Sequence record: NC_001332.1
Reading direction: 5' to 3' (one strand)
Length of the DNA stretch: 6,744 nt
From: Lineavirus I22
Made by a program: the position numbers and the translations under genes. This document shows, one piece after another, positions 1-6,744 of this stretch. Below the pieces are notes generated by a model that saw only the letters and a program-made list of their open reading frames with translations, was not told the origin of the DNA and did no database searches. How positions within the stretch are numbered: the first letter of the stretch is position 1; the number at the start of each line of letters is the position of its first letter.

Positions 1-984
1 AAGCTTCATCATTTCCCGCAGGTAGGCAGATATGCAAAACAATGTCGTGTTATGCGCATTGCAGACAAGCCCACTTTAGAGGATTTAGAGGCCATTGGTC
101 GCGGCAATCTTTCTTATGATGAATCAAAAAACGGCCTTATTGTTTTAGATGAGTGTGGCACGTGGTTTAATTCCCGCAACTGGAGTGATAAAAGTCGCCA
201 GCCTGTTATAGACTGGTTTTTACATGCCCGTAAATTAGGCTGGGATGTAATTTTTATTATTCAGGATATTTCCCTGATGGATAAGCAGGCACGCGAGGCT
301 TTAGCCGAACATGTTGTTTATTGCCGTCGATTAGATAAATTAAATATACCTATCATTGGTGGTTTAATTTCGGTTCTTTCAGGTGGTAGATTGCCATTAC
401 CGAAAGTTCACTTTGGTATTGTTAAATATGGTGATAATCCTCAGTCATTAACTGTAGATAAATGGATTTATACTGGTACAGATTTATATGCTGCTTACGA
501 TACTAAGCAGATATTTACCAGTGACCGTGAATTAAGCCCGCCATTCTGCCCCGTTTCGCCTTATTACACTCATGGCATATTTGCCGTTAAAAGGGATGCT
601 AAATATTATATGCGTATGACAAAAATCTATTTTAAGAAGATGAATCGTGTTTGGTTAATGGCTTCCTTTCTTGCTCTTGGTGCTGGCGTAGGGTTTTTTT
701 ATAAATCTCGCCAGATAAATGAGCAACTATCAAATATGCCTGTAGCGTCTGCTCAGGCTAATACCACTAAAACAGATCACACCATTGATGAATTGCCACG
801 ATTATCGATCAACTCATTTGCACAAATGGGTTATGATGTAAATGTAAGTTTTAAAGATGCAAAGGGAAAAATCTATTACTCATTTGATTTAATGAAATCT
901 GGTTATGCCTTAGATATTAAAGATTCCTGTCATATTACATTGCGTAAACGAAACTACATTCAGCAAGTTACTTGTGAAGGCTAA
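1..984 (+). CDS. I: Gene I protein (pI, Zot-like assembly ATPase), C-terminal part; continues in frame from 6631..6744 across the circular junction
   Basis: Frame 1 is open from position 1 (KLHHFPQVGRYAKQCRVMRIADKP...), so the ORF-track Met at 52 is internal. IADKPTLEDLEAIGRGNLSYDESKNGLIVLDECGTWFNSRNWSDKSRQPVIDWFLHARKLGWDVIFIIQD...AEHVVYCRRLD is near-collinear with Ff pI as I recall it. Hydrophobic membrane span VWLMASFLALGAGVGFFY. Stop TAA at 982-984. Confidence 0.9.
   Translation, partial: KLHHFPQVGRYAKQCRVMRIADKPTLEDLEAIGRGNLSYDESKNGLIVLDECGTWFNSRNWSDKSRQPVIDWFLHARKLGWDVIFIIQDISLMDKQAREALAEHVVYCRRLDKLNIPIIGGLISVLSGGRLPLPKVHFGIVKYGDNPQSLTVDKWIYTGTDLYAAYDTKQIFTSDRELSPPFCPVSPYYTHGIFAVKRDAKYYMRMTKIYFKKMNRVWLMASFLALGAGVGFFYKSRQINEQLSNMPVASAQANTTKTDHTIDELPRLSINSFAQMGYDVNVSFKDAKGKIYYSFDLMKSGYALDIKDSCHITLRKRNYIQQVTCEG
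610..984 (+). CDS. XI: pXI (I*), internal in-frame translation start within gene I
   Basis: In-frame ATG at 610 (MRMTKIYFKKMNRVW...) aligns with the Ff pXI start (MKLTKIYLKK...) just upstream of the membrane span. By analogy with Ff; the start is not verifiable from sequence alone. Confidence 0.45.
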   Translation: MRMTKIYFKKMNRVWLMASFLALGAGVGFFYKSRQINEQLSNMPVASAQANTTKTDHTIDELPRLSINSFAQMGYDVNVSFKDAKGKIYYSFDLMKSGYALDIKDSCHITLRKRNYIQQVTCEG

Positions 985-986
985 TT

Positions 987-2273
987 ATGAAAACTTTTTT
1001 TGCTAAATTCATCGTCGCTTTATTTGCTTTTACTTATTTCTCTGCATTCGCGGAGCCTGTTACTTTAAACAATTCTCCTGTGCGCTCATTCGTTCAATGG
1101 TATTCATCCAAAACAGGAAAATCAGTTATTGTTAACCCTGATGTTAAGGGGAATATCACCGTATTTAATGCTGATGTTAACAACGCAAATATTGATGACT
1201 TTTTTAAGTCTGTCCTTAATGCTAACGGCCTTGTAGTTGTCGCTGGTAATCCTGCCGTTGTTTCCACACCTTTAACTAAGCTCGCGTCGCAGCCGTCAAA
1301 TGAAGAAACCTATGATGATGAAAGTGACGGCGTAGCGTATGAGGCAGTACCGCAGTCGGCTGCGCCTGCTGTACCTGCCGATCTCACGGTACGTAATTTC
1401 AACGTGACGCGCGTTCGTTCTTCTGACGTTCTGCCGCTGGCTAAGATTTTCGTTGATTCAAATGGCGGCGGTAATGTCGTCGATTACCCAGGCAATAACA
1501 GTCTTGTTGTTTCCGGCTCAGCTCAGGTTATGCCTGCTTTATCCGATTTCATTACGTCAATTGATGTTGCCCGCGAACAGGTTCTGATTCAGTCCCTGAT
1601 GTTTGAAACCAGTGTTTCTAATGGCGTGGATCTTTCTTTTGCGCTGGCTCTAGCTTCTGGCGGTAAAGTTGCAGGCGGTTTTAATACCTCAGCTCTCGGC
1701 ACTGCTCTTTCTACTGCTGGCGGTAGCTTCGGTATCTTTAACGGTAACATTCTGGCGTTATCTCTCCAGGCTGTTCAGAGTGATTCTAACTCTAAGGTTA
1801 TCTCTACCCCTCGCATCCTCACGCAGTCCGGCCAGAGTGGTTATATTTCAGTTGGCCAGAATGTTCCTTTTGTGACAGGTAAAGTCACTGGCGAGGCTGC
1901 AAGCGTTAATAATCCTTTCCAGACAATCGAGCGCCGCGACGTAGGCGTATCACTAAAGGTAACGCCGGTTGTTATGGGAAATGGTCAGTTAGTTCTCACC
2001 ATCGATACTAAAGCCGACTCTCTCAGCAATCAGGCGATTGCCTCTGACATCATTACCAATCAGCGCCAGATACAAACCACCGTTCAGATTAAAGACGGTC
2101 AGACCCTGCTTTTAGGCGGCCTGATTAGCTCTAACCAGTTCGACAGCGATCGTTCTGTGCCTTTTATGTCGAAGATTCCTTTAATCGGCTGGCTTTTCCG
2201 CAGCCATTCAGACTCGAAAGATGATCGCACTATGTTCGTTTTGCTTACTGCTCACGTTATCAGGGCGCTTTGA
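987..2273 (+). CDS. IV: pIV secretin (outer-membrane phage export channel)
   Basis: 428 aa. Signal peptide MKTFFAKFIVALFAFTYFSAFA then EPV. Long collinear stretches match Ff pIV as recalled (SVIVNPDVKG, AGGSFGIFNG, SKVISTPRILTQSGQSGYISVGQNVPFVTGKVTGEAASVNNPFQTIERRDVG, QTLLLGGL, VPFMSKIPLIGWLF). SD GAAGG at 976-980, 6 nt before the ATG. Confidence 0.95.
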   Translation: MKTFFAKFIVALFAFTYFSAFAEPVTLNNSPVRSFVQWYSSKTGKSVIVNPDVKGNITVFNADVNNANIDDFFKSVLNANGLVVVAGNPAVVSTPLTKLASQPSNEETYDDESDGVAYEAVPQSAAPAVPADLTVRNFNVTRVRSSDVLPLAKIFVDSNGGGNVVDYPGNNSLVVSGSAQVMPALSDFITSIDVAREQVLIQSLMFETSVSNGVDLSFALALASGGKVAGGFNTSALGTALSTAGGSFGIFNGNILALSLQAVQSDSNSKVISTPRILTQSGQSGYISVGQNVPFVTGKVTGEAASVNNPFQTIERRDVGVSLKVTPVVMGNGQLVLTIDTKADSLSNQAIASDIITNQRQIQTTVQIKDGQTLLLGGLISSNQFDSDRSVPFMSKIPLIGWLFRSHSDSKDDRTMFVLLTAHVIRAL

Positions 2274-2278
2274 GGGTG

Positions 2279-2305
2279 CGGGGTAGGTGCGTTAGCCCTG
2301 CCCCG
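2279..2305 (+). other. GC-rich hairpin just after the gene IV stop; candidate packaging (morphogenetic) signal or part of it
   Basis: 5' arm CGGGGTAGG (2279-2287) pairs with 3' arm CCTGCCCCG (2297-2305): 9 bp including one G-T wobble, 9-nt loop. No T-run follows, so not a classic intrinsic terminator. In Ff the packaging hairpin sits at this position. Confidence 0.4.
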
Positions 2306-2353
2306 TATCCTCACAGCGTCCCCTGACCCGTATCATTCGCTTATCGCCGTATG
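2295..2353 (+). repeat. Iteron-like direct repeats CCCTG(C/A)CCCGTATC with a third partial copy GCCGTATG
   Basis: GCCCTGCCCCGTATCC (2295-2310) and CCCCTGACCCGTATCA (2320-2335) are 25 nt apart with one mismatch in the 14-nt core. CCGTAT recurs at 2347-2352 and ACGTAT at 2380-2385. Confidence 0.4.
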
Positions 2354-2596
2354 TGCTTCCCTGTCTTGTCCCTAAGGCTACGTATTGCCTCCCCGTTTAA
2401 ATCGTCAAGCTATAAATCGTGGGGGCCCCATCGCCCTGTTAAGCTGCCTTTTTTCCTGCGATCCTCCCGCCTCTCTGTTGTCTGACGGTCGCAGACGAAC
2501 AGGACGTTACAGCCATTGTTTTTCGTTCTGCTGGCTTCTTTTTTTGGGGGGTGTACTCTTGTTGCAAAATCGCAACGCAGCGGGGGTTAAATCATG

Positions 2597-2672
2597 CTGC
2601 ACGAAAGTCTCACTTTCGGGATTTTGGTTTTTGGATTTCTGCTGCGGAGTCAGGCGGGGCGGGGTGAACGTG
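2597..2672 (+). other. Nested inverted-repeat structure in a G-tract-rich segment; candidate ssDNA origin element (minus-strand priming site)
   Basis: CTGCACG (2597-2603) is complementary to CGTGCAG (2666-2672). Inner hairpin CGAAAGT-ctc-ACTTTCG (2602-2618). G-tracts at 2545-2550, 2582-2586 and 2655-2664. Functional assignment is inference. Confidence 0.3.
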
Positions 2673-2743
2673 CAGTGTATGTAATACTGCAACGTTTGTC
2701 TCAATCTGATACCTCTCTACTAAACGCCTCCTTTCTTTTTAAG

Positions 2744-2754
2744 CTCTTTAATCA
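2744..2754 (+). promoter_or_regulatory. Candidate plus-strand origin nick-site core (CTCTTTAATCA)
   Basis: Resembles the Ff pII nicking region TTCTTTAAT^AGTGG as I recall it (9 of 11 identical), in a T-rich context upstream of gene II. Hypothesis only. Confidence 0.25.
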
Positions 2755-3002
2755 TTTTCTTTTCTGCTAATTCTGTATAGTTTTCAATGACATAGTTTAA
2801 GTGAATCTGTCCATGTGACCTGTACGCCCGTACTTGTACTAATCCTGATCGCAGTATCACTCAGGTTTTTCTTTTTCTCGGTGGTGATACTGGCTGTTGT
2901 CCTAACTGGTTTTTTCATTTTATGCCTTTGAAAAATATAAAGTTTCTACCGAAAATAGGTTTTTAAGCGTAATCTTATTGTCAATAGATGTAAAAATTTT
3001 TG

Positions 3003-3030
3003 TTGCGCACGTTATTTTTCACGCTATCAT
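3003..3030 (+). promoter_or_regulatory. Candidate sigma70 promoter for gene II
   Basis: TTGCGC (3003-3008), 16-nt spacer, TATCAT (3025-3030), about 60 nt upstream of the gene II start in an AT-rich region. Imperfect hexamers. Confidence 0.3.
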
Positions 3031-3052
3031 GCCTGCATTGGATTTCATCTTG

Positions 3053-3070
3053 ATACGTGTATACACGTAT
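3053..3070. promoter_or_regulatory. 18-bp perfect palindrome ATACGTGTATACACGTAT in the gene II leader; candidate operator or RNA hairpin
   Basis: Self-complementary by inspection (core ACGTGTATACACGT, 3055-3068). Ends 9 nt before the SD (AGGG, 3080-3083) of gene II. Confidence 0.4.
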
Positions 3071-3090
3071 ACATCACTAAGGGAATGCGT

Positions 3091-4125
3091 ATGATTGATT
3101 GGGTTACAGCCGTCTTGCCTTGTCTGCATGTGCCTGTTGATGCTGGTCGCGTCCTCTCTGTTGCGCCGGATGGCTCTGTAGAATGGGAATCAGTAAAGTT
3201 TTCCCGCGTTACTGGCTCCTTTCAAAGCTCCATCAGTGTACGTTCGCAGGGTTCTGACGGTAATGGGAAAGCCACTCATTTATACGTTGATGGTAACCCG
3301 TCAAAGTGGTTGCAGGGTCATAATATCGTTGGAAGCGACGATCTCAACGGCCTTATGATTGCTTTTTACGCTCGTATGTTGTCACTACTCAATATACCTC
3401 ACCATCTAGAATCGTATCGTCAGGTGCTTTCTGGTCAGTACGAGCTAAAGCGCGTTGACATTAACTACATGTTTGAGCTTCCTACGCTCATTGATGTACG
3501 GTCATGGTTACATGCTGCTGAGTTCAAGGCTAAGACTCGTCACGGGCGCCCGGCAACTGCAAAGGGCACTCTGTACTTTGGTAAAAATTCTCGCCGTTGG
3601 TCTATTAAGGCTTACAGCAAATATGATGAAGTAAATTGCGGGAAAAAAGCTCATGGCGTTCCCGAAGAAATTAAGAAAACTGGCCTTGTTGAATGGTCTA
3701 AAAATAAATTACGTCTAGAATTAACATTACGCGCATTGCAGCTTACTGATATTAATTTAAACTTTGCTAAAAACTGGTCTACTGAAACTGCATATACTGT
3801 TTTTAAAGAATATATGGGGCGTATCGAAATGAGCGGAAATACTTTACTTACTGATACTCAAGTTATTAATTTACCGTCTGCGCTACGTATGACTTATGTG
3901 TGCTGGAAACAGGGCATTTGTGTAACAGATATGGTATCTCGCGCCACTTATTTTCGTCACCGCAAGGTTTTAAAAGAATTTGGTATTGATATTGCTGTTA
4001 CTGTTGATCGTGTTGATAATAGCAACGTTGTTCCGTTAATCCGTGTCTTAGAGGCTAAACCTGCTTCTATTCCTTCTCAATATGATAATTTAATATTTTC
4101 ATCTAATCGTGTATCAAGTTTCTAA
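3091..4125 (+). CDS. II: Gene II protein (rolling-circle replication initiator/nickase), divergent and shorter than Ff pII
   Basis: 344 aa from ATG 3091 (MIDWV..., compare Ff pII MIDMLV...). SD AGGG at 3080-3083 is 7 nt upstream; the ORF-track ATG at 3085 has no spacer. By-eye motif matches to Ff pII: SKWLQGHNIVGSDDL vs AKVLQGHNVFGTTDL, and NVVPLIRV vs NVVPLVRF near the C-terminus. The rest is poorly conserved; Ff pII is about 410 aa. Confidence 0.8.
   Translation: MIDWVTAVLPCLHVPVDAGRVLSVAPDGSVEWESVKFSRVTGSFQSSISVRSQGSDGNGKATHLYVDGNPSKWLQGHNIVGSDDLNGLMIAFYARMLSLLNIPHHLESYRQVLSGQYELKRVDINYMFELPTLIDVRSWLHAAEFKAKTRHGRPATAKGTLYFGKNSRRWSIKAYSKYDEVNCGKKAHGVPEEIKKTGLVEWSKNKLRLELTLRALQLTDINLNFAKNWSTETAYTVFKEYMGRIEMSGNTLLTDTQVINLPSALRMTYVCWKQGICVTDMVSRATYFRHRKVLKEFGIDIAVTVDRVDNSNVVPLIRVLEAKPASIPSQYDNLIFSSNRVSSF
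3829..4125 (+). CDS. X: pX, in-frame internal start within gene II (C-terminal domain product)
   Basis: In-frame ATGs at 3814 and 3829 (YMGRIEMSGN...) align with the Ff pX start (FEGDSMNIYDD). ATG 3829 has GGGG 7-12 nt upstream; 3814 is the alternative. By analogy only. Confidence 0.4.
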   Translation: MSGNTLLTDTQVINLPSALRMTYVCWKQGICVTDMVSRATYFRHRKVLKEFGIDIAVTVDRVDNSNVVPLIRVLEAKPASIPSQYDNLIFSSNRVSSF

Positions 4126-4135
4126 GGGGTTTTAA

Positions 4136-4462
4136 ATGCACTCAGGTATTCTTATTCGTGGTCGTATTCTCGGTTCTCGCACTGCAAACCGTGATAATAA
4201 TTCGCCGCAACATATTTTAGGCGTTGGCATTCAGAAAGCTGACGGTTTTGGCGGTACGACTCAGGATGTTGAGCAGGTTAAAATTCCTGACCAGCTTGTG
4301 CAAAGCGGCGTTGTTAATCAGATTAATTCGCTTATTGGCAAACTTTGCGAAGTACCGATTAATGTTCGTTCTTGGTCTATGAACGGCAAAAACGGCACTT
4401 CTTACACTCTGTCTTTTGAGTCCGGTATTCAGGAGATTGAAGAGCTGATTTATGTCAGATGA
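4136..4462 (+). CDS. Gene-V-position protein, putative ssDNA-binding protein; no recognisable similarity to Ff/IKe pV
   Basis: 108-aa ORF with SD AAGGGG (4124-4129) about 6 nt before the ATG, immediately after gene II and overlapping the gene VII start. Function inferred from synteny only; the sequence does not resemble Ff pV as I recall it. Confidence 0.6.
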   Translation: MHSGILIRGRILGSRTANRDNNSPQHILGVGIQKADGFGGTTQDVEQVKIPDQLVQSGVVNQINSLIGKLCEVPINVRSWSMNGKNGTSYTLSFESGIQEIEELIYVR

Positions 4463-4541
4463 ACTAATTCACGTAGTAATAGCTCTCGGCCTCGTTATTT
4501 CCTTCGGTTTGGGTGCTATTACTGCTGGGGTACTCCGATGA
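4452..4541 (+). CDS. VII: pVII-like minor coat protein
   Basis: 29-aa hydrophobic peptide MSDELIHVVIALGLVISFGLGAITAGVLR, comparable to Ff pVII. Start overlaps the gene V-position ORF stop by 11 nt; stop TGA overlaps the gene IX ATG (ATGA). Confidence 0.6.
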   Translation: MSDELIHVVIALGLVISFGLGAITAGVLR

Positions 4542-4639
4542 TTGACTATGTTGGTTTATTCATTGGCGCTTATATAATGGGCTTCGCCCTTTTCTATGGC
4601 ATAGGATTCTTTAAATCCATTGCTGAACGCATCGTTTAA
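4538..4639 (+). CDS. IX: pIX-like minor coat protein
   Basis: 33-aa hydrophobic peptide MIDYVGLFIGAYIMGFALFYGIGFFKSIAERIV, sitting between VII and VIII as in Ff. GGGG 6-9 nt upstream as SD. Confidence 0.6.
   Translation: MIDYVGLFIGAYIMGFALFYGIGFFKSIAERIV
4551..4578 (+). promoter_or_regulatory. Candidate sigma70 promoter for gene VIII, inside gene IX
   Basis: TTGGTT (4551-4556), 16-nt spacer, perfect TATAAT (4573-4578), about 75 nt upstream of the gene VIII ATG. Ff has a strong gene VIII promoter in the equivalent position. Confidence 0.4.
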
Positions 4640-4652
4640 TTAAGGAATACAC

Positions 4653-4907
4653 ATGAGCGTTATTACTAAAGTTGCTGCTGCTAAAAACAAAATCGTTGTT
4701 GGTGCTGGCCTGCTGATGGCTTCTGCTGGCGCGTTCGCTGCTGATGACGGTACTTCTACCGCTACCAGCTACGCTACTGAAGCAATGAACAGCCTGAAAA
4801 CTCAGGCAACTGATCTCATTGATCAGACGTGGCCTGTTGTAACTAGCGTTGCCGTTGCTGGTCTGGCAATTCGTCTTTTCAAGAAATTCTCTTCTAAAGC
4901 TGTTTAA
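4653..4907 (+). CDS. VIII: pVIII major coat protein precursor
   Basis: 84 aa. Signal peptide ending AFA, then an acidic N-terminus (ADDGTS), hydrophobic core and basic C-terminus. NYATEAM.SLKTQA.DLI.QTWPVV...AGL.IRLFKKFSSKAV is close to IKe/Ff pVIII as recalled. SD TAAGGAA at 4640-4646. Confidence 0.95.
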   Translation: MSVITKVAAAKNKIVVGAGLLMASAGAFAADDGTSTATSYATEAMNSLKTQATDLIDQTWPVVTSVAVAGLAIRLFKKFSSKAV

Positions 4908-4923
4908 TATTCAGCGTTTTCAA

Positions 4924-4949
4924 GGGGCGCTATTGCGCCCTTTTTTTTT
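4924..4949 (+). terminator. Rho-independent terminator after gene VIII
   Basis: GC stem GGGGCGC (4924-4930), loop TATT, GCGCCC (4935-4940), then nine T (4941-4949). Same position as the central terminator of Ff. Confidence 0.85.
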
Positions 4950-4974
4950 ACTTTAATTCAGCTAAGGTGTAATT

Positions 4975-6279
4975 GTGAAAAGAAAAATAATAGCAATTTC
5001 TTTATTTTTATACATCCCTTTGTCTAATGCTGATAATTGGGAGTCTATTACTAAAAGCTATTATACTGGCTTTGCCATGTCTAAAACTGTTGAATCAAAA
5101 GATCAGGATGGTAAAACAGTTCGTAAAGAGGTTATAACTCAGGCTGATTTAACTACCGCCTGTAATGATGCTAAAGCCTCCGCGCAAGATGTTTTTAATC
5201 AAATGAAGCTAACATTTTCTGGTATATGGCCTGATTCTCAGTTTCGCCTTGTAACTGGTGATACCTGCGTTTATAACGGTTCGCCTAGTGAAAAAACTGA
5301 AAGTTGGTCTATTCGCGCTCAGGTTGAGGGTGATATGCAACGTTCTGTACCAGATGAAGAACCTTCTGAACAAACGCCAGAAGAAATCTGTGAAGCAAAA
5401 CCTCCTATTGATGGCGTCTTTAATAACGTCTCTAAGGGTGACGAAGGAGGCTTTTATATTAATTATAATGGCTGCGAATATGAGGCAACTGGCGTCACTG
5501 TTTGCCAGAATGATGGAACTGTCTGTGCCTCCTCCGCTTGGAAGCCAACTGGTTACGTTCCCGAATCTGGAGAATCTTCCTCCTCTCCTGTGAAAGATGG
5601 TGACACTGGCGGTACTGGTGAAGGTGGTTCTGATACTGGCGGTGATACTGGTGGCGGTGATACTGGTGGTGGTTCTACTGGCGGCGATACTGGCGGTTCT
5701 ACTGGTGGCGGTTCTACTGGTGGCGGTTCTACTGGTGGATCAACTGGTAAATCACTGACAAAGGAAGATGTAACCGCAGCAATACATGATGCTTCCCCTT
5801 CTATTGGTGATGCTGTTAAAGATTCCCTTACAGAAGATAATGACCAGAACGACAATCAGAAGAAAGCAGATGAACAATCAGCTAAAGCCTCTGCTTCTGT
5901 ATCTGATGCTATCTCTGATGGTATGCGTGGCGTTGGTAATTTCGTTGACGATCTTGGCGGTGAGTCGTCGCAATACGGAATCGGTAATTCTGAAATGGAT
6001 CTCTCCGTTAGCCTGGCTAAAGGGCAACTTGGAATTGATCTTGAAGGTCATGGTTCAGCTTGGGAATCCTTTTTAAATGACGGTGCTTTACGTCCCTCCA
6101 TTCCTTCTGGTCATGGCTGTACTGATTTTGTCATGTTTCAGGGTTCTGTTTATCAGCTTGATATTGGCTGCGATAAATTAGGCGATATTAAGTCTGTATT
6201 ATCTTGGGTTATGTATTGCCTTACCTTCTGGTATGTATTCCAGTCTGCTACTTCATTACTTCGTAAAGGTGAACAATAA
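4975..6279 (+). CDS. III: pIII minor coat / adsorption protein
   Basis: 434 aa with GTG start (Ff gene III also starts with GTG). Signal peptide [19 protein letters not shown], Cys-containing N-terminal receptor-binding domains, Gly/Ser/Thr/Asp-rich linker, hydrophobic C-terminal anchor ([15 protein letters not shown]). Stop TAA overlaps the gene VI ATG (TAATG). Confidence 0.9.
5599..5748 (+). repeat. Imperfect tandem 15-nt repeats encoding the glycine-rich pIII linker
   Basis: Repeated GGTGGCGGTTCTACT-like units encoding [50 protein letters not shown]. Confidence 0.85.
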
Positions 6280-6629
6280 TGCCAGCTTTATTAGGTATTC
6301 CGGCTTTAATTCGTTTCATAATGGGGCTTGTGCCTCTTGCTATTGGTTATTTTGCTAAGTTCTTAGGCAAAATTATTACCCGTAATGGCTTGATGGCTGC
6401 TGCCTTGATTGGTGCGATCCTTTCATTTGTCACCTTTGCAATTCAGCTTTTAGGCGATGCTTTATCTTCTGCAATGGGCGGAATGCCTGCTGATTTTGGA
6501 AATTTAATGTCCTCTGTATTACCTGATGGTACAACAACTTGTATTACAGTAATTATAGACTACCAGATAGCGGTCTTTGTTTTCGATATTAAAGATCGCT
6601 TACTCGGCATTGCCAATAAGGTAATTTGA
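6279..6629 (+). CDS. VI: pVI minor coat protein
   Basis: 116-aa hydrophobic protein. N-terminus [13 protein letters not shown] matches Ff pVI MPVLLGIPLLLRF; C-terminal [11 protein letters not shown] matches AAIFIFDVKQK. Confidence 0.9.
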
Positions 6630-6630
6630 T

Positions 6631-6744
6631 ATGGCTGTTTATGTTGTTACCGGAAAATTAGGCGCAGGCAAGACGCTTGTAGCTGTATCGCGTATACAAA
6701 GGACTTTAGCTAAAGGTGGTATTGTTGCCACCAATCTAAATTTA
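6631..6744 (+). CDS. I: Gene I protein (pI), N-terminal 38 codons; continues at window position 1
   Basis: MAVYVVTGKLGAGKTLVAVSRIQ... contains the Walker A P-loop GKLGAGKT and matches the Ff pI N-terminus (MAVYFVTGKLGSGKTLVSV). Frame (6631+114=6745) joins frame 1 of the window start exactly. Confidence 0.9.
   Translation, partial: MAVYVVTGKLGAGKTLVAVSRIQRTLAKGGIVATNLNL

Follow-up and report, generated by a model that had tools for sequence, protein, structure and literature searches.

The stretch of DNA analysed here, which is 6744 nt long and is referred to as the window, raises the question of whether an open reading frame that runs off its 3′ end and another that is already open at its 5′ end are two parts of one gene in a complete circular replicon, as the original prediction stated. 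The first of these opens with an ATG at 6631 (MAVYVVTGKLGAGKT...), is preceded by the ribosome-binding site TAAGGT, and runs for exactly 38 codons (114 nt) up to the 3′ end. The window length is a multiple of 3, and frame 1 is open from base 1 to the TAA at 982..984. Joining 6631..6744 to 1..984 produces 1098 nt, corresponding to 365 codons and a stop, with no internal stops, and when the sequence was doubled this joined gene I was the only long ORF over the junction, the other being a 49-codon open frame. The 365-aa product is an exact match to the gene I protein of Enterobacteria phage I2-2 (CAA32519.1/NP_039622.1/UniProt P15418, G1P_BPI22), which bears out the proposed single pI-like protein of approximately 365 aa. 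As anticipated, annotation of the record as linear divides this 365-codon gene into two fragments of 38 and 327 codons.

Concatenation of the two parts had been suggested as a check, and the joined ORF does align as one continuous pI homologue. The protein matches the Pfam Zot family (PF05707) at 8e-38 and 130.3 bits, against a Pfam gathering score of 20.3, with the matched region, residues 2-155, extending on both sides of the junction at residue 38/39. It shares 85% identity with the pI of IKe over 365/365 residues with 0 gaps, residues 1-60 being identical, and 52% identity with the pI of M13. Both Walker motifs are present (G8KLGAGKT15 and L84IVLDE89), with G8, K9, G13, K14, T15, D88 and E89 invariant in I2-2, IKe and M13, and residues 255-271 form a hydrophobic stretch; the colinearity with the IKe pI takes in the membrane span and the C-terminal periplasmic part. 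At the nucleotide level, a 1200-nt stretch with the junction at its centre aligned in one piece both to IKe 3252..4450 and to positions 2803..4002 of the relative L004, the latter at 97.8%. The junction is therefore not a product of chance, because the joined product is exactly the I2-2 pI and the alignments to IKe and L004 are each in a single piece.

Gene I is a single 1098-nt gene, and its 365-aa product is predicted from Ff/IKe biology to be an inner-membrane ATPase that functions in assembly. By homology with Ff, pI/pXI together with the gene IV secretin would extrude pV-coated ssDNA, which would be recognised via the hairpin 3′ of gene IV. The shorter protein pXI is probably made from the internal Met242 of pI. 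This residue has no clear Shine-Dalgarno sequence upstream, is an invariant column in I2-2, IKe and M13, and is aligned with Met241 of the M13 pI, the established pXI start of Ff.

The suggestion that numbering began at a unique restriction site fits the HindIII site with which the window opens. The record gives the viral (+) strand, opened for the database at this one site, which falls within gene I and parts codon 38 from codon 39; base 6744 is almost certainly bonded to base 1 in the molecule itself. A parallel is found in the M13 record (NC_003287), which is also numbered inside a gene, so that the gene II CDS (6006..831) lies across its ends. The numbering origin of IKe (NC_002014, 6883 nt) is located elsewhere and its gene I, which also encodes a 365-aa pI, is not split.

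Exact-sequence look-up identified five window proteins as I2-2 sequences: pI (joined), pII (344 aa), pIII, pIV and pV. The I2-2 entry that carries these proteins has the same length as the window, 6744 nt, and the I2-2 RefSeq is NC_001332 (PMC7307601). The window almost certainly comprises the entire circular genome, in one copy, of I2-2, a filamentous phage of E. coli (Inoviridae, Lineavirus I22) that is specific for IncI2 pili, and the five exact proteins and the matching length suggest base-for-base identity with X14336/NC_001332. It is the same entity as that of the GenBank protein series CAA325xx, with no protein-level difference detected. Within the phage collection searched, the best nucleotide match was IKe, which covered 49% of the window. 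The original prediction of a complete circular replicon with a joined gene I consequently stands, with the correction that this is a known phage and not a new element; the finding, of a known I2-2 genome in which gene I is seemingly split, is correct, ordinary and already known.

As expected for a complete replicon, all Ff-type genes (II/X, V, VII, IX, VIII, III, VI, I/XI and IV) and an intergenic region are present (Table 1). ORFs, Pfam and PHROG matches and colinearity with IKe give the order II(X)-V-VII-IX-VIII-III-VI-I(XI)-IV followed by the intergenic region, with the canonical genes all on one strand. Gene order is the same in IKe, and Ff (M13) likewise agrees with I2-2 in gene order and in coding on a single strand, with the P-loop and the pXI methionine conserved. 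M13 differs in its pilus receptor domain and in having an intact minus-strand origin. An alternative ATG of gene II at 3085 would add 2 residues, and the resulting 346-aa form of pII was absent from the database by exact-sequence look-up. By analogy with Ff/IKe, pX would be made from an internal start of pII, and the phrog_17464 match to pII residues 247-343 begins at profile position 1.

Table 1. Features of the 6744-nt window (NC_001332.1).
Feature	Coordinates	Strand	Description
HindIII site AAGCTT	1..6		Found once in the circularised sequence; record numbered from here
Gene I, 3′ part	1..984	+	Codons 39-365, TAA at 982..984; Walker B-like LIVLDECG; membrane-spanning stretch VWLMASFLALGAGVGFF
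Gene XI (putative)	610..984	+	124 aa; in frame within gene I, starting at Met242 of pI
Gene IV	987..2273	+	Secretin, 428 aa; Pfam Secretin, Secretin_N, GspD N0; exact I2-2 pIV, P15420
Packaging (morphogenetic) signal and terminator (putative)	2271..2313	+	Long near-perfect 43-nt hairpin directly 3′ of gene IV (DNA fold)
Minus-strand origin stump, Ff/IKe-type	2400..2445	+	About 75 nt with both hairpins absent between 2428 and 2430
Plus-strand origin core (probable)	2518..2576	+	GTGTACTCTTGTTGCAAAATCGCAAC; resembles Ff nick and pII-binding region
Ribbon-helix-helix (RHH) gene	2720..2918	-	65 aa; divided here into two overlapping ORFs by an additional T in the run 2796..2798
Palindromic array, candidate operator	3051..3072		Three hexamers, (G)ATAC-GT-GTATAC-AC-GTATAC; closely precedes the ribosome-binding site of gene II
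Gene II	3091..4125	+	Rolling-circle replication initiator, 344 aa; Pfam Phage_CRI and G2P_X_C; exact I2-2 pII, P15419
Gene X (putative)	3829..4125	+	98 aa; in frame within gene II, starting at Met247 of pII
Gene V	4136..4462	+	ssDNA-binding protein, 108 aa; Pfam Putative_G5P; exact I2-2 pV, P15417
Gene VII	4452..4541	+	29 aa; Pfam Inovirus_G7P_2
Gene IX	4538..4639	+	33 aa; phrog_28333, E = 9.5e-24; position matches IKe gene IX
Gene VIII	4653..4907	+	Major coat protein precursor, 84 aa; Pfam Phage_coatGP8
Intrinsic terminator after gene VIII	4922..4953	+	GC-rich hairpin then T run; top terminator-like site; IKe equivalent 2031..2050
Gene III	4975..6279	+	Attachment protein, 434 aa, GTG start; Pfam G3P_pilus-bind and Phage_Coat_A; exact I2-2 pIII, P15415
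Gene VI	6279..6629	+	116 aa; separated by 1 nt from the gene I ATG; Pfam DUF5455; colinear with IKe gene VI
Gene I, 5′ part	6631..6744	+	Codons 1-38; Walker A GKLGAGKT at residues 8-15

The circularity of the molecule is suggested by its content and by its relatives, since a closed circle of 6814 nt and ten independent contigs are circularly permuted versions of the window. The closed circle is plasmid p4 of Klebsiella pneumoniae strain 23620 (NZ_CP132687.1), which has 100% coverage of the window; its interior position 3402|3403 corresponds to the window junction, and the plasmid ends map to window 2744..3942. Together with the 6816-nt metagenome circles L007-L016, p4 is full-length and I2-2-like, covering 100% of the window at approximately 92-98% identity in various circular permutations. 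All ten metagenome or isolate contigs cross the window junction in one piece, and it also lies within contiguous sequence in IKe. Nine of the ten carry exact terminal overlaps of 119, 55, 30 or 27 nt (assembler-k), giving circles of 6815/6816 nt, and each of the nine is broken at a different site.

Related sequences do occur within larger molecules. A 1.18 Mb Salmonella chromosome contig carries the equivalent of window 5194..6744 and 1..2299, the E. coli plasmid pCREC572-6 (14488 nt) apparently holds about two copies of an IKe-like genome, and the related UPphi phages integrate at dif (PMC7307601). That the window likewise comes from something larger, a chromosome or large plasmid with an integrated prophage or with a copy that is tandem or defective, and that the join is a coincidence of where it was cut, is nevertheless very improbable and already close to refuted. 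The window contains exactly one copy of each gene and its length equals the 6744 nt of the I2-2 entry with the exact-match proteins, whereas a cut through a tandem array would have to span exactly one unit length and begin precisely with the unique HindIII site. The flanking host DNA that would have told against a free replicon was not seen: no integrase, host gene or host flank was found in the window, all of which is phage gene or phage intergenic region, and neither strand has a dif-like site within 3 mismatches of E. coli dif, a feature of XerCD/dif-integrating inovirus prophages of the UPphi, Ypfphi and CTXphi type. The 6744|1 junction is uninterrupted also in the remnant integrated in Salmonella. 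All parts of the window are homologous to episomal relatives, and I2-2 and IKe are described as non-integrating members of Lineavirus (PMC7307601).

Imperfect circularisation during assembly, in which a few bases at the join would be lost or repeated and the reading frame would continue only approximately, is a common artefact of circular contigs, as the duplicated ends of nine of the ten related contigs illustrate; for the window it is less probable still. The window itself has no terminal repeat of at least 6 nt, and there is no gap at the join in the junction alignments to IKe and L004. In addition, the product encoded over the join equals the deposited protein, with residues 1-60 as in the IKe pI, and the indels nearest to the join in the whole-genome alignment with L007 are at 6567 and 2428. 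The reading of the window as one complete copy of the I2-2 circle, with gene I continuous over its ends, is therefore preferred. The value of the gene I join is practical only, as annotation of the record in linear form gives two fragments, and the split has already been handled in the deposited I2-2 protein set, where the 365-aa product appears in joined form. Of somewhat more importance are the side observations on indels, a minus-origin gap and an RHH gene, as the I2-2 reference is still a comparator for new inoviruses and appears to contain several indels of a single base and to miss 75 nt of the minus origin.

Homology with IKe is confined to part of the genome. From gene VII through gene IV and the packaging hairpin (window 4465..6744 and 1..2303), the two phages share 75-89% DNA identity and are colinear, window 4465..6741 corresponding to IKe 1581..3848 and window 1..2303 to IKe 3852..6181. 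In window 2304..4464, which is taken up by gene II/X, gene V and the larger part of the intergenic region, the only DNA homologous to IKe is a 30-nt stump of the minus origin, where window 2400..2429 matches IKe 6332..6361. This difference is the replication-module exchange that Stassen et al. reportedly described in 1992 (J Mol Evol). The block of homology that begins at position 1 ends inside the hairpin 3′ of gene IV, which occupies the same position as the IKe feature annotated 'morphogenetic signal' (6141..6196), and a packaging role for this hairpin is predicted from Ff/IKe biology.

Of a 114-nt minus-origin element found in M13, IKe, L004 and L007, the window keeps only 17 nt and 11 nt, and alignment shows the Ff [B]/[C]-type minus-strand origin hairpins, which all its wild relatives carry, to be absent from the window. 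L007 595..707 matches M13 5625..5737 at 85%, and the wild version of the element folds at -25 kcal/mol compared with -3.4 for the window stump. The 75-nt segment is present in plasmid p4 and in L007-L016. The missing hairpins are a defect of this sequence or strain and are no argument against membership of an Ff-type family, and without them the window may fall a little short of the complete natural replicon. If the natural I2-2 lineage does keep an intact minus origin, the boundary of the replication-module exchange would shift. Further downstream, the probable plus-strand origin core gave a local alignment score of 40 against M13 5741..5900, compared with a mean of 23.2 (sd 3.7, maximum 37) for shuffled sequences.

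On the complementary strand, a small RHH gene is intact in all relatives examined, including plasmid p4 and L007-L016 (65 aa), but is split in the I2-2 record. It shows purifying selection in the wild relatives examined. The gene is also found in IKe and If1, the records of which annotate no gene there; the IKe RefSeq has regulatory features at this region, and the UPphi paper treats it as intergenic in I2-2, IKe and M13 (PMC7307601). A tblastn search gave no match to the small ORF in M13. Two readings of the intergenic region have about even odds, namely that I2-2 hides a real complementary-strand gene for an RHH DNA-binding protein and that the natural lineage keeps an Ff/IKe-type minus-strand origin which is missing from the reference. 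The RHH protein may act on the triple GTATAC palindrome as a repressor of the gene II promoter, and all three hexamers of this palindrome are changed together to GCATGC in L004. If the RHH gene does regulate gene II, the IKe/I2-2/If1 group would have a layer of replication control that is missing in Ff.

The window record has several single-base indels that were seen in none of the relatives compared, and the extra T that splits the RHH gene is probably one of several single-base errors in the record. The pV of the I2-2 record is 108 aa and that of the relatives compared, p4 and L007-L016 among them, is 103 aa, a difference at the C-terminus that is due to an extra G at 4439. Plasmid p4 and L007-L016 also differ from the window in pIII, which is either shorter (419 aa) or divergent.

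The ORF that starts at the ATG at 6631, preceded by TAAGGT and opening MAVYVVTGKLGAGKT..., reaches the final base of the window after exactly 38 codons, and frame 1 has no stop from base 1 until the TAA at 982..984. The window length of 6744 nt is a multiple of three, and 6631..6744 followed by 1..984 amounts to 1098 nt, an uninterrupted 365 codons plus stop. The original prediction, that this ORF runs off the 3' end in the frame in which the window opens and stays open to 984, was therefore correct in every detail when computed. In the doubled sequence, it was the sole long ORF to cross the junction (6744|1), where one other open frame, of 49 codons, was found.

The joined product, predicted to be a pI-like protein of roughly 365 aa, is an exact-sequence match to the I2-2 gene I product (CAA32519.1, NP_039622.1, UniProt P15418, G1P_BPI22). 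The Pfam Zot domain (PF05707) was matched at residues 2-155 (8e-38), and so it spans the junction, which lies at residue 38/39. Alignment of the joined protein with pI of phage IKe (NC_002014) by BLASTP covered 365/365 residues with zero gaps and 85% identity, with residues 1-60 identical, and the two pieces thus align as one continuous pI homologue. The identity to pI of the Ff phage M13 is 52% in a three-way alignment with IKe, in which the invariant columns include Walker A (G8, K9, G13, K14 and T15), the Walker B-like D88 and E89, and Met242. The latter aligns with M13 Met241, which we take, as established for Ff phages, to be the start of pXI. Searches with pI of PDB sequences and of NCBIfam gave no match. 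By Ff and IKe biology, pI would be an inner-membrane P-loop ATPase which, together with pXI (probably from Met242, window 610) and the pIV secretin, would assemble and export the virion.

All Ff-type phage genes are present in the window in canonical order and on the + strand, as determined from the ORF list, Pfam and colinearity with IKe.

Coordinates of the phage genes and intergenic region in the window
Feature	Position (nt)	Strand
Gene IV	987..2273	+
Intergenic region	2274..3090	
Gene II (with X)	3091..4125	+
Gene V	4136..4462	+
Gene VII	4452..4541	+
Gene IX	4538..4639	+
Gene VIII	4653..4907	+
Gene III	4975..6279	+
Gene VI	6279..6629	+
Gene I (with XI)	6631..6744 + 1..984	+

Colinearity with IKe continues across the junction, as IKe 1581..3848 corresponds to window 4465..6741 and IKe 3852..6181 to window 1..2303, and a 1200-nt stretch with the junction at its centre aligns to IKe 3252..4450 in a single alignment. 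The Klebsiella plasmid p4 (NZ_CP132687.1), a circle of 6814 nt, covers 100% of the window and has the junction at an interior position, 3402|3403, with its own record ends falling at window 2744..3942, inside gene II; on sequence, each of the two records is a circular permutation of the other. The junction lies within uninterrupted sequence in each of ten (10/10) I2-2-like contigs, which come from unrelated metagenomes and isolates. Nine of these have exact terminal overlaps (119, 55, 30 or 27, typical assembler k values) that close them into circles of 6815/6816 nt, and the breakpoint differs in each of the circles closed in this way. A Salmonella chromosome carries a defective copy, and there too the junction is continuous. 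These four independent comparisons show the ends of the window to be, by alignment, adjacent. In the whole-genome alignment to L007, one of the ten contigs, the indels nearest the junction are at 6567 and 2428.

No terminal repeat of at least 6 nt was found in the window, and neither was a dif-like site within three mismatches, nor an integrase or host gene in the ORF list and Pfam results. The absence of these signs of flanking or integrated sequence, the full Ff gene set and the joined ends uphold, computationally, the claim of a complete circular replicon, and within this circular molecule gene I is a single gene. The window opens, as had been noted, with a HindIII site, AAGCTT at bases 1..6, which is present in a single copy in the circularised sequence. 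Numbering from a unique restriction site inside a gene fits this, and has a precedent in the M13 RefSeq, which is likewise numbered from inside a gene and has gene II split (CDS 6006..831).

The pII (344-aa form, start 3091), pIII, pIV and pV proteins also returned exact I2-2 entries by exact-sequence look-up and, as pI, pII, pIII, pIV and pV are all exact, the window is the genome of I2-2. At the nucleotide level, we infer identity to the I2-2 record from these five proteins and the length. When a deposited phage collection was searched with the window, the best match was IKe, with 49% of the window covered. The I2-2 RefSeq is NC_001332, and I2-2 and IKe are non-integrating members of Lineavirus (PMC7307601). 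The original observation is therefore confirmed and its interpretation supported and, because the window is I2-2 itself, the split gene was already known; such a split is to be expected when the circular genome of a known phage is set down in linear form.

Directly 3' of gene IV is a near-perfect hairpin (2271..2313) in the same position as the annotated morphogenetic signal of IKe, and by analogy with Ff and IKe it may have a role in packaging. Window 2518..2576 bears a modest resemblance to the Ff nick/pII-binding core (score 40 against a shuffle maximum of 37), and by Ff and IKe biology is a candidate for this element. Searching the whole window against Rfam in E-value mode gave a sole match, to the fstAT antitoxin sRNA at 4903..4987 (24.5 bits, gathering score 72, E = 0.54). 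The match is sub-threshold, lies over the hairpin of the gene VIII terminator and is almost certainly due to chance.

The window is without ~75 nt at 2428/2430 that are present in L007 (622..696), in the full-length I2-2-like relative L004, in IKe (6333..6438) and in M13, with the other nine I2-2-like contigs giving the same gap by BLAST coordinates. The missing segment is an Ff-type minus-strand origin, as L007 595..707 aligns to M13 5625..5737 with 85% identity. The wild origin folds into two hairpins (-25 kcal/mol), of which stumps of 17 nt and 11 nt remain in the window (-3.4). As the segment is present in L007, L004 and IKe, the minus-strand origin of the wild lineage is part of the IKe-like block rather than of the module that was exchanged. 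A HaeIII/Sau96I fragment missed from the record was considered as the source of the gap and rejected, since removal of such a fragment exactly at GG^CC would produce GGGGGCCATCG, and the window has GGGGGCCCCATCG (alignment read by hand).

Relative to L007, the window also carries insertions of one base each at 2445, 2500, 2667, 2691, 2796, 3084, 4439, 4963 and 6557. The single-base indels of the window were seen in none of the relatives compared, a pattern which suggests sequencing errors in the old I2-2 record; it is possible instead that they are a real strain difference, these being changes peculiar to the I2-2 strain. Some alter the predicted proteins: the insertion at 6557 is offset by -1 at 6567, so that pVI has DYQ where L007, L004 and IKe have TTR, and the extra G at 4439 gives a pV of 108 aa and not 103 aa. 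The junction is free of these indels, whether they are errors, as the pattern suggests, or strain differences.

Window 2304..4464 has no homology to IKe, and this stretch is a replication-module exchange, which is reportedly described for I2-2 by Stassen and co-workers in 1992 in J Mol Evol. In a second family of contigs, circles of 7.1 kb (L017-L026), similarity to the window is confined to 2598..4454 (84-85% identity). [quoted passage not shown] In these circles the module exchange is seen directly. A tblastn search of deposited phages with pII matched only Dulem virus 58 (31%), and no source of the replication module was found among them.

The RHH ORF lies on the complementary strand ~170 nt upstream of gene II, and encodes an intact protein of 65-66 aa in every relative examined (L004, L007-L026, IKe and If1). 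In the window (2720..2918, - strand), an extra T in the run 2796..2798 breaks it into two overlapping ORFs. Of the 28 clusters returned by a protein search, 26 have lengths of 65-66 aa and two are shorter (48 and 51 aa); the family is phrog_2503, annotated as function unknown. In IKe the homologue is at 6798..6604 (complementary strand), where no gene is annotated, and in If1 (NC_001954) it is inside the "major intergenic region"; M13 has no homologue. Among divergent pairs the dN/dS was 0.12-0.14; the window and L007, which are nearly identical, gave 0.38. Pfam and NCBIfam searches with the small ORF gave no match, the PDB sequence search gave nothing but weak matches to designed helical repeat proteins, and no open-access paper was found on a complementary-strand ORF in IKe or I2-2.

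Just 5' of the gene II ribosome-binding site is a triple palindromic hexamer with 8-bp spacing (3051..3072). All three copies are GTATAC in L007 and GCATGC in L004, and the first copy is GATAC in the window. The predicted DNA-reading strand of the L004 RHH protein also differs (RTSASITR vs RTTASITT). This concerted change of the hexamers suggests a candidate protein-binding operator that may co-evolve with its binder and, as a working model, the RHH protein would be a repressor at the gene II promoter region.

The Salmonella copy is what remains of an I2-2-like phage in the chromosome, at 8427..12412 of a 1.18-Mb contig (Salmonella enterica GCA_008186245.1). It retains gene III from residue 73, followed by VI, I (98% identical) and IV, and has no replication or coat genes. 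With only a truncated gene III and genes VI, I and IV present, its reading as a full prophage, which would speak against an episomal lifestyle, was rejected. A dif-like sequence is located ~140 nt upstream (8427..8459; XerC arm 10/11, XerD arm 9/11, 11-nt spacer), and two other Salmonella assemblies have a pI of the same 90%-identity cluster on contigs >1 Mb. The E. coli plasmid pCREC572-6 (NZ_CP183160.1, 14488 nt) apparently contains an IKe-like genome in roughly two copies, with IKe 6229..6453, including the minus-strand origin hairpins, swapped for ~580 nt that encode a putative zinc-ribbon protein of 143 aa. In If1, the "major intergenic region" (980..1423) holds an unannotated ORF of 147 aa (…VHMLIEYPP…LWSRSYFAGSCGGAPLEVVRQYIQHQ), which we take to be a putative TnpA of IS200/IS605 type.

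Follow-up and report, generated by a model that had tools for sequence, protein, structure and literature searches.

Gene I of the filamentous phage I2-2 probably contains a nested gene XI with an in-frame internal start

In the Ff filamentous phages (M13, f1 and fd) the protein pXI, or G11p, arises from gene I when translation begins in frame at the internal codon for Met241 (Rapoza & Webster 1995; Haigh & Webster 1999, cited in PMC5408679, PMC9228878). The short protein, which is devoid of the ATPase domain of the full-length product but retains the membrane anchor and the periplasmic tail, has been reported to be essential (PMC5408679, PMC9228878), and gp1 and gp11 co-purify in a ring-shaped complex of ~320 kDa (PMC5408679; PMC9228878). 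The M13 gp1-M241L variant makes no gp11, yet it fully complemented a gene I amber phage that still supplied gp11 (PMC5408679). Two periplasmic cysteines of the M13 protein, C332 and C347, equivalent to C348 and C363 in I2-2, are also essential and are possibly disulphide-bonded (PMC5408679). The internal start has been attributed to gene I ‘of most filamentous phages’, and I2-2 gp1 (P15418) was already aligned with its M13 counterpart in Supplementary Figure 1 of that report (PMC5408679). A nested open reading frame (ORF) was drawn likewise for Vibrio phage VFJ in a 2022 preprint. A sequence search of the PDB for a solved pI or pXI structure found none, and in the literature we found no experiment on pXI of either I2-2 or its relative IKe.

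The 6,744-base window analysed here comprises the whole circular genome of I2-2 (Lineavirus I22), a filamentous phage specific for IncI pili. The data presented below make it highly probable that gene I of this phage specifies two proteins that share one reading frame, the 365-residue pI, starting at ATG 6631, and the 124-residue pXI, starting at ATG 610. ATG 610 corresponds to the start of the gene XI that is textbook knowledge for Ff-like inoviruses; the feature is ordinary, already known and expected in this phage family, and its earlier designation as established knowledge, which had been made from the sequence only, was appropriate. What is mildly new is that the Shine-Dalgarno (SD)-like element is displaced in the lineavirus/If1 lineage, and that elsewhere in the family an obligatory AGR codon marks the nested gene.

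Gene I of I2-2 and the anatomy of the short frame

Among the records of the phage collection the window is closest to IKe, with 86% nucleotide identity across 49% of its length, and to the Erwinia PEar phages. I2-2 and IKe share the gene order II, V, VII, IX, VIII, III, VI, I, IV. At a threshold of at least 80% nucleotide identity the match to IKe is confined to the 49% of the window that extends from gene VII to the start of gene IV. Within 2274–4462 the replication module is unlike that of IKe, gene II encoding 346 residues in I2-2 (3085–4125) compared with 421 in IKe, and the intergenic region of I2-2 is also without a match to the IKe genome. This difference fits modular exchange among filamentous phages.

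Gene I spans the circular junction of the record on the plus strand and its frame is intact across the record ends, since 6744 is 3 × 2248. The record was opened at a HindIII site (AAGCTT, 1–6) that lies inside gene I, which is why the gene is split between the two ends of the window. A linear ORF list consequently gives only a 310-residue fragment of gene I, from an internal ATG at position 52, which could mislead automatic annotation. The rejoined 365-residue translation matches CAA32519.1, NP_039622.1 and UniProt P15418 at every residue. The protein displays the architecture of the Zot family, comprising an N-terminal P-loop NTPase, a single transmembrane (TM) helix about two-thirds of the way along the chain and a periplasmic C-terminus with two cysteines. 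Residues 2–155 match the Pfam Zot family (PF05707, E 8e-38), and both the Walker A residues (G8, K14 and T15) and the Walker B residues (D88 and E89) are invariant in the pI alignment described below.

Within gene I the codons at 610–612 and 616–618, which specify Met242 and Met244, respectively, are both in frame with the plus-strand ORF that terminates at TAA 982–984, as the sequence-only reading had stated; codons 252 (nt 640) and 258 (nt 658) are further in-frame ATGs. That reading had also placed a basic stretch immediately in front of a TM segment, and the composition of residues 242–254 (Table 1) bears this out. Four positions in the stretch, T245, I247, Y248 and R254, are 94–97% conserved among the homologues. 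The adjoining segment, residues 255–272, is the sole strongly hydrophobic segment of I2-2 pI, and the hydrophobicity maximum of the whole protein coincides with residues 255–273, VWLMASFLALGAGVGFFYK (Kyte-Doolittle scale, 19-residue window). The C-terminal domain that follows (residues 273–365) may, by homology, contact the pIV secretin. With 10 methionines in the 365 residues of I2-2 pI, the chance of finding one within ~13 codons of the TM segment is about one in three. ATG 610 taken alone is thus unremarkable, and the case for it rests on the comparison across phages.

Table 1. Features of gene I, the candidate gene XI and their surroundings in the I2-2 window
Feature	Position	Strand	Description
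Gene I, 5' part	6631..6744	+	pI codons 1–38, Walker A GKLGAGKT; product is P15418
Gene I, remainder	1..984	+	Codons 39–365, TAA stop at 982–984
SD-like AAGGGAT	591..597	+	Codons K235-R236-D237, R236 being AGG; ends 12 nt 5' of ATG 610
A/U-rich spacer	598..609	+	GCTAAATATTAT, between the SD-like element and ATG 610; low predicted structure
Candidate pXI frame	610..984	+	124 codons plus TAA 982–984; start aligns with M13 Met241
Basic cytoplasmic N-terminus of pXI	610..648	+	Residues 242–254, MRMTKIYFKKMNR; five K/R, no D/E
Second in-frame ATG (Met244)	616..618	+	Possible minor or alternative start, 122-residue product; SD-like element 18 nt away
Single TM segment	649..702	+	Residues 255–272, VWLMASFLALGAGVGFFY; counterpart of M13 anchor 254–271 (PMC9228878)
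Periplasmic domain	703..981	+	Residues 273–365 (93 residues), with invariant Cys348 (928–930) and Cys363 (973–975)
Gene IV	987..2273	+	428-residue ORF, putative secretin and partner of pI/pXI; order as in IKe, M13 and If1

The ribosome-binding site of gene IV, GAAGG (976–980), sits within the final codons of gene I and of the nested frame. Further upstream, at ~892–939 (gene I codons 336–351), synonymous diversity in the I2-2 clade falls to its minimum for gene I, the sequence GGTTAT...GATATTAAAGATGC being nearly invariant. This dip, which is 50–95 nt 5' of the gene IV start, could be a signal for gene IV expression; it could equally be an artefact of the many near-identical UPphi-like sequences sampled. 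A search of the ~892–939 region found no promoter-like match.

Conservation of the internal start codon among pI homologues

The pI proteins of I2-2, IKe, PEar1, M13, FfLavender, If1, fs2, VFJ, Vaf1 and two Vibrio cyclitrophicus phages were aligned, and IMG/VR was scanned for relatives of pI, which contributed a further 80 loci. Removal of truncated and duplicate entries yielded 77 distinct proteins that are 44–100% identical to I2-2 pI. In the alignment of the named phages the Met242 column is invariant and pairs with Met241 of M13, in accord with the earlier proposal that the position of the start is conserved relative to Ff; in both phages the methionine is 13 residues ahead of the TM segment. 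The GenBank record of FfLavender, an Ff phage, contains a gene XI coding sequence (CDS) that begins at the codon aligned with Met242. Of the 77 homologues, 76 have ATG at this codon and the remaining one has GTG, so that every sequence has a start codon here, whereas the flanking columns are conserved at 55–78% only. The single exception to ATG, locus L047 (IMGVR_UViG_2740892187_000001), has GTG (Val) at this column and an ATG two codons further on. Positional homology with Ff and the universal retention of a start codon support the view, advanced in the sequence-only reading, that the two-protein pI/pXI system has probably been retained in I2-2.

That reading had named both ATG 610 and ATG 616. 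Only the former is conserved. The Met244 column (nt 616) is occupied by Met in 40, Leu in 30 and Ile in 7 of the 77 proteins, the pattern of a hydrophobic position rather than of a conserved start; the Met252 column (nt 640) contains Met in just 7. The conservation of Met242 appears to reflect initiation, since M13 pI tolerates M241L when gp11 is supplied, and we consider that its role as a start codon, rather than the structure of pI, is what preserves the residue.

Two of the homologous loci merit separate comment. Ralstonia phage 1 NP-2014 encodes a pI homologue of 276 residues (901–1731 of the locus) that stops before the TM and periplasmic parts and has Glu at the internal-start column. 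A separate downstream gene encoding a pXI-like protein was considered for this phage, and discounted as the next ORF does not encode a membrane protein; Ralstonia phage 1 NP-2014 appears to be without any region equivalent to pXI. In the RefSeq record of Vibrio phage VFJ (NC_021562.1) the CDS of the pI homologue begins at position 376 of the locus and so loses Walker A. The annotated start looks to be too far downstream, because the frame from position 295 (295–1380; MASVYFVTGKLGSGKS...) can be aligned from end to end with fs2 and the other pI proteins.

Translation signals upstream of the internal start and alternative readings

A search for an SD sequence before ATG 610, 616 and 640 found none in the canonical −15 to −5 window. 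The claim for ATG 610 therefore rests on comparative evidence and not on an I2-2 ribosome-binding site. The element AAGGGAT, located further upstream (Table 1), is predicted to form a duplex with the 3' end of 16S rRNA at −5.1 kcal/mol, although an equally good SD match within −20 to −4 is available to 12% of in-frame positions in gene I, so that the element is weak evidence by itself. It includes an AGG codon, and AGG accounts for only 3 of the 72 arginine codons in the I2-2 genome. AAGGGAT (591–597) is a likely candidate for the ribosome-binding element of pXI, with non-canonical spacing. The pXI site of M13 is also weak (UAGGU, −3.1 kcal/mol) and, as this site is proven, a weak SD is no argument against the use of the I2-2 site.

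The sequence around the start is predicted to be largely unstructured. The 50 nt centred on ATG 610 have a predicted folding energy of −2.2 kcal/mol, whereas the mean for the gene is −7.0 kcal/mol, and they rank within the 7% of gene I that has the least structure. Low structure at the start is clear in I2-2, M13 and the IMG/VR locus L012, but over all 77 it amounts to no more than a tendency (median at the 26th percentile), and for this reason it is not counted as strong evidence. The codons for Tyr240 and Tyr241 are almost invariably TAT TAT in the I2-2 clade, and synonymous diversity in codons 232–242 falls in the lowest 6% of windows in that clade; as only four of these codons are informative, the dip is at most supportive.

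A signal in codon choice is evident in the wider family. The codon three before the conserved ATG specifies Arg in 42 of the 77 homologues, and in all 42 the codon is AGR (38 AGG and 4 AGA), which puts GAGG ~9 nt before the ATG. By comparison AGR makes up 17% of the arginine codons in these 77 genes, and in no other arginine column does it exceed 44%. The restriction is seen in IMG/VR loci L047–L088 (for example, gcGAGGttctacATG), which are from genomes that otherwise use CGN. Judged from these sequences, the obligatory AGR is the codon-choice footprint of an SD embedded in the coding sequence.

In the group comprising I2-2, IKe, PEar, the UPphi-like prophages and If1 the codon at −3 specifies Lys or Asn instead of Arg. 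The arginine three codons further upstream (Arg236 in I2-2) is encoded by AGR in 18 of 22 sequences of the I2-2/IKe/If1 group, compared with 2 of 23 in the other group. With phylogeny ignored this gives a Fisher value of 7e-7, which overstates the independence of the observations because the contrast is essentially between two clades. A tentative explanation, which we regard as possible but doubtful, is that the ribosome-binding site of pXI moved in the Lineavirus/If1 lineage (I2-2, IKe, PEar, UPphi-like prophages and If1) from the canonical location at about −9, where the obligatory AGR codon of the Vibrio-type clade enforces GAGG, to about −16, such that initiation would proceed across a long, 12-nt A/U-rich spacer, possibly by an S1-dependent or standby-type route, and that the tandem ATGs 610 and 616 may even give rise to two isoforms. 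If such a shift did occur, the ratio of pI to pXI would differ from that in Ff.

I2-2 probably makes the short protein, and from ATG 610 rather than ATG 616. As I2-2 has no canonically spaced SD, we infer both the efficiency and the mechanism of initiation, the proposed route being through the distal AAGGGAT and the unstructured A/U-rich spacer. The second ATG nevertheless requires consideration. It is in frame, only 6 nt past ATG 610 in the same unstructured, A/U-rich context, and occurs throughout the IKe/I2-2/PEar group and in just over half of all the homologues (40/77). Without an SD at canonical spacing the selection of a start from the two codons may be loose, so that pXI could be synthesized mainly or partly from Met244, either as a 122-residue protein or as a mixture of 124- and 122-residue forms, and the only homologue with GTG at the conserved codon does have an ATG at the second position. 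We consider significant use of ATG 616 unlikely, however, as the SD-like element is 18 nt distant from it and the residue is Leu or Ile in 37 of the 77 homologues, among them M13, where the start at Met241 is proven. A very improbable reading is that the methionine has a structural role in pI, in a juxtamembrane helix, and that I2-2 makes no functional internal product. The missing canonical SD before 610 would be consistent with this proposal, as would the high conservation of the nearby T245, I247, Y248 and R254 for reasons that concern the protein. It is difficult to reconcile, however, with the tolerance of M241L by M13 pI (PMC5408679), or with the observation that Met242 is replaced in the 77 homologues only by a GTG-encoded Val and never by Leu or Ile, both of which are freely accepted two codons later. 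The obligatory upstream AGR in the other clades is, in addition, a signal at the level of the nucleotide and not of the protein, and the SD from which M13 starts pXI is itself weak.

The possibility that pXI has its own transcript is scarcely credible. A promoter-like match on the plus strand, TTGCCG-17 nt-TATTAT (581–609), abuts ATG 610 and, given that a canonical SD is missing, could be envisaged to direct transcription from ~616, with a leaderless mRNA beginning at ATG 616. Such matches are at chance level in the scanned region, two being found against 3.2 ± 2.0 expected in shuffled sequences, and a separate promoter ending at 609 was rejected on these grounds. Furthermore, IKe has a degraded version of the −35 match (TTTCTG/TTCTGT), the −10 TATTAT is merely the two Tyr codons, and internal initiation on gene I mRNA accounts for pXI in Ff (PMC5408679, PMC9228878). 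Translational coupling through a mini-ORF was also considered. The frame in question (596–619, plus strand, +2 relative to gene I; ATG CTA AAT ATT ATA TGC GTA TGA) comprises seven codons from ATG 596 to TGA 617–619, its stop overlapping ATG 616 as ATGA. It was ruled out as a coupling device as its ATG is derived from the Asp-Ala codons, it is absent in relatives that have other residues there, and it has no usable SD spacing. The mini-ORF looks to be a by-product of the pI coding sequence, arising from the Asp-Ala and Met-Thr codons.

Internal initiation at ATG 610, the preferred reading, leads to the following model. Ribosomes that start at ATG 6631 would synthesize pI, with its Zot-type ATPase domain, basic juxtamembrane stretch, single TM helix and periplasmic tail, while internal ribosome binding and a start at codon 242 would generate pXI, which would consist only of the basic stretch, the helix and the tail. 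By homology with M13 and f1, the two proteins would form a joint ring in the inner membrane. [quoted passage not shown]

Annotation and comparison with known systems

The main relevance of these observations is to annotation. Gene XI is unannotated in the RefSeq records of IKe, PEar and M13, and I2-2 gene XI is likewise without a CDS; the protein collections searched list no 124-, 122- or 114-residue product as a separate protein. The comparative evidence would give I2-2, IKe and PEar 11 encoded proteins, the same number as Ff. A nested gene XI in new inovirus genomes may be recognized by a simple marker, namely the obligatory AGR codon or, in lineaviruses, the distal AAGGG. In the engineering or complementation of gene I in IncI-specific filamentous phages, mutations 5' of codon 242 would be expected to spare pXI while those 3' of it would hit both proteins.

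Within the lineaviruses and their relatives the feature is closely preserved. The pI proteins of IKe and Erwinia PEar are 85–87% identical to that of I2-2, and both phages are identical to I2-2 in the MRMTKIYFKKMNR stretch, the AAGGGAT element, the spacer and both ATGs. The pXI part of the protein diverges faster than the ATPase part, as it is 65% identical between I2-2 and IKe compared with 85% for the whole of pI, the corresponding values for I2-2 and M13 being 30% and 50%.

I2-2 and Ff agree in the alignment column of the start and in its 13-residue distance from the TM helix, of which each protein has only one. The two also share the motif M(R/K)xTKIYxKK..R and a pair of invariant cysteines in the periplasmic tail, and in both genomes gene IV comes directly downstream. 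The I2-2 product, at 124 residues, is longer than the 108-residue Ff protein, having ~4 more residues in the TM region and ~12 more in the periplasmic linker. In Ff the sequence AGGT is located ~7 nt upstream of the start, whereas in I2-2 AAGGGAT is 12 nt upstream, and genes I and IV, which overlap in Ff, are 2 nt apart in I2-2. The pXI product is proven in Ff, while in I2-2 it is deduced from the comparison. The same nested principle is displayed by gene X within gene II of Ff and IKe (annotated in IKe and PEar), where the product is again the C-terminal part of a larger protein, although gene X is a different gene and functions in the control of replication.

What the first reader, a model, noticed from the sequence alone, without database searches (positions are those of the whole stretch)
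2274..4462. Replication module (origin region, gene II/X, gene-V-position ORF) diverges sharply from an otherwise IKe/Ff-like genome
Genes VII through IV show long near-collinear protein matches to Ff/IKe, while the segment from just after gene IV to the gene V/VII junction does not. The intergenic region is about 300 nt longer than in Ff. The gene II product is about 65 residues shorter and keeps only a few motif islands (WLQGHNIVG, NVVPL). The gene-V-position ORF is unrecognisable. This is the pattern expected if a filamentous phage swapped its rolling-circle replication cassette for one of another origin, possibly plasmid-derived. The donor replicon and the exact recombination junctions are the open questions.
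Basis: partly seen in the sequence, partly recalled or inferred. Interest (0 to 1): 0.8.

Follow-up and report, generated by a model that had tools for sequence, protein, structure and literature searches.

The report
Swapped replication cassette of phage I2-2
The window is the complete genome of filamentous phage I2-2, whose replication genes were reported as a swapped-in foreign module in 1992; the new part here is that the donor looks like another filamentous phage rather than a plasmid, that both junctions are mapped, and that the new origin is located.

Summary
The window is phage I2-2: it is 6744 nt and its gene V product is an exact match to P15417. I2-2's module exchange is the subject of Stassen et al. 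1992.

Identity to IKe is mostly 57-99% around the circle and drops to background between about 2300 and 4500.

- IKe-type sequence does not stop after gene IV. It continues, degraded, through the packaging hairpin, a minus-strand origin with a 76-nt deletion, and a dead half of the IKe plus-origin (2551-2576).
- The foreign cassette is about 2598-4454. It ends at the gene VII ATG.
- pII is a full-length II/X-family Rep with the conserved Tyr and the gene X Met. pV belongs to PF17426, although it is unrelated to Ff/IKe pV.

The nearest relatives of the cassette (84% nt) sit in an inovirus with an unrelated morphogenesis module. All relatives with 47-96% pII identity are inoviruses, and the enterobacterial ones (56% and above) also carry gene V. 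True small plasmids reach only 36-41% and lack gene V.

A hairpin at 2670-2692 followed by an inverted repeat co-occurs with this Rep in 32 of 32 viral contigs and mirrors the Ff/IKe origin core. The predicted nick is TATGT|AATA.

Donor: phage, not plasmid. Novelty: low.

The parts
2274..2310 (+). Packaging-signal/terminator hairpin, IKe-type. It belongs to the retained, old part of the intergenic region.
   Evidence: Folds at -12.2 kcal/mol, z = -4.5. It differs by 1 substitution from the IKe sequence annotated 'morphogenetic signal' at 6141-6196.
2400..2444 (+). Remnant of the Ff/IKe-type minus-strand origin, with a ~76-nt internal deletion at 2427|2428 that removes the hairpin B/C region.
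   Evidence: Alignment with Kp4, L007, IKe, M13 and ColpVC. The remnant has no stable fold, z = +0.6.
2551..2576 (+). Relic 3' half of an IKe-type plus-strand origin (GTGTACTCTTGTTGCAAAATCGCAAC). The nick hairpin's 5' arm and TTTAATA loop are gone.
   Evidence: One mismatch to IKe GTGGACTCTTGTTGC at 6573. The nick motif TTTAATAGTGGAC is absent from the window.
2577..2597 (.). Left junction interval between IKe-type sequence and the acquired cassette.
   Evidence: pZ0117/L008 similarity starts at 2598. The last IKe-type element ends at 2576. The same cassette edge (TGCACGAAAGTCTCAC) is seen in window, Kp4 and L007.
2598..4454 (+). Acquired replication cassette as a whole.
   Evidence: 84.4% nt identity to E. 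coli pZ0117EC0117-1, and collinear with L008 over the same interval (75.8% nt under the permissive scoring). Their morphogenesis genes are unrelated to the window's.
2601..2618 (+). Upstream 'half-origin' box (ACGAAAGTCTCAC, in a small hairpin) containing the GTCTCA half-site.
   Evidence: Conserved in window, Kp4, L007, pZ and L008. Hairpin predicted. Function is inferred only.
2670..2692 (+). Candidate plus-strand origin nick hairpin, GTGCAGT-GTATGTAAT-ACTGCA(A). The predicted nick is between T2682 and A2683.
   Evidence: Fold z = -3.1. Invariant stem in 9 elements. Present in 32 of 32 IMG/VR contigs that encode this Rep, on the same strand, 395-672 nt upstream (one at 1417). Different but complementary stems in L009 and Moraxella pTA144. 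Aligns with the IKe nick hairpin.
2693..2712 (+). Imperfect inverted repeat GTCTCA-ATC-TGATAC after the hairpin, the analogue of Ff hairpin E (pII-binding site).
   Evidence: Perfect inverted repeats sit at the same place in Ec9.5 (GTCTCA..TGAGAC) and Sal7.9 (GTACCA..TGGTAC). M13 has GTTCCA..TGGAAC and IKe has GTTGCA..TGCAAC.
2720..2918 (-). Small divergent ORF (65-66 aa in relatives), split in the window by one extra base at about 2801 into frames 2918..2784 and 2860..2720. Candidate regulator.
   Evidence: Intact in Kp4 and pZ and in 25 of the 27 variants found, all 65 aa; two are shorter. phrog_2503 at 3e-15. No Pfam, NCBIfam or PDB match.
3003..3072 (+). Gene II control region. It holds a conserved block with a promoter-like TTGCGC-16-TATCAT, then GTATAC repeats including the perfect palindrome ACGTGTATACACGT (3055-3068).
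   Evidence: Conservation across window, Kp4, L007, pZ and L008. The repeats change in concert to GCATGC in Kp4. The consensus scan found no significant promoter. Function is inferred.
3085..4125 (+). Gene II: short-form II/X-family rolling-circle initiator (346 aa; 344 aa if it starts at MIDW).
   Evidence: PF05144 5e-78, PF05155 2e-20, TIGR01629 4e-120, phrog_702 1e-94. Tyr177 aligns with M13 Tyr197 and is invariant in 12 sequences.
3829..4125 (+). Gene X (in-frame restart at Met249; 98 aa).
   Evidence: Met249 aligns with the gene X initiator Met of M13 and IKe. phrog_17464 covers residues 249-345. GGGG lies 11-14 nt upstream.
4136..4462 (+). Gene V: PF17426-type putative ssDNA-binding protein. 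It is 108 aa here and 103 aa in all close relatives, because of one extra base at about 4439.
   Evidence: PF17426 4e-25. Exact match to P15417 G5P_BPI22; six of the other seven cluster members are 103 aa and one is 87 aa. Alignment.
4452..4457 (.). Right junction, at the start codon of gene VII.
   Evidence: pZ0117 similarity ends at the ATG (4452-4454). IKe similarity begins at 4458.

Best explanation
The window is phage I2-2.

An IKe-like ancestor kept its morphogenesis genes, its packaging hairpin and its Ff-type minus-strand origin. Everything from inside its plus-strand origin to the gene V/VII boundary was replaced by a self-contained replication cassette, now about 2598-4454. The cassette is of a type that circulates among enterobacterial filamentous phages.

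The cassette carries:
- its own origin core (nick hairpin 2670-2692 plus inverted repeat 2693-2712);
- a small divergent ORF, broken in this sequence;
- gene II/X, a short II/X-family initiator;
- a PF17426-type gene V.

Inferred mechanism, by homology with Ff. pII binds the GTCTCA-type repeat and nicks the hairpin loop at TATGT|AATA, using Tyr177. This primes rolling-circle synthesis. pX and pV then shift replication towards single strands. pV coats the plus strand, and the IKe-type packaging hairpin hands it to the IKe-like assembly machinery.

The dead half of the old IKe-type origin (2551-2576) is the scar of the replacement. It is also part of the reason the intergenic region is long.

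Shown here: the mosaic, the junctions, family membership, and the co-occurrence of hairpin and Rep.
Inferred only: the nick position, the binding site, the roles of pV and the small ORF, and the direction of transfer.
For: Identity:
- The gene V product is exactly P15417 (phage I2-2), found on a 6744-nt contig.
- L006 from IMG/VR is identical to the window.
- I2-2 is 6744 nt (PMC2266997).

Mosaic.

Donor type:
- pZ0117EC0117-1 is a tandem dimer of a ~7.1 kb inovirus with DUF2523, Zot and GspD genes. It shares 2598-4454 at 84% nt and nothing else.
- L008 shows the same pattern.
- All relatives with 47-96% pII identity are inoviruses, and the enterobacterial ones (56% and above) also carry gene V and a divergent regulator.
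- True plasmids reach only 36-41% and lack gene V.

Mobility: both backbones are intermixed in the pII tree. A-backbone monophyly has 8/200 bootstrap support.

Scar: the IKe-type origin half, the Ff-type minus origin and the packaging hairpin all lie left of the cassette in window and Kp4. They are absent from pZ-type and UPphi-like phages.

Origin:
- 32 of 32 co-occurrence with the Rep, on the same strand.
- Conserved down to plasmids whose only recognisable replication gene is this Rep, with compensatory stems.
- Same architecture as the IKe and M13 core.

Rep: full-length family matches, an invariant Tyr, and a conserved gene X Met.
Against: - No experiment supports any step.
- The hairpin also occurs at 90-100% identity in tiny plasmids whose Reps are unrelated: Rep_1 and REP_ORF2-G2P. 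It is therefore not strictly Rep-specific and could be part of a shuffled non-coding block.
- Direction is not settled. UPphi-like phages on an IKe-like backbone carry the same cassette type, with divergence similar to their structural genes (pII 56%, pI 65%, pIV 73%). The pII tree does not polarise the transfer.
- In the window itself the hairpin's 3' arm has an extra A, the small ORF is frameshifted, and the minus-strand origin is deleted.
- pV's fold and DNA binding are unverified. The AF2 model has pLDDT 49.5 and the fold search was empty.
- Composition and codon usage do not mark the cassette as foreign.
Confidence: 0.75

Rival explanations
1. The direct donor was a small rolling-circle plasmid, not a phage. 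From memory, the 1992 paper offered the same suggestion.
For: - Many genuine 1.8-2.8 kb plasmids encode a II/X Rep of the same short form (334-353 aa), at 36-41% identity over 95-99% of the length. That is far closer than IKe pII.
- Several carry the same origin hairpin.
- PMC3399079 reports a Vibrio plasmid Rep 37% identical to the I2-2 protein.
Against: - Every relative above 47% identity sits next to inovirus morphogenesis genes.
- The cassette includes gene V in 31 of 32 contigs and in all close relatives. The plasmids examined have no gene V homologue.
- The junction-to-junction segment is shared at 84% nt with a phage.
Confidence: 0.08
2. The direction is reversed. The I2-2-type cassette is ancestral to the IKe-like backbone, as in UPphi-like phages. 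On this view IKe replaced its cassette with an Ff-type one, and pZ0117-type phages later borrowed the I2-2 cassette.
For: - UPphi-like elements (L011 and 17 further viral contigs) combine an IKe-like backbone with this cassette type. Their divergence is congruent across genes: pII 56%, pV 40%, pI 65%, pIV 73%.
- pZ0117 nests among A-backbone sequences in the pII tree.
Against: - Window and Kp4 carry a dead half of an IKe-type plus origin, and an Ff-type minus origin, immediately left of the cassette. UPphi-like and pZ-type phages have neither.
- The pZ-type L008 is basal to the I2-2 subclade in 179 of 200 bootstraps.
- IKe and M13 differ in pII about as much as in their structural proteins: 60% pII per PMC7697814, against about 50% pI between the window and M13. 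That fits vertical descent of the Ff-type cassette in IKe.
Confidence: 0.15
3. There was no exchange. The replication region simply evolved much faster in place.
For: pII remains a collinear, full-length homologue of Ff/IKe pII. Composition does not differ.
Against: - The boundaries are sharp, at most 20 nt and at most 6 nt wide.
- The segment is 84% identical to phages with unrelated backbones.
- pV has no detectable relationship to Ff/IKe pV.
Confidence: 0.01

Closest known systems
Phage I2-2 as described by Stassen et al. 1992 (J Mol Evol 34:141-152; reference confirmed, abstract recalled from memory)
   Same: This is the same genome and the same conclusion. About two-thirds of the genome is IKe-like, and the origins plus replication genes are non-homologous and were exchanged as a module.
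   Different: This analysis adds several points.
- Residual IKe/Ff-type minus-origin sequence and a half plus-origin lie inside the 'non-homologous' region.
- Both junctions are mapped.
- Natural relatives of the cassette are identified, and they are phages.
- A candidate origin is located.
- A broken small ORF is found.
I could not read the paper, so some of this may already be in it.
Ff/IKe replication module (origin hairpins D and E, gene II/X, gene V)
   Same: - Same gene order and same in-frame gene X restart.
- Same Rep family, with the Tyr equivalent to M13 Tyr197.
- Same origin layout: a hairpin with an ..TAATA loop, followed by an inverted repeat.
   Different: - pII is only 20-23% identical, and 64-75 residues shorter because Ff/IKe carry discrete insertions.
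- Repeat half-sites differ: GTCTCA, against GTTCCA (Ff) and GTTGCA (IKe).
- pV belongs to an unrelated sequence family.
- An extra divergent small ORF is present.
UPphi / YpfPhi / CUSPhi-type enterobacterial inoviruses (PMC7307601)
   Same: Same cassette type: II/X Rep at 56-58%, PF17426 pV at about 40%, and the same hairpin. The paper already noted that genes II and V of UPphi901 group with YpfPhi, while its other genes group with I2-2 and IKe.
   Different: These are a different subclade, usually dif-integrating, with extra genes. They have no IKe-type origin relic and no Ff-type minus origin.
Small II/X-family rolling-circle plasmids (e.g. Moraxella pTA144, 1.9 kb; Klebsiella 2.1 kb; Acinetobacter 2.0 kb)
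   Same: Short-form Rep at 36-41% identity. The hairpin plus TTGTCTCAAT-type box lies upstream on the same strand.
   Different: No gene V and no morphogenesis genes. They are much more distant than the phage relatives.

Membership tests
Phage I2-2 (Lineavirus I22) | Sequence identity to the deposited genome and its proteins | tested here: met
   The gene V product is exactly NP_039617.1 / P15417, on a 6744-nt contig. An identical 6744-nt IMG/VR contig exists. The I2-2 genome length is 6744.
II/X family rolling-circle initiators (PF05144 + PF05155, TIGR01629) | Full-length profile match above the curated cut-offs | tested here: met
   262 bits against a cut-off of 21.7; 73.7 against 25; 401 against 29.
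II/X family rolling-circle initiators | Conserved tyrosine at the position of f1 gpII Tyr-197 (its covalent-link role is recalled from memory) | tested here: met
   Window Tyr177 is invariant across 12 phage and plasmid sequences.
II/X family rolling-circle initiators | In-frame internal start giving protein X | tested here: met
   Met249 aligns with the annotated gene X starts of M13 and IKe. phrog_17464 covers residues 249-345. Expression was not tested.
II/X family rolling-circle initiators | Site-specific nicking at the cognate origin | not testable with these tools
   Only a comparative prediction is available (TATGT|AATA, 2682|2683).
Ff/IKe gene V protein family | Detectable sequence or profile similarity to M13/IKe pV | tested here: not met
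   BLASTP E = 0.44. hhalign probability 0.3%. None of 27 family members hits the Ff pV Pfam model.
PF17426 (Putative_G5P) | Profile match above cut-off | tested here: met
   88.6 bits against a cut-off of 25. All 27 representatives match.
ssDNA-binding OB-fold proteins | OB fold and ssDNA binding | tested here: inconclusive
   The single-sequence AF2 model has pLDDT 49.5 with a b1-b2-b3-a-b4-b5 order. Foldseek found nothing. There are only sub-threshold hints: PrgE (0.16), RstB and Phage_ssDNA_bind.
Ff/IKe-type plus-strand origin | Nick hairpin with TTTAATA loop followed by an inverted repeat | tested here: not met
   Only the 3' half survives, at 2551-2576. The nick motif is absent. The cassette's own origin has the same layout but a different sequence.
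Ff-type minus-strand origin | Two adjacent hairpins (B and C) recognised by RNA polymerase | tested here: not met
   About 76 nt are missing relative to Kp4, L007, IKe and M13. The remnant does not fold, z = +0.6.
Autonomous rolling-circle plasmid | Rep plus origins, without virion genes | tested here: not met
   The window encodes a complete set of inovirus coat and assembly genes.

The most novel reading that the evidence does not exclude
The origin region is a shared 'socket' used by unrelated replicons.

Tiny enterobacterial plasmids carry three different rolling-circle Rep families: Rep_1 (ColpVC), II/X, and REP_ORF2-G2P. They all carry, in phage-like orientation, the same block: an Ff-type minus origin, a packaging-signal-like hairpin, and the I2-2-type plus-origin hairpin. 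The ColpVC plasmids add a complete IKe-type nick hairpin.

These plasmids could be natural phagemids or satellites, converted to single strands and packaged by I2-2- or IKe-type helper phages. The same origin-centred recombination could be how the I2-2 cassette swap happened, because the left junction lies inside the old origin and next to a half-origin box.
Probability: 0.3. Interest if true: 0.65.

Novelty: already known. Interest (0 to 1): 0.3.

Why it matters
The headline, that phage I2-2 carries an exchanged replication module, has been in the literature since 1992. It is a textbook example of modular evolution in filamentous phages and offers no surprise.

What this analysis adds may be useful to specialists:
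- The donor class is other inoviruses. The same cassette has hopped repeatedly between two unrelated morphogenesis backbones in Enterobacteriaceae.
- The swap left a recognisable scar, a dead half of the old origin. That scar gives direct evidence for the direction of the exchange.
- It yields a testable origin prediction for a large and little-studied clade of II/X initiators. The clade had 953 proteins at E <= 1e-10 in one search.
- It suggests that the reference I2-2 sequence carries three single-base insertions and one deletion that none of its relatives share. This matters to anyone using that record as a reference.

Tried and rejected
- GC content and codon usage of cassette versus the rest: no difference (41.3% against 43.3%; permutation p = 0.14).
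- Third-position T bias as a marker of phage versus plasmid residence: not discriminating, since the Klebsiella plasmid rep has T3 = 0.51.
The single-sequence model was poor and its fold search meaningless.
- Profile searches of pV and of the small ORF against PDB sequences: nothing significant.
- Small ORF against Pfam and NCBIfam: nothing. My guess that it is a ribbon-helix-helix protein is therefore untested.
I used annotated plasmid records and IMG/VR contigs instead.
- Rfam: only a chance-level hit.
- Promoter and terminator scan of 2200-4560: no excess over shuffles.
- The pII tree to polarise the transfer: unresolved.
- CTTGATA just upstream of gene II, which resembles a Rep_1/phiX174-type nick motif (recalled from memory), was treated as coincidence. 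It is not conserved in the relatives.
- The 1992 paper itself is not held.
Full report
IDENTITY OF THE WINDOW

The window is a complete circular filamentous-phage genome. IMG/VR holds an identical 6744-nt contig. The gene-V-position product is, residue for residue, NP_039617.1 / UniProt P15417, 'DNA-binding protein G5P, Enterobacteria phage I2-2'. I2-2 (NC_001332) is listed at 6744 nt (PMC2266997).

[quoted passage not shown] 1992; reference confirmed in PMC3399079). The paper itself is not held. From memory, its abstract says that a contiguous ~4.6 kb is homologous to IKe and Ff, that the origins and replication genes are not, and that the replication module was probably exchanged, 'e.g.' with a plasmid.

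CHECK OF THE OBSERVATION

- blastn against IKe aligns window 4458-6741 at 88.8% and 1-2312 at 75.5%. Only two faint matches lie in between.
- In 100-nt windows, identity to IKe is 57-99% outside 2301-4500, apart from one 50% and one 52% window. Inside, it is 33-55%, which is the noise level of a forced alignment.
- Proteins against IKe: pI 85%, pIV 76%, pIII 93%, pVI 90%, pVIII 69%. pII is 23% over less than half its length, and pV has no hit.
- The intergenic region is 811 nt, against 505 in M13. pII is 346 aa, against 410 in M13 and 421 in IKe.

WHAT THE SEGMENT CONTAINS

pII is a bona fide II/X-family rolling-circle initiator. It matches PF05144 over 1-231 of 232 positions (5e-78), PF05155 (2e-20), TIGR01629 (4e-120) and phrog_702.

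A 12-sequence alignment is collinear from the N-terminal MID to the C-terminal NV.P motif.
- The tyrosine aligned with M13 Tyr197 is invariant (window Tyr177).
- Window Met249 aligns with the gene X initiator Met of M13 and IKe.
- The 64-75-residue length difference comes from discrete insertions in the Ff/IKe proteins.

The gene V product matches PF17426 (4e-25). It shows no relationship to Ff/IKe pV, even profile against profile (probability 0.3%). Its fold could not be established.

THE INTERGENIC REGION IS COMPOSITE

I aligned the window's intergenic region with those of IKe, M13, a Klebsiella relative (Kp4, NZ_CP132687, 92% identical overall), pZ0117 and a ColpVC plasmid. IKe/Ff-type sequence does not stop after gene IV. 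In order, the region contains:

1. The packaging hairpin at 2274-2310 (fold z = -4.5).
2. The minus-strand-origin motifs at 2400-2444. Here ~76 nt, intact in Kp4, L007, IKe and M13, are missing at 2427|2428. The remnant no longer folds.
3. An IKe-like spacer.
4. The 3' half of the IKe plus-origin, GTGTACTCTTGTTGCAAAATCGCAAC, at 2551-2576. IKe reads GTGGACTCTTGTTGCATTTTGCAAC. The 5' arm and the TTTAATA nick loop are gone.

Similarity to the foreign cassette begins at 2598.

JUNCTIONS

- Left: 2577-2597. The same cassette edge is shared by window, Kp4 and L007.
- Right: pZ0117 similarity ends at the ATG of gene VII (4452-4454), and IKe similarity begins at 4458.

WHERE THE CASSETTE COMES FROM

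The E. coli record pZ0117EC0117-1 is labelled a plasmid. It is actually a tandem dimer of a ~7.1-kb inovirus with DUF2523, Zot and GspD genes. It shares window 2598-4454 at 84% nt (pII 94%, pV 74%) and nothing else. IMG/VR contig L008 behaves the same way.

A protein search of 72,556 plasmid records gives a graded series:
- 94%: pZ0117 and Kp4.
- 56-58%: 8-9.5-kb enterobacterial inovirus episomes, on both an IKe-like backbone and a DUF2523/GspD backbone.
- about 47%: Pseudomonas records, of which the one inspected is an inovirus.
- 36-41%: many genuine 1.8-2.8-kb plasmids, which carry the Rep but no gene V.

In the pII tree the two backbones are intermixed in both subclades. The cassette has therefore moved between backbones repeatedly. 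The proximate donor was a phage.

THE NEW ORIGIN

A hairpin at 2670-2692 (GTGCAGT-GTATGTAAT-ACTGCA) is followed by GTCTCA-ATC-TGATAC. The evidence that this is the cassette's plus-strand origin is as follows.
- It is present in every element that encodes this Rep clade, down to 36% identity, and absent from IKe and M13.
- Scanning IMG/VR for the hairpin returned 32 contigs. All 32 encode the Rep on the same strand. The hairpin lies 395-672 nt upstream (one at 1417), and 31 contigs also have the PF17426 gene V.
- In L009 and in Moraxella pTA144 the stem sequence is entirely different but still complementary. The ..GTAATA loop and the TTGTCTCAATTTGATA box persist.
- The layout mirrors the Ff/IKe core: nick hairpin with a TTTAATA loop, then GTTCCA..TGGAAC or GTTGCA..TGCAAC. 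MAFFT aligned the two on its own.

By homology, the nick is predicted at TATGT|AATA, between T2682 and A2683.

One caveat applies. The hairpin also occurs in tiny plasmids with unrelated Reps.

OTHER CASSETTE FEATURES

A 65-66-aa ORF lies on the opposite strand, at 2720-2918. It is intact in Kp4 and pZ, and 25 of the 27 variants found are full-length at 65 aa. In the window it is split by one extra base. It sits where related phages carry an HTH or RstR-type regulator, but it has no recognisable domain.

The window also has an extra A in the hairpin's 3' arm. A further extra base near the end of gene V lengthens pV from 103 to 108 aa. Each of the three insertions is absent from every relative that could be aligned there, four at the first two sites and three at the gene V site. 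They are either lesions of this isolate or errors in the record.

DIRECTION OF THE SWAP

The scar, a dead IKe-type origin half plus an Ff-type minus origin to the left of the cassette, argues that an IKe-type ancestor acquired the cassette. That scar is absent from pZ-type and UPphi-like phages.

The alternative is that this cassette type is ancestral on the IKe-like backbone and IKe switched. It draws some support from UPphi-like phages, whose divergence is congruent across genes. I give it about 15%.

VERDICT

The 'plasmid' idea is not supported for the direct donor. Interest is low to moderate.

Noticed in passing
window 4900-6100 (gene III): Gene III is 94-99% identical to IKe at the nucleotide level, while the rest of the shared genome is mostly 57-92%. 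The sister phages Kp4 and L007 differ most from the window exactly here (64-97% and 41-84%). This looks like a second, more recent exchange of the receptor-binding gene with an IKe-like phage.
   Followed up: partly
window 2427|2428: About 76 nt of the Ff-type minus-strand origin (the hairpin B/C region) are missing relative to Kp4, L007, IKe and M13, and the remnant does not fold. How this genome primes its complementary strand is unexplained.
   Followed up: partly
window ~2691, ~2801, ~4439: There are three single-base insertions: in the origin hairpin's 3' arm, in the small ORF (a frameshift), and at the gene V 3' end (108 aa instead of 103). Each is absent from every relative aligned at that site. 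They may be errors in the deposited 1992 sequence, or isolate-specific lesions.
   Followed up: partly
L003 (ColpVC, 2137 bp) 1815-2137 and 1-135; L013 (2095 bp); L049 and L050 (1.4-1.5 kb): Tiny enterobacterial plasmids with three different rolling-circle Rep families (Rep_1, II/X, REP_ORF2-G2P) share one block at 80-96% identity. The block holds an Ff-type minus origin, a packaging-signal-like hairpin and the I2-2-type origin hairpin. ColpVC plasmids also have a complete IKe-type nick hairpin. 61 plasmid records carry the block. These may be natural phagemids.
   Followed up: partly
L002 (NZ_CP098188.1, 14367 bp): This record is annotated as an E. coli plasmid. It is a head-to-tail dimer (99.3% self-identity) of a ~7.1 kb inovirus, and one copy has a frameshifted rep. 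Related 7.1-7.3 kb contigs occur in E. coli, Enterobacter, Cronobacter and Citrobacter.
   Followed up: partly
L004 (NZ_CP132687.1, 6814 bp, Klebsiella pneumoniae 'plasmid p4'): This is an I2-2-like phage replicative form, 92% identical to the window overall. It is itself mosaic against the window: 91-100% over 1-2500 and 72-92% over 2600-3600. The distributed gene table lists no gene II (genes that cross the record start are omitted from it).
   Followed up: partly
window 3055-3075: GTATAC repeats, including the perfect palindrome ACGTGTATACACGT, lie just upstream of gene II. In Kp4 they are replaced in concert by GCATGC repeats. This suggests a lineage-specific operator, either for the small ORF product or for pV acting on the mRNA leader.
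   Followed up: no
window 2577-2618: A degenerate second copy of the origin lies ~90 nt upstream of the intact one: hairpin GCAGC..GCTGC, then ACGAAAGTCTCAC. Its 3' part forms the exact left edge of the cassette in all relatives. It could be a relic of origin-mediated recombination.
   Followed up: partly
window 2045-2260 (3' end of gene IV): Seven large Pantoea agglomerans plasmids (86-211 kb) match this stretch at ~80%, under 'hypothetical protein' annotations. They probably carry integrated inovirus remnants.
   Followed up: no
proteins P0027 and P0028 (Klebsiella pneumoniae, 602 aa): Two database proteins combine the II/X Rep domains with a secretin domain (PF00263) in a single ORF. This may be a fusion across a deleted prophage, or an annotation artefact.
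   Followed up: no
window 4903-4987: Weak Rfam match to the fstAT antitoxin sRNA (24.5 bits against a gathering score of 72; E = 0.54), in the gene VIII-III spacer. It is most likely chance.
   Followed up: no

What the first reader, a model, noticed from the sequence alone, without database searches (positions are those of the whole stretch)
3003..3090. 18-bp perfect palindrome between a candidate promoter and the gene II ribosome-binding site
ATACGTGTATACACGTAT (3053-3070) is perfectly self-complementary and lies downstream of a plausible promoter (TTGCGC, 16 nt, TATCAT) and 9 nt upstream of the gene II SD. In Ff, gene II is translationally repressed by pV binding its leader. A perfect palindrome here could be a dimeric-repressor operator or an mRNA hairpin targeted by the gene V analogue, meaning a different regulatory solution for the same circuit.
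Basis: partly seen in the sequence, partly recalled or inferred. Interest (0 to 1): 0.5.

Follow-up and report, generated by a model that had tools for sequence, protein, structure and literature searches.

The report
Repressor operator in front of gene II
The palindrome is real and is most likely the DNA docking site (three 8-bp boxes in a row) for a small, previously unannotated repressor gene hidden in the phage's "intergenic region", which would shut off the replication gene; this is a familiar kind of switch, but not one known in this classical phage.

Summary
The 18-bp perfect palindrome at 3053-3070 is confirmed. It is the core of a 24-bp element (3050-3073) made of three tandem 8-bp boxes, nGTATACn. 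A wild relative that is 94-98% identical carries it as a perfect 24-bp palindrome. The window matches phage I2-2 in length and gene content.

In every close relative examined, an intact 65-aa gene lies upstream of gene II and points away from it. In the window this gene (2918-2720, minus strand) is broken by one extra base that no relative has. Structure models and fold searches place the protein in the ribbon-helix-helix (RHH) class. Its roughly 100-cluster family sat opposite the replication genes in all inovirus loci examined but one.

Box arrays with an 8-bp period (TGnATnCA) occur beside these genes and are absent from relatives that carry HTH-type regulators instead. One Klebsiella relative switched all three boxes to GCATGC and changed the repressor's beta-strand (T8S, T13R), while its gpII and pV stayed 92-94% identical to the window's. 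The box type therefore follows the RHH protein, not pV or gpII.

Best reading: an operator downstream of the gene II promoter, bound by RHH dimers in the manner of MetJ or ParG. The pV/mRNA option is not. This is a new member of a known kind and of moderate interest.

The parts
3050..3073 (.). Operator array of three in-phase 8-bp boxes: TTGATACG, TGTATACA, CGTATACA (consensus nGTATACn; family-wide TGnATnCA).
   Evidence: The same register is found in 17 distinct relative versions. Cores are conserved and the 2-bp linkers vary. L027/L028 carry a perfect 24-bp palindrome. The pZ0117 subgroup has a fourth box. Three of the four GTATAC hexamers in the 6871-nt L028 genome lie here, exactly 8 bp apart.
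3053..3070 (.). The 18-bp perfect palindrome of the finding, i.e. the part of the array that is still perfectly symmetric in this sequence.
3003..3030 (+). Candidate sigma-70 promoter of gene II: -35 TTGCGC (3003-3008), 16-nt spacer, -10 TATCAT (3025-3030). The inferred start near 3037 would put the boxes at about +14 to +37.
   Evidence: Hexamers confirmed. The TTG and TAT(C/T)AT motifs and the spacing are conserved in relatives while the spacer varies. The consensus scan did not call it. The transcription start is inferred, not shown.
3079..3084 (+). Shine-Dalgarno sequence (AAGGGA) of gene II.
   Evidence: AAGGG is invariant in relatives and lies 6-7 nt before the conserved ATG.
3091..4125 (+). 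Gene II (replication initiator, 344 aa). This is the regulated gene.
   Evidence: Pfam Phage_CRI E = 5e-78 plus G2P_X_C. The start codon is conserved and annotated in relatives.
2720..2918 (-). Unannotated RHH repressor gene, 65 aa in relatives. Here it is split into two frames by one extra T in the run at 2795-2797.
   Evidence: Intact 65-66-aa orthologues occur in 24 of 26 protein clusters and in all fetched relatives. Deleting one T restores a 65-aa ORF. The extra base is unique to the window. For the fold.

Best explanation
The palindrome is the core of a double-stranded-DNA operator made of three adjacent 8-bp boxes (nGTATACn, 3050-3073). The boxes lie between the -10 of the gene II promoter and the gene II ribosome-binding site. 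The proposed reader is a 65-aa ribbon-helix-helix protein encoded divergently at 2918-2720. By analogy with MetJ on tandem 8-bp metboxes and ParG on 8-bp-spaced boxes, one dimer would sit on each box through its two-stranded beta-ribbon (residues 6-12, RTTASIT). Neighbouring dimers would bind cooperatively. The coated stretch (about +14 to +37) would block RNA polymerase from clearing the promoter, lowering expression of gene II/X (and V) and hence replication of the replicative form. This would give a low-copy carrier state and immunity to related phages.

Shown here: the box array and its conservation; the gene and its RHH-type predicted fold; the family-wide link between this gene family and 8-bp-period arrays; and one coordinated switch of boxes and beta-strand residues.

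Inferred: binding itself, stoichiometry, direction of regulation (repression), and the transcription start.

In this particular sequence the repressor ORF is frameshifted. Either the deposited sequence has an error, which is the more likely reading because all six 1-nt insertions in this region are unique to the window, or this lab phage is a repressor-defective derivative and the operator is unoccupied unless a relative supplies the protein.
For: (1) Anatomy. The region is three in-phase 8-mers with conserved palindromic cores and variable linkers in 17 distinct relative versions, with a fourth box in one subgroup. The closest wild relative has a perfect 24-mer.

(2) An intact 65-aa divergent ORF is present in all fetched relatives.

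(4) Family. About 100 clusters at 50% identity. All fetched distant members except L067 lie divergent from inovirus replication genes, even where the Rep or pV family differs.

(5) In-phase TGnATnCA 3-box arrays beat at least 98% of shuffles in 13 of 18 RHH-linked intergenic regions and in 0 of 5 regions with other regulators. Offset 8 is the top or joint-top self-similarity offset in 8 of 10 RHH loci.

(6) Covariation. Klebsiella p4 has GGCATGCA GGCATGCC AGCATGCT together with RHH changes T8S and T13R, while its gpII (93.6%) and pV (92.2%) stay close to the window's. L006 has a more diverged RHH overall (74%) but an unchanged beta-strand, and it keeps GTATAC-type boxes.

(7) Precedent. Each MetJ dimer binds one palindromic 8-bp box and repression needs two or more adjacent boxes (PMC3228920). 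ParG dimers coat arrays of 4-bp boxes with 4-bp spacers in an operator (PMC3130281).
Confidence: 0.65

Rival explanations
1. The transcribed palindrome acts as an RNA hairpin in the gene II 5' UTR. It would either be the target of the gene V protein (an Ff-like translational repression circuit) or a stabilising or translation-modulating structure.
For: A hairpin of 7-10 bp is predicted in the leader of all I2-2-group relatives, and the 5' GGAUUUC can pair with the SD in several. Pairing is kept in 88.6% of cells, with covariation at the linker positions. Translational repression of gene II by pV is established for Ff (own knowledge).
Against: The fold energy is not unusual (z = -0.86). A hairpin does not require three identical, individually palindromic cores, a fourth box outside the dyad (pZ0117 group), or the non-palindromic direct repeats with 8-bp period found at the same place in UPphi-type phages (TGAACTAC TGAACTCA), which cannot form a hairpin. 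Box type does not follow pV type. Similar arrays occur with PF02303-type pV. One central pair is broken in half the relatives.
Confidence: 0.15
2. The operator is a fossil. The repressor gene of this phage is genuinely frameshifted, so the boxes do nothing in I2-2 itself, except perhaps making it sensitive to repressor made by related resident phages.
For: The window's ORF stops after 44 aa, before most of helix B. Box 1 is degraded relative to the wild 24-mer, with TG swapped for GT at 3051-3052. I2-2 is described as a non-integrating, plaque-forming phage (PMC7307601).
Against: All six single-base insertions across 2445-3084 (about 640 nt) are unique to the window and fall in otherwise invariant blocks. 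This looks like errors in a manually read sequence. Boxes 2 and 3 remain perfect.
Confidence: 0.25
3. The palindrome is part of the viral-strand replication origin, either a gpII nicking or binding site or an origin enhancer.
For: In Ff the (+) origin lies upstream of gene II in the same intergenic region (own knowledge). Cruciform-prone palindromes are common at origins.
Against: Box type does not follow gpII (93.6%-identical gpII with different boxes). The arrays follow the RHH gene even next to Rep_trans-type initiators. gpII homologues with HTH regulators lack the arrays. A much better nick-site candidate exists at about 2668-2696: a conserved 9-bp-stem hairpin whose loop...TGTAATA, resembles the Ff nick sequence TTTAATA. 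It is shared with a 56%-identical gpII lineage.
Confidence: 0.04
4. Chance palindrome, or a binding site for a host factor.
For: A perfect palindrome of 18 bp or more arises somewhere in 2.7% of simulated 6.7-kb sequences.
Against: Position, register and core sequence are conserved across relatives at 74-98% identity. A whole-array switch to GCATGC occurred in one lineage, which a fixed host factor would not tolerate.
Confidence: 0.03

Closest known systems
MetJ repressor and tandem metboxes (E. coli)
   Same: An RHH protein. The operator is made of 2-5 adjacent 8-bp boxes, each itself palindromic, with one dimer per box. [quoted passage not shown] The I2-2 element is three adjacent 8-bp palindromic boxes 8 nt from the SD.
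   Different: There is no sequence relationship. The phage protein has no SAM-binding region (65 aa versus 105 aa), so no corepressor is expected. The box sequence differs (TGTATACA versus AGACGTCT). Binding is untested.
ParG of plasmid TP228 (OF operator and parH centromere)
   Same: An RHH protein. It binds arrays of short boxes at a regular 8-bp period (4-bp box plus 4-bp spacer) in direct or inverted orientation, with one dimer per box and cooperative coating that represses a promoter (PMC3130281). The only weak sequence hits of the phage family are to ParG. UPphi-type boxes (TGAACTCA) even contain ACTC.
   Different: The hits are below threshold. There is no ParA/ParF partner in a 7-kb phage, so a partition role is unlikely. 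The arrays are shorter (3-4 boxes).
CopG of rolling-circle plasmid pMV158
   Same: A small (45-aa) RHH repressor that controls transcription of a rolling-circle replication initiator gene and so sets copy number (own knowledge). The functional logic is the same.
   Different: copG is co-transcribed with repB and binds a 13-bp pseudo-palindrome over the -35. Here the gene is divergent and the array lies downstream of the -10. There is no detectable sequence similarity (hhalign probability 0.4%).
RstR / ig-2 / rstA module of CTXphi and other repressors of temperate inoviruses
   Same: The repressor gene is divergently transcribed from the replication gene, the operators lie in the short region between them, and allelic repressor/operator pairs define immunity groups (own knowledge). 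The same slot holds HTH regulators in other gpII-homologue phages (L007, L017-L020).
   Different: RstR is an HTH protein. I2-2-type phages are found as free 6.7-7.2-kb circles rather than dif-integrated prophages.
Ff pV translational repression of gene II
   Same: The same target gene, and the element sits in its leader.
   Different: The I2-2 pV belongs to another family (PF17426). Box type is uncoupled from pV type. The conserved feature is a DNA-repeat code, not an RNA feature.

Membership tests
Ribbon-helix-helix (MetJ/Arc/CopG) superfamily: the 65-aa protein | Beta-alpha-alpha topology. | tested here: met
   AF2 monomer model: extended residues 1-12, helices 13-30 and 36-62, pLDDT 84.
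Ribbon-helix-helix (MetJ/Arc/CopG) superfamily: the 65-aa protein | Intertwined dimer with a two-stranded antiparallel N-terminal ribbon. | tested here: met
Ribbon-helix-helix (MetJ/Arc/CopG) superfamily: the 65-aa protein | Significant sequence match to a curated RHH family. | tested here: not met
   No Pfam, NCBIfam or PDB sequence hit passes threshold. Only weak ParG and TTHA0139 hits were found (E 0.05-0.24). The protein belongs to phrog_2503, which is annotated 'unknown function'.
Ribbon-helix-helix (MetJ/Arc/CopG) superfamily: the 65-aa protein | Sequence-specific major-groove DNA binding by the ribbon. | not testable with these tools
   Indirect only: the change of beta-strand residues T8S and T13R coincides with the switch from GTATAC to GCATGC.
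MetJ/ParG-type tandem-box operators | Two or more adjacent short boxes at a fixed 8-bp period. | tested here: met
   The window has three boxes and the pZ0117 group has four. Offset 8 is the top or joint-top offset in 8 of 10 RHH-linked regions. In-phase arrays are significant in 13 of 18.
MetJ/ParG-type tandem-box operators | One dimer per box with cooperative binding. | not testable with these tools
   Needs footprinting, EMSA or ITC.
MetJ/ParG-type tandem-box operators | The operator overlaps or abuts the regulated promoter. | tested here: inconclusive
   The array starts 20 nt after the conserved -10 in the I2-2 group, and about 8-10 nt after a candidate -10 in distant relatives (read by eye), which also carry a second array further upstream, near the expected -35. 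The transcription start is not mapped.
Inovirus repressor/operator immunity module (CTXphi RstR type) | Regulator gene divergent from the replication gene, with operators between them. | tested here: met
Inovirus repressor/operator immunity module (CTXphi RstR type) | HTH (Cro/CI-like) repressor. | tested here: not met
   The protein is RHH-like. HTH proteins occupy this slot in other lineages.
Inovirus repressor/operator immunity module (CTXphi RstR type) | Matched repressor/operator alleles (heteroimmunity). | tested here: inconclusive
   One matched switch in the close group (Klebsiella p4) and different box types in distant members. No phenotype data.
Ff pV / gene II mRNA translational operator | The element is recognised by the phage's ssDNA-binding protein. 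| tested here: not met
   Box type is uncoupled from pV type. Arrays occur with unrelated pV families. Direct binding was not tested.
Ff-type (+) strand origin | Nick-site hairpin and gpII-binding repeats that co-vary with gpII. | tested here: not met
   There is no nick-like sequence in the palindrome. Boxes are uncoupled from gpII. The candidate nick hairpin lies elsewhere, at about 2668-2696.

The most novel reading that the evidence does not exclude
An uncharacterised RHH family found across inoviruses reads a simple 8-bp code (TGnATnCA, one dimer per box). Changes at beta-strand positions 8 and 13 would retarget it (GTATAC to GCATGC), creating immunity groups among plasmid-like filamentous phages of Enterobacteriaceae. 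On this reading the classical 'non-temperate' phage I2-2 carries, or has just lost, a copy-number and immunity switch hidden in its so-called intergenic region. The same symmetric array, once transcribed, would double as a 5'-UTR hairpin that couples transcriptional and translational control of gene II.
Probability: 0.3. Interest if true: 0.6.

Novelty: new member of a known kind. Interest (0 to 1): 0.42.

Why it matters
First, it changes the annotation of a textbook-era phage genome. The "intergenic region" of I2-2-type phages holds a conserved regulator gene and its operator. The deposited sequence probably contains several single-base errors, one of which hid the gene.

Second, it assigns a probable function to a protein family now listed as unknown (phrog_2503, and the unnamed ORFs of UPphi prophages common in urinary E. 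coli). It also provides a testable DNA code for that family.

Third, it suggests how small plasmid-like inoviruses, which public databases list as 6.8-14 kb "plasmids" of E. coli and Klebsiella, hold their replication in check and exclude relatives.

The mechanism itself is of a well-known kind: a small repressor with a tandem-box operator in front of a replication gene.

Tried and rejected
- DNA search of the replication module against the phage collection found nothing.
- A protein search found only Dulem virus 58 at 31% identity.
- Pfam, NCBIfam and PDB sequence searches of the small protein gave nothing significant.
- hhalign against CopG gave nothing.
- Rfam gave no relevant family.
- The hairpin at 2852-2892, considered as a nick site, was rejected. 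It lies in the RHH coding region and is not kept by compensatory changes in L006 or L008.
- The invariant block at 2960-2984 was considered as an origin or as the repressor promoter. It has no counterpart in UPphi or Ypfphi loci and no conserved -10, so it is left unexplained.
- The metagenome pattern scan returned mostly unrelated matches. Only L027, L028 and L031 were relatives.
A narrower alignment worked.
- The literature library holds no description of this ORF or operator. The UPphi paper lists the homologous ORFs as of unknown function.
- The original 1992 I2-2 paper was not in the library.

Full report
**Identity of the window.** The ORF map is that of an Ff/IKe-like filamentous phage: genes I, IV, II, V, VII, IX, VIII, III and VI. 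About half of the window (the structural and assembly genes) is 86% identical to phage IKe. The replication module has no DNA match in the phage collection. An identical 6744-nt contig exists in IMG/VR (L004/L040). This composite pattern and the length match what I recall of phage I2-2 (own knowledge). PMC7307601 treats I2-2 as a non-integrating relative of IKe.

**The observation.** ATACGTGTATACACGTAT at 3053-3070 is a perfect 18-bp palindrome and the longest in the window.
- A perfect palindrome of 18 bp or more appears somewhere in 2.7% of Markov simulations of the window.
- The generic promoter scan does not call this promoter because the -35 is weak.
- However, TTG-16 nt-TAT(C/T)AT is conserved in relatives while the spacer varies.
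- Gene II starts at the ATG at 3091, which is conserved and annotated in relatives, not at 3085.

**What the element is.** I collected relatives that carry the same replication module:
- a 14.4-kb E. coli "plasmid" that is a dimer of a 7.18-kb phage (L001);
- a 6.8-kb Klebsiella "plasmid" (L008/L076);
- IMG/VR and metagenome contigs (L005, L006, L027/L028);
- many roughly 7.1-kb circles from sequencing runs.

Seventeen distinct versions of the gene II leader align in one register. After a conserved GGATTTCAC come in-phase 8-mers of the form nGTATACn.
- The window reads TTGATACG TGTATACA CGTATACA.
- L027/L028, which are 94-98% identical to the window genome-wide, read TGTATACG TGTATACA CGTATACA. 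That is a perfect 24-bp palindrome.
- The pZ0117 subgroup has four boxes: TGTATACA CGTATTCA TGTATACA CAnATACA.

The hexamer cores are conserved and the 2-bp linkers vary. For example, L012 has three perfect cores with non-complementary linkers. Three of the four GTATAC hexamers in the whole L028 genome sit here, exactly 8 bp apart. So the palindrome is the still-symmetric part of a three-box tandem array at 3050-3073.

**The missing partner.** In every close relative examined, an intact 65-aa ORF lies on the opposite strand. It starts about 170 nt upstream of gene II.
- It forms 26 clusters at 90% identity. Twenty-four of them are full-length proteins of 65-66 aa (two are 48-51-aa fragments), and most sit on roughly 7.1-kb contigs.
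- In the window the same reading frame (start at 2918, minus strand) stops after 44 aa and continues in another frame to 2720.
- Removing one T from the run at 2795-2797 restores a 65-aa protein.
- An alignment with seven relatives shows six single-base insertions unique to the window across about 640 nt (2445, 2500, 2667, 2691, 2796, 3084). All fall in otherwise invariant blocks.
- This pattern suggests errors in the deposited sequence, but a real frameshift in a laboratory phage cannot be excluded.

**Fold of the protein.** No curated sequence family matches. PHROGs places it in phrog_2503, "unknown function", together with the 60-aa ORF of UPphi-type prophages.
- A profile search of 1.8 billion representatives finds 101 clusters of 50-150-aa proteins. 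Several are tandem duplications.
- The alignment shows a beta-strand/helix/G-turn/helix pattern. The only weak hits are to the RHH protein ParG and to TTHA0139.
- A model of two copies joined by a flexible linker, built with a 46-row alignment, has pTM 0.74 and forms strands at residues 6-12 of both copies.
- I therefore treat the protein as RHH by predicted fold. It is not a member of any curated RHH sequence family.

**Link between protein family and boxes.**
- All fetched distant members (30-45% identity) except L067 lie divergent from the replication genes of inovirus-sized contigs. This holds even where the initiator is Rep_trans-type or pV is PF02303-type.
- Their intergenic regions carry the same kind of array. 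Examples are TGCATAAC TGTATACA CGCATATC just before the SD in L056, and GGCATACA TGCATACA TGCATAGG in L063. L071 has CTGAATAC ATGAATAT CTGAATAC, and L074 has TGTATGCA TTCATTCA TGCATTCA.
- An in-phase three-box TGnATnCA array exceeds at least 98% of shuffles in 13 of 18 RHH-linked regions. It does so in none of five regions where gpII homologues are paired with HTH or other regulators.
- Offset 8 is the top or joint-top self-similarity offset in 8 of 10 RHH-linked regions (0.62-0.88). It stays at or below 0.56 in the others.
- UPphi-type phages have direct, non-palindromic 8-bp-period repeats at the same place (TGAACTAC TGAACTCA), plus two further clusters, one over the predicted -35.

**Who reads the boxes?** Klebsiella p4 gives the sharpest test.
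- All three of its cores are GCATGC (GGCATGCA GGCATGCC AGCATGCT), and these are the only GCATGC hexamers in 3.1 kb.
- Its gpII is 93.6% and its pV 92.2% identical to the window's.
- Its RHH protein differs in the predicted DNA-reading strand (T8S) and at the first residue after it (T13R).
- Conversely, L011 and pZ0117 have a different pV type (72-73% identical to the window's) but keep GTATAC boxes.
- L006 has the most diverged RHH overall (74%) but an unchanged strand, RTTASITT, and it keeps GTATAC-type boxes.

Box identity thus follows the RHH strand, not pV or gpII.

**Mechanism proposed.** By analogy with two RHH systems, I propose that one dimer binds each box and that the dimers bind cooperatively.
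- In MetJ, one dimer binds each palindromic 8-bp metbox, two or more adjacent boxes are required, and sites lie near the start of translation (PMC3228920).
- In ParG, one dimer binds each 4-bp box at 8-bp spacing, and cooperative coating of the OF operator represses parFG (PMC3130281).

The bound array would cover about +14 to +37 of the gene II transcript region. That would impede promoter clearance and lower gpII/X (and pV) synthesis and replicative-form replication. In distant relatives the array begins about 8-10 nt after a candidate -10 (my reading of the sequences), and a second array lies further upstream, near the expected -35. This fits a repressor. Binding, stoichiometry, the sign of regulation and the transcription start are all inferred.

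**Rivals.**
- *RNA hairpin or pV target.* A hairpin can form in all close relatives, and pairing is kept in 88.6% of cells. But its stability is unremarkable (z = -0.86). A hairpin does not explain three identical self-palindromic cores, the fourth box, or the direct-repeat arrays of UPphi, and the pV data argue against it. It may still exist as a by-product or a second layer of control.
- *Replication origin.* Boxes are uncoupled from gpII. A far better nick-site candidate lies at about 2668-2696. In relatives it is a perfect 9-bp stem, ACGTGCAGT / ACTGCACGT, with the loop GTATGTAAT. The loop and stem junction, TGTAATA-CTG, parallels the Ff nick sequence TTTAATA-GTG (Ff sequence from own knowledge). 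The hairpin is conserved in a lineage whose gpII is only 56% identical.
- *Fossil operator.* This is possible if the frameshift is real.
- *Chance or a host factor.* The conservation and the array-wide switch make this unlikely.

**Comparison and novelty.** The element works like a MetJ- or ParG-type tandem-box operator. It sits in the genomic slot of the CTXphi RstR-type immunity module (own knowledge) and has the functional logic of CopG/repB control in rolling-circle plasmids (own knowledge). It is not a member of any of those sequence families. The searched literature does not describe it: the UPphi paper lists the homologous ORFs as unknown, and searches combining inovirus and RHH terms returned nothing relevant. 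I rate it a new member of a known kind. Interest is moderate. It re-annotates a classical genome, gives a probable function and DNA code to an unknown family widespread in inoviruses, and is directly testable, but the principle is familiar.

Noticed in passing
window 2668-2696 (relatives: L028 ~1884-1910, L001 ~4970-4996, L002 1929 and 5489): A conserved hairpin. In relatives it is a perfect 9-bp stem, ACGTGCAGT / ACTGCACGT, with the loop GTATGTAAT, preceded by the invariant CAGGCGGGGCGGGG. The loop and stem junction, TGTAATA-CTG, resembles the Ff gpII nick site TTTAATA-GTG. It is also present in a lineage whose gpII is only 56% identical. It is probably the (+) strand origin nick hairpin. In the window two extra A's (2667, 2691) spoil the stem.
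   Followed up: partly
window 2445, 2500, 2667, 2691, 2796, 3084; also 3051-3052: Six single-base insertions, plus a TG/GT swap, that no relative shares. All lie in otherwise invariant blocks of the intergenic region. They are probably errors in the deposited sequence. The one at 2796 breaks the RHH ORF.
   Followed up: yes
window 2960-2984: The block TTTTTAAGCGTAATCTTATTGTCAA, followed by the also-conserved TGTAAAAATT (2989-2998), lies between the divergent genes and is nearly invariant in I2-2-group relatives, though absent from UPphi and Ypfphi loci. It contains a perfect TTGACA on the minus strand but no conserved -10 at the right spacing. Its function is unexplained; it may be the repressor promoter, an UP element or a host-factor site.
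   Followed up: partly
L001 (NZ_CP098188.1, 14,367 bp) and L076 (NZ_CP132687.1, 6,814 bp): Two records deposited as plasmids of E. coli (from a dog) and K. pneumoniae (from urine) are replicative forms of I2-2-like filamentous phages. The E. coli record is a head-to-tail dimer.
   Followed up: partly
window 4136-4462 versus L011, L001, L009, L076: Gene V is modular. The window and Klebsiella p4 share one pV type (92% identical). L011, pZ0117 and L006 carry another (71-73% identical to the window's), while their gpII stays 87-96% identical. This implies recombination between genes II and V.
   Followed up: partly
L067 (IMGVR_UViG_638275991_000001, 8454 nt) and L066: A contig the size of phage If1 encodes a homologue of the RHH protein (MATPKRTTMAIV...), but the 230 nt upstream show no box array. 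The closely related L066 has the usual arrays next to its replication gene.
   Followed up: no
window 3040-3046 with 3080-3086: In the predicted leader RNA, the conserved 5' GGAUUUC can pair with the SD region AAGGGAU and enclose the palindrome hairpin. This is a possible translational layer, not evaluated further.
   Followed up: partly
proteins P0038, P0045, P0058, P0063, P0071, P0104: Some members of the RHH family are 129-147 aa long with two matched stretches. These are natural tandem duplications that would form a single-chain pseudo-dimer.
   Followed up: no
L007, L017-L020, L022, L025, L002: Other phages with gpII homologues carry different regulators in the same divergent slot: 123-150-aa HTH proteins, a 62-aa phrog_5219 protein, and in L025 a 129-aa ORF of unknown type. 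This is a replaceable regulator cassette next to a conserved replication gene.
   Followed up: partly

What the first reader, a model, noticed from the sequence alone, without database searches (positions are those of the whole stretch)
3091..4125. Compact gene II protein retaining only motif islands of the Ff initiator
At 344 aa this initiator is much shorter than Ff pII, yet it keeps a WLQGHNIVG motif and a C-terminal NVVPLIRV motif plus an apparent internal pX-type start. The N-terminal region and the interdomain segments look unrelated. It may be a minimal or plasmid-type member of the pII (CRI) rolling-circle initiator family, useful for defining the catalytic core.
Basis: partly seen in the sequence, partly recalled or inferred. 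Interest (0 to 1): 0.5.

Follow-up and report, generated by a model that had tools for sequence, protein, structure and literature searches.

The report
Phage I2-2 gene II replication initiator
This ORF is the already catalogued gene II rolling-circle replication initiator of filamentous phage I2-2: a full-length, normal-sized member of the pII/X family, not a stripped-down version, and it sits next to its cognate nick-site origin.

Summary
The window is the 6744-nt genome of filamentous phage I2-2. ORF 3091-4125 is an exact match to UniProt P15419 (gene II product). The internal product from Met247 (nt 3829) is an exact match to the annotated gene X protein.

Pfam Phage_CRI matches at E=5e-78 over profile positions 1-231 of 232, G2P_X_C at E=2e-20, and TIGR01629 rep_II_X at E=4e-120, end to end. 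Homology to Ff pII is colinear, not confined to "islands". The 66-aa length difference is about eight loop insertions in Ff/IKe. A length of 344 aa is the family norm (median 347 in the best 120 homologues), so "compact" is wrong.

"Plasmid-type" is partly right. Reps of 1.8-2.8 kb cryptic plasmids are 37-40% identical, against about 20% for Ff/IKe. However, the module also carries gene X and a PF17426 gene V, as other inoviruses do.

I located the probable plus-strand origin at 2670-2712. It is a covarying nick hairpin with a T^AATA loop, then TTTGT, then a second palindrome. It is present in 12 of 12 related replicons and in 32 of 32 motif-bearing viral contigs that carry the rep gene.

The protein is already known and the interest is low.

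The parts
3091..4125 (+). Gene II: 344-aa rolling-circle replication initiator (pII) of phage I2-2. N-terminal catalytic domain aa 1-231 (Phage_CRI); C-terminal domain aa 253-332 (G2P_X_C).
   Evidence: Exact match to CAA32521/NP_039615/UniProt P15419. PF05144 E=5e-78, PF05155 E=2e-20. TIGR01629 E=4e-120. phrog_702 E=1e-94.
3079..3084 (+). Shine-Dalgarno-like AAGGGA for gene II, 6 nt upstream of ATG 3091. It directly abuts the alternative ATG at 3085.
   Evidence: Read from the sequence. TAAGGGA is also present upstream of rep in L003 and L004.
3307..3333 (+). WLQGHNIVG motif (aa 73-81). P70, K72, Q75, G76, H77 and G81 are invariant across the I2-2 clade, the plasmid Rep, IKe and M13.
   Evidence: Alignment A1 of 107 sequences.
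3451..3459 (+). R121-V-D123: the RxD motif (Rep_trans motif I equivalent) on predicted strand 118-129. D123 is invariant.
   Evidence: Motif definition from PMC5714925.
3613..3630 (+). Y175-S-K177-Y-D-E180: the YxKxxE motif. Tyr175 (TAC, 3613-3615) is the predicted catalytic tyrosine and aligns with Ff pII Tyr197.
   Evidence: Y175, K177 and E180 are invariant in A1 and map to M13 Y197, K199 and E202. [quoted passage not shown]
3709..3720 (+). L207-R208-L-E210: the xRxE motif (Rep_trans motif IV equivalent) on predicted strand 206-214. R208 and E210 are invariant.
3829..4125 (+). Gene X: 98-aa in-frame C-terminal product from Met247. It corresponds to the G2P_X_C domain of pII, predicted to be a small helical HTH-like domain plus the conserved SNVVPLIRVLEA tail.
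3816..3819 (+). G-rich SD-like run (GGGG) 9 nt upstream of the gene X ATG.
   Evidence: A G-rich run lies 9-10 nt upstream of the aligned ATG in I2-2-like, UPphi-type and Pseudomonas phage rep genes, with a weaker GGA in one plasmid. M13 has GAGGGGG closer to its ATG.
4024..4047 (+). NVVPLIRV motif (aa 312-319) in the C-terminal tail shared by pII and pX. It is nearly invariant in the family. Its function is unknown.
   Evidence: The segment just before it (307-315) has low model confidence.
2670..2693 (+). Predicted plus-strand origin nick hairpin. Arms GTGCAGT (2670-2676) and ACTGCA(A)C (2686-2693); loop GTATGTAAT (2677-2685). Predicted nick between T2682 and A2683, by alignment with the Ff nick T5780^A5781.
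   Evidence: Present on the rep strand in 12 of 12 related replicons with four different stem sequences. 95% of cells paired, 5 of 7 pairs with double changes, 0 of 500 shuffles reach the covariation score. 32 of 32 viral contigs with the motif carry the rep gene downstream on the same strand. Unique in the window, 0 of 200 shuffles. T^AATA is invariant in the alignment with the M13 and IKe origins.
2695..2712 (+). TTTGT linker plus second palindrome (GTCTCA atc TGAtAC, 2698-2712): the predicted initiator-binding and specificity site, analogous to the Ff gpII-binding repeat and to pT181 ICRIII.
   Evidence: TTTGT is invariant. The palindrome arms covary between replicons (GTCTCA/TGAGAC, GTACCA/TGGTAC, GTGCCA/TGGCAC, GTCTA/TAGAC), and the palindrome type tracks the Rep sub-clade. 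Same layout as Ff and IKe and pT181 (PMC4797284).
2720..2918 (-). Reverse-strand small ORF between the origin and gene II. It is conserved and intact (60-66 aa) in relatives, and is split in this sequence by a 1-nt insertion near 2800. It occupies the position where related phages carry a divergently transcribed regulator.
   Evidence: Fold unresolved.
4136..4462 (+). Gene V (108 aa, PF17426 Putative_G5P): the last gene of the replication module. It is unrelated in sequence to Ff pV.
   Evidence: Exact match to P15417. PF17426 E=4e-25. No BLASTP alignment with M13 pV. It travels with the rep gene in L004 and L006. The module boundary is at 4454-4465.

Best explanation
The ORF is gene II of the IncI2-pilus-specific filamentous phage I2-2. 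It encodes the plus-strand rolling-circle replication initiator.

Shown here:
- It is a full-length member of the pII/X (Phage_CRI + G2P_X_C; TIGR01629) family.
- It is colinear with Ff and IKe pII at about 20% identity.
- It is of normal family length.

Inferred mechanism:
- The N-terminal domain (aa 1-231) adopts the crescent-shaped, TBP-like Rep_trans fold. It carries the motifs RxD (121-123), TxYxG (160-164), YxKxxE (175-180) and xRxE (208-210).
- On the supercoiled replicative form, pII binds the palindrome at 2698-2712, probably through its C-terminal HTH-like domain.
- It then cleaves the plus strand in the loop of the adjacent hairpin, predicted between T2682 and A2683. The reaction is metal-dependent and leaves Tyr175 joined to the 5' phosphate. 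The 3'-OH primes host polymerase, and a second cleavage and ligation at the regenerated origin releases a circular single strand.
- Gene X (Met247 to the end) makes the C-terminal domain alone. By analogy with Ff pX, it would modulate pII and single-strand accumulation together with the PF17426 gene V protein.

The whole block 2598-4454 (origin, small reverse ORF, gene II/X, gene V) is a replication module that is exchanged among inoviruses. Here it is joined to an IKe-like structural module.
For: Identity: exact matches to P15419, NP_039616 and P15417 on a 6744-nt contig.

Family: PF05144 E=5e-78 (profile 1-231 of 232), PF05155 E=2e-20; TIGR01629 E=4e-120, profile 1-407 of 407; phrog_702.

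Colinearity and invariants: P70, K72, Q75, G76, H77, G81, D123, Y175, K177, E180, R208 and E210 are invariant across 107 sequences that include M13, IKe and pTA144. Y175 aligns with M13 Y197, the residue that forms the covalent link.

Origin: the element is conserved in 12 of 12 replicons, with compensatory stem changes. 32 of 32 motif-bearing viral contigs carry the rep gene on the same strand, 395-1417 nt downstream of the motif. T^AATA and TTGT are invariant in the alignment with the M13 and IKe origins.

Module: IKe DNA homology covers only 4465-6741 and 1-2303. L004 shares only 2598-4454, and its structural genes are different.
Against: The nick position, the catalytic role of Tyr175, the metal ligands and the binding of the C-terminal domain to the second palindrome are all inferences from alignment and from a predicted structure. 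I could not obtain the model coordinates, so clustering of the invariant residues around Tyr175 was not measured. The I2-2 protein itself does not hit PF02486 in Pfam. PDB sequence searches find no Rep_trans chain, so the Rep_trans link rests on the predicted fold, the shared motifs and weak hits from relatives. The role of the invariant QGHN motif is unexplained. In this sequence the hairpin's right arm has an extra A relative to every relative.
Confidence: 0.9

Rival explanations
1. One reading: a minimal or compact derivative of the Ff initiator that keeps only short catalytic motif islands, with the rest of the protein unrelated.
For: Pairwise identity to M13 pII is only 19.6% and to IKe pII 23%, so by eye only LQGHN, AY.K, R.E and NVVPL stand out. 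The protein is 66-77 aa shorter than Ff and IKe pII.
Against: The profiles are matched end to end. The alignment is colinear, and the length difference is explained by eight discrete insertions in Ff/IKe that fall in loops of the model. 340-349 aa is the modal family length.
Confidence: 0.03
2. The replication module was captured directly from a small rolling-circle plasmid. This is the possibility I recall Stassen et al. 1992 raising; I could not read that paper here.
For: Reps of 1.8-2.8 kb cryptic plasmids are 37-40% identical over the full length and have the same origin architecture. There is no DNA homology to IKe across 2304-4464.
Against: The closest relatives (56-94% identity) are all in filamentous phages or prophages. 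The module includes gene X and a PF17426 gene V-like gene. That gene accompanies rep in the phage versions (L004, L006) and was not detected in the small-plasmid ORFs I tested, several of which are co-oriented CopG-type RHH genes instead. L004 shows the same module joined to a different set of inovirus structural genes. An inovirus donor is therefore more parsimonious; plasmids are more distant cousins.
Confidence: 0.15
3. The protein is an HUH-type endonuclease (Rep_1, Rep_2 or phiX174 gpA-like), with the GHN of the LQGHN motif acting as a degenerate HUH metal-binding motif.
For: His77 is invariant in a conserved motif. Many ssDNA phage and plasmid initiators are HUH enzymes.
Confidence: 0.02
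4. The resemblance to pII is coincidental and the ORF is not an initiator.
For: None found.
Against: E-values of 1e-78 to 1e-120 against three independent curated profile libraries. Exact identity to the curated gene II product. Strict co-occurrence with a cognate origin element.
Confidence: 0

Closest known systems
Ff (M13/f1/fd) and IKe gene II protein (pII/gpII), with gene X
   Same: Same family (PF05144 + PF05155, TIGR01629) and same domain order. Shared N-terminal MID, and shared LQGHN, RxD, YxKxxE (Ff Tyr197 = I2-2 Tyr175), RxE and NVVPL motifs. In-frame internal gene X start within three alignment columns. Same origin layout: a nick hairpin with T^AATA, then TTGT, then a second palindrome.
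   Different: Only 20-23% identity. Ff and IKe carry about eight loop insertions (+66 and +77 aa). No DNA homology. The partner gene V protein belongs to a different family (PF17426) and has no detectable similarity to Ff pV.
pII of UPphi / Ypfphi (CUSphi)-type and other enterobacterial inovirus prophages and replicative forms (L003, L004, L006, L007; P0001-P0026)
   Same: 56-95% identity and the same length (344-350 aa). Same origin element (GTGCAGTGTnnGTAATACTGCAC), a PF17426 gene V downstream, and a divergent small gene upstream. The UPphi paper notes that genes II and V form a separately inherited module (PMC7307601).
   Different: Some of these are dif-integrating prophages with extra accessory genes. 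The second palindrome and the origin-to-rep spacing differ between sub-clades. In I2-2 the upstream reverse ORF is frameshifted.
Rep proteins of small cryptic Gram-negative plasmids annotated 'II/X family' (pTA144, pMM1, and Xanthomonas, Acinetobacter, Klebsiella and Vibrio 1.8-2.8 kb plasmids)
   Same: 37-40% identity over 95-99% of the length, similar size, and the internal Met conserved in pTA144. Same origin architecture, with covarying stems.
   Different: No PF17426 gene V-like gene and no phage structural genes. A co-oriented CopG-type RHH gene lies upstream of rep.
Rep_trans initiators (pT181-family RepC/RepD/RepDE; RepSTK1; PF02486)
   Different: 13-15% identity. I2-2 pII does not itself match PF02486. 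The QGHN motif and the NVVPL tail are specific to Phage_CRI. No gene X equivalent is described for Rep_trans.

Membership tests
pII/X replication initiators (Pfam Phage_CRI PF05144 + G2P_X_C PF05155; NCBIfam TIGR01629 rep_II_X) | Profile match above the curated threshold, covering the whole model | tested here: met
   PF05144: 262 bits (cut-off 21.7), profile 1-231 of 232. PF05155: 73.7 bits (cut-off 25). TIGR01629: 401 bits (cut-off 29), profile 1-407 of 407.
pII/X replication initiators (Pfam Phage_CRI PF05144 + G2P_X_C PF05155; NCBIfam TIGR01629 rep_II_X) | Catalytic tyrosine equivalent to Ff pII Tyr197 in a conserved YxKxxE context | tested here: met
   Y175, K177 and E180 are invariant in 107 sequences and align with M13 Y197, K199 and E202. 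The role of Tyr197 is taken from PMC5405960, citing Asano 1999. This is sequence-level evidence only.
pII/X replication initiators (Pfam Phage_CRI PF05144 + G2P_X_C PF05155; NCBIfam TIGR01629 rep_II_X) | In-frame internal initiation producing a pX protein identical to the C-terminus | tested here: met
   ATG 3829 gives 98 aa, identical to NP_039616 'gene X product'. The Met is at least 90% conserved. A G-rich SD-like run lies upstream in most relatives examined. phrog_17464 covers exactly this segment. Expression was not tested.
pII/X replication initiators (Pfam Phage_CRI PF05144 + G2P_X_C PF05155; NCBIfam TIGR01629 rep_II_X) | Cognate plus-strand origin on the same strand: a nick hairpin followed by an initiator-binding repeat | tested here: met
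   Element at 2670-2712. Found in 12 of 12 relatives, with covariation. 32 of 32 motif-bearing contigs carry the rep gene. Aligns with the M13 and IKe origin cores.
pII/X replication initiators (Pfam Phage_CRI PF05144 + G2P_X_C PF05155; NCBIfam TIGR01629 rep_II_X) | Site-specific nicking with covalent 5'-phosphotyrosine attachment, and strand transfer at termination | not testable with these tools
   This needs purified protein and origin DNA.
Rep_trans superfamily (PF02486; pT181 RepC/RepD, RepSTK1) | Pfam PF02486 match above the gathering score | tested here: not met
   I2-2 pII has no PF02486 hit at E<=1. 73 of 107 relatives give weak hits, and only P0043 reaches 29.7 bits against the 29.6 cut-off. 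I therefore do not file it as a PF02486 member; it is a related family.
Rep_trans superfamily (PF02486; pT181 RepC/RepD, RepSTK1) | Crescent-shaped, TBP-like beta-sheet catalytic fold | tested here: met
Rep_trans superfamily (PF02486; pT181 RepC/RepD, RepSTK1) | Motifs RxD, T/SxY/ExG, YxKxxE and W/LxRxE | tested here: met
   R121-V-D123, T160-L-Y-F-G164, Y175-S-K-Y-D-E180 and R208-L-E210 (preceded by K-L rather than W/L-x). Motif definitions from PMC5714925.
HUH endonuclease Reps (Rep_1, Rep_2, phiX174 gpA type) | HUH metal-binding motif and HUH fold | tested here: not met
   No HUH-family Pfam hit. No H-hydrophobic-H triplet among the invariant residues. No HUH structure among the top fold matches.
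   The median of the best 120 homologues is 347 aa, and 88 of 120 lie in 340-349 aa. Both Pfam domains are complete. Ff and IKe are longer through loop insertions.

The most novel reading that the evidence does not exclude
The most novel reading still open has three parts. (1) The element at 2670-2712 is the true plus-strand origin of a very widespread phage and plasmid replicon class. (2) Its second palindrome forms a simple 'specificity code' that co-evolves with the C-terminal (pX) domain of the initiator; GTCTCA/TGAGAC, GTACCA/TGGTAC and GTGCCA/TGGCAC types track Rep sub-clades. (3) The small reverse-strand gene between the origin and gene II is a previously unannotated regulator of this module, which is inactivated, or was mis-sequenced, in the I2-2 reference. 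None of this changes what the protein is.
Probability: 0.45. Interest if true: 0.3.

Novelty: already known. Interest (0 to 1): 0.12.

Why it matters
Little is new about the protein itself. It has been in sequence databases as the phage I2-2 gene II product, is a Swiss-Prot entry (P15419), and is covered by Pfam, NCBIfam and PHROG family models.

The useful outcomes are corrective and organisational.
- The "short" form is the family standard and Ff pII is the elaborated form. The about 340-aa proteins are therefore the right template for defining the conserved core: P70, K72, Q75, G76, H77, G81, D123, Y175, K177, E180, R208 and E210.
- A confident predicted structure supports the published conjecture that Phage_CRI initiators share the Rep_trans fold.
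- The origin of this replicon class can be recognised from sequence as a hairpin with GT(A/G)ATA, then TTTGT, then a palindrome. This helps to recognise that many records labelled as 'plasmids' in clinical Enterobacteriaceae assemblies are inovirus replicative forms or tiny pII-type plasmids.

Tried and rejected
1. An Ff-like string CTCTTTAATCAT at about 2745-2756 was my first origin candidate. I rejected it because it lies inside the conserved reverse-strand ORF, has no flanking hairpin, and is not shared by relatives.

2. A mismatch-tolerant k-mer motif search timed out. I replaced it with exact and wildcard k-mer counting, which found the origin.

3. PDB sequence searches with the single protein, with the 107-sequence profile and with P0043 found no related solved structure. 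Only the fold comparison linked the protein to Rep_trans.

4. The I2-2 record (NC_001332) is not in the annotated collections, and the phage collection holds no near-identical genome. Identity was established by exact protein lookup instead.

5. tblastn against the phage collection gave only one hit (Dulem virus 58, 31% identity). Ff and IKe are too distant for tblastn at that database size.

6. The reverse-strand small protein gave no Pfam hit. hhalign against the plasmid CopG-like proteins gave probability 1.5%. The AF2 model shows an extended N-terminus plus two helices, with no significant Foldseek match. An RHH assignment is therefore not supported, and I leave the fold open.

7. The Rfam scan of the window found no family.

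8. The promoter and terminator scan of 2600-3100 was not above shuffled expectation for promoters. Its 'terminator' hit at 2671-2691 is the origin hairpin.

9. Folding of 2274-2660 as a whole was not better than shuffles (z = -0.5). Only the 2274-2310 hairpin is stable in both the MFE and the centroid structure.

11. I did not run the 1.84-billion-protein representative search, because the family assignment and length distribution were already settled.
Full report
**What the window is.** The 6744-base window is a complete, circularly permuted filamentous-phage genome. Its ORFs match the Zot-like pI, the secretin pIV, the major coat protein pVIII, the pIII pilus-binding domain and pVI.

Exact-sequence lookup shows three identities, all on a contig of 6744 nt:
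- The 344-aa product of 3091-4122 is CAA32521/NP_039615/UniProt P15419, "gene II product [Lineavirus I22]".
- The 98-aa product of 3829-4122 is NP_039616, "gene X product".
- The 108-aa product of 4136-4459 is P15417, the gene V product.

The window is therefore phage I2-2. Published work treats I2-2 as a known relative of IKe with accession NC_001332 (PMC7307601). That record is absent from the annotated collections available here.

**Checking the observation.** The coordinates, the length and both motifs are correct. WLQGHNIVG is at aa 73-81 (nt 3307-3333) and NVVPLIRV at aa 312-319 (nt 4024-4047). M13 has VLQGHNVFG and NVVPLVRF at the aligned positions.

The ORF finder extends the frame to an ATG at 3085. 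That codon directly abuts the Shine-Dalgarno sequence AAGGGA (3079-3084). ATG 3091 has the usual spacing, matches the family consensus MIDW, and is the annotated start.

The internal "pX-type start" is the annotated gene X start, Met247 (ATG 3829). The Met is conserved in at least 90% of 107 aligned homologues. It is preceded 9-10 nt upstream by a G-rich SD-like run in I2-2-like, UPphi-type and Pseudomonas phages, with a weaker version in one plasmid. M13 has GAGGGGG closer to its ATG. It lies three alignment columns from M13 Met300.

The claim that the N-terminus and the interdomain segments are unrelated to Ff pII does not hold, as shown next.

**Family membership.** The results are:
- Pfam Phage_CRI: E=5.4e-78, covering profile positions 1-231 of 232 from residue 1.
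- G2P_X_C: E=1.9e-20.
- NCBIfam TIGR01629 "phage/plasmid replication protein, II/X family": E=4.4e-120, covering 1-407 of 407.
- PHROG 702: E=1.4e-94. The 100-position PHROG 17464 matches exactly the gene X segment.

Pairwise BLASTP to M13 pII gives 19.6% identity over 312 columns (E=4e-6) and to IKe pII 23%. The homology is real and colinear, but too weak to see by eye outside the motifs.

In a 107-sequence alignment that includes M13, IKe and a plasmid Rep, the invariant residues are P70, K72, Q75, G76, H77, G81, D123, Y175, K177, E180, R208 and E210.

**Is it compact?** No. Of the best 120 homologues, 88 are 340-349 aa long and the median is 347. The extra 66 aa in M13 (77 in IKe) come from eight discrete insertions, at M13 residues 16-28, 39-42, 60-68, 154-156, 206-211, 220-226, 259-273 and 312-329. 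When mapped onto the predicted I2-2 structure, each falls between secondary-structure elements. Ff and IKe pII are the elaborated forms, and I2-2 pII is the standard one.

**Is it plasmid-type?** Partly. In the plasmid collection, Reps of 1.8-2.8 kb cryptic plasmids are 37-40% identical over 95-99% of the length. These include Moraxella/Psychrobacter pTA144, P. aeruginosa pMM1, and plasmids of Xanthomonas, Acinetobacter, Klebsiella, Vibrio and Aeromonas. That is much closer than Ff or IKe.

The closest relatives, however, are phage-borne:
- A 6814-bp Klebsiella "plasmid p4" is an I2-2-like replicative form, 83-97% nt identity genome-wide.
- A 14.4-kb E. coli "plasmid" is a dimer-like inovirus replicative form. 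It shares only window 2598-4454 (84% nt identity) and has unrelated structural genes.
- The UPphi/Ypfphi-type prophages have pII at 56-58% identity.

IKe DNA homology covers only 4465-6741 and 1-2303. This matches my recollection of the 1992 "module evolution" description of I2-2, which I could not read here.

The exchanged block includes gene X and a PF17426 gene V protein. That protein accompanies rep in the phage versions (L004, L006). It was not detected in the small-plasmid ORFs I tested, several of which are co-oriented CopG-type RHH genes instead. It shows no detectable similarity to M13 pV. I therefore think another inovirus, not a plasmid, was the immediate donor of the module (inference).

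**Catalytic mechanism.** According to PMC5405960, citing Asano et al. 1999, Ff gIIp nicks between T5780 and A5781 and Tyr197 becomes linked to the 5' end. M13 Y197, K199 and E202 align with the invariant I2-2 Y175, K177 and E180.

The Rep_trans motif set defined in the literature is RxD, T/SxY/ExG, YxKxxE and W/LxRxE, and it has been noted to recur in Phage_CRI (PMC5714925, PMC4797284). In I2-2 pII it appears as R121-V-D123, T160-L-Y-F-G164, Y175-S-K-Y-D-E180 and R208-L-E210.

73 of 107 family members weakly match PF02486, and one reaches its gathering score. The I2-2 protein itself does not. I treat Phage_CRI as a sister family of Rep_trans and not as a member of it. No HUH features were found.

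**The cognate origin.** K-mer comparison of the non-coding DNA of 12 related replicons revealed GTGCAGTGTnnGTAATACTGCAC on the rep-coding strand. In I2-2 the element reads GTGCAGT-GTATGTAAT-ACTGCA(A)C at 2670-2693. It is followed by GTTTGT and the palindrome GTCTCA-atc-TGAtAC, ending at 2712.

The three replicons that lack the exact string have the same architecture with different stems. pTA144 has AGGGAG/CTCCCT, and a Pseudomonas phage and a Vibrio plasmid have AGTCGGG/CCCGACT. Xanthomonas has GTGCGG/CCGCAC.

On the 12-sequence alignment, 95.2% of cells pair and 5 of 7 pairs show changes on both sides. The covariation score is 0.558 against 0.141 for shuffles (0 of 500 reach it), and slid-register controls collapse. 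The loop end GT(A/G)ATA and the TTTGT are invariant.

The motif is unique in the window (0 of 200 shuffles). An exact-pattern scan of IMG/VR found 32 contigs, and all 32 carry a rep_II_X homologue on the same strand, 395-1417 nt downstream. In I2-2 the distance is 421 nt. The second palindrome covaries internally, and its type tracks the Rep sub-clade.

When aligned with the M13 and IKe origin cores, T^AATA, TTGT and the CA of the second palindrome are invariant. This predicts the I2-2 nick between T2682 and A2683. The layout is a nick hairpin followed by a specificity repeat. That is also the pT181 ICRII/ICRIII layout.

**Verdict.** The finding is a correct recognition of a pII-family initiator, with a wrong reading of it as a compact relic. 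The protein is already known and curated. The added value here is the demonstration of end-to-end homology, the conserved core, the predicted Rep_trans-like fold, and a sequence-level definition of the origin. Interest is low.

Noticed in passing
window 2720-2918 (minus strand); indel near 2800: A small reverse-strand ORF lies between the origin and gene II. It is intact (60-66 aa) and conserved in L003, L004, L019, L038 and the L007-type phages. In this sequence a single extra base near 2800 splits it into two frames; deleting one base restores a 65-aa ORF (MKKPVRTTASITTEKKK...). It occupies the position where related phages carry a divergent HTH or 'RstR family' repressor. Either this is a sequencing error in the original I2-2 sequence, or the gene is inactivated in I2-2.
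   Followed up: partly
window 2691-2692: The right arm of the origin hairpin reads ACTGCAACG in this sequence. It reads ACTGCACG in every relative, including L038, whose pII is 96% identical. The extra A creates a bulge in the stem. It is either a sequencing error or a real variant.
   Followed up: partly
L004 (NZ_CP098188.1, 14,367 bp) and L003 (NZ_CP132687.1, 6,814 bp): Two records deposited as plasmids are filamentous-phage replicative forms. L003 is an I2-2-like genome from a clinical Klebsiella pneumoniae isolate. L004 is a dimer-like inovirus with the I2-2-type replication module, a different structural module (DUF2523, Zot, GspD), and one frameshifted rep copy. This is a direct example of replication-module shuffling.
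   Followed up: partly
L014-L045 and L006/L007: the second palindrome downstream of the nick hairpin: The palindrome sequence and the origin-to-rep distance split into two classes that track the Rep sub-clade. GTACCAttcgTGGTAC goes with Reps 56-57% identical to I2-2 pII and a 395-398 nt spacing. GTCTCAtt(c/t)cTGAGAC goes with the 56-59% Reps and mostly a 663-672 nt spacing. This suggests co-evolution of the initiator and its binding site.
   Followed up: partly
window 4136-4462: The I2-2 gene V protein belongs to PF17426 (Putative_G5P) and gives no BLASTP alignment at all with M13 pV. The single-strand-binding partner was therefore replaced together with gene II.
   Followed up: yes
window 3053-3070: A perfect 18-bp palindrome, ATACGTGTATACACGTAT, lies immediately upstream of the gene II Shine-Dalgarno sequence and overlaps a weak promoter-like match (3068-3095). 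It is not obviously conserved in L003. It may be an operator or a translational control site.
   Followed up: no
window 2274-2310, 2400-2429 and 2476-2507: A strong hairpin directly follows gene IV, inside the IKe-homologous block, where IKe annotates its morphogenetic signal. Two short patches (30-32 nt, 88-90% identity) match the IKe intergenic region; the first falls within IKe's annotated minus-strand-origin stem-loop. The left boundary of the foreign module may therefore lie nearer 2510-2598 than 2303.
   Followed up: partly
window 4024-4062 (aa 311-328): The C-terminal tail SNVVPLIRVLEAxPAxIP is nearly invariant across phage and plasmid members and is shared by pII and pX. It follows a low-confidence linker in the model. 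Its function is unknown; dimerisation or helicase contact are guesses.
   Followed up: no

Follow-up and report, generated by a model that had tools for sequence, protein, structure and literature searches.

The gene V protein of phage I2-2 is a PF17426 family member with a predicted SSB/PriB-like OB-fold, distinct from the Ff gene V protein

Gene V of phage I2-2 (Lineavirus I22) encodes a protein of family PF17426 with a predicted OB-fold, which probably plays an ssDNA-coating role like that of the Ff gene V protein (gVp) and arrived together with the replication module. The sequence analyzed here, called the window below, is the whole 6,744-nt stretch of record NC_001332.1, and it represents a complete, rotated inovirus genome with every long ORF on the plus strand. 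These long ORFs match genes IV (secretin), II, VII, VIII, III, VI, and I (Zot), with gene I divided between the two ends of the window. By protein look-up, the product of the ORF studied here was an exact match to “gene V product [Lineavirus I22]” (CAA32514.1, NP_039617.1, P15417). Databases already contain the gene V of I2-2 together with its family and presumed role; its annotation dates back decades, and Pfam has a separate family for it. The sole increment of the present work is the model-based assignment of the product to an SSB/PriB-like OB-fold, distinct from the Ff gVp type.

Table 1 Positions of gene V and of the other features discussed, numbered along the window unless a sibling genome is named
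Feature	Position	Strand	Remarks
Gene V	4136..4462	+	ATG-initiated, 108 aa; UniProt P15417 G5P_BPI22; PF17426; predicted SSB-like OB-fold
SD-like AAGGGG	4124..4129	+	6 nt 5' of the gene V ATG; read from the sequence
TGA serving as gene V stop in sibling phages	4446..4448	+	Out of frame in the window; nucleotide comparison with L009 and L004
Gene VII	4452..4541	+	29 aa; Pfam Inovirus_G7P_2, E = 8.9e-16; phrog_19107
Replication module (origin region, gene II/X, gene V)	2304..4464	.	Without substantial IKe DNA homology
Gene II	3085..4125	+	II/X-family rolling-circle Rep; Phage_CRI, E = 5.4e-78; G2P_X_C; TIGR01629, E = 4.4e-120
Probable gene X	3829..4125	+	98 aa; internal in-frame Met249 of gene II; start inferred
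Minus-strand ORF MKKAIRTTASISTEKKKNLSDTAIRISASTGVQVTWTDLLNYVIENYTDLAEKKMIKELKKKGDV	2720-2918; L009, 6188-6388; L004, 3768-3965	-	Intact in L009 and L004
Intrinsic-terminator-like hairpin	4922-4943		Strong; just after gene VIII; 9-bp stem (6 G-C pairs) ahead of a run of T

Given the dN/dS values of 0.089 and 0.151 obtained against two sibling genomes, which indicate purifying selection, the ORF is a genuine gene under selection. The first sibling (L009) is a 6,814-bp Klebsiella “plasmid” that is 83–97% identical to the whole window, and the second (L004) is a tandem dimer in a metagenome (JGI 3300007766 contig, 15.3 kb). The Shine-Dalgarno sequence that a preliminary description of this DNA had placed ahead of the ORF is present, and the AAGGGG motif overlaps the gene II stop codon TAA at 4123–4125.

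The gene V protein matches the Pfam family PF17426 (Putative_G5P, in full “Putative Gamma DNA binding protein G5P”) end to end, with an E value of 3.6e-25 and 88.6 bits against a cutoff of 25, and its residues 1–101 align to positions 1–107 of the 108 in the profile. It also matches phrog_1547 (E = 2.9e-38), which is annotated as “unknown function”. With a curated Pfam family and a phrog both matching, the impression of an unrecognisable protein that the preliminary description could give has to be corrected. No NCBIfam model was found for the protein, and sequence and profile searches of the PDB with the gene V family gave nothing significant. A word-indexed protein search returned just two close relatives; when 1.8 billion cluster representatives were searched exhaustively with HMMER, 28 clusters emerged, 65–124 aa in length and 27–60% identical. 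All of the 32 relatives that were aligned matched PF17426, and since their median length is 109 aa, the length beyond that of Ff gVp is a family trait. The NCBI pipeline labels the relatives as “DNA-binding protein”; no experimental work on any PF17426 member, DNA binding included, was found in the literature. Remote homology searching against plasmid and phage proteins, which the preliminary description had suggested, led to PF17426 relatives, and each context examined was an inovirus setting.

The lack of likeness to canonical gene V protein, which had also been noticed from the letters, was borne out in every comparison. BLASTP of the I2-2 protein gave no match to M13 gVp at E ≤ 100 and only an 8-residue match to IKe gVp (E = 0.44), while the control comparison of IKe gVp with M13 gVp gave 44% identity (E = 7e-26). 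When the profile of the 32 relatives was aligned by hhalign with an 11-protein profile of the gVp family, the probability was 0.2%, and PF02303 (Phage_DNA_bind), which is matched by both M13 gVp and IKe gVp, was not matched by the I2-2 protein at E ≤ 1. The I2-2 protein is 21 residues longer than M13 gVp (108 vs 87), so the excess of about 20 residues reported earlier stands as a figure, but about five of the extra residues come from a 1-nt indel. What the protein shares with Ff/IKe gVp (PF02303; PDB 1VQB) is the slot after gene II/X and before gene VII, the small size, and a basic core with aromatics; it may also share a β-rich barrel, and presumably the coating of ssDNA as a dimer.

Structure prediction, for which an OB-fold or a pV-like β-barrel dimer had been named beforehand as the things to look for, gave an OB-fold, and the best structural matches of the model are ssDNA-binding proteins. 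Three independent fold searches were dominated by ssDNA-binding proteins, with PriB and SSB among the best structural matches, and the model, with the OB-fold topology β1-β2-β3-α-β4-β5, superposes on SSB. A distinct ssDNA-binding fold or lineage had been raised as a possibility for the protein; a lineage separate from Ff pV it is, but according to the models it is not a new fold class, since the predicted OB-fold is of the SSB/PriB type. Conserved in the family are G9, G13, and G29, together with a D-G-F-G-G loop between β2 and β3. The position of F38 in this loop is aromatic in 100% of the sequences, that of W80 (β4) in 91%, and that of Y90 (β5) in 81%, and the positions of R15, K49, and K69 are basic in 66–88% and that of R78 in 50%. 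The core (residues 1–93) has a pI of 9.5, and the mildly acidic tail (94–108) has a pI of 4.1. Surfaces with which OB-folds bind ssDNA usually have such a composition, with a basic core and conserved aromatics. When two copies of the protein were modelled with AF2 as a tandem fusion with a 30-residue linker, 64 residues reached pLDDT ≥ 90, compared with 2 in the single chain, and the pTM was 0.63 despite 44 disordered residues. The tandem model is a hint that the protein forms a defined homodimer.

In sequence, the gene V family showed no significant link to SSB, PriB, PrgE, RstB, or VGJφ ORF112. None of the 32 family members matched the SSB HMM (PF00436) at E ≤ 0.1, and hhalign of the family against E. 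coli SSB and against PriB gave a probability of 0.2% or less. Bacterial and mitochondrial SSB and PriB (PF00436) have an OB-fold like that of the gene V model, but the linker and acidic tip of SSB are absent from the gene V protein, whose sequence contains neither a long Gly/Pro-rich linker nor an acidic tip of the DDDIPF type. The C-terminal acidic tip of SSB recruits host replication proteins.

Several other inovirus proteins are found in the same slot. VGJφ ORF112, CTXφ RstB, the Pf3-type ssDBP (PF17878), and the SSB of Thermus phage OH3 all follow Rep and have about 100–125 aa, but their sequence families are separate from PF17426. ORF112, annotated as a putative ssDNA-binding protein, belongs to another family, DUF1293 (PF06950), and hhalign of the gene V family against it gave a probability of 0.1%. 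CTX_RstB (PF07459) was matched by only one gene V family member, with E = 0.038. Binding of ssDNA by ORF112 and RstB was reportedly shown by Falero et al. in 2009. The predicted structure of OH3 SSB superposes on the gene V model with a TM of 0.61/0.66. Given the absence of significant links and the assignment of ORF112 to DUF1293, the gene V slot of inoviruses is filled by several sequence-unrelated families.

Gene V lies inside a block of the window (2304–4464) that lacks substantial DNA homology to IKe, in agreement with the earlier idea that it was carried in with the replication cassette. By blastn, the window matches IKe at 88.9% over 4465–6741 and at 75.4% over 1–2303, while the block between them contains just two IKe matches of about 30 nt. 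The homology restarts at 4465, 3 nt past the gene V stop, and the 2.16-kb module is flanked by IKe-like morphogenesis genes. This corresponds to the exchange of the replication module that Stassen et al. reportedly described for I2-2 in 1992. The gene II product, encoded in the same swapped module, is 23% identical to IKe pII by BLASTP. For the probable gene X, positions 1–99 of phrog_17464 align to gene II residues 249–345 (E = 1.6e-44), and GGGG at 3816–3819 lies ahead of the candidate ATG at 3829; a second in-frame ATG of gene II is located near this candidate start, at 3814. Megablast of the window against phage records returned IKe and PEar phages only, with 49% of the window covered. An Rfam scan of the window found no RNA family, no inverted repeat was detected in the origin region with the scan settings used, and promoter and terminator scans remained at chance level except for the terminator after gene VIII. 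This hairpin has the same position as the terminator annotated between genes VIII and III in IKe.

The position of the gene between the II/X Rep gene and the coat genes, from which its role had originally been read, is conserved across divergent inoviruses. A PF17426 gene is located directly 3' of a II/X Rep gene in the window and in L001, L002, L004, L008, and L011–L014, and the conserved order is Rep (Phage_CRI/G2P_X_C), PF17426, major coat, pIII-like, pVI-like, and Zot. The order Rep-PF17426-coat was found in saliva inoviruses from human and lemur, in enterobacterial RF plasmids and prophages, and in metagenome contigs, where the most distant PF17426 members sit with the order conserved. 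This synteny was kept in every context examined, including family members with as little as 24–29% identity. Genes II and V have been described to travel together between inovirus lineages in the UPΦ paper (PMC7307601). Since the pairing of Rep with PF17426 recurs across inoviruses and gene II moves jointly with gene V, the module was probably donated by another inovirus and not by a plasmid. A plasmid donor finds no support, as the “plasmid” matches are inovirus RFs or prophages with Zot, secretin, and coat genes.

Some of the related genomes showed unusual arrangements. Head-to-tail tandem dimers of I2-2-like genomes were seen in the L004 contig and in NZ_CP098188.1 (14,367 bp, an E. coli “plasmid”), which may reflect multimers of the replicative form or artefacts from assembling circular genomes. 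A distant inovirus carrying PF17426 (L011/L012) is present as a tandem repeat on a 22.9-kb contig (ENA ERZ25074695). Directly after its Zot gene lies an IS110-family transposase (DEDD_Tnp_IS110 and Transposase_20), which may be an integration module replacing XerCD/dif.

The end of gene V differs between the window and its siblings. In L009 and L004, gene V stops at the TGA in GCTGATT(T)ATG, 2–3 nt before the gene VII ATG. Nucleotide comparison with both genomes revealed a 1-nt indel near 4440–4443 of the window; because of this indel the corresponding TGA is out of frame, and the ORF therefore gains five codons (LIYVR) and ends at the TGA at 4460–4462 inside gene VII. The indel changes the C-terminus over 8 residues (...ESGIQEIEELIYVR in I2-2 vs ...GIQELKS in the relatives) and creates an 11-nt overlap between the end of gene V and the ATG-initiated gene VII. 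In the 90% cluster of the protein, seven other members are found, of which six have 103 aa and the remaining one has 87 aa. As the siblings stop before gene VII and the cluster members have 103 aa, the overlap and the last five residues are peculiar to the deposited I2-2 sequence. The coupling to gene VII claimed in the preliminary description thus has a real 11-nt overlap behind it, but one that is due to the indel and is absent in L009 and L004. The indel may reflect strain variation or an error in the old sequencing.

A conserved minus-strand ORF of 65–66 aa was also observed in the “intergenic” region of the replication module. I2-2 is usually described without a gene in this region. In the window, a 1-nt insertion near 2795–2800 splits the ORF into two parts, 2784–2918 and 2720–2860. 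Pfam gave no match for this ORF, and by eye its sequence pattern resembles that of a ribbon-helix-helix regulator. With the indel at the gene V end and the insertion in the minus-strand ORF, the I2-2 record contains two frame changes of one base each, both of them candidates for old sequencing errors.

The most likely function of the protein is the gene V function, namely ssDNA coating, performed by a separate lineage with a predicted SSB-like OB-fold. In Ff phages (PMC9837838), thousands of gVp homodimers cooperatively coat the plus strand, block RF synthesis, and prepare an elongated complex, and it is by analogy with this protein that we infer the coating role in I2-2. Binding of ssDNA, cooperativity, dimer formation, the block of minus-strand synthesis, and repression (if any) of gene II translation are all putative for the I2-2 protein. 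The small cytoplasmic gene V protein, likely a homodimer, would bind new plus-strand ssDNA cooperatively and with no sequence preference, through a proposed surface of the aromatics F38, W80, and Y90 and the basic residues R15, K49, K69, and R78. The coating would block the conversion of ssDNA to the double-stranded replicative form, and the coated circular genome would collapse into a rod-shaped precursor that passes to the IKe-type assembly machinery. A single replication module would have brought gene V into I2-2 along with the origin and gene II/X, its most probable source being another inovirus. Synteny, the predicted OB-fold, and the swapped block all agree with the original proposal of a gene V role for this ORF, played by a lineage other than that of Ff pV. 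The other option left at that time, something else entirely, finds no support.

It is improbable that the protein is instead an SSB/PriB-like replication accessory working with the II/X Rep at the origin, for example by stabilizing the displaced strand or loading the host primosome or helicase, while host SSB or another factor coats the genome. Such a factor would fit a gene that invariably accompanies the Rep gene within a single module, and the presence of PriB and SSB among the top structural matches; however, the 6.7-kb genome encodes no other candidate ssDNA-coating protein, the gene fills the exact gene V slot directly before gene VII, and the C-terminal acidic tip of SSB is missing. The two roles are, moreover, not mutually exclusive. 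We consider it very unlikely that this is an OB-fold protein without any nucleic-acid function (protein or sugar binding, or superinfection exclusion) merely occupying the gene V position: its sequence contains no signal peptide or transmembrane segment, its core is basic with conserved aromatics of the exposed type, ssDNA-binding proteins dominate all three fold searches, and a filamentous phage needs the gene V function, for which the genome encodes no alternative. A chance ORF or degraded remnant, favored by the unlikeness to Ff gVp and nothing else, is practically inconceivable and is refuted by the dN/dS of 0.09–0.15, the 28 HMMER cluster representatives, the full-length Pfam match, and the conserved synteny.

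The significance of assigning I2-2 gene V to an SSB-like OB-fold lineage is small, as gene V has long been annotated and this is not a discovery. The Pfam label of PF17426 continues to read “putative”, and the fold predicted for the family is nearer to cellular SSB/PriB than to M13 gVp. The results suggest that at least two kinds of OB-fold protein have come to serve filamentous phages for coating the genome. A further step, that PF17426 descends from an SSB/PriB-type OB-fold of cellular or phage origin recruited independently of gVp, with the hand-over to assembly proceeding without cognate recognition, is tentative, and we regard it as close to evenly balanced, leaning slightly to the negative. 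If true, the independent recruitment of PF17426 would be a non-orthologous replacement of the Ff-type gVp, and hand-over of the ssDNA complex to pI/pIV/pVII/pIX/pVIII would need no cognate, sequence-specific recognition of the protein that coats the ssDNA; the latter would follow because I2-2 pairs a PF17426 protein with IKe-type machinery of 75–89% DNA identity. As a natural chimera, I2-2 lends itself directly to the question of whether the coating protein is recognised in phage assembly at all.

Follow-up and report, generated by a model that had tools for sequence, protein, structure and literature searches.

Junctions of genes V, VII and IX comparable to the one considered here have been described for phages f1/M13 and IKe. 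According to passages of PMC12548453 and PMC7697814, the translational coupling of gene VII to gene V is established in f1, and work on the IKe V/VII pair is consistent with coupling; in these phages the gene for the small hydrophobic pVII has no usable ribosome-binding site of its own and begins within a few nucleotides of the point where the abundantly translated gene V stops (Ivey-Hoyle and Steege, 1989, 1992; for IKe, the study listed as ref. 42 in PMC12548453). Passages of PMC12548453 further relate, after Blumer et al., that f1 genes VII and IX overlap as ATGA (−4) and that a long hairpin within gene VII, which ends just upstream of the gene IX start, is thought to make translation of gene IX depend on that of gene VII. 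As regards the evolution of the modules themselves, the UPphi paper (PMC7307601) noted a split between genes II/V and the rest of the genome with YpfPhi/CUSPhi.

The window, by which we mean the whole 6744-nt stretch of DNA that was analysed, runs from the end of gene I through gene IV and an intergenic region to a II-like ORF and the V-position ORF, and on through genes VII, IX, VIII, III and VI to the start of gene I; since this order starts and ends inside gene I, the window is a complete circular filamentous-phage genome. Its V-position protein and its pIII are exact matches to those of phage I2-2, Lineavirus I22, NC_001332 / X14336 (UniProt P15417, G5P_BPI22, NP_039617.1, and UniProt P15415, G3P_BPI22, NP_039621.1, respectively). 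In their description of this genome in 1992, Stassen et al. reportedly recognized homology to IKe/Ff in a single uninterrupted block of about 4.6 kb, with the replication genes and origins in a non-homologous stretch, and read this arrangement as module exchange. The IKe-homologous block that we measure by blast is 4583–4594 nt long, to be compared with that reported figure for the same phage. The module exchange of I2-2 has thus been known since 1992 and is a textbook case of modular phage evolution, and the gene arrangement at the joint is ordinary for filamentous phages; what is new here is that the breakpoint is bracketed to 3 nt from both parental sides, that the record probably contains errors and that other phages have used this boundary repeatedly. 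Taken as a whole, the evidence is best explained if the segment 4436–4545 is, as we think very probable, the right-hand joint at which a replication module (origin, gene II/X and a PF17426-type gene V) meets an IKe-type morphogenesis module (Table 1).

Table 1. Coordinates of the modules, genes and other features discussed in the text (positions in the 6744-nt window)
Feature	Position	Strand	Remarks
Replication module (origin region, minus-strand small ORF, gene II/X, V-position gene)	2598..4454	+	84.3 % identity to NZ_CP098188.1
V-position ORF as in the record (108 aa)	4136..4462	+	Stop TGA 4460–4462; Pfam PF17426
Extra G private to the record	4439	+	Pushes the V frame beyond the normal stop; absent from 14/14 close relatives aligned
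TGA, the V stop in relatives	4446..4448	+	In the record it shares the frame of gene VII, not that of V
Gene VII, IKe-type minor coat protein (29 aa)	4452..4541	+	PF19978 Inovirus_G7P_2, 57.7 bits against a cutoff of 27
Breakpoint interval, codon TCA	4455..4457	+	Last base matching the replication-module relative 4454; first base matching IKe/PEar1 4458
Morphogenesis module, first part (VII, IX, VIII, III, VI, start of I)	4458..6744	+	88.9 % to IKe over 4465..6741; 80.8 % to PEar1 over 4458..6741
Predicted RNA hairpin in gene VII, core GTAATAGC / GCTATTAC	4473..4524	+	Extended stem 4467–4531
Gene IX (33 aa)	4538..4639	+	PHROG 28333, E = 9.5e-24
Morphogenesis module, second part (rest of gene I, gene IV, about 30 nt past the gene IV stop)	1..2307	+	75–76 % to IKe/PEar1 over 1..2303/2307

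The V-position protein matches the Pfam family Putative_G5P (PF17426) over residues 1–101 with a score of 88.6 bits (cutoff 25), and at E ≤ 0.1 it has no Pfam match to PF02303 (Phage_DNA_bind), the family to which IKe pV itself belongs (82.9 bits); a blastp comparison of the two proteins likewise gave no similarity (E = 0.44). The gene II proteins of I2-2 and IKe are only distant homologues, at 23 % identity. I2-2 V may be regarded as a putative ssDNA-binding protein, a function assumed from its position after gene II and from the name of its family, within which the C-terminal tail varies in length to give proteins of 103, 105 or 107 aa. Directly downstream, pVII is 76–79 % identical to the pVII proteins of IKe and of Erwinia phage PEar1 from residue 2 onward. 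The initial annotation had proposed that divergent replication sequence meets conserved morphogenesis sequence at this point, and the unrelatedness of V to IKe pV beside so well conserved a pVII bears this out.

The breakpoint can be approached from both sides. On the morphogenesis side, blast comparison with IKe (L001) and PEar1 (L002) yields a single block of homology that runs from window position 4465 (IKe) or 4458 (PEar1) through 6744/1 to 2303/2307, crossing the ends of the window because the genome is circular, and in the interval 2308–4457 no alignment to IKe/PEar1 was found save for two islands of 30 nt. In an ungapped comparison with PEar1 there are 18 matches in the 60 positions upstream of 4458 and 63 in the 81 positions from 4458 on, a step in identity that is far beyond chance. 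On the replication side, the relevant relative is NZ_CP098188.1 (L003), an inovirus replicative form filed as an E. coli plasmid, whose homology to the window ends at 4454, the G of the gene VII ATG. In this genome a 103-aa V-like gene leads through TAA-TCT-ATG into a 66-aa ORF that is unrelated, and the structural genes beyond it are different too; the ungapped comparison with the window gives 11 matches out of 16 in the 16 nt before the ATG and 8 out of 58 after it. The closest relative to the left of 4454 is thus NZ_CP098188.1 (84 %) and to the right of 4458 it is IKe (89 %), with PEar1 at 81 %, each of them being only 14–30 % identical on the opposite side.

Such an abrupt step in identity, with a different nearest relative on either side, marks a mosaic formed by module exchange. 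Since the last replication-module base is 4454 and the first IKe-like base is 4458, the crossover lies at the gene VII start codon, between these two positions, the ATG being common to both parents; the sequence as far as this ATG, with the V stop and the short spacer, belongs to the replication-module lineage. The breakpoint had initially been expected within a few tens of nucleotides of 4450, an expectation now narrowed from both parents to 4455–4457, with identity resuming neither well inside the V ORF nor well downstream of the junction.

The same boundary recurs in other inoviruses. In the PF17426-type modules examined, the V stop is followed by 0–3 nt and then by the next ATG, whatever gene comes next, the exceptions being L059 and L060, in which the next start codon could not be placed unambiguously. 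What follows V in these modules is an IKe-type pVII gene of 29 or 28 aa in I2-2-like and UPphi-like phages, a 66-aa ORF in L003 and L020, an 83-aa ORF in L018 and many others, and a 38-aa ORF in L024. L017, which has an IKe-type pVII, and L018, which has the 83-aa gene, are 80 % identical in genes II and V, over a stretch that opens with the gene II ATG and closes 2 nt after the ATG of the following gene. Where the V protein is 91–100 % identical to that of L017, the next gene may be the 28-aa pVII, the 83-aa or the 38-aa ORF, and among these pairs with differing partners the last 60 nt of V are 75–90 % identical, compared with 18–28 % for the first 60 nt after the ATG (L005, which has a 12-nt insertion in the V tail, was left out of the ungapped junction comparison). 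Near-identical II/V modules are joined at the boundary between V and the next gene to at least three unrelated downstream genes.

Because the same geometry stands before at least four unrelated downstream genes, the II–V block has been exchanged repeatedly at exactly this boundary, and the tight stop-spacer-ATG arrangement came along with the replication module and was not formed anew where the modules meet. In IKe and PEar1 the V/VII junction reads ATGA and in I2-2 it is of the stop-spacer-ATG kind, so the I2-2 junction is of the donor type, and the IKe-type ATGA has not been retained. The L017/L018 pair resembles the split between UPphi and YpfPhi/CUSPhi, with the boundary falling here on the start codon of whichever gene follows V; the I2-2 case differs from UPphi/YpfPhi in that the latter represent another II/V lineage, with about 40 % V identity to I2-2. 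Neither this boundary nor the conserved stop-spacer-ATG geometry is described in the passages of PMC7307601 considered here.

As deposited, the I2-2 sequence departs from this geometry, since the gene VII ATG (4452–4454) precedes the V-ORF stop TGA (4460–4462) and the two genes share an 11-nt overlap, ATGTCAGATGA. The initial annotation, which placed the gene VII ATG 11 nt inside the end of the V ORF, gave coordinates that are right for the deposited letters, but the overlap is confined to this record: 25 out of 25 other I2-2-like loci, a set drawn from plasmid records, IMG/VR, metagenomes and read-archive assemblies in which a few contigs appear twice because two routes led to them, lack G4439 and read V stop, 2 or 3 nt, ATG. 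These loci encode either a 103-aa V followed by TGA-TTT-ATG or a 107-aa V followed by TGA-TT-ATG, and the V genes of L004, L006 and L061–L072 all end at the TGA corresponding to 4446–4448, with TTT-ATG immediately after it. At 99.4 % identity to I2-2 in gene II and 98.7 % in V, L069 is the closest relative; its junction, CAGGAGATT-AAGAGCTGATTTATGTCAGATGAACT, equals the window minus G4439, and this is the sole difference there. The scan of genome contigs with the V protein yielded no confirmed relative; the relatives came by the viral, plasmid, metagenome and protein-cluster routes.

Deletion of G4439 from the I2-2 sequence gives the junction ATTAAGAGCTGA (the version without the G, as TGATTTATG) and a V protein of 103 aa that ends in ...GIQEIKS, with TGA-TTT-ATG following. 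The end ...QEIKS fits the family pattern QELKS / LELKG / AEIKG / TEIKG, and as deposited the 108-aa V ends in ...IEELIYVR. In the 90 % protein cluster of V, six of the seven other members are 103 aa long and the remaining one is 87 aa. The extra base was placed at 4439 by mafft; deleting 4435 or 4436 instead gives the tail of more distant relatives, and we assign it to G4439 because L069, as the closest relative, lacks exactly this base. Whether the G is an error or a mutation, the 11-nt overlap is no evolved or re-created coupling device. The suggestion that a coupling overlap had been preserved or re-created where the modules join has to be given up, since the overlap stems from the private G4439 and the tight geometry came with the replication module.

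Gene VII of I2-2 has no Shine–Dalgarno sequence at working distance, either in the window or in its relatives. The best pairing with the anti-Shine–Dalgarno sequence at −15 to −4 is −2.1 kcal/mol, a background level that is reached by 32 % of all window positions, in agreement with the initial description of this signal as weak at best; the corresponding values are −7.7 kcal/mol for V, −6.0 for IX, −6.1 for VIII and −0.1 for gene II at its listed start, 3085. The V stop and the VII start are within a few nucleotides of each other, at −11 nt in the record and +2 or +3 nt in the 25 I2-2-like loci. In this geometry the I2-2 lineage, with stop, 3 nt and ATG, differs from IKe, with its ATGA; in M13 a 1-nt spacer separates V and VII. 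The gene VII stop TGA (4539–4541) overlaps the gene IX ATG (4538–4540) as ATGA (4538–4541), and this overlap, which the initial annotation had also picked out, recurs in IKe and PEar1 as well as throughout the I2-2-like genomes; L017 has TAATG.

The geometry, the missing Shine–Dalgarno sequence and the f1/IKe precedents lead us to infer that translation of gene VII is coupled to that of gene V. Ribosomes ending on gene V would re-initiate a few nucleotides away at the gene VII AUG, a site that would recruit none by itself. The likeness to f1/M13 and IKe, as those systems are presented in the passages cited above, lies in the small hydrophobic pVII gene close to the V stop; the difference is that the upstream gene of I2-2 is a non-homologous V, belonging to PF17426 and not to PF02303. 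pIX may then be made by way of the conserved ATGA overlap, helped by ribosomes that open a hairpin inside gene VII. This predicted hairpin has a minimum free energy z-score of −1.96, with 8 out of 200 shuffled sequences folding equally well, and folding of the whole segment 4420–4560 gave no significant structure (z = −0.78). Its extended stem runs as far as 4531, which leaves 6 nt to the gene IX ATG, and overlaps part of the gene IX Shine–Dalgarno sequence (GGGG, 4526–4529). The hairpin is kept in six Lineavirus-type sequences with one or two pairs changed on both sides, a pattern that is confounded by conservation of the pVII protein. It resembles the f1 arrangement (Blumer et al., in the passages of PMC12548453) in the −4 ATGA overlap and in its end just upstream of the gene IX start, although the I2-2 hairpin is predicted only, with modest significance and little covariation.

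It could be argued that no exchange took place and that the replication genes simply diverged faster from an IKe-like ancestor, given that the gene II proteins of I2-2 and IKe belong to the same Pfam families (PF05144 and PF05155) and are 23 % identical. Three results refute this reading and leave it virtually no credence: identity jumps from 30 % to 78 % within a few nucleotides, the V proteins are of different families with no similarity, and a phage whose structural genes are unrelated carries the same II/V module (84 % identity). Which way the exchange went is less easily decided. PF17426-type II/V genes might be ancestral to the I2-2/IKe/UPphi group, with IKe and PEar having gained Ff-type II/V genes at the same boundary; this would suit the UPphi-like phages (L017 and many others), which share the IKe-type pVII (PF19978) and carry a PF17426-type V beside it, have structural genes 64–75 % identical in DNA to those of I2-2 and, to judge from L017, have diverged from I2-2 alike in both modules (about 64 % in II and 67–75 % in the structural genes). 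With Ff, which has IKe-type II/V genes, as the outgroup, however, two gains would suffice for the opposite direction and three or more events would otherwise be needed, and for both I2-2 and L017 a much closer II/V relative (84 % and 80 %, respectively) is found among phages with unrelated structural genes. We regard the reverse direction as unlikely and mildly favour two independent gains into IKe-like backbones.

At the junction itself, a candidate Shine–Dalgarno sequence for gene VII is AGGAG at 4431–4435, which pairs with the anti-Shine–Dalgarno sequence at −7.4 kcal/mol and could in principle allow gene VII to be translated independently, with no need for coupling. This sequence encodes Gln-Glu in V, is beyond working range at 16 nt from the gene VII AUG, and has no counterpart in L005-type relatives (−0.7 kcal/mol) or in IKe/PEar1; we reject it on its spacing and missing conservation. 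With pairing at −15 to −4 at the background level and an intrinsic defect reported for the gene VII site of f1 (passages of PMC7697814 and PMC12548453), independent translation of gene VII is very improbable, and coupling to V remains the preferred reading.

The overlap of V and VII could also be real, in which case a +1 frameshift at 4439 would have produced a 108-aa pV and ribosomes terminating at 4460–4462 would scan back 8 nt to the gene VII AUG. The deposited sequence does read so, and the V tail lies outside the Pfam match and is variable in length among relatives, so that an altered tail may be tolerated. Post-termination ribosomes can reportedly reach nearby start codons upstream (Adhin and van Duin, 1990). 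The base is nevertheless absent from all 25 related loci, including the one that is 99.4 % identical in gene II, and two more private frame anomalies in the record break conserved proteins, a pattern typical of gel-reading errors. In gene VI there is a compensated pair, a private +1 at 6557 and a −1 at 6566, that yields IIDYQ in place of the I[MI]TTR of IKe, PEar1, L004 and L017; free of the frame anomaly the letters would be ATGACTAC(C/A)AGAATA. The other is an extra base at about 2798 that splits a 65-aa minus-strand ORF, for which no Pfam family was found and which is intact in all relatives, including L003. We therefore consider a real overlap unlikely. Three private single-base frame problems in a Sanger-era record make reading errors the likelier cause, and G4439 is most likely an error of the 1992 sequence, with a private mutation of the sequenced isolate a distinctly less probable alternative. 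The pV C-terminus given in UniProt P15417 and the reference record is therefore probably wrong (108 aa where 103 aa is expected), pVI in the record is probably wrong over four residues, and the conserved 65-aa ORF has been missed, all of which touches anyone who uses I2-2 as a reference for annotation or structure.

That the breakpoint sits on a start codon is most simply explained by selection, in that the only viable recombinants would be those that keep V, VII and their coupling intact; with 0–3 nt between the genes, viable joins that keep V, the next gene and the coupling must fall there. A more speculative idea, which we think rather improbable, is that the start codon of the gene next after V is a mechanistic recombination hot spot in enterobacterial inoviruses and not just the one place where selection allows a joint. 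Template switching or strand exchange might be favoured where the heavily pV-regulated II–V transcript or replication unit ends. If true, such a hot spot would explain how the II/V genes of one lineage came to be joined, always at one and the same nucleotide, to structural modules of at least four unrelated kinds (those beginning with the 29/28-aa pVII and with the 66-, 83- and 38-aa genes). Its reuse by several lineages makes the V|VII boundary a clean natural cut site for the engineering of chimeric filamentous phages.

On the minus strand upstream of gene II the window carries a 65-aa ORF, apparently not recognised so far in I2-2, in which an extra base near 2798 breaks the reading frame, leaving two ORFs in different frames, 2784..2918 and 2720..2860. 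The same ORF is unbroken in all relatives compared, including the type represented by L003, a replicative form deposited under NZ_CP098188.1 that shares the II/V module and has unrelated structural genes. A Pfam search with the 65-aa ORF matched no family, and its placement divergent from gene II suggests a putative small regulator. Gene II itself has its earliest in-frame ATG at 3085, without a Shine-Dalgarno sequence (−0.1 kcal/mol at −15..−4); ATG 3091 has AAGGGA 5 nt upstream and gives 344 aa, the gene II length called in relatives, and the 346-aa form was absent from the protein collection searched. Gene II probably starts at 3091.

Coordinates of the features discussed
Feature	Location	Strand	Remarks
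Element of ~50 nt	window 2666-2717		inverted repeat TGCAGT...ACTGCA; compared by DNA identity to other loci
65-aa ORF, frame-split	window 2720-2918	minus	extra base
65-aa ORF, intact in relatives	L006 87-284; L004 6188-6388; L003 5860-6057; also L061-L070
IKe matches of left-joint islands	IKe 6332-6361 and IKe 6481-6511
L024 V/next-gene junction	L024 2185-2190		TAAATG, 0-nt spacer

The inverted-repeat element is found at 90-94 % identity in L003, in the UPphi-like locus L017 and in L018, whose II/V genes resemble those of L017. Many small plasmids from Escherichia coli, Klebsiella and Salmonella, roughly 1.4-4.2 kb long and mostly about 2.1-2.4 kb, also contain a segment that matches it at 88-90 % identity. 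The element is a candidate plus-strand origin/nick site, or single-strand initiation signal, for this type of gene II.

The left-hand module joint (window 2308-2597) is not clean: homology to phage IKe stops at ~2303-2307, that to L003 begins at 2598, and between these blocks lie two 30-nt islands (2400-2429 and 2476-2507) that match IKe, the first of the IKe segments in the table being annotated in the IKe record as the minus-strand-origin hairpin. At window position 2427 the I2-2-like locus L004 carries an insertion of 77 nt.

Several replicative forms of inoviruses occur among the deposited 'plasmids' from E. coli, Klebsiella and Salmonella, as in L003, L004, L017 and L018. L003, at 14 367 bp, looks like a head-to-tail dimer with a frameshift in gene II and rearrangements among the structural genes in one copy; the intergenic region of L017 contains a toxin gene of the death-on-curing family. 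L024 shows a downstream partner of a third kind: its V gene, with a protein 93 % identical to that of L017, directly precedes a very hydrophobic and unrelated 38-aa ORF.

Gene VI has a compensated +1/−1 pair at 6557 and 6566 that is private to the window record, so that pVI reads IIDYQ in place of the I[MI]TTR seen in IKe, PEar1, L004 and L017; a sequencing error in the reference record is the probable cause of this pair. Gene III (4975-6279) is the most divergent gene relative to L004 and L061-L070, at 82-87 % identity in genomes otherwise 96-99 % identical to the window. The differences include 9-nt indels in the Gly-rich linker, and pIII in the relatives is 419, 427, 434 or 441 aa long. This pattern of divergence suggests that the receptor-binding protein may have been diversified or exchanged.

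What the first reader, a model, noticed from the sequence alone, without database searches (positions are those of the whole stretch)
5599..5748. Recombination-prone tandem repeats in the pIII linker, with a mirror-image antisense ORF artefact
The Gly-rich linker is encoded by about ten imperfect 15-nt repeats. Such arrays expand and contract by slippage and can alter linker length and infectivity. The reverse strand of the same repeats yields the proline-rich ORF 5553..5855, which is a compositional artefact.
Basis: seen in the sequence. Interest (0 to 1): 0.3.

Follow-up and report, generated by a model that had tools for sequence, protein, structure and literature searches.

The report
Repeat-encoded flexible linker of phage pIII
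The flagged stretch is the glycine-rich flexible tether of the attachment protein of filamentous phage I2-2, encoded by short tandem DNA repeats whose copy number changes among related phages; the reverse-strand "gene" is a by-product of the composition, and all of this is ordinary and already described.

Summary
The window is the complete 6744-nt genome of phage I2-2. Its gene III product (4975..6279) is 100% identical to the deposited I2-2 protein.

- **Repeats.** Nucleotides 5602..5748 hold 11 head-to-tail units: six of 15 nt, four of 12 nt, one of 9 nt ([D/S]TGG(G)). They form two 54-nt super-units (47/54 identical) and include a perfect 48-nt period-15 tract. The repetition far exceeds codon-shuffle controls and exceeds what the protein sequence demands.
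- **Protein role.** The array encodes residues 210-258, which AlphaFold leaves unstructured, between the TolA-binding N1 domain and the C-terminal virion anchor.
- **Copy-number change.** It is real in this clade. Two IKe-like phages with otherwise identical gene III differ by one clean 39-nt tandem duplication. Others carry +30 nt, a 23-aa duplication, or -54 nt. In UPφ-like prophages, proteins with identical flanks differ by three GGGES units. Even so, 67 residues between anchors is the mode, and I2-2, IKe and most close relatives share it.
- **Antisense ORF.** ORF 5553..5855 exists but is an artefact. The frame cannot close where Tyr/His/Gln codons are absent, and it stays open for at least 76 codons in every synonymous recoding. 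A synonymous change breaks it in PEar. It has no Shine-Dalgarno sequence (SD), promoter or homologue.

Verdict: observation confirmed, interpretation supported, already published.

The parts
4975..6279 (+). Gene III (attachment protein pIII/G3P), GTG start, 434 aa
   Evidence: ORF. 100% identical to 'gene III product [Lineavirus I22]' (P0001). PHROG 4150 E=1.5e-222.
5035..5349 (+). N-terminal pilus-binding domain (residues 21-125)
   Evidence: Pfam PF21443 E=1.5e-72. PDB 4EO0 covers residues 20-128. pLDDT 86-95.
5362..5571 (+). N1-type TolA-binding domain (residues 130-199)
   Evidence: PDB 4EO1 E=2e-42 over residues 130-199. Pfam PF05357.
5572..5601 (+). Ser/Pro-rich lead-in of the linker ([10 protein letters not shown])
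   Evidence: Read from the sequence. pLDDT falls across this stretch.
5602..5748 (+). Tandem repeat array: 11 units of 15/12/9 nt encoding [D/S]TGG(G); residues 210-258
   Evidence: pLDDT below 50 and no secondary structure for residues 209-262.
5632..5685 (+). 54-nt super-unit A ([18 protein letters not shown])
   Evidence: TRF period 54, score 173. 47/54 identical to super-unit B.
5686..5739 (+). 54-nt super-unit B ([18 protein letters not shown])
5691..5738 (+). Perfect period-15 tandem tract (48 nt, 3.2 copies), the best slippage substrate. Its third unit is I2-2-specific: TCT ACT where every compared relative has TCG TCC or TCG TCT.
   Evidence: tract; codon alignment with 12 relatives.
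5749..6276 (+). C-terminal domain (virion anchor, membrane helix near the C terminus)
   Evidence: PDB 8B3O, f1 pIII, E=2.9e-15. Helices predicted from residue 263.
5553..5855 (-). Antisense ORF of 100 aa (TTG start, Pro/Val/Glu/Ser-rich): compositional artefact
   Evidence: ORF; no family; open frame forced by composition; broken in PEar, P0015, P0016 and P0017; no SD; no promoter-like site.
5597..5758 (+). Out-of-frame + strand ORF of 53 aa (Leu/Val/Ala-rich): second compositional artefact of the same repeats
   Evidence: No Pfam or PHROG match.
5536..5690 (+). Tract nearly identical to Erwinia phage PEar (2 substitutions in 155 nt against 22% elsewhere in the gene). Its right edge is a 3-nt indel inside the array. 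Probable inter-phage recombination tract.

Best explanation
The region is the repeat-encoded, intrinsically disordered Gly/Ser/Thr/Asp tether of the I2-2 attachment protein pIII. It joins the receptor-binding head (pilus-binding N2, then TolA-binding N1) to the C-terminal domain that anchors the protein in the virion tip. It lets the head reach the pilus tip and then TolA. That role is inferred from Ff and IKe biology.

At the DNA level it is a degenerate coding minisatellite of 12- and 15-nt units nested in two 54-nt super-units. Because the units are near-identical and in frame, replication slippage or unequal or homologous exchange adds, removes or overwrites whole units. Related phages show this; the mechanism is inferred. 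Most close relatives nevertheless keep the same total length.

The reverse-strand ORF and the out-of-frame forward ORF are not genes. They are open only because the repeated codons (GGT, GGC, ACT, GAT, TCT) cannot generate stop codons in those frames.
For: Identity and architecture. Disorder exactly over the array.

Real DNA repeats:
- TRF score 173, against a maximum of 58 (gene-wide codon shuffles) or 144 (linker-only shuffles).
- 32 repeated 12-mers, against a mean of 4.1 under synonymous resampling (2 of 5000 reach 32).

Copy-number change at constant background:
- P0066 and P0069 have 0 differences in 603 nt upstream and 528 nt downstream, and a single 39-nt (15+12+12) tandem duplication with a 9-nt ambiguity window.
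- P0069 equals the IKe type plus 30 nt.
- An IKe gene III construct carries a perfect 23-aa tandem duplication.
- P0017 is 18 aa shorter than P0015, and P0021 is 5 aa longer than P0017.
- P0024 and P0031 have 100% identical flanks and differ by 15 aa.

Unit overwriting without length change: the I2-2 unit at 5728 reads TCT ACT, where all 12 compared relatives have TCG TCC or TCG TCT. That is 2-3 changes within 6 nt, and it makes the unit identical to its two upstream neighbours.

Inter-phage exchange ending inside the array.

Literature: PMC7307601 reports that most g3p variation among 229 UPφ genomes lies in the number of Gly-rich repeats, and cites lab diversification of this region in IKe.

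Antisense artefact:
- The open run is at least 76 codons in all 20000 synonymous recodings, and at least 100 codons in 15.6% of them.
- The open frame is 77 codons in PEar, 68 in P0015, 57 in P0016 and 50 in P0017.
- There is no family match, SD or promoter-like site.
Against: No length heterogeneity was measured within an I2-2 population; all evidence is comparative.

Thirteen of 16 protein clusters in the closest clade, PEar (+1 codon) and both copies in the E. coli 572 replicative-form (RF) dimer keep 67 or 68 residues. The I2-2-type imperfect array is therefore much more stable than the perfect GGGES and GGGDT arrays of UPφ-like phages.

Slippage cannot be told apart from recA-dependent unequal exchange using sequence alone.

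The tether function is inferred from homology and predicted disorder, not tested. The only experiment cited for IKe found no fitness effect of a longer linker (via PMC7307601).
Confidence: 0.9

Rival explanations
1. The repetition is only protein-level low complexity (selection for Gly/Ser/Thr) and the DNA array is static. The length differences among relatives would then be ordinary indels unrelated to the repeat structure.
For: Most close relatives share exactly the same length. The small differences in the nearest clade are single-codon indels: one extra Gly in PEar and in P0014.
Against: DNA repetition exceeds what the protein demands (2 of 5000 resamplings). The indels are whole units or unit combinations in register with the repeat: 39 nt = 15+12+12, 30 nt = 2x15, 69 nt, 54 nt and 15 nt. 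They occur against otherwise identical genes.
Confidence: 0.05
2. The first half of the array carries a DNA- or RNA-level functional element, with synonymous sites under constraint. That would explain the near-identity between I2-2/IKe and the otherwise 20%-divergent PEar phages.
For: I2-2 against PEar shows synonymous differences at 2 of 52 identical-residue codons in residues 185-240, against 103 of 301 elsewhere (Fisher p=9e-7). Only 2 substitutions fall in 5536..5690.
Against: The same segment is more divergent than the rest of the gene in P0012, P0013, P0015 and P0016 (19-33% against 10-20%; synonymous 30-36% against 12-20%). There is no general constraint, and the pattern fits a mosaic recombination tract. 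No Rfam family and no promoter-like site were found. The region was chosen after seeing the data.
Confidence: 0.05
3. The antisense ORF 5553..5855 encodes a real proline-rich protein that overlaps gene III.
For: It is 100 codons long and stays open at 98-101 codons in the ten closest relatives.
Against: - The open frame is forced by the amino-acid sequence: at least 76 codons in every synonymous recoding, and codon-order shuffles of gene III reach 100 codons in 14% of trials.
- A synonymous ATA-to-ATT change truncates it in PEar, and it is shorter in P0015, P0016 and P0017.
- The TTG start sits directly against the preceding stop, with no SD.
- There is no promoter-like site on either strand and no Pfam or PHROG match.
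- Every ORF over 100 aa that has a known function lies on the + strand.
Confidence: 0.02

Closest known systems
Glycine-rich region of phage IKe G3P (gene III)
   Same: The gene is 95% identical in DNA, with the same length (1305 nt), the same domain order and the same 11-unit array. Variants with longer arrays exist in IKe-like phages and in a deposited IKe construct. Lab diversification is reported through the citation in PMC7307601.
   Different: The last three long units of I2-2 are all TCT ACT (ST). IKe has SS in all three, and most relatives have mixed ST/SS. I2-2 therefore has the longest perfect period-15 tract in the comparison: 48 nt.
GGGES / GGGDT repeat region of g3p in UPφ-like integrating inoviruses (Shapiro & Putonti 2020, PMC7307601)
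   Same: Same position in a homologous protein (about 50% identity). The linker is encoded by tandem units, and copy number is the main source of protein variation.
   Different: UPφ arrays are near-perfect 15-nt (5-aa) repeats with 3 to 9 copies and vary between otherwise identical proteins. The I2-2 array is degenerate, with mixed 12- and 15-nt units, and its length is mostly conserved.
Ff (M13/fd/f1) pIII glycine-rich linkers
   Same: Flexible Gly/Ser-rich tethers between pIII domains that are invisible in cryo-EM (PMC10175506, PMC10424213). The C domain is homologous (8B3O).
   Different: Ff has two linkers and the domain order N1-N2-C. I2-2 and IKe have the order N2-N1-C, a short Pro/Glu hinge between the head domains, and a single long Gly-rich linker.

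Membership tests
Lineavirus-type attachment protein G3P | N-terminal pilus-binding domain of the IKe type | tested here: met
   PF21443 E=1.5e-72, residues 21-125. PDB 4EO0 E=1.7e-62.
Lineavirus-type attachment protein G3P | TolA-binding N1 domain following the pilus-binding domain | tested here: met
   PF05357. PDB 4EO1 E=2e-42, residues 130-199.
Lineavirus-type attachment protein G3P | C-terminal virion-anchor domain homologous to Ff pIII C domain; gene order VIII-III-VI | tested here: met
   8B3O E=2.9e-15. ORF order matches the IKe annotation.
Lineavirus-type attachment protein G3P | Disordered Gly-rich linker between N1 and C | tested here: met
   pLDDT 31-34 and no secondary structure for residues 209-262.
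Copy-number-variable coding tandem repeat (slippage/unequal exchange) | Head-to-tail DNA units more similar than the protein sequence requires | tested here: met
Copy-number-variable coding tandem repeat (slippage/unequal exchange) | In-frame whole-unit gains or losses between otherwise identical or near-identical genes | tested here: met
   P0066 against P0069: 39-nt duplication, 0 other differences. P0024 against P0031. P0075.
Copy-number-variable coding tandem repeat (slippage/unequal exchange) | Length heterogeneity within one phage population or on passage | not testable with these tools
   Needs reads from an I2-2 stock. Reported for IKe only through the citation in PMC7307601. The two gene III copies in the E. 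coli 572 RF dimer are identical.
Overlapping antisense protein-coding gene | ORF conserved beyond what the sense-strand protein forces | tested here: not met
   PEar breaks the ORF with a synonymous change.
Overlapping antisense protein-coding gene | Translation and transcription signals; homologues | tested here: not met
   TTG start without SD. No promoter-like site. No Pfam or PHROG match.

The most novel reading that the evidence does not exclude
Linker length, rather than sequence, may be under stabilising selection in the non-integrating, plasmid-pilus-dependent IKe/I2-2 lineage. Sixty-seven residues between the WKPTG and LTKED anchors recurs in lineages whose units have been rewritten (I2-2 and IKe DTGG/STGGG; P0015 and P0020 GETGG; P0016 GDSGG) through compensating indels. 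Integrating UPφ-like relatives drift freely between 41 and 76. The array would then act as a molecular ruler for the reach from the virion tip to TolA. Repeat turnover, unit conversion and inter-phage exchange that ends inside the array would supply variation, and selection would trim it back.
Probability: 0.2. Interest if true: 0.35.

Novelty: already known. Interest (0 to 1): 0.15.

Why it matters
The finding matters little for discovery. Gly-rich, repeat-encoded pIII linkers and their copy-number variation are documented for IKe and UPφ phages and are familiar from phage-display work.

It has practical value for three reasons:
- The array is a place where assemblies and annotations go wrong. 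Examples here are frameshifted deposits and spurious ORFs on both strands.
- It is a natural junction for domain swapping in engineered phages.
- It explains why gene III is the most variable gene in these phages.

The contrast between length-stable degenerate arrays and length-variable perfect arrays could be used to ask whether tether length matters for infection.

Tried and rejected
1. Synonymous-site constraint or a hidden element in the first half of the array. The idea came from 0-2 synonymous differences between I2-2 and PEar. I rejected it because P0012, P0013, P0015 and P0016 are more divergent there than in the rest of the gene, and because Rfam and the promoter/terminator scan found nothing. 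I reinterpreted the pattern as a recombination tract.
2. The 419-aa homologues looked like 15-aa linker deletions. They are only N-terminally truncated gene calls (internal start) with the same linker.
3. The genome contigs and viral-contig scans with alignment A1 gave almost nothing: IKe itself, one partial relative L007, and one spurious 39-residue hit. The tool chose signal-peptide patterns.
4. The PLSDB plasmid collection had no match. E. coli complete genomes had a single RF dimer.
5. I could not read the primary paper on IKe linker variation (Bruno & Bradbury 1997). It is not in the library, so I cite it only through PMC7307601.
6. I considered G-quadruplex or ssDNA structure in the G-rich packaged strand (GC skew +0.29 at 5575-5724) but did not test it. 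Only two-G runs are present.

Full report
**What the window is.** The 6744-nt window is a complete, circularly permuted genome of an IKe-like filamentous phage. All long ORFs lie on the + strand. Megablast against phage records finds IKe over 49% of the window at 86% identity, and the Erwinia PEar phages at 81%. The product of the ORF at 4975..6279 is 100% identical to 'gene III product [Lineavirus I22]' / UniProt G3P_BPI22, from a 6744-nt contig. The window is therefore phage I2-2.

**Checking the observation.**
- TRF finds overlapping arrays between 5631 and 5748. Periods are 54 (1.9 copies, 90% matches, score 173), 27, 15 (7.2 copies, 78% matches, 12% indels) and 12.
- The repeat finder shows copies spaced alternately 12 and 15 nt apart.
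- Read in frame, 5602..5748 consists of 11 units: [49 protein letters not shown]. Six are 15 nt, four are 12 nt and one is 9 nt.
- The units nest into two 54-nt super-units, 5632-5685 and 5686-5739, which are 47/54 identical. A perfect period-15 tract of 48 nt lies at 5691..5738.
- Controls: shuffling the codons of gene III gives a maximum TRF score that averages 26 (highest 58). Shuffling only the linker codons gives a mean of 62 (highest 144), and 0 of 200 shuffles reach 173.
- Resampling synonymous codons from the rest of gene III gives 4.1 repeated 12-mers on average, against 32 observed; 2 of 5000 resamplings reach 32. The repeat is therefore a DNA-level feature and not just a repetitive peptide.
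A second spurious ORF, 5597..5758 on the + strand in another frame (53 aa, Leu/Val-rich), comes from the same repeats.

**What it is.**
- pIII has the IKe architecture. Its parts, in order, are a signal peptide, the pilus-binding domain (PF21443, residues 21-125; PDB 4EO0), a short Pro/Glu hinge, the TolA-binding N1 domain (PF05357; PDB 4EO1, residues 130-199), the Gly-rich region, and a C domain homologous to f1 pIII (8B3O).
- An AlphaFold model built on 40 homologues is confident for both head domains. It predicts helices from residue 263. It leaves residues 209-262 at pLDDT 31-34 with no secondary structure, which coincides with the repeat array.
- By analogy with Ff pIII, whose Gly-rich linkers are flexible and invisible in cryo-EM (PMC10175506, PMC10424213), this is the flexible tether between the receptor-binding head and the virion tip. 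That functional step is an inference.

**Does the array change in length?** I defined the linker as the residues between the conserved anchors W-x-P-T-G and L-[ST]-K-x-D and measured it in 60 homologues and in further cluster members. Across the family it spans 29 to 76 residues.

| Group | Inter-anchor length or change |
|---|---|
| Closest clade (87% identity or more): I2-2, IKe and most others | 67 (the mode) |
| Closest clade: other values | 64, 65, 68, 77, 88, 90 |
| P0017/P0019 relative to P0015 (next clade) | -18 aa, the size of one super-unit |
| P0021 relative to P0017 (next clade) | +5 aa |
| P0024 against P0031 (UPφ-like, flanks 191/191 and 173/173 identical) | differ by three GGGES units |
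| P0028 against P0038 (UPφ-like, flanks 191/191 and 172/173 identical) | differ by 19 residues |

- The cleanest case is P0066 against P0069. Their gene III sequences have no difference in 603 nt upstream and 528 nt downstream. They differ only by a 39-nt (15+12+12) in-frame tandem duplication whose placement is ambiguous over 9 nt.
- P0069 in turn equals the IKe-type array plus two 15-nt units.
- A deposited IKe gene III construct (P0075) carries a perfect 23-residue tandem duplication.
- This matches the literature. [quoted passage not shown] The same paper cites Bruno & Bradbury 1997 for diversification of this region in IKe in the lab without a fitness effect (PMC7307601).

**Other traces of recombination.**
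- In I2-2 the unit at 5728 reads TCT ACT, identical to its two upstream neighbours. All 12 compared relatives have TCG TCC or TCG TCT there. That is two to three changes within six bases in genes about 5% divergent. One conversion or slippage event that overwrote a unit without changing length explains this better than independent point mutations. It also created the 48-nt perfect tract.
- I2-2 and PEar differ at 22% of positions across gene III but at only 2 of 155 positions in 5536..5690. That tract ends at a 3-nt indel inside the array. Synonymous differences are 2/52 inside against 103/301 outside (p=9e-7).
- P0012, P0013, P0015 and P0016 show the opposite pattern: more divergence inside than outside. 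This is mosaic ancestry and not constraint.
- I chose that region after seeing the data, so the p-value is indicative only.

**The antisense ORF.**
- In this frame the third codon positions coincide with those of gene III. A stop can arise only where a codon ending in T or C is followed by a Tyr codon, or a codon ending in T is followed by a His or Gln codon.
- Residues 194-270 contain no Tyr, His or Gln. The frame stays open for at least 76 codons in all 20000 synonymous recodings (median 96), and for at least 100 codons in 15.6% of them. Codon-order shuffles of gene III reach 100 codons in 14% of trials.
- The ORF keeps 98-101 codons in the closest relatives. It is cut to 77 codons in PEar by a synonymous ATA-to-ATT change, and to 68, 57 and 50 codons in P0015, P0016 and P0017.
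- Its TTG start sits directly against the previous stop with no Shine-Dalgarno sequence. No promoter-like site lies in 5300..6000 on either strand. It has no Pfam or PHROG match.
- The directly complementary frame is stop-free for 176 codons but has no early start codon. This shows how easily antisense frames stay open here.

**Comparison and novelty.**
- The closest known object is the glycine-rich region of IKe G3P. Gene III is 95% identical in DNA, with the same length and the same unit layout.
- Next closest are the GGGES/GGGDT arrays of UPφ-like phages and the Ff linkers.
- Every defining feature of a Lineavirus G3P linker and of a copy-number-variable coding repeat that could be tested was met. 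The features of a genuine antisense gene were not met.
- Nothing here is new in kind, and the finding is correct but already known.
- The one mildly interesting residue is that 67 residues recurs in lineages whose unit sequences differ (I2-2 and IKe against P0015, P0016 and P0020), while perfect-repeat arrays in integrating relatives vary freely. This could mean selection on tether length, or simply that degenerate repeats slip less. I give the selection reading about 0.2.

**Not shown.** Three things remain open: any effect of length on infectivity, heterogeneity within an I2-2 population, and the molecular mechanism (slippage or recA-dependent exchange).

Noticed in passing
window 1..984 and 6632..6744: The window is a whole circular genome cut inside gene I. 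The N-terminal Walker-A part (MAVYVVTGKLGAGKT...) sits at 6632..6744 and the rest of the protein continues at 1..984.
   Followed up: partly
window ~2274..4470: Only 49% of the window matches IKe or PEar by megablast. The intergenic region and the replication genes (for example ORF 3085..4125, 346 aa) have no close match there. From memory, this fits the published view that I2-2 exchanged its replication module.
   Followed up: no
P0020, P0022, P0023 (homologues of window 4975..6279): These proteins carry a different N-terminal (pilus-binding) domain, fused at the [10 protein letters not shown] hinge to an N1-linker-C part that is I2-2/P0015-like. P0018 and P0083 switch to another sequence type right after the linker. 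Gene III is a domain mosaic with junctions at the hinge and at the linker.
   Followed up: partly
P0075 (IKe gene III 'synthetic construct' AAW65363.1): Besides the 23-aa duplication, it contains KTVTLRTGKVVLILPVNR in place of [19 protein letters not shown]. That is the repeat read in the same alternative + frame as the spurious ORF 5597..5758. It is probably a compensated frameshift or a sequencing error in the repeat.
   Followed up: partly
L019 (E. coli strain 572 'plasmid' pCREC572-6, 14488 bp): The record annotated as a plasmid is a head-to-tail dimer of a ~7.24-kb IKe-like phage replicative form. The two gene III copies are identical, and one of the two gene II copies is frameshifted.
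   Followed up: partly
P0054 (480 aa, E. coli): This protein is a fusion of the gene III N-terminal part and linker to the C-terminal part of a gene I-like protein. That implies a deletion spanning the end of gene III, gene VI and the start of gene I in a defective prophage.
   Followed up: no
window 5598..5738 (query positions 624-764 of gene III): blastn finds 73-75% identity between this linker DNA and 'hypothetical protein' genes of several Vibrio cyclitrophicus inoviruses (H46-H49). This is probably convergent Gly-rich repeat coding and not homology.
   Followed up: no
window 5575..5724: The array is a local composition peak: GC 0.57 against about 0.40 in the flanks, and GC skew +0.29 on the + strand. 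In these phages, the + strand is the one packaged as ssDNA (from memory, not checked here).
   Followed up: no
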